A stretch of 24,247 nt of DNA from assembly GCA_003154115.1 (NCBI GenBank), contig PMCF01000162.1, forward strand, positions 3,958 through 28,204, given 5' to 3'. Below are positions 1 to 24,247 of the stretch, piece by piece (positions within the stretch are counted from its first letter, which is position 1; every line of letters starts with the position of its first letter). Position numbers and translations under genes: made by a program. The stretch is from Anaerolineae bacterium. GTDB lineage: Bacteria; Chloroflexota; Anaerolineae; Fen-1058. Below the pieces are notes generated by a model. The model was not told the origin of the DNA, did not search any database, and saw nothing but the letters and a program-made list of their open reading frames with translations.

Positions 1-1
1 T

Positions 2-139
2 GGAAATTCCCTGCGCGATCGGCTGAACCACGACTATGCGCCCGATCGGCGTACCAACCGGGAAGAGGCCGCCGGTGCGCTGGCGGATGCCGAATCTTTT
101 ACGGTTGTGGCGCATCAACTGGTTGAATCACACGCATGA
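2..139 (+). CDS. 3' end of an upstream gene (partial; ...VVAHQLVESHA*), hypothetical
   Basis: Frame 2 is open from the window edge to TGA at 137-139, which overlaps the ATG at 136-138 (ATGA coupling) of the next gene. No recognisable domain in the 45 residues visible. Confidence 0.3.
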   Translation, partial: GNSLRDRLNHDYAPDRRTNREEAAGALADAESFTVVAHQLVESHA

Positions 140-1503
140 TCACCACGACGATTCTCAAAGCCGGCCCTGGCCAACTGGTTGAATATCTGCCCGATCTCGA
201 GGTCGAGGCGTTGGCGGAAACGCTGGTGGCCTTCGCCAACAGCGATGGCGGCACGATCGTCGTCGGCGTGGATGAACATGGCAAGCCCACGGGGCGAGTA
301 TATCCCGAAGATGTGGAAAGCGCCTTGCGACGAGCCGAAGCCCTGTGCCGCCCGCCGATTCATACCGGTTGGGAGCAGATCGATCTGGCGGGGGCCTCGG
401 TGGTGGCCGTGAGCGTGGCGCGCAGCACCGAACTGCATTCGGTGTCGGATGGGCGCGTGGTCATTCGCATGGGGGCCGAGAATCGCCCGCTAGCCGGGGA
501 GGCCATTCGCCAGCTGGCCGCCACGAAGAGCAGTGGCGAGTTCGAGGCGGAGAGTGTGGCCGGGGCGCGGCGATCTGATCTTGACGACGACGTGTTGGCG
601 GAGTATATTGCCAAGCGCGAAGAACGGCAGCGCAAGCGCATCACCTCGACACCCGATGCGCTGCTGCGCGAGATTGGTGCGCTAGATGCCGAAGGTAGTC
701 CGACCGTTTCCGGGCTGTTGCTGTTCGGCAAGAATCCGCAGCAATTCTTGCCGCAGACCAGTTTAGTGTTCGTCAAATTCATCGGCACGGAGCCACGCGG
801 TGAAGGCGGTTTGCCAGGGTATGGTCGGCGCGAAGAAATCACCGGCCCGCTGGCGCGGGTCATCGAGGGCGCGTGGGACGTCATCTGGGAAGAGATGCAC
901 GTGGGCGCGGTGGTGAAGGGGCTGGAGCGCGAAGAGCGGACGGAGTATCCGCCGTTTGCCGTGCGTGAGTGTCTGGTCAATGCGGTGTGTCATCGCGATT
1001 ATCGCCTGAAGGGACGTCGCGTCGAGATTCGGATGTTTGCCGATCGAATGGAAGTGATCAGCCCCGGCGGGCTGCCGGGTTTCATCACGGTCGATAATCT
1101 GGTGGAAGAACACTTTTCGCGCAATCCTCGGTTGGTTTCGGGACTGTTTCAATGGGGCTATATTGAAGAGCTAGGACTGGGCATCGATCGCATGATTGAA
1201 GAGATGACGCAAGCCGGGCATCGTCCTCCACAGTTCAAAGCGCTGCCGTATTCGTTCACCGTGACGTTGTCCAACATTAAAGAGCGGCGGGCCGCTCTGA
1301 CGTGGGAGAAGACGATGAACGAACGGCAGGCGCGCGCTCTGACGTATTTGCGCGAGCGGGGGCAGATCACCAATCGGGAGTACCAGCAGCTGTGCCCCGA
1401 TGTTTCAGCCGAAACGCTGCGGCTTGATCTGGCCGATCTGGTTGATCGCGGGATCGTGATGCGCATTGGTGCGAAAAAGGGAACCTACTATATTCTCAAG
1501 TAA
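136..1503 (+). CDS. Putative transcriptional regulator of the Schlafen/AlbA_2 (divergent AAA) + HATPase_c_4 (RecG-C-terminal-like) family with C-terminal wHTH
   Basis: 455-aa ORF. N-terminal motif LVAFANSDGGTIVVGVDEHGKP is typical of AlbA_2. YPPFAVRECLVNAVCHRDY...DRMEVISPGGLPG is typical of HATPase_c_4. The C-terminal segment is HTH-like (LTYLRERGQITNREYQQL). Confidence 0.75.
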   Translation: MITTTILKAGPGQLVEYLPDLEVEALAETLVAFANSDGGTIVVGVDEHGKPTGRVYPEDVESALRRAEALCRPPIHTGWEQIDLAGASVVAVSVARSTELHSVSDGRVVIRMGAENRPLAGEAIRQLAATKSSGEFEAESVAGARRSDLDDDVLAEYIAKREERQRKRITSTPDALLREIGALDAEGSPTVSGLLLFGKNPQQFLPQTSLVFVKFIGTEPRGEGGLPGYGRREEITGPLARVIEGAWDVIWEEMHVGAVVKGLEREERTEYPPFAVRECLVNAVCHRDYRLKGRRVEIRMFADRMEVISPGGLPGFITVDNLVEEHFSRNPRLVSGLFQWGYIEELGLGIDRMIEEMTQAGHRPPQFKALPYSFTVTLSNIKERRAALTWEKTMNERQARALTYLRERGQITNREYQQLCPDVSAETLRLDLADLVDRGIVMRIGAKKGTYYILK

Positions 1504-1512
1504 GGTGCACGC

Positions 1513-3813
1513 GTGACGTCAATCCTTTTCGGGCTACAAGCTCCGGTCGTCGTGGCATTGGGAACGGCGGTGGGTTACTTCATGTTGATCATGCTCGTGA
1601 TCCAGCGACGTGGCTGGACTGAGTGGCCGACTCGCACGTTGTTGTTATACTTGACCCTCTCCGTGCTGCTTAGCATTGGCCTTAGCTTGACGTTGTGGTT
1701 GGGTCTGCGCCAGGACGTGATGCATATCGGAGTGCGTCTGGCCGCTGATTTGCTGACTGCCTCGGCTCCGCTGGTAGTTGTCCTCACGTTGATGTTTCTC
1801 GAACGGCCTGGTGCTAAGTGGGTGGCGCTGATCGGCTTGTTCTGGCTGATCTTCGTGCTGACCGTCGATATGAATTTGTTCGGCTTGCAGCAGGTCACTC
1901 TGGGCACGGCCGCCATGCAGACGGAAGATCCCCTTCGTCCACTGCGCGTCGCGGGTTGGGCCGGCTTCAGTGCCGGGACGTTGATGCTGGTGCTGGTCGA
2001 TTTCATTCAAATGCGCCGGCCGTTGCACCGTAACCGCATCTTGTTCTGGATGTTGGGTCTGGTATTCCTGTTGGTGGGCGAGCTGCTCATGGGGTTTGAC
2101 AAGCGCGCCTTTCTGATCGATGTCAACCAAATTGGCGCGGTGCTGCGCTTCGTCGCCGTGATCGTCTTAACCGTGGCGATGGTCAGCTATCATTTACCGG
2201 TGCTGCGGACAGTCACACGCCAGCTGCTTGCTGGCATTTTGACCACGCTGTTTGTCGGCGGCTTGATCTTCGGCGGCATGCTGGCGGTGCTCTCGGTCGC
2301 TCAGCAAGAGATTACGCTGGGCGTGATTGTCGCAGCGATCACGGCGGCGGTTTTATTGGCGGCTGTCATTCATCCGCTGCGCTTAGTGATTTTACGCCTG
2401 GTCGATCGGTTTGTCTATTCCGGCCGCTATAATCCGGCGCGGGCGCTGCGCGACTACGGTGACGCGATTAATAACATCGTCGATTTGAGCACGCTGTCGA
2501 CGGTGGCCGTGGGCATCATCGCTGAAGCGCTGGACGTGCGGCGTGGTTCGCTCATGCTGATCAGCCGACGCGAAAATGAAGCGGTGGCCGATGTGGCGAT
2601 CATGGAAGGCATGGGCGACCTGCCGATTCAGATGGCCGAATTTACCGACGAGAGCCCCATTCTGCACGTCTTGCAGCAGGGGGCGAAGCCATTGACTCAA
2701 TACGAGGTCGATATTTTCCCTGAATATCGTTCTTCGCCCATTGCGGAACGGCTATGGCTGCATTCACTGGATATGGAAGTATACGTGCCCATCCGCGACA
2801 AAGAGAACCTGGTCGGTATCTTTGCTTTCGGACGAAAAGAGTCGGGCGAACCCTATTCGGCGCAGGATTTGGATGTGCTGATGACGGTGGCGAATCAGAC
2901 CACGGTCGTGCTGCAGAACGCGCGCCTGGTCAGTGACCTCCGCACGGCAAATCGTTCGATCATGCAGCTCAACGAGGAGCTGACCGAATCGAACCGCCGT
3001 TTGGAGAAACTCGACAAGGCTAAGACCGATTTCATTGAGATTGCCTCGCATGAATTACGCACGCCGTTAACGCAGGTGCGCGGTTATTCCGATATCCTGG
3101 CGGACATGGTGCAGCAGGGCGGTTTTGTGGCCGCGCACATGAATCAGATCAGCCAAGGCATCACACGCGCGAGCGTGCGGTTGGAGCAGATCATCGCAGC
3201 GATGTTAGACGTCTCGCGCATCGATGCGCAGGCGCTGGATATTCGCACGGCGGCGATTACGGTGGCGGCTGTGGTGAAAATGGCTACGGATAACTATCGG
3301 GAAGCGATCCGCGAACGCAAGATGAGCGTGCAGATCACTGACCTGGAAGGGTTACCGTCTGTGCAGGGTGATTTGCAGCGTCTGTGTCAGGCCTTCAGTA
3401 ATCTGATCGGCAATGCGATCAAATTCACACCCGATGGCGGAGCCATTACGATTAGCGGGCGCACGTTGGAAGACAACAACGAAGACAATCCGCAGACGTT
3501 TGTCGAAGTGCTGTTTGCCGACACGGGCATCGGGATCGATGTCTCTGATCAAAAACTGATCTTTGAGAAATTCTATCGGGTAGGGACGGTTGAACTGCAC
3601 TCGACGGGATCGACGAAGTTCAAGGGGGCGGGGCCAGGCTTGGGCTTACCCATCGCCAAGGGCGTGATTCAAGCGCATGGCGGCAAGATCTGGGCGGAAA
3701 GCCCGGGCCATGACGAAGCCCGGATGCCGGGCAGTATTTTCCATGTGTTACTGCCGGTGGCGTTGCCACCTACTCCGGCAAGCAGCATGAGCCGGTTGCG
3801 CAGCGATAATTGA
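1513..3813 (+). CDS. Membrane sensor histidine kinase (about 8 TM helices, GAF-like domain, HisKA, HATPase_c)
   Basis: GTG start 9 nt after the previous stop, with AAGGTG RBS. The N-terminal 330 aa is highly hydrophobic. H-box is FIEIASHELRTPL. N-box is NLIGNAIKFTPDGG. G1/G2 are DTGIGID / GAGPGLGLPIAKG. No response regulator is adjacent. Confidence 0.85.
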   Translation: MTSILFGLQAPVVVALGTAVGYFMLIMLVIQRRGWTEWPTRTLLLYLTLSVLLSIGLSLTLWLGLRQDVMHIGVRLAADLLTASAPLVVVLTLMFLERPGAKWVALIGLFWLIFVLTVDMNLFGLQQVTLGTAAMQTEDPLRPLRVAGWAGFSAGTLMLVLVDFIQMRRPLHRNRILFWMLGLVFLLVGELLMGFDKRAFLIDVNQIGAVLRFVAVIVLTVAMVSYHLPVLRTVTRQLLAGILTTLFVGGLIFGGMLAVLSVAQQEITLGVIVAAITAAVLLAAVIHPLRLVILRLVDRFVYSGRYNPARALRDYGDAINNIVDLSTLSTVAVGIIAEALDVRRGSLMLISRRENEAVADVAIMEGMGDLPIQMAEFTDESPILHVLQQGAKPLTQYEVDIFPEYRSSPIAERLWLHSLDMEVYVPIRDKENLVGIFAFGRKESGEPYSAQDLDVLMTVANQTTVVLQNARLVSDLRTANRSIMQLNEELTESNRRLEKLDKAKTDFIEIASHELRTPLTQVRGYSDILADMVQQGGFVAAHMNQISQGITRASVRLEQIIAAMLDVSRIDAQALDIRTAAITVAAVVKMATDNYREAIRERKMSVQITDLEGLPSVQGDLQRLCQAFSNLIGNAIKFTPDGGAITISGRTLEDNNEDNPQTFVEVLFADTGIGIDVSDQKLIFEKFYRVGTVELHSTGSTKFKGAGPGLGLPIAKGVIQAHGGKIWAESPGHDEARMPGSIFHVLLPVALPPTPASSMSRLRSDN

Positions 3814-3821
3814 GGCGACAC

Positions 3822-3857
3822 AAAACTTCCCGCACAGATTGACTGGCGGGAAGTTTT
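3822..3857. terminator. Bidirectional intrinsic terminator between the convergent HK and ROK genes
   Basis: Perfect 12-bp inverted repeat AAAACTTCCCGC / GCGGGAAGTTTT with a 12-nt loop. The A-run on one side and U-run on the other are part of the arms. It lies in the 55-bp gap between convergent stops. Confidence 0.6.
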
Positions 3858-3868
3858 CTGCTGTGCTG

Positions 3869-4831
3869 TTAAAGGCTGCGCTGCGGCGGGGGATCGAGGG
3901 CCAGGGCTAACGCGCCTAACAAGCCGACATCGCCGCTGAGCTGCGCGGGAACGATGGGGCAGGCGTAGCGCGGGCTCATGGGATAGCGTTCGACGGCGTC
4001 GCGTATCGGCTTGAAGAGTCGCTCGCCCAGATTGCTGACACCGCCGCCGATCACGACAATCGTCGGATTGAAGATGTGCAAGTAGGTCACGATGGCTAGA
4101 CCAAAGGCGCGGAACGATCGATCGAAAACGTCATTGGCCAAGACATCGCCTTGATCTGCTGCCTGCGCGAGGACTTCGACGTTGATGGCATCGAAGTCGC
4201 CCGCCACGAGATCGGTAATTTGACTCTGCTCGCCCGCCGTCAAACGTTCGACCACTTGCCGCACTAAGCCCGTGCCAGAGGCGATCGATTCAATGCAGCC
4301 GATGTTGCCGCATTGACAGACGACGCCGTTGCAATCCACTGTGATGTGGCCCAGTTCGGCGGCTAAGCCCTCGCTGCCGAGCAGTAAGTGCCGGTTGACG
4401 ACGACCCCGCCGCCGATGCCGGTGCTGATGGTGAGAAACACCACATCATCGTGTCCGCGCGCTGCGCCATAGCGCCATTCGGCCAGGCCGGCCAGGTTGG
4501 CATCATTGCCGATGACCACAGGCACTTTGAAGATGGCTTGCAGCCGATCACGCAGGGGCACGTTGACGAAGCCGGGAATGTTCGGCGCGACAAAGACCAG
4601 GCCGGTGTAGGGATCGAGCGGGCCGGGCGCGACGACGCCAATGCTAAGGACCGTGCTTTGCGTGGGCCAAACTTCGCGCAGAGATTCGGCAATGCGCTCG
4701 ATCACGGCGTCTGGGCCGTCTTCGCCGCGCGTAAATTGTTCCGTGCGGGCCTCAATGGTGCCATCGGGTTGGCAACGTGCTGCGCGAATGCGTGTTCCAC
4801 CCAGATCGACCGTTAAATAAACTTTGTTCAT
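3869..4831 (-). CDS. ROK-family sugar kinase (glucokinase-like, no N-terminal HTH)
   Basis: Begins MNKVYLTVDLGGTRIRAA (ATP-binding DxGGT). ROK zinc motif CQCGNIGCIESIASG. Start taken at the internal ATG (4831) preceded by GAGAGGA. The ORF-track start at 4894 lacks an RBS. Confidence 0.8.
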   Translation of the reverse strand: MNKVYLTVDLGGTRIRAARCQPDGTIEARTEQFTRGEDGPDAVIERIAESLREVWPTQSTVLSIGVVAPGPLDPYTGLVFVAPNIPGFVNVPLRDRLQAIFKVPVVIGNDANLAGLAEWRYGAARGHDDVVFLTISTGIGGGVVVNRHLLLGSEGLAAELGHITVDCNGVVCQCGNIGCIESIASGTGLVRQVVERLTAGEQSQITDLVAGDFDAINVEVLAQAADQGDVLANDVFDRSFRAFGLAIVTYLHIFNPTIVVIGGGVSNLGERLFKPIRDAVERYPMSPRYACPIVPAQLSGDVGLLGALALALDPPPQRSL

Positions 4832-4879
4832 GATAAATCCTCTCGTGAAGTCAGCCCCAGTATACTCGAAATGCGACTT

Positions 4880-5008
4880 TGGACAAGTCAGCAATTCTCA
4901 ATATGAAAACAATTGACGTCGGTAGTTGCGACTTCAGTCGCCTTGTGGCCGCAGACCACGACTGAAGTCGTTACTACGAATCCAAATTGAGAACTGCTGT
5001 GGACAAGT
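4880..5008. mobile_element. MITE-like element: 9-bp direct repeats (TGGACAAGT) flanking 14-bp terminal inverted repeats around a 19-bp-stem hairpin
   Basis: TGGACAAGT at 4880-4888 and 5000-5008. CAGCAATTCTCAAT at 4889-4902 versus ATTGAGAACTGCTG at 4986-4999 (13/14 complementary). Internal hairpin 4922-4977. Non-coding. Confidence 0.4.
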
Positions 5009-5054
5009 GGGGCGACTGGTCAAGCCGTCACTCATCGTGTATGATCAAACGTAA

Positions 5055-5160
5055 CTACTCAGGCGTCATTGCGAGGAGCGCTTCTCAGCGGCGAAGCAAT
5101 CTCTACGTCGATCGGGAGATTGCTTCGCAAAAAGCGCTCGCAATGACGGTGGCTGAGTAG
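5055..5160. repeat. Long (106 nt) near-perfect extended hairpin / palindromic element immediately upstream of the 5200 gene
   Basis: Nested complementary blocks: CTACTCAG/CTGAGTAG, CGTCATTGCGAG/CTCGCAATGACG, GAGCGCT/AGCGCTC, GCGAAGCAATCTC/GAGATTGCTTCGC. Apical loop TACGTCGATCGG. About 40 bp paired. Confidence 0.4.
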
Positions 5161-5199
5161 ATACGATCAAGCGACGTTTATGATGTGTGAAGAGTAAGC

Positions 5200-5640
5200 A
5201 TGAGCGAATTGCCGACAGTCAGCGAGAAGACCTTTCGATATCCGGCGCTCTATCGGGTGGTGGCGTTATTTGGCGCGTTGTTGTTTGGATTCATCTTGTT
5301 GGGGTCGGTGATCGCCGAGGTTGAAGCGATCAAGAACAGCCGGATCGATGCCGTGCTGCACGTGATCGGATTCATCTCCGGTATGCTGTTGTTGGTGATG
5401 GGAATTGATTTTGCCACCCGCTCGATTACAGTGACGCCCGACGGCTTGCGAGTGCGGTGGTTGCTGCGCCGATCGGTGATACCGTGGTCCGACGTGCTCA
5501 GCTGGAACTACTTGCCCTTGAGCCTCATCCATCTGCGCTTCCGGCACGGGCGTGGCGTGTATGTGTGGCCGCTATTGGAAGATTATCTGGATCTGCTCAG
5601 CGCGATCGACGCGCGAAGGTTTGACCAGTTCACTAAGTGA
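5200..5640 (+). CDS. Small membrane protein, two TM helices followed by a bacterial PH-like (DUF304/YdbS-like) domain
   Basis: 146-aa ORF. Hydrophobic helices at about 20-40 and 52-72, then ITVTPDGLRVRWLLRRSVIPWSDV... The stop is followed closely by the next gene. Confidence 0.5.
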   Translation: MSELPTVSEKTFRYPALYRVVALFGALLFGFILLGSVIAEVEAIKNSRIDAVLHVIGFISGMLLLVMGIDFATRSITVTPDGLRVRWLLRRSVIPWSDVLSWNYLPLSLIHLRFRHGRGVYVWPLLEDYLDLLSAIDARRFDQFTK

Positions 5641-5650
5641 GAGGTGGTTT

Positions 5651-5959
5651 ATGCCTAAATCGAACTCGGTGACCAAAGATGATGACCGGCAGATGTTGCT
5701 GGTGAAGTGGAAGGATGGCACGACGAGCGAGATTGCGTGGAAGACCCTGCGCGACAATTGCCCGTGCGCCGAATGTGCCGAGCTGCACGGCCCGGCCGAT
5801 CCGCTGCGTTTGAAGCTTGCGCCCAACACCAGCCTGATCGAGATCAACTACGTGGGCAACTATGCCGTGCAGCCACGCTGGGCTGACGGGCACTCGGCGG
5901 GCCTGTTCACCTGGAATTATCTGCGCGACCTGGCCGGGATCATGCCCGCGCCGCAATGA
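5651..5959 (+). CDS. DUF971 family protein (gamma-butyrobetaine hydroxylase-like N-terminal fold)
   Basis: MPKSN... LLVKWKDGTTSEIAWKTLRDNCPCAECA ... YAVQPRWADGHSAGLFTWNYLRDL matches the DUF971 signature. ATG at 5651 is preceded by GAGGTGG. The ORF-track start at 5552 lies inside the previous gene. Confidence 0.7.
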   Translation: MPKSNSVTKDDDRQMLLVKWKDGTTSEIAWKTLRDNCPCAECAELHGPADPLRLKLAPNTSLIEINYVGNYAVQPRWADGHSAGLFTWNYLRDLAGIMPAPQ

Positions 5960-6011
5960 TGCTTGACGCTTTTGTTTGATTCTAACTCCGGCTTGCTGTA
6001 CGGTGAACTTC

Positions 6012-8582
6012 ATGCTCAACGACGACCTCACTCCCATTCGACGGCAGTATCTGCAAATCAAAAGCCAGTATCCCGATACGATTTTGTTTTTCCGCCTCGG
6101 CGACTTCTATGAGACTTTCGATGCTGACGCAGAGCTCATCGCGCATGAACTCGACATCGTGCTCACGTCGCGACCGGTGGGCAAAGGGCAGCGTGTGCCG
6201 CTGGCGGGTGTGCCCTATCATGCCGCCGATAACTACATCGCCCGTTTGATCGAGAAGGGTTATCGGGTGGCCGTGGCCGAACAGCTGGCCGATCCTGCGA
6301 CGGTGAAAGGCATCGTGCCGCGCGATGTGACGCGCGTGATCACGCCGGGCACGGTGATCGAGCCGGAGTTGTTGGACGAGAAGCGCCCGAATTATCTGGC
6401 CGCGTGGCTCAGTGACGGACAACACGTGGGCTTTGCGTACGCCGATGTGACCACGGGCGAATTCGCCGCGACGCAGATCGAATCGATTGCCGCGGGCGAG
6501 CAGGAATTGCTGCGCGTGATGCCGCGCGAATGCTTGCTGCCAGTCGCCGATGAAAAAAGCCGCGAAGCTGTCGTGCGGCCTGCGACGGGCAATGCGCTCA
6601 TTCACTTCACGCCGTTTACGGCCTGGCGCTTTGAAGCATCGCAGGCGCGGCAAGTGGTGTCGGATCATTTTCAGGTGACGACCCTGGCGGGCTTCGGCCT
6701 GGATCGCAAGCCGTTGGCCGTGCGCGCCGCCGGAGCGATTGTGCAGTATCTGCAAGAAACGCAGGCGGGCGTGCTGGCGCAATTCACCAGCCTGCGATCG
6801 TATTCCACCAGCGAATTCATGACGCTCGATCCGGCGACGCGGCGCAACCTCGAGCTCACCGACACCCTGCGCGGAAAAGACGCAAAACTTTCTTTGCTGG
6901 GCGTGCTCGATCATACGCGCACGGCGATGGGCAGCCGCCTGCTGCGGGCATGGTTGTCTCAGCCACTGTTGGATCAAGCCGCCTTAGAGCAGCGGCTCGA
7001 TCGGGTGCAGCTCTTCTGCGACGATGCGTTGTTGCGCGCAAAGGCGCGTGAGCTCCTTAAGCAAGTTCCCGATCTGGAGCGGGCCGTGGGCCGCATCATC
7101 AGCGGGCACGCCGCGCCGCGCGACCTGGTGGCGATTCGTGCGACGTTGCAGATCGTGCCTGATCTGGCGAAAGTACTGGAACTCTCACAAGGTTGGTCGC
7201 TTGATCCCGCGCCCGATGTGCTCGATCTGCTCCATCGCGCGATCGTGGAAGAGCCGTCTAATGCGCCACCGGGTGTGATTCAATCGGGTTTCAGCGCCGA
7301 GCTCGATGGGGTGCTGCAGGCTTCACGCAATGCCAAGGAATGGGTCGCCAATCTGGAGCGTACCGAAAAAGAACGCACCGGCATCAAGTCGTTGAAGGTG
7401 GGCTACAACAAAGTCTTCGGCTATTACATCGAAGTGACGCACGCCAACACGCAAGCGGTGCCTGATAACTACATTCGCAAGCAGACGCTCACCAACGCCG
7501 AGCGCTACATCACACCGGAACTGAAAGAGTACGAGACGTTGATCCTCAATGCCGACGATCGGTTAGTGGAAGTGGAGCAGCGTTTGATCAAAGAAATCTG
7601 CGCGCAGGTCACGGCCCGATCGGTGGTGCTGCTCTCAACGGCTCGCTCGATCGCGCAGATCGATGTGGCCTCCGCGCTGGCCGAAGCCGCGGCGTTGAAT
7701 CGCTATGTGCGACCTGAACTGACCGACGAGATTGCGCTGCACATCGTCAGTGGGCGGCATCCGGTGGTGGAGCAGGCGTTGAGCGAGACGCGCTTTGTCC
7801 CGAACGATGTGACCTTTGACGACGAGGCGCGCGTCCTCATCATCACCGGGCCGAATATGGCGGGCAAATCGACCTTCCTGCGGCAGGTGGCGCTGATCGT
7901 GTTGATGGCCCAGCTCGGATCGTTCGTGCCGGCCGATCGGGCGCAGATTGGCCTGGTCGATCGCATCTTCACACGCATCGGCGCGCAGGATGACATCGCG
8001 ACCGGGCAATCGACCTTCATGGTGGAGATGGTGGAAACGGCGAACATTCTGCATCATGCCACGGCGCGCAGTCTGATCGTGTTGGATGAGATCGGGCGCG
8101 GGACCAGCACCTACGATGGGCTGTCGATTGCGTGGTCGGTCGTCGAATACATCCACAATCATCCACGCTTGCGCGCCAAGACGCTGTTTGCCACGCACTA
8201 CCACGAATTGATTCAACTCGCCGATCATTTGCCGCACGTGCGCAATTACAATGTCGCCGTCGCGGAGGAGGGCGATAAGGTGGTGTTCCTGCACCACATT
8301 GTGCCGGGCGGCGCGGATCGATCGTATGGTATTCATGTTGCGCAGTTGGCGGGCTTGCCTAAGCCGGTTATTCGCCGGGCCGAAGAGTTGCTGGAAGAAT
8401 TGGAAGAGGGCCAACGCGATCATGCCACGGGCAACGCACCGCGTGAAGCAGCGACGCTGCAATTGAGCCTGTTCGGCGCGAAGAATCCTGTGCTAGAGGA
8501 ATTAGAGAAGTTGGATGTGAATGCGCTCTCACCGTTGGAGGCGTTGAACAAGTTGTTTGAGTGGAAGAAGAAGGCCGGATAG
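6012..8582 (+). CDS. mutS: DNA mismatch repair protein MutS
   Basis: N-terminus LTPIRRQYLQIKSQYPDTILFFRLGDFYETF (mismatch-binding domain). Walker A GPNMAGKST. Typical MutS ATPase (STFMVEMVE, DEIGRGTSTYDG) and C-terminal HTH. Start placed at the ATG matching the E. coli MutS N-terminus. Confidence 0.9.
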   Translation: MLNDDLTPIRRQYLQIKSQYPDTILFFRLGDFYETFDADAELIAHELDIVLTSRPVGKGQRVPLAGVPYHAADNYIARLIEKGYRVAVAEQLADPATVKGIVPRDVTRVITPGTVIEPELLDEKRPNYLAAWLSDGQHVGFAYADVTTGEFAATQIESIAAGEQELLRVMPRECLLPVADEKSREAVVRPATGNALIHFTPFTAWRFEASQARQVVSDHFQVTTLAGFGLDRKPLAVRAAGAIVQYLQETQAGVLAQFTSLRSYSTSEFMTLDPATRRNLELTDTLRGKDAKLSLLGVLDHTRTAMGSRLLRAWLSQPLLDQAALEQRLDRVQLFCDDALLRAKARELLKQVPDLERAVGRIISGHAAPRDLVAIRATLQIVPDLAKVLELSQGWSLDPAPDVLDLLHRAIVEEPSNAPPGVIQSGFSAELDGVLQASRNAKEWVANLERTEKERTGIKSLKVGYNKVFGYYIEVTHANTQAVPDNYIRKQTLTNAERYITPELKEYETLILNADDRLVEVEQRLIKEICAQVTARSVVLLSTARSIAQIDVASALAEAAALNRYVRPELTDEIALHIVSGRHPVVEQALSETRFVPNDVTFDDEARVLIITGPNMAGKSTFLRQVALIVLMAQLGSFVPADRAQIGLVDRIFTRIGAQDDIATGQSTFMVEMVETANILHHATARSLIVLDEIGRGTSTYDGLSIAWSVVEYIHNHPRLRAKTLFATHYHELIQLADHLPHVRNYNVAVAEEGDKVVFLHHIVPGGADRSYGIHVAQLAGLPKPVIRRAEELLEELEEGQRDHATGNAPREAATLQLSLFGAKNPVLEELEKLDVNALSPLEALNKLFEWKKKAG

Positions 8583-8610
8583 CGTGATAGAGAGAACGAG
8601 AGATGGAGAG

Positions 8611-8653
8611 AACTCGGTCGGCTATTTTTTGCCAGCCGAGTTTTTCTTCTTCT
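8611..8653. terminator. Probable bidirectional terminator after mutS, overlapping the last codons of the convergent tfoX-like gene
   Basis: AACTCGGTCGGC / GCCAGCCGAGTT arms (10/12 paired) with loop TATTTTTT, followed by TTTCTTCTTCTT. Confidence 0.45.
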
Positions 8654-8963
8654 TAACGGGCAAGGGCAATTCTTTCGCGGTGACTTTGATCAACTCGGTC
8701 AGCGCTTCGCGGTCTTCCAGTAGATCGGCGGAAATCAGGAAGCACGGTTTCGCGCCGGGATAAGGGCTGGCTTCCGTAATCGTTTTCAACAGACTTCTGC
8801 CGCCTATGGTCGGCTTGACGAAGAGTTGATCGTCACACACCAGGGCGACCATTTTTCCGTCGCAGTACAGGCCGTATTCGCCAAACATCTTTCGTGCAGA
8901 GACATTGCCTGCTTCTGAAATTTGATCGAGAATGAAATCGACCGTGCTTTGTTGAGAGGACAT
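8622..8963 (-). CDS. tfoX: TfoX/Sxy N-terminal-domain protein (competence-regulator family, N-domain only)
   Basis: MSSQQSTVDFILDQI...ARKMFGEYGLYCDGKMVALVCDDQLFVK is a typical TfoX_N signature. No TfoX_C domain; lysine-rich tail. Start at the ATG preceded by GGAG (8963) rather than the upstream ATG at 8981. Confidence 0.7.
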   Translation of the reverse strand: MSSQQSTVDFILDQISEAGNVSARKMFGEYGLYCDGKMVALVCDDQLFVKPTIGGRSLLKTITEASPYPGAKPCFLISADLLEDREALTELIKVTAKELPLPVKKKKNSAGKK

Positions 8964-8981
8964 GAAAACTCCTTGAATCAT

Positions 8982-16767: not shown

Positions 16768-18108
16768 CTAATTGTCTCCAAGCAGACCGGCCAGCGCTTT
16801 TTGCAATCCGCTGCGCGGTACCTGGCCCGCCACCATGCCTGATTGTCCGTTGACGGCGACGGCGAAACTTTCTTGCTTGTAGCGGTAGGCGGTGATCCAT
16901 AGCGGCAGCAGCACCAGCTTGTAGGATTCAATAATCATTCCGCTGGTATTCATGAAGAAGTCTTTATAGTTTTCTCCGGCCAGAGTGGCATTTTGCACAT
17001 GGGCCTGTCCAATTTTCAAGGCGCGCTGCCGCGCGACGAGTGAAGCGTCGGCGAGTGGAATCTGATAAATCTCGGCGGCGTAATCGGCCAGGAGATCGGT
17101 CGAGTAGGGAACCAGCGCTTTCGTATCGTAGTCCATCACTTCGTTCAGTAAATCTTGCGACACCGAATGTGTGGCGGGCACCAACAGATCGTCGTGATAG
17201 ACCAGATACACTTCATTGCGCGGAACCCACACGGTTTGCTTGCCGTGCTGTTCCCCGATGAGGGCGCGCCAGTTCATGGTGCCGCCCAGATCGAAAGTCC
17301 AGACCGGCAGATACACGCCGCGCGGTTTAGCGATAGCCGCGCGTTTATCTAAATCATCGGGCCGGTGTTTCTGGTGTTCGATCCAGGTGCGAATGAACTT
17401 CAGGGCGGCCTCGGCGTTGAATTGAAACGGCAGTACTGCTTCGGGCTGAATGAGCTCGCCGGTGGTGGCCGTGACGACATGGTTCGATCCGCAGAACGGA
17501 CAAGCCCCGCTGACTTGCAGCGGCGGCAGAGCGAAGGTCGCGCCACAGGCTTCGCATTTCAGGACGCGCGCGGTGGGCAGTTCCCAGCGATACGCCTTGG
17601 CGGTGGGCAAAGTCGCCGAGAAATCTTGCTCGCTGATCAACGCGCCTTGTTGAATGGCTTGATATTCAAAGAGATGGTTGCCGCAATACTCGCAGGTGAG
17701 TGAGCGCTTGGTCGCATCGTACGACATACGCCCGCCGCACTTGGGACAGGCGTAACGACGCACGCCAGCAGGCGAGGGGGCTACGTTGGGCGTCACCGGC
17801 GCGATCGGTTGGTTGGGATCGATCACGTCTTCGGCTTTCAAACGCCCATCGAGGAGCGCCAGGCCGCGCCGCGCCGGGCCATTCGCCGGATCGAACGCGA
17901 GCACGTTTTCCAGGCAGTCCCGCTTCTTTTTGGGATCATCTTCGACTTCGCTGAGCCACAACCACGCGGTCGTCTTTTGATCAGACTCGGCGTCCTCGCT
18001 GCGCAGCACCCATTCCAGATAGAAGCGCGCTTCTTCCTTATCGCGCGCCTGACCGGTTCTGGCCGCCGCCACTCCACGTACGAGCATTTGACGAACACTT
18101 TCAGACAT
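16768..18108 (-). CDS. Uncharacterised cytoplasmic protein, paralog A: TPR-like helical N-domain + double CPxCG zinc ribbon + unknown about 250-aa C-domain
   Basis: CPKCGG...CEYCG and CEACGATF...CPFCGS. AGGAG RBS 7 nt before the ATG. Shares collinear motifs with the next gene: TAWLWLS, DP-N-ARRGL, LKC--CGATF-LP--QVSG-CPFCGS-HV, HDDLLVPATH, SYKLVLLP-W, NGQ-G. Confidence 0.7.
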   Translation of the reverse strand: MSESVRQMLVRGVAAARTGQARDKEEARFYLEWVLRSEDAESDQKTTAWLWLSEVEDDPKKKRDCLENVLAFDPANGPARRGLALLDGRLKAEDVIDPNQPIAPVTPNVAPSPAGVRRYACPKCGGRMSYDATKRSLTCEYCGNHLFEYQAIQQGALISEQDFSATLPTAKAYRWELPTARVLKCEACGATFALPPLQVSGACPFCGSNHVVTATTGELIQPEAVLPFQFNAEAALKFIRTWIEHQKHRPDDLDKRAAIAKPRGVYLPVWTFDLGGTMNWRALIGEQHGKQTVWVPRNEVYLVYHDDLLVPATHSVSQDLLNEVMDYDTKALVPYSTDLLADYAAEIYQIPLADASLVARQRALKIGQAHVQNATLAGENYKDFFMNTSGMIIESYKLVLLPLWITAYRYKQESFAVAVNGQSGMVAGQVPRSGLQKALAGLLGDN

Positions 18109-18128
18109 GGATCTTCTCCTGCTATGAT

Positions 18129-19442
18129 CTACTCATTTCCCAGGATGCGACTTAGCCTATGCCGCCATCCCTCTGGCGGTTCTTCCCCTGCGGTGTTGCC
18201 AGTTTGTCCATTGATAACCAGACGATAAATCTGATCTTGAAAGCGATAGCGACCGAGCCACACCGGCAATAGAACCAGCTTGTAGGATTGAACACCCAGT
18301 CGAGTGCTATCAACCCGTGCAGTGTAGGGAAGCGGAAATCCAAATGAGGCATCAAGCCGGAGCACAAACGGTGCATTTTGTTGGGCGATGTTGACTGCGT
18401 GTTGTCGTGCGATGAGTGAAGCATCGGCCAGGGAAATTTGATATACCTCGGCCGACCAGGCCGCCAGGATTTCACTAGAATAGGGCTGTAAGGCGGTGGT
18501 GCTAAAATCGCCCACTTGATCGAGGAGATCCATGGGGATGGTGTGGGTTGCCGGCACCAGCAGATCATCATGGCGGACCGGGCGGACATTGCCTACCCAT
18601 TCTCCACCAGCTAGTATGCCTTCTCGATCGCGGATCGGATGATAATGCGTGTTGAAGCTGATTTCGCCGTCCAGATCAAACGTCCAGTGTGGCAAATATA
18701 CAGCGTGCAGACGTGAGGCGCTGATCTTGTGTTCCGGCGAGTGATGGTGCTTGAGCCAATCCTCAGCGGCATGCTGCGCTTCTATCTCGTCGATTTGAAA
18801 AACGAGGATGCCATCGGGCTCGATGAGATCGGTTTCTGTCGTTGTTTCCAGCACGTGCAGCGATCCGCAGAACGGGCACTCGCCAGAAACCTGGAATTTG
18901 GGCAAAGTAAAGGTGGCGCCGCAACCGGAGCATTTGAGAGTTTGTGCAACGGCCAGATGCCAGTTTTGGGCCCGACGGGTTGGTAGTGCTGCGAGGAAAT
19001 CTTGTTCGCCTGTGGCATGATGCAGCGTGAGCTGCGGATCGCGATGATAGCCGCAATATTGGCACGTCAGCTGATTGTGCGCTACTTCGAATTCCAGCGT
19101 GCCGCCACACTGAGGGCAGGAGCTGCGCCAGACTCCGTTTGATGCGTGGGGGTGGCTTAGTTCGTGAGACGCGAGACGCTTTTTCAGGATGGACAAACCG
19201 CGCCGAGCCAGAATATTATCCGGATCGAGTTCCAGGGCTTGATCGAGACAGAATTGTTTATCCGCCACATCACTTTCAAGTTGACTCAGCCATAGCCACG
19301 CGGTGGCTTTTTGCTCGGAGGTGGCGTCGGGACTGCGGAGAGCCCATTTGAGACAAGAGCGTGATTCAGCATGATCGCTGGGCATCTGAGATTTGGCGGC
19401 AGCGATCCCGCGTGCCAGTATTTGATCAATAGTTTCGGACAT
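18129..19442 (-). CDS. Uncharacterised cytoplasmic protein, paralog B of 16768..18108 (TPR-like N-domain + double zinc ribbon + C-domain)
   Basis: Start at the ATG (19442) preceded by AGGAGAG. CPQCGG...CQYCG and CSGCGATF...CPFCGS. Same domain order and motif set as paralog A. 20-bp gap to paralog A. Confidence 0.7.
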   Translation of the reverse strand: MSETIDQILARGIAAAKSQMPSDHAESRSCLKWALRSPDATSEQKATAWLWLSQLESDVADKQFCLDQALELDPDNILARRGLSILKKRLASHELSHPHASNGVWRSSCPQCGGTLEFEVAHNQLTCQYCGYHRDPQLTLHHATGEQDFLAALPTRRAQNWHLAVAQTLKCSGCGATFTLPKFQVSGECPFCGSLHVLETTTETDLIEPDGILVFQIDEIEAQHAAEDWLKHHHSPEHKISASRLHAVYLPHWTFDLDGEISFNTHYHPIRDREGILAGGEWVGNVRPVRHDDLLVPATHTIPMDLLDQVGDFSTTALQPYSSEILAAWSAEVYQISLADASLIARQHAVNIAQQNAPFVLRLDASFGFPLPYTARVDSTRLGVQSYKLVLLPVWLGRYRFQDQIYRLVINGQTGNTAGEEPPEGWRHRLSRILGNE

Positions 19443-19563
19443 GCTACTCTCCTGATAGTGACCGTAGTTTACCCGATTGCCGACAGACTGAAAAGTCTGT
19501 GTTTTCGTTAGATCATCTAGCGAGATACCGAATTGTTTGACGCAGCGTGCGCCACAGAACACA

Positions 19564-19591
19564 TTGCGGTGTTTTGCTGTCTGTGTATAAT
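19564..19591 (+). promoter_or_regulatory. Candidate sigma70-type promoter for the lipoprotein gene (divergent region)
   Basis: TTGCGG, 16-nt spacer, then TG-containing TATAAT (tgtgTATAAT) at 19586-19591. About 30 nt upstream of ATG 19622. Confidence 0.35.
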
Positions 19592-19621
19592 CAAGCCAAA
19601 ATCACAAGGGGCGTGTCTTCG

Positions 19622-20113
19622 ATGTTTCGACGCTATCTGTTTGTCCTACTGTTCAGCGTTGCGTTTTTGAGCCTGGCAGCTTGCGCCGCGCCCGCTCGCC
19701 CGATCGAGCGACCGACGTTTCGCTACACGCCGCTGAAAGGCGATCCCAAGATTGTCTTCACGGCATCGAATGAGCTGCTCCTGGTCGACATTACCAGCCC
19801 GACCGGTATCGGCAGTGTGACGATTGAGAAAGCCTCCGGTCAGTGGCCGCCTAAGGTTGTGATGCGGCAGCACGTCAAAGGCTTAGAGAGCTTCAAATTC
19901 AAGTATGGCGCAAAAACGGTGGAGGTGTCGGTCTCTGCTGTTCAAACGCGCGAAATATTGGTTCAAGAGGGACAGATCAGCACGCTCAGCCCCGGTGATA
20001 CTTGGGTGAATGTGACGCGCAACCCCGGCTACTTTGACATCGAGGCCCCGGCAGATTTCCTGACGAGCGGGGAAAACAAATTCACGATCGAGTGGATTGA
20101 CTTCTATCGTTGA
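19622..20113 (+). CDS. Hypothetical lipoprotein
   Basis: Start at the internal ATG. Signal peptide with lipobox (LSLAAC). 163 aa. No recognisable domain. AAGGGG upstream. Confidence 0.6.
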   Translation: MFRRYLFVLLFSVAFLSLAACAAPARPIERPTFRYTPLKGDPKIVFTASNELLLVDITSPTGIGSVTIEKASGQWPPKVVMRQHVKGLESFKFKYGAKTVEVSVSAVQTREILVQEGQISTLSPGDTWVNVTRNPGYFDIEAPADFLTSGENKFTIEWIDFYR

Positions 20114-20114
20114 T

Positions 20115-20180
20115 GGAGAAACCGGGTTTCACCTTTCCAGATCGTCACGCAGTTCAAATGGCAGAAACCCGGTTTCTTCT
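20115..20180. repeat. Paired palindromic repeat (GAGAAACCGGGTTTC ... AGAAACCCGGTTTCT) between convergent genes; REP-like / probable bidirectional terminator
   Basis: Each arm is itself a palindrome, and the two arms are mutual inverted repeats separated by about 31 nt. Begins 2 nt after the lipoprotein stop. A second copy is at 23891-23953. Confidence 0.5.
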
Positions 20181-20185
20181 CTTGC

Positions 20186-21355
20186 TCACGGTTGAGCGGT
20201 CACTGGCGTGGCCGGCGTTTCTCCCAAGAACTGTGCTGCGATCTTGGCGATCTTTTCCCAATCGGGCAACAGCACCTGTCCACCCTGCGGTGTGACGTAC
20301 GGCTGAATCATTGTCTCGTCGATGCGATAGGTGTGAATATTCTCGCGCGGGATTTGGCCCCACTTTTTCGCCAACGACAGAATCTCCGGCAAGGTGAGAT
20401 CGGTGGCGAGTGAATCGCCGACGGCATTCAACACCTCCGGCACCTTGTCGATCGAACCGATGCTCAACGCCTTATCGCGAATGGCCAACATCACTTGCTG
20501 CTGACGCTGCAAGCGACCCAGGTCGCTGTCCTGGTGCCGCGTGCGCACGTATTTCAAGGCCAGATCACCATCCATGTGAATGCGGCCCGCCGGGATCACG
20601 AGTTGCTCGGTGCGATAGTCGGGCGTGGGATAGGCGTTGTCGACGATCTCGCGCGGCACATCAATGTCTACCCCGCCCACCGCGTCGACGATTTTCTGGA
20701 AGCCGTTAAAGTCGATGATGGCATAGCGCTGCAAAGGCACGCCAAAATTGCTGGTGATAGTCTTTTCCGCGTAGGCCGATCCGCCGCCGGGCAGCCGGTT
20801 GACTTCGCCCCAGGCATAGGCGGCATTGATGCGACTTCGGACGTTCGTGCCCGGCAGCGGCACGTAGAGATCACGTGGAATGGACAGCAGCGCCGCCGTT
20901 TTGCTGATCGGATCGATCGTGACGAGCGTCATCACATCGGTATTGAGTCCAGCATCGCGCAGCGTGCCGCGCGAATCGACGCCCAGCAACAGCACGGTGA
21001 CTCGGCCATTGTCCGGGGCGGGCCACACATCGCTGTCGTTCGTCACGATCACCTTGGTGACTTGTCCGATGGTGCTGATCGTTTCTCCGACGTTGCGTCC
21101 CAGCCAGCGATCGCGCAGTGCCAGCAGCGTAGTAGGCCCGATCGCGGCCAGCACTAGGCTCGTGCTGGCGCACATCAATACGATGACCGCGAGCAGGCCG
21201 GTGAAGACATATAGCCCGATCGGCTTGCGGCGGCCCGATCGGATAGTTGCATTCACGCGCAAACGCGGCGACGGCTGCGTCTCCTGCGACTGCCAGCGCG
21301 CAACTGTCGATTGTGAACTCCAGATTGAATCGTTTTTTGACATCAGGGCTTTCAT
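20186..21355 (-). CDS. LytR-CpsA-Psr (LCP) family cell-envelope phosphotransferase
   Basis: N-terminal cytoplasmic tail + single TM (LYVFTGLLAVIVLMCASTSLVLAAI). LCP core LLLGVDSRG...TDVMTLVTIDP...ALLSIPRDLYVPLPG...RINAAYAWG. Start uncertain: ATG 21355, ATG 21343 or TTG 21391. Confidence 0.8.
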   Translation of the reverse strand: MKALMSKNDSIWSSQSTVARWQSQETQPSPRLRVNATIRSGRRKPIGLYVFTGLLAVIVLMCASTSLVLAAIGPTTLLALRDRWLGRNVGETISTIGQVTKVIVTNDSDVWPAPDNGRVTVLLLGVDSRGTLRDAGLNTDVMTLVTIDPISKTAALLSIPRDLYVPLPGTNVRSRINAAYAWGEVNRLPGGGSAYAEKTITSNFGVPLQRYAIIDFNGFQKIVDAVGGVDIDVPREIVDNAYPTPDYRTEQLVIPAGRIHMDGDLALKYVRTRHQDSDLGRLQRQQQVMLAIRDKALSIGSIDKVPEVLNAVGDSLATDLTLPEILSLAKKWGQIPRENIHTYRIDETMIQPYVTPQGGQVLLPDWEKIAKIAAQFLGETPATPVTAQP

Positions 21356-21399
21356 TCTTCCTGTAAGATAACGGGCGTGATTGTACAACAACTCACGGG

Positions 21400-21430
21400 A
21401 AACAAAAACGCCGCCCCCTGGAGGACGGCG
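21400..21430 (-). terminator. Intrinsic terminator downstream of cspA
   Basis: On the minus strand: GC-rich stem CGCCGTCC-TCCAGG-GGGCGGCG followed by UUUUUGUUU. 26 nt after the cspA stop. Confidence 0.6.
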
Positions 21431-21456
21431 CTGCTATTCAGTTGTCAGCTGCGGGA

Positions 21457-21666
21457 TTAAATGGGGCTAACGTCCTTGGCCTGCAGGCCTTTGGGGCCGT
21501 GTTCAACTGAAAACTGCACGCGCTGGCCCTCGTTCAGCGTGCGATAGCCGGTCATCTCGATGGCTGAGTGATGTACAAACACGTCCTCGCCGGTCTCTTG
21601 CGAAATAAAGCCATACCCCTTCGCATTGTTGAACCACTTCACGGTTCCGGTTACCTTGTCGCTCAC
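21457..21666 (-). CDS. cspA: Cold-shock protein CspA family (S1-like cold-shock domain)
   Basis: [21 protein letters not shown]...DVFVHHSAI with RNP1/RNP2 motifs. GTG start with AGGAG 8 nt upstream. 69 aa. Confidence 0.9.
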
Positions 21667-21814
21667 GGTTGCTGCTCCTTCAGAATGATTGAAATGTTAG
21701 GCTGCAGTAAGGCCCGGGGCGGAGTAACAAAAAATCCGCTTCAGGTTCCCGTAAGCCCGAGCGGATCTTGACTGCTACAACCACTTCAGGTTCTTACCGC
21801 TTCCTACGCGCCAA

Positions 21815-21843
21815 ACTATAGCATGCGGCTGTGGTAATGTCAA
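21815..21843 (-). promoter_or_regulatory. Strong sigma70-type promoter of cspA with a long (about 140 nt) 5' leader
   Basis: On the minus strand: TTGACA (21843-21838), 17-nt spacer, TATAGT (21820-21815). The predicted TSS, about 140 nt upstream of the GTG, gives a long leader as in enterobacterial cspA. Confidence 0.55.
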
Positions 21844-22065
21844 ATTTCGCAGTTTTTGGCGATTGGACTTTATCGAGTATAACCGCCGCTGCTTATCAAA
21901 CCGCGCAGACGGGGAGCCTATTTTCGATAAAGTCCATTGAGCGAAGGGCCTCTGAAGGTAAATGTATTTTCAGAGGCCACGCAGTCTTATGCTCGCGTAA
22001 CGTCATCCTGGATTAAGGAGATTACTCTTGCTGGCGGGTGTTCCGGCGGCGTCCTTGCGTAACAC

Positions 22066-22638
22066 CTACGCCGCGACCGACGGCTTGTCAGTCACTTCTT
22101 CCGGCACGGCCATGCTCACCATGCCGGCGATCGCGCCGGCGGCATTGGTGTAGATCGTGCGGCTGATGCGATTGAAGCCGGCCACATCGACGATCGAGGG
22201 CATGAAGGTGATATCCTTCGTGCCGGCATACGCGCTGACATCGCCGCCGCCGACCGTGGAGACCATCAGCTTCGGCACACCGACGGGCAGGGTGCGCATC
22301 GCGTTCGTCGCGATCGAGGTGCCGCCGCTGCCGCCCATGCTCAGGATGCCGTCGAGTTTTCCGGCGTCGTACAATTGCCGTACGATGACAGCGAGTCCGG
22401 TGGCCATCGCCTTCATCGCTTCGTCTTTGTGCTCGCCAAAGCGGAAGCGTTCCAGATCGCCGCCGCCGGCGGCAGCCACGGTGCCACGACTGATGTCCGG
22501 CTCAAACGCCGGTTCACCCAGCACACCAAAATCAACCACGATCGTTTTCACACGTTTCTTCTTGAGCAGCGCTTTGACATAGGCAAACTCTTCACCCTTG
22601 GTGTCAAGCGCGCCCACTATGACCACTGTCTTTGCCAT
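22066..22638 (-). CDS. UPF0261 / Tm-1-like N-terminal-domain protein (short form, C-terminal domain absent)
   Basis: MAKTVVIVGALDTKGEEFAYVKALL... and GGSGGTSIATNAMRTLPVGVPKLMVST resemble the N-terminal half of UPF0261 proteins. The intact ORF stops at 190 aa, and no ORF encoding a C-terminal half is seen downstream. Confidence 0.5.
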   Translation of the reverse strand: MAKTVVIVGALDTKGEEFAYVKALLKKKRVKTIVVDFGVLGEPAFEPDISRGTVAAAGGGDLERFRFGEHKDEAMKAMATGLAVIVRQLYDAGKLDGILSMGGSGGTSIATNAMRTLPVGVPKLMVSTVGGGDVSAYAGTKDITFMPSIVDVAGFNRISRTIYTNAAGAIAGMVSMAVPEEVTDKPSVAA

Positions 22639-22704
22639 GATCCTGTCTCCTTTCTGAGAATGTGAAGTTCGGGAAATGTAGGGACCGCCCCGGCCAATCG
22701 GGGC

Positions 22705-22713
22705 TGGTATAAT
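22705..22713 (+). promoter_or_regulatory. Extended -10 element (TGGTATAAT) of a candidate promoter for the yjbQ-yhhN operon
   Basis: TGnTATAAT at 22705-22713, about 33 nt upstream of ATG 22746. No good -35. Divergent from the UPF0261 gene. Confidence 0.35.
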
Positions 22714-22745
22714 CCAGTGCGGAATTTCGGCAGAAGGATGTCAAC

Positions 22746-23162
22746 ATGATCGTCTCCAAACAACTCACGTTGAGCACACGCGGTAACGGCGACACGATCG
22801 ATATGACGCCCGGTGTTGAGCGGGCCCTGAAAGAATCTCAACTCGCCAGCGGCGTGATCACGTTGTTCGTCGTCGGTTCCACAGCCGCCTTAACGACCAT
22901 CGAATATGAAGACGGCGTGATTGCTGATCTGGGCCGAGTGTTGGAGAAAATGGCGCCGCGTCACGCCGAGTATGAACATCATTTACGTTGGGGTGATGAC
23001 AACGGCCACAGTCATGTCCGCGCCGCGTTACTCGGCCCAACGTTGAGTATACCATTTGTCGCCGGGCGCTTGACCCTGGGGATGTGGCAGCAGATCATCC
23101 TCATCGATTTCGACACGCGCCCGCGGCAGCGCGAAGTTGTGGCGCAGATCATAGGAGAATAA
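22746..23162 (+). CDS. yjbQ: YjbQ/UPF0047 family protein (secondary thiamine-phosphate synthase-like)
   Basis: 138 aa. LTLSTRGNGDTIDMTP ... ITLFVVGSTAALTTIEYE ... HSHVRAALLGPTLSIPFVAGRLTLGMWQQIILIDFD is a characteristic YjbQ signature. GAAGGA RBS. Confidence 0.8.
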   Translation: MIVSKQLTLSTRGNGDTIDMTPGVERALKESQLASGVITLFVVGSTAALTTIEYEDGVIADLGRVLEKMAPRHAEYEHHLRWGDDNGHSHVRAALLGPTLSIPFVAGRLTLGMWQQIILIDFDTRPRQREVVAQIIGE

Positions 23163-23164
23163 GC

Positions 23165-23872
23165 ATGCTCAATCCCGTGTACTTACTCGTTGCACTTGGC
23201 CTGGTGGCGATTCCCGTCATCCTGATCACCGCCTTCATCTTCGGCCACACCAATGCCGAGCGAACCCGCCGCACGATCAAGCCGCTGCGTCTATCGACTT
23301 CGTGGATTCTGGTTGCGTGCGCGTGGATCATTTTTAGTGTGAGTTCGACGCTGCGCACGCCCGCGTTGTTGATCGCGCTGGGGATGACGTTGGGGGCGCT
23401 GGGCGATTTGGTGTTGGCCGATGTGATTCCGTTGCCCAAGCGCATGATCAGCGGCATCATCGTGTTCTCGATCGGTCATCTCTGCTATATCGCCGGCTTC
23501 TCGCAAACAGCGCGCGCGTTGGGCTTGAGCGATCCTTTTTCGGAATCGATCTTGTGGGCGGCCTTCGTCATCGTCGCGGCGCTGCTGTGGTTTTTCCTGA
23601 TCTACAATCCGGCCAAGGCGCGCACCTTGAATTTAGGTTCGTTGTTCTACGGTGGGTTGATTGCGATCATGGCCGGTACCGCTACGGCTCTGGCCTTGAC
23701 CGATCCGCGCTTCACCCTGACCGCGATCGGCAGCGTACTCTTCTTGATCTCCGACATTATTCTGGGCAACCGCGAGTTGCGCGACAACGACTGGTTCCTG
23801 GTGCACGATGTGGTGTGGGTGTTATACATCACGGGCCAAGCGTTGATCGTCTTGACCACGATGTGGGGCTAA
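23165..23872 (+). CDS. YhhN-family (lysoplasmalogenase/TMEM86-like) integral membrane protein
   Basis: Start 2 nt after the yjbQ stop with AGGAGA RBS. About 7 TM helices. YhhN motif GSVLFLISDIILG. The ORF-track start at 23084 overlaps yjbQ and was not used. Confidence 0.75.
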   Translation: MLNPVYLLVALGLVAIPVILITAFIFGHTNAERTRRTIKPLRLSTSWILVACAWIIFSVSSTLRTPALLIALGMTLGALGDLVLADVIPLPKRMISGIIVFSIGHLCYIAGFSQTARALGLSDPFSESILWAAFVIVAALLWFFLIYNPAKARTLNLGSLFYGGLIAIMAGTATALALTDPRFTLTAIGSVLFLISDIILGNRELRDNDWFLVHDVVWVLYITGQALIVLTTMWG

Positions 23873-23890
23873 CGGCGCCGCGCGTGAAAC

Positions 23891-23953
23891 GAGAAACCAG
23901 GTTTCTCCAGTTGGAACGGAATTGCACTCTGATATGGAGAAACCCGGTTTCTG
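23891..23953. repeat. Second copy of the paired palindromic repeat (GAGAAACCAGGTTTCTC ... GGAGAAACCCGGTTTCTG) between convergent genes
   Basis: Same architecture as 20115-20180. Begins 19 nt after the yhhN-like stop and ends 13 nt before the convergent LLM gene stop. Confidence 0.5.
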
Positions 23954-23965
23954 TGTCAGGTGTCG

Positions 23966-24247
<282 letters not shown>

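Follow-up and report, generated by a model that had tools for sequence, protein, structure and literature searches.

The divergent region between a ROK-family gene (minus strand) and a bPH-like membrane protein gene (plus strand) contains a 111-bp non-coding element, termed MITE A, which very probably owes its recent insertion to a DDE transposase provided in trans by a 1.43-kb, 9-bp-duplicating IS family. Judged by every defining criterion, namely terminal inverted repeats (TIRs), a target-site duplication, size, further copies and a partner IS, MITE A is a MITE, and it is a real but ordinary kind of mobile DNA. A non-autonomous transposable element had already been proposed here in an earlier reading made from the letters alone (the sequence-only reading), and this proposal is now supported by empty sites in relatives, by other copies and by a cognate IS, each of which goes against the condition that the reading had set for its own refutation. 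Coordinates refer to the window, which is the whole stretch of 24,247 nucleotides that was analysed. The features of the locus are as follows.

3869-4831, minus strand: ROK-family gene, 320 aa; start codon 57 bp away from MITE A
4859-4886, minus strand: predicted sigma-70-type promoter of the ROK gene; -35 TTGTCC, 16-nt spacer, -10 TATACT; consensus match only
4880-4888, no strand: target-site duplication, left copy, TGGACAAGT, 9 bp
4889-4999, no strand: MITE A, 111 bp, non-coding; member of the CAGCAATTCTCA-terminus family
4889-4905, plus strand: left TIR, CAGCAATTCTCAATATG; matches the family and IS terminus CAGCAATTCTCAWTWTG
4922-4977, no strand: core hairpin of inverted GTAG-tagged imperfect palindromes GTAGTTGCGACTTCAGTCGC / GTAGTAACGACTTCAGTCGT with an 18-nt loop; subfamily-specific
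4983-4999, minus strand: right TIR, CAAATTGAGAACTGCTG; reverse complement CAGCAGTTCTCAATTTG
5000-5008, no strand: target-site duplication, right copy, TGGACAAGT, 9 bp, perfect; start-to-start spacing 120
5017-5045, plus strand: predicted promoter of the bPH-like gene; -35 TGGTCA, 17-nt spacer, -10 TATGAT (5040-5045); consensus match only
5200-5640, plus strand: bPH_6-like membrane protein gene, 146 aa

Structure and boundaries of MITE A

Reading of the window and a repeat finder both returned the direct 9-bp repeat that the sequence-only reading had placed at 4880-4888 and 5000-5008, in the form of TGGACAAGT occurring twice. The 14-nt inverted repeats described just inside it, with 13 of 14 positions complementary, were correct and could be extended by the repeat finder to 17 nt, of which 15 match (88% complementary). 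The coordinates and strands of the ROK gene and the PH-like membrane gene bear out the placing of the element in the divergent region that separates them. The interior of MITE A contains an inner stem of 19 nt (4922-4940 / 4959-4977, 89%), and as single-stranded DNA the element folds with -27.6 kcal/mol, compared with -11.2 +/- 2.5 for shuffled sequences (z = -6.6). The hairpin with a 19-bp stem that had been made part of the insertion signature is therefore present, but it is a trait of the subfamily only, a strongly palindromic interior being found in only about 19% of family members.

The claim that the element lacks coding capacity was borne out, since the ORFs that touch MITE A are all spurious and of 57 aa or less, one of 42 aa (4926-5054) and one of 57 aa (4987-5160). 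The latter, on the plus strand and containing the string VIARSASQRRSNLYVDREIASQKALAMT, spans the right end of MITE A plus the neighbouring element B; peptides of this kind are presumably typical of gene callers reading through a GTCATTGCGAG-type hairpin repeat. A longer ORF, starting at 4894, runs into MITE A and was rejected as an artefact.

Orthologous loci were taken from contigs around a graded series of bPH-like protein orthologues. Alignments showed an empty site in seven of these loci, with nucleotide identities of the flanking genes of 94% (L259 and L261), 90-91% (L004) and 85-88% (L006, L007, L010 and L011). The empty alleles read GACTTTGGACAAGT followed directly by GGG(G)CGACTGG, with a single TGGACAAGT and no insert, which is the arrangement that the sequence-only reading had named as the one to look for in related genomes. 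The ROK/bPH intergenic region is about 125 bp long (125-126 bp) in the empty-site relatives, and in two more relatives the gene spacing of 123 and 125 bp, taken by itself, indicates that the site is also empty. Three other assemblies of the same strain (L001, L002 and L258) carry an identical intergenic region of 368 bp, and among the orthologous regions compared MITE A was found at this locus only in that strain. The insertion is recent, the site being filled in these three assemblies and empty in L259, a relative at 94% identity.

The alignments with the empty alleles define the inserted segment as 4889-4999 plus one copy of TGGACAAGT, and these limits are also where the TIRs of MITE A end. 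The two copies of TGGACAAGT are bordered by unlike bases (T/C for the left copy and G/G for the right), so that the duplication is 9 bp long. That the arrangement is beyond chance follows from the empty sites together with the family data and not from statistics on the window. The further GCGACT hexamer noted on each side of the insertion is real, at 4873-4878 and 5012-5017; both hexamers also occur in the empty-site orthologues, so they are native sequence that lies outside the insertion signature and is irrelevant to it.

The CAGCAATTCTCA-terminus family and its autonomous IS

Copies of MITE A of the same 111-bp length, 95.5-96.4% identical, were found at three other loci (L133, 5977-6087; L151, 1230-1340; L194, 6371-6481), with unrelated flanks and with their own duplications of 9, 8 and 7 bp, respectively. 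The sequence-only reading had asked for other copies with matching TIRs, and these three at unrelated loci, together with family members in at least 119 metagenome contigs, answer to that description. Two further members of the cluster to which MITE A belongs, L146 and L155, are about 75% identical to it. The two arms of the core have changed in concert in L146, from TTCAG/CTGAA to TTTAG/CTAAA, and the loop of the hairpin varies within the subfamily.

The metagenome scan was carried out with the pattern CAGCARTTCTCA-N(80-105)-TGAGAAYTGCTG, and allowing up to 2 mismatches in the 12-mers it returned at least 124 unique copies with a length of 105-126 bp and a mode of 122. Terminus positions 1-12 were set by the search pattern, and their invariance is by construction; positions 13-17, which were not fixed, are nevertheless conserved (T 0.71, T 0.96, W, T 0.97 and G 0.78), and the terminus of the family is therefore about 17 nt long, CAGCAATTCTCAWTWTG. 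Of the 118 copies among the matches listed, 45 have a perfect 9-bp duplication and 67 one with at most 1 mismatch, with almost none in registers of 7, 8, 10 or 11 bp. About 30% of the family copies have no recognisable 9-bp duplication, which probably reflects decay or rearrangement. No target-site consensus was found among the family copies. The conservation of positions 13-17, the exact 9-bp duplication and the lack of a target consensus are results independent of the search pattern. At least 44 unrelated clusters of interiors were distinguished, and the GC content of the host contigs ranges from 33 to 66%. Searches of the full-text literature for the terminus string returned unrelated primers only.

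In a plasmid BLAST with concatenated cluster representatives, the largest subfamily (24 copies) was found on Microcystis aeruginosa plasmids at 83-86% identity. One such member, on a plasmid of M. aeruginosa FD4 (NZ_CP046974.1; L252, 6899-7215), is flanked by AACTTTGGC on both sides and contains, nested within it, an insert of about 195 bp with ends GGTTCTTCGG..., which is the ISL3-type 187-nt MITE of Microcystis (PMC11448079). In a JGI metagenome contig (L240, 3500-3538) a truncated MITE is followed immediately by the Illumina adapter AGATCGGAAGAGCACACGTCTGAACTCCAGTCAC at the contig end, an assembly artefact.

The same plasmid BLAST gave a 36-nt match on a plasmid of Methylomagnum ishizawai, through which the IS was discovered. 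This copy (L262, 5001-8311; plasmid pRS11DPr2, NZ_AP019785.1, 122054-125364) is 3311 bp long, with 19-nt TIRs and the duplication CAAGAATTC on both sides. A group II intron (ltrA, locus 5400-6650) lies in its transposase gene and divides the catalytic motif between RWKVE and NENNN, and the IS itself interrupts a sigma-factor-like gene. A search with the reconstructed transposase of 444 aa gave at least 5397 homologues with E <= 1e-10. Among the matches listed, the homologues are mostly 445 aa long and located on contigs of 1.4-2 kb, and the few that are named carry the labels "transposase" or, from NCBI, "ISNCY family transposase". The 1.43-kb IS may belong to the ISNCY/ISMae2 group. On long contigs the intact copies measure 1425-1428 bp, with termini CAGCAATTCTCATTWTGGCG / ...TGRCC and perfect 9-bp duplications, as listed below; the termini of MITE A and its duplication length are both the same, which supplies the cognate IS that the sequence-only reading had suggested searching for.

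L263: IS copy, duplication ATACAGAGA
L264: IS copy, duplication GCATGGGGG
L269: IS copy, duplication GGAATTGAT
L270 and L271: IS copies, duplication TGTGCATAA
L267: IS copy with a nested IS1595 inside, duplication CCCGGTCGC

Plasmid copies with the same terminus were found in Nostoc punctiforme PCC 73102 (pNPUN02; WP_234711115.1, 54% protein identity), and the terminus is also retained in the plasmid copy of Gloeothece verrucosa PCC 7822 (WP_013335080.1, 43%); in a Saccharobesus relative (33%) it is reduced to CAGCAATT. The residues of the DDE catalytic triad, D132, D221 and E345, the last within RWKIENE..N.LK, are invariant across members of 33-75% identity. Matches to the Pfam domains DDE_Tnp_1_assoc and DDE_Tnp_1 were sub-threshold in all four transposases scanned, and none of the NCBIfam models, including those for ISAs1 and IS4, reaches its cut-off for the 445-aa transposase. 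Alignment with E. coli ISAs1 YhhI by hhalign was weak (E = 0.017, probability 2.6%), with the first two catalytic aspartates in register. These sequence comparisons suggest an unclassified family with a distant relationship to the ISAs1/IS4 group. Membership of ISAs1 itself was rejected because the termini begin CAGCA and not CAGGG, no NCBIfam model applies, the Pfam matches are sub-threshold and the hhalign probability is 2.6%.

Neither the 24-kb window nor about 4 kb of additional flank encodes a transposase of the 445-aa family. In approximately 860 kb of MITE-bearing contigs, no full-length IS was found by a search for degenerate TIR pairs 136-5000 bp apart with a duplication check, nor by a TIR-agnostic search for inverted repeats in the same contigs. 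A scan of viral contigs with the 17-nt terminus returned four lone ends, of which L251 resembles the left end of the M. ishizawai IS, while that in L249 has no adjoining transposase. Several other elements were rejected as partners on account of differing termini: the ISKra4-family IS of a Microcystis plasmid (GGGAGCATCTCAC...), the IS4-family IS of the NIES-2481 plasmid (CTGACAGGGGG...), and the ISAs1 elements of E. coli, Gloeothece, Acaryochloris and Thermus (CAGGG... or CCAGAC...). On plasmid p1 of Microcystis NIES-2481 (L253, 3700-5700), an IS4-family IS with termini CTGACAGGGGGACAAGC is located inside a CRISPR array.

Promoters, neighbouring elements and other hairpins of the window

The promoter scan found the predicted ROK promoter conserved in the empty-site orthologue, as is the predicted bPH-like promoter. 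In the empty alleles the two lie back-to-back in invariant alignment columns, with their -35 hexamers 9 bp apart, and the insertion point of MITE A is exactly between these two predicted -35 boxes. The ROK -35 hexamer (minus strand, 4886-4881; TTGTCC / GGACAA) lies inside the left copy of TGGACAAGT, and because the duplicated 9 bp contain it, both predicted core promoters are intact. By this arrangement MITE A would have moved the predicted promoters 120 bp further apart and given them new upstream DNA, with both cores surviving, and it may affect expression. Of the 368 bp of the intergenic region, 243 bp (about two thirds) are recently acquired mobile DNA, and regulatory readings of the hairpins in it must begin from their origin as such. 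The remaining elements to which this applies, or which were encountered with it, are the following.

5051-5164, no strand: MITE B, 114 bp; termini GTAWCTACTCAG; directly after the predicted -10 of the bPH promoter
8980-9110 (approximate), no strand: element C, decayed and belonging to the same superfamily (L160/L179 subfamily); located upstream of the TfoX_N gene

MITE B is flanked by GATCAA(A/G)C(G) at 5043-5051 and 5165-5173, a duplication of 8 or 9 bp depending on the assignment of one G, and it is probably transcribed, to judge by its position, as a 114-nt hairpin leader at the 5' side of the bPH gene. The GTAA ends of B, together with a duplication of 8-9 bp, are reminiscent of IS66. The core of B (GTCATTGCGAG...CTCGCAATGAC) is that of a 12-member A-type subfamily, despite the differing termini. 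B is absent from L006, L007, L010, L011, L259 and L261, and a longer variant is present in L004; it is thus shared by the strain of the window and a relative at 90% identity, yet absent from the closer L259 at 94%. The stretch of 13 bases that adjoins B on its right side (TTTATGATGTGTG) is common to the window (5165-5190) and L004 (5190-5212), as against all empty alleles, and the two copies of the duplication differ (AAACG versus AAGCG), each matching a different empty allele. Compared with two independent hits, recombination of a filled allele between lineages seems the likelier origin of this distribution. Further along L004 (5942-8268) there is a break in synteny after the DUF971 gene, where a 247-aa ORF and an IS110-family transposase (7042-8268) stand in place of MutS.

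Element C is upstream of the TfoX_N gene (8643-8966, minus strand) and was picked up as one more long hairpin in a self-complementarity scan of the window; the same scan of the loci of the relatives, 15-20 kb each, found no long hairpins of this kind. The core of C aligns with the intact copies L160 and L179, its termini are degenerate and no duplication could be recognised around it; C is an old copy. A functional role for the apical motif CTTCAGnCG...GCCGCAGACCA shared by A and C (hairpin at about 9013-9072) was rejected. A scan of genome contigs for this motif gave 117 matches, all due to chance, in GC-rich genomes and with no hairpin context, and the motif has no special status because the loop varies within the A subfamily itself.

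Self-complementary units of the form AGAAACC(G/A)GGTTTCT occur elsewhere in the window as pairs 25-33 nt apart, at 20115-20180 and 23890-23955, just past the 3' ends of genes. They form a separate repeat family and resemble REP/REPIN-type doublets or bidirectional terminators. Two additional hairpins (21864-21936 and 21947-21978) are located in a non-coding stretch of approximately 21680-22060, upstream of a region with a small cold-shock-like ORF.

Origin of MITE A and comparison with known systems

In the mechanism that best accounts for MITE A, a transposase supplied in trans would recognise the 17-nt termini CAGCAATTCTCAWTWTG, the 3' ends of the element would be joined to target phosphates 9 bp apart at a staggered cut, and gap repair would produce the duplication of TGGACAAGT. 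The cut-and-paste chemistry is assumed by analogy with the established behaviour of DDE transposases, and this genome would have harboured the family transposase when the insertion took place, MITE A being mobilised there in trans. A different history, in which a full-length IS was inserted and then cut to 111 bp in situ by internal deletion, so that the short form itself never transposed, is very unlikely. It would explain why the termini and the duplication are those of the 1.43-kb IS, and MITEs are classically held to arise by internal deletion; against it, the same 111-bp form (95-96% identical, of the same length and interior) is present at three other loci with independent duplications, and hence the short form is what moves. 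The interior of MITE A is furthermore unlike those of the recovered IS copies, showing no similarity to their subterminal parts, and MITE A is therefore not a simple deletion derivative of any of them.

The core of MITE A, with two inverted GTAG-tagged imperfect palindromes and a short spacer, has the published architecture of REPINs and REP sequences, of which the GTAG-tagged superfamilies are the subject of PMC3733652. MITE A could accordingly be regarded as a REPIN-like REP doublet mobilised by RAYT (an IS200/IS605-type tyrosine transposase), with the TIRs and the duplication being incidental, but we give this hardly any credence. The boundaries seen in the empty sites coincide with the outer TIRs and not with the REP-like core, and they are flanked by a 9-bp duplication, whereas single-strand transposition of the RAYT/IS200 type leaves none. 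Across all loci examined the GTAG-tagged palindrome doublet occurs only inside MITE copies, the window contains no RAYT gene, and the same TIRs bound more than 40 unrelated interiors as well as the 1.43-kb IS. It is just as improbable that the ROK/bPH region has in this hairpin a structured RNA or regulatory element of its own (an sRNA, attenuator or operator, for instance), with the repeats forming part of the structure. The whole intergenic region does fold much better than shuffled sequences on both strands (z = -6.5 and -8.0), and the changes in the arms of L146 preserve pairing, as such an element would lead one to see. Nonetheless, the hairpin is absent from all orthologous regions except those of the same strain, near-identical copies stand in unrelated gene contexts, a scan of the intergenic region found no terminator-like site or tail, and Rfam gave 0 matches in the window at gathering thresholds, a permissive search yielding only noise (E >= 1.6). 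MITE A may have been exapted after its insertion.

Insertion by the transposase of the 1.43-kb IS family, the preferred explanation, links abundant and apparently unnamed palindromic repeats of about 122 bp to a transposase family that is unclassified by current HMM libraries. This link aids annotation, such repeats yielding spurious ORFs and breaking assemblies, and the 17-nt end and the 445-aa transposase form a defined pair that is amenable to biochemistry. A broader and rather doubtful proposal is that the CAGCAATTCTCA-terminus elements make up a modular superfamily of MITEs whose length hardly varies (mode 122 bp) and in which unrelated and often REP-like cores are exchanged or captured between TIR sets. 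It is suggested by the core that B has in common with the 12-member A-type subfamily, while B has GTAWCTACTCAG ends and possibly an 8-bp duplication. If cores truly move between TIR sets, this would point to a de novo genesis of MITEs other than by internal deletion of an IS, and also to a physical length optimum for the transposase.

MITE A resembles bacterial MITEs generally in being small and non-coding, with TIRs, direct repeats, a stable hairpin and filled and empty sites in relatives. By duplication length the closest of these is Chunjie of Geobacter uraniireducens, which is described as an A+T-rich element of 178-235 bp with 21-bp TIRs and 9-bp direct repeats (PMC3184786, PMC6042816); compared by these published lengths, the duplication is the same as that of MITE A and the size differs. 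The other candidate is Nezha of Anabaena and Nostoc, which is 130-170 bp long, with a 10-bp direct repeat in the reference copy and a TIR equal to that of ISNpu3 (PMC3184786, PMC6042816); compared by these published lengths, it differs from MITE A in both size (111 bp) and duplication (9 bp). The 122-bp elements of the Microcystis plasmids are not among the eight MaeMITE groups of that genus, which measure 176-429 bp (PMC2779907).

REPIN/REP doublets associated with RAYT share with the A subfamily a core made of a doublet of inverted GTAG-tagged palindromes; unlike the mobile unit described here, which has both, REPINs are without TIR-defined ends or a target duplication. ISAs1 (the H-repeat; ISEc1/YhhI in E. 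coli) is similar in that its termini begin with CAG, its duplication falls in the range of 8-10 bp and its transposase has the two-domain pattern DDE_Tnp_1_assoc plus DDE_Tnp_1, which is below threshold here, but its termini read CAGGG..., whereas those described here read CAGCAATTC (CAGCA). The 1.43-kb "ISNCY family" IS has 17-nt termini identical to CAGCAATTCTCAWTWTG and the same 9-bp duplication length as MITE A, from which it differs in that MITE A is 111 bp long, has no transposase and has an unrelated interior; because of these differences, MITE A is a non-autonomous passenger of the 1.43-kb IS family and is unable to move on its own.

Follow-up and report, generated by a model that had tools for sequence, protein, structure and literature searches.

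The closest described counterparts of the repeats considered here are the REPIN-RAYT systems of Proteobacteria, including the REPINs of Pseudomonas fluorescens SBW25 and the REP/BIME elements of E. coli with TnpArep/RayT (structure 4ER8). These systems and the present family have in common short extragenic palindromes, present in many copies, arranged as inverted doublets and able to form a hairpin, as well as a Y1/HUH gene flanked by the repeats and a bias toward gene 3' ends. Proteobacterial REPs are usually lineage-specific (PMC3116915). Cyanobacteria carry palindromic extragenic REPs with an unpaired GTAG at one end (GTAG-12, GTAG-15, and GTAG-16), and reports of the GTAG superfamily as a whole extend to Chloroflexi and the PVC group (Di Nocera et al., 2013, PMC3733652). 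A further relevant set of transposases is TnpA-Y1 subclass 2.1 (Quentin et al., 2018), also known as Group 1 RAYTs (Bertels) or "TIRYT" (Di Nocera et al., 2013). The inverted repeats of TIRYTs have the consensus GGGG[AT][CG]A[CG] (Di Nocera et al., 2013), and no REP-like sequences were reported beside subclass 2.1 genes (Quentin et al., 2018).

The window, a stretch of 24,247 nucleotides from an Anaerolineae bacterium (Chloroflexota), contains two repeat units, each filling the gap between convergent stop codons (Table 1). The initial annotation had recorded the same paired arrangement at two places, and the counts agree with it. Matches to GAGAAACCNGGTTTCTC with up to three mismatches occur only at 20116, 20162, 23891, and 23937, compared with 0.03 expected from shuffles, and form two pairs with a start-to-start spacing of exactly 46 nt in both. 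The palindrome AGAAACCNGGTTTC likewise has four copies in the window (0.03 expected from shuffles), and this 14-mer is perfect at all four sites. Each unit had been described as a self-palindrome of 15-17 bp followed by its inverse copy; the pairing stands, while the perfect 17-mer palindrome is found in only one of the four copies (23891), the conserved element across them being the 15-mer AGAAACC[N]GGTTTCT. Within a unit, arm b is best regarded as arm a in reverse complement. The two units are in mutually inverted orientation, with 74% complementarity between them over 61 nt (20117-20177 and 23892-23952); spacer similarity also places the spacer of unit 1 in reverse relative to that of unit 2. 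The commonest spacer of the Chloroflexi-type units described below has the consensus TCCATTCCAAATGGAATTGAACGTTTAGCATGGA. As originally stated, both units start within 20 nt of a plus-strand stop (3 and 19 nt) and end just before a convergent minus-strand stop (8 and 13 nt).

Table 1. Repeat units of the window and the genes that converge on them.
Feature	Positions	Strand	Remarks
Hypothetical gene, 163 aa	19622..20113	+	Stop TGA at 20111-20113 abuts unit 1, 3 nt ahead of arm a; same as L120 6877-7368 (offset 12745)
Unit 1, arm a (AGAAACCGGGTTTCA)	20117..20131		Centre base G
Unit 1, spacer	20132..20162		31 nt; loop and imperfect inner stem
Unit 1, arm b (AGAAACCCGGTTTCT)	20163..20177		Centre base C; complementary to arm a
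LytR/CpsA/Psr family gene	20186..21355	-	Convergent; stop at 20186-20188, 8 nt past arm b of unit 1
YhhN (lysoplasmalogenase-like) gene	23165..23872	+	Stop TAA at 23870-23872, 19 nt ahead of arm a of unit 2
Unit 2, arm a (AGAAACCAGGTTTCT)	23892..23906		Centre base A
Unit 2, spacer	23907..23937		GGAATTGCAC in common with the commonest Chloroflexi-type spacer
Unit 2, arm b (AGAAACCCGGTTTCT)	23938..23952		
Luciferase-like (Bac_luciferase) oxidoreductase gene, 3' part	23966..24247	-	Convergent; stop at 23966-23968, 13 nt past arm b of unit 2; extends beyond the window

Each window unit is predicted to fold into one long hairpin on either strand (-28 to -34 kcal/mol, z-score -3.3 to -6.2). The centre base of arm a in unit 2 would give an A-C mismatch on the plus strand and a G-U pair on the minus strand. 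Covariation across the family indicates that the two arms pair with each other as a single long hairpin. The centre bases are complementary in the Watson-Crick sense in 305 of 366 distinct arm pairs, and compensatory double changes were found at 44 stem positions. Two orthologous units, from loci L071 and L118, have A..T and G..C centers, respectively, with pairing kept, and the arms GAAACCCGATTTC/GAAATCGGGTTTC of locus L198 represent a further pairing-preserving change. Locus L199 has arms GAAACCCGTTTTC/GAAAACGGGTTTC and GAGACCC.../...GGGTCTC, which are changed and still pair. These arms have lost the self-palindrome and retained mutual complementarity, so that what is kept is the stem between the arms rather than a palindrome in the DNA duplex. 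Rfam gave no match at the gathering score on the units of the window or of four other loci (L192, L079, L195, and L058), and at E-value thresholds it gave only chance miRNA-like matches on the units of the window.

The family is widespread. Among reference genomes, at least 119 stretches carry the paired arms; filamentous cyanobacteria account for most of them, and the others include Chloroflexota, one Gemmataceae genome, and one Obscuribacterales genome. A Chloroflexi-type variant (CTCC...GGAG) occurs on 63 metagenome contigs from wetland and peat, and relatives of the window's organism carry one to three units per 20 kb. The same repeat core is thus found in Cyanobacteria, Chloroflexota, and Planctomycetota, with 13-15 nt identical across phyla and a 13-mer palindrome with a central S invariant among them. 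The suggestion in the initial annotation that the family is genome-specific is contradicted by this distribution; its view of a REP-like family with conserved arms and variable spacers is upheld. Arm spacing is fixed within a lineage, units may occur in tandem arrays, and Chloroflexi-type units commonly have spacers of equal length and unrelated sequence. Isolated perfect cores are rare, both in cyanobacterial loci (16 isolated vs. 294 paired) and in Chloroflexi-type loci (4 isolated vs. 163 paired), and in the Chloroflexi-type loci each of the four is accompanied, at the expected spacing, by a degenerate partner. The basic unit of the family is the doublet. Viral contigs yielded a single match to the element, which argues that it is not phage-borne. 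Searches of the literature for the exact DNA or RNA sequence of the family returned nothing relevant, and those by organism plus RAYT nothing specific; the repeat family seems to be undescribed so far, though the kind of element is known.

Units are extragenic and lie close to gene ends. Where both flanking genes were called, 42 of 44 Chloroflexi-type units are intergenic, as are 95 of 98 cyanobacterial units. Stop codons are a median of 11 nt away. Units are enriched between convergent genes (43% vs. a baseline of 18%), where 19 of the 42 intergenic Chloroflexi-type units lie (p = 3e-5), and cyanobacterial units are depleted in divergent, promoter-containing regions (p = 2e-5 to 2e-3). The placement at gene 3' ends and between convergent genes noted in the window is a tendency of the family. 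Close relatives differ by gain and loss of units. Unit 2 is missing at the orthologous site of L189, where YhhN is 92% identical, and of L191, while a unit lying between csp and the LCP gene of L189 has no counterpart in the window. The window shares unit 1 with L189 and L190, where the copy is partly decayed; at the same site L191 has instead an unrelated terminator hairpin with a U-tract. The sole clean comparison of a filled and an empty site (L189 vs. the window) has a direct repeat of 13-16 nt at the borders, which could equally reflect deletion as insertion. Unit borders have no consistent target-site duplication, and TA is not enriched there.

The strongest indication of how the units arose comes from a clade of Y1/HUH transposases, present in Cyanobacteria, Anaerolineae, and Planctomycetota, whose genes have hairpins on both sides in eight of eight cases. 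It was found solely by a Pfam scan of the ORFs between distant cores; queries with IS200/IS608 TnpA recovered one unrelated IS200 copy and missed the RAYT. The gene at L079 (4325-4963, minus strand) encodes a Y1 transposase of 186 aa that matches PF01797 (1.3e-11). Against the NCBIfam model "REP-associated tyrosine transposase" (NF047646; cutoff 80) it scores 81.6 bits, and three other homologues score 68-74 bits. A unit begins 11 nt past the stop codon of the L079 gene and a tandem array lies upstream. Homologues flanked on both sides are found among cyanobacteria in Kamptonema, Nostoc PCC 7524, and Capilliphycus, and elsewhere in two Anaerolineae, Singulisphaera, and one MAG of GC 0.59. The non-cyanobacterial genes were sought with an artificial query shifted to GC-rich amino-acid usage, and the matches were checked in their DNA context. 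The RAYTs of Anaerolineae are 70-74% identical to those of cyanobacteria, and the clade is marked by the motifs NHYH, FQG, and YIHLNP (PNHYHLL, LFQGRF, and RYIHLNPV). The gene looks low-copy within 1.25 Mb of unit-containing loci, which yielded a single RAYT; most RAYT clusters are on one or two contigs. Neither the window nor the 20.4 kb covered of its contig (26 kb; L120) contains a RAYT gene, and one is presumably encoded elsewhere in the same genome. Next to RAYT genes of Anaerolineae, the copies differ from the 46-nt form of the window: their loop is short, with the arms 18 nt apart, and their centers are A/T. An association with RAYTs did not figure in the initial annotation.

Several features set this system apart from those already described. 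Unlike proteobacterial REPs, the family has neither a GTAG nor a CGTC tag, each arm is by itself a near-perfect palindrome, and the core is common to three phyla. With the Anaerolineae homologue P0248 as query, the best PDB match is E. coli TnpArep (4ER8, E = 8.6e-5), to which the RAYT of the family bears only a distant relationship. The GTAG-12, GTAG-15, and GTAG-16 repeats resemble the family in being palindromic extragenic repeats of cyanobacteria; however, the family has A at position -1 (96-97%) and T at position -3 in merely 17-21%. GTAG is found in some lineages only (L081, Lyngbya), and membership in the classical GTAG/CGTC REP superfamilies was rejected, the position profile having no conserved unpaired tetranucleotide. 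Subclass 2.1 transposases agree with the present clade in their motifs (NH[YF]H, FQ, and Y[IV]HLNP) and in a patchy distribution across phyla, while differing, as published, in the hairpin repeats that flank all eight genes here; assignment of the clade to subclass 2.1 is by motifs only.

Taken together these data make it probable that the units are REP doublets, or REPINs, the cognate repeats of one RAYT clade, because the transposases of that clade are flanked on both sides by the hairpins. A different reading, unlikely in our judgment, holds that the units were selected where they stand, mainly as intrinsic terminators acting in both directions or as RNA hairpins that stabilise 3' ends. They share with such terminators a hairpin structure, a location between convergent genes, and flanks rich in A on the 5' side and in T on the 3' side. 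Their hairpins are strong whichever strand is considered, the distance to stop codons has a median of 11 nt, locations between convergent genes are enriched, and their outer AGAAA/TTTCT could serve as short A/U tracts. In L191, the site of unit 1 is taken by an unrelated hairpin that has an A/T tract, which suggests that a hairpin is needed there. The U-tract, however, amounts only to UUUCU and lies inside the stem, nothing resembling one follows TTTCT, and a consensus terminator scan does not call the units, whereas the same genome has canonical U-tract terminators (e.g., 21407-21432). Over the 10 nt that follow the hairpin, T averages 2.8 on the sense and 2.9 on the antisense side, folding energy likewise does not differ between the strands, and sequence identity of 13-15 nt across phyla, tandem arrays, and RAYT flanks would be left unexplained. 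The terminator or mRNA-stabilising role proposed in the initial annotation is accordingly unproven, there being no U-tract past TTTCT and no sense/antisense asymmetry.

It is very improbable that the units are MITEs, that is, internally deleted IS copies with the arms as terminal inverted repeats, moved by a DDE transposase. Two inverted arms around a short internal segment, variable presence among relatives, and tandem arrays would suit such elements; yet no transposase-bearing full-length element bounded by the arms was found, the RAYT is the one exception among otherwise ordinary genes encoded between distant cores, the borders lack a consistent target-site duplication and an enrichment of TA, and the arms covary as a stem. 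The invariant 13-mer palindrome with its lineage-fixed spacing could in principle mark sites for a dimeric DNA-binding protein of host or selfish origin (nucleoid, ParB/KorB-like, or Uma2 nuclease), and Uma2 genes do adjoin units in cyanobacteria, where clustering of neighboring ORFs pointed to Uma2 (PF05685), ~15 of the 25 genes being no more than 250 nt from a core. This explanation has hardly any probability given the L199 arms, mutually complementary without being self-palindromic; the 350 kb of Chloroflexi-type loci contain no Uma2 gene, and Uma2 was also rejected as a general partner on that count. Practically negligible is the idea of a single mobile or invertible segment of 3.8 kb (20117-23952) with the two inverted units at its ends. 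Their inversion and 74% complementarity over 61 nt prompt it, but gene order and orientation are the same in L189, L190, and L191 whether or not units are present, and no recombinase gene lies within the segment. A CRISPR mini-array was dismissed on the grounds that the arms are inverted, not direct, with centers of G..C or C..G, not G..G or C..C; hix/gix-like invertase sites, attC, and parS/NBS sites were ruled out by sequence register or repeat orientation.

As a REPIN, each unit would comprise two 15-nt REPs (AGAAACC[G/C]GGTTTCT), inverted around a spacer of ~31 nt, which as single-stranded DNA or RNA would form one long hairpin. By analogy with E. coli TnpArep and IS200/IS608 TnpA, a single-copy RAYT may bind this hairpin in single-stranded DNA, cut beside it, and spread or remove copies in trans; catalysis on the hairpin is proposed from that analogy. 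Copies would then persist where they are least harmful, just past stop codons and chiefly between convergent genes. The units are probably a small mobile DNA repeat. Besides the lack of a RAYT gene in the window and in the part of its contig covered, and the short-loop form of the copies beside Anaerolineae RAYTs, three further observations count against this account: unrelated spacers of equal length fit a simple master-copy replication model poorly, no target-site signature was found, and the classical GTAG tag of REPs is absent. It is conceivable, at slightly less than even likelihood, that the REP core GAAACCSGGTTTC travelled with its RAYT among Cyanobacteria, Chloroflexota, and Planctomycetota as a horizontally transferable REPIN-RAYT pair.

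In annotation, terminator or small RNA should not be the default label for such hairpins. Lying ~10-20 nt from stop codons, they may still affect transcripts, whether through 3'-end protection and stability, weak termination, or effects on translation and its termination. The REPIN reading gives a concrete origin to a conspicuous repeat of peat and wetland Chloroflexota and of many filamentous cyanobacteria, and adds a REP family lacking the GTAG tag to a RAYT clade that had been reported as REP-free. A co-moving REPIN-RAYT pair, if real, would contrast with the mostly vertical, lineage-specific systems described so far. With the same REP core in three phyla and a link to a RAYT, both horizontal REPIN-RAYT transfer and hairpin recognition become testable.

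Two palindromic units lie in the window, each an arm and its inverted copy separated by a spacer of about 31 nt, and the palindrome is a real, non-random feature. With up to three mismatches allowed, GAGAAACCNGGTTTCTC matches the window only at 20116, 20162, 23891 and 23937 (0.03 matches expected), all four arm sites carry an exact copy of the 14-mer AGAAACCNGGTTTC, and the start-to-start arm spacing is exactly 46 nt in both pairs. Complementarity between the 61-nt units is 74%, which places them in opposite orientation. Each nearly fills the gap between two convergent genes, whose closest protein relatives, like those of the window's other genes, are found in Thermoflexales and Anaerolineae. 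Folding yields one long hairpin per unit on either strand (-28 to -34 kcal/mol, z-score -3.3 to -6.2).

Coordinates of the units and of other features in the window and in loci from other genomes or metagenomes (L-numbers)
Feature	Position (strand)	Remarks
Unit 1	window 20117-20177	convergent stops: 163-aa gene 20111-20113, LytR/CpsA/Psr gene 20186-20188
Unit 2	window 23892-23952	convergent stops: YhhN gene 23870-23872, luciferase-like oxidoreductase gene 23966-23968
U-tract terminator	window 21407-21432	canonical; downstream of csp
cspA thermoregulator match (Rfam)	window 21403-21786 (-)	weak, 33 bits vs gathering score 78; spans terminator region, 69-aa cold-shock gene (21457-21666) and its 5' leader
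UPF0261 gene	window 21667-22638	190 aa vs 400-419 aa in relatives; adjacent PEP_hydrolase gene missing, ~400 nt non-coding DNA left; apparently a deletion or pseudogene specific to this lineage
Second palindromic repeat, ~127 nt	window 8982-9108	unrelated to the units; outer inverted ends TAGAGCGGTTTCCAGGTTAGTTTACGA and CGTAAATCAAAGTGGAATTCGCTCTA, inner arms GGACTCGAGGCTTCAGCCGG and CCGGCTAAAGCCTCGAGTCC; immediately upstream of start of 119-aa gene 8622-8981 (-); also present in metagenome loci (two copies each in L149 and L163, and in L170), in two cases immediately beside a REPIN unit
Adjacent paralogues	window 16768-19562 (-)	446 aa and 477 aa (longest ORF; public record 437 aa); 98-nt stretch 70% identical between them; faint Pfam zinc-ribbon matches in 446-aa protein only
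Different hairpin of like build	L191:8150-8225	after UPF0261 stop, a site occupied by a REPIN in L189 and L190; 18-nt arms AGACCTGACCGGTTTTGC and GCAAAGCCTGTCAGGTCT, spacer ~30 nt; may be another repeat family or a strongly diverged unit
Y1 transposase gene	L079:4325-4963 (-)	186 aa
Tandem arrays	L079:4950-5670, L094:6170-6700, L058:5750-6030	G-rich linker, e.g. GAATCTGGGTGGGGGGCT, after each hairpin
Four Uma2 genes	L058:60-5800	bounded by cores
IS200/IS605-type TnpB (OrfB) element	L118:3380-5270	inserted ~200 nt from unit (vs orthologous L071); this unit has a third arm from a 49-nt tandem duplication

The two arms of a doublet form a single hairpin. Of 148 perfect pairs, 128 have centre bases that complement each other (305 of 366 with degenerate arms counted in), and double changes that preserve pairing are seen at 44 stem positions. 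The centre pair is A..T in L071 and G..C in its orthologue L118, and a clear case of pairing-preserving change is provided by the L198 arms, GAAACCCGATTTC/GAAATCGGGTTTC. In L199 the arms have lost their self-palindromes and retained mutual complementarity. Perfect cores without a partner are rare, and in loci of the Chloroflexi type, with arms extended to CTCC...GGAG, every isolated perfect core is accompanied, at the expected distance, by a decayed partner.

The family had been described in the initial annotation as genome-specific, which is wrong. Searching one genome per species for pairs of cores at a distance of 20-50 nt returned at least 119 stretches, and the same core occurs in Cyanobacteria, Chloroflexota, Gemmataceae and Obscuribacterales. 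Among the matches listed, filamentous cyanobacteria are the majority (Microcoleus, Lyngbya, Oscillatoria, Calothrix, Arthrospira, Trichodesmium), accompanied by Chloroflexota (Thermoflexales, Chloroflexaceae, Ardenticatenaceae, Anaerolineae), one Gemmataceae, one Obscuribacterales and a few unclassified MAGs; there was only one hit among viral contigs. Start-to-start spacing peaks at 49-52 nt among the loci listed, which are mostly cyanobacterial. The CTCC...GGAG variant, represented here by unit 2, was found in 63 metagenome contigs (GC 0.53-0.62) with a spacing of 43-47 nt; about one third of these, and unit 2 with them, share the spacer TCCATTCCAAATGGAATTGAACGTTTAGCATGGA in either orientation, while the remaining spacers are of equal length and unrelated sequence. 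Cyanobacterial tandem arrays have a period of ~83-88 nt, comprising hairpin and G-rich linker, and the array takes its polarity from the linker, the hairpin itself having none. The exact repeat sequence had no match in the searchable literature.

With genes called by a simple codon-bias caller that reproduced most public calls for the window, 42 of 44 Chloroflexi-type units are intergenic, 19 of the 42 between convergent genes (baseline 18%, p = 3e-5); among their flanks, gene 3' ends number 71 (median distance 11 nt) and 5' ends 39 (median distance 59 nt). Cyanobacterial units are intergenic in 95 of 98 cases, 27% of them convergent against the 18% baseline, and occupy divergent regions in 7% (vs 18% by count or 24% by length). 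As a tendency, the proposed placement of this REP-like family at the 3' ends of convergent genes is therefore borne out. The terminator function also proposed is unproven: no U-tract follows the TTTCT of the arm, a consensus scan that calls canonical U-tract terminators in the window did not call the units, and at units with a single adjacent 3' end neither folding energy nor T counts after the hairpin differ between sense and antisense. REPs of E. coli shield upstream mRNA against 3' exonucleases, and translation can be reduced where a REP is located no further than about 15 nt from a stop codon; the units here may likewise have a role at the RNA level.

Turnover of the units is evident in the orthologous regions of three relatives, L189, L190 and L191 (YhhN identity to the window 92%, 82% and 80%, respectively). 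Unit 1 is kept, partly decayed, in L189 and L190, while L191 has an unrelated hairpin with a T-tract at that site. Unit 2 is missing in L189 and L191, where a DinB gene (in L189 also an MFS gene) separates YhhN from the oxidoreductase gene; in the window this interval (23873-23965) holds unit 2 alone, which therefore marks a rearranged junction. Between csp and the LCP gene, L189 carries a unit that the window lacks; a 13-16 nt direct repeat borders this 127-nt difference, which makes insertion and deletion indistinguishable. In a unit orthologous between L190 and L191 the arms are conserved and the spacer is more diverged than flanking DNA. Units 1 and 2 might be taken for the ends of a 3.8-kb element; gene order between them is identical in all relatives read, and this reading was therefore rejected.

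In cyanobacteria, the first partner candidate to emerge from clustering the ORFs around the units was the Uma2 nuclease. Uma2 (PF05685) genes adjoin cyanobacterial units, about 15 of 25 within 250 nt of a core (L001-L119), and also lie beside the transposase gene in L192 and L193; 350 kb of Chloroflexi-type loci contain none. When ORFs between distant cores were scanned against Pfam, one proved to be the Y1 transposase of L079, which contains the motifs PNHYHLL, LFQGRF and RYIHLNPV and matches NCBIfam NF047646, the REP-associated tyrosine transposase (RAYT), at 81.6 bits (cutoff 80). A unit begins 11 nt past the stop of its gene, with a tandem array on the upstream side. Homologues are numerous, many named RayT by their sources, and the best PDB match of P0248, from Anaerolineae, is E. 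coli TnpArep (4ER8). The same hairpin stands on both sides of the L079 gene and of every homologue with readable DNA, eight of eight from three phyla, the homologues being those of Kamptonema (three units each side), Nostoc sp. PCC 7524, Capilliphycus, two Anaerolineae, Singulisphaera rosea and a MAG of GC 0.59. P0248 is 70-74% identical to its nearest relatives in the hit set, which is mostly cyanobacterial, and this points to horizontal transfer.

REP/REPIN-RAYT systems are defined by such an arrangement, a Y1 transposase gene flanked by the repeats (PMC3116915, PMC3337134). Unlike in those systems, each arm here is itself palindromic, and the tag found in classical REP superfamilies (GTAG or CGTC) is absent. 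The RAYT is placed in subclass 2.1 (Bertels Group 1) by motifs only, its own being identical to the ones listed there; Quentin et al. report no REP-like sequences beside subclass 2.1 genes, whereas hairpin repeats do flank the RAYT genes described here. The window units are thus quite probably the REPIN of a RAYT system, its RAYTs being known here from genomes other than the window's own. One core, together with a closely related RAYT, recurs across three phyla.
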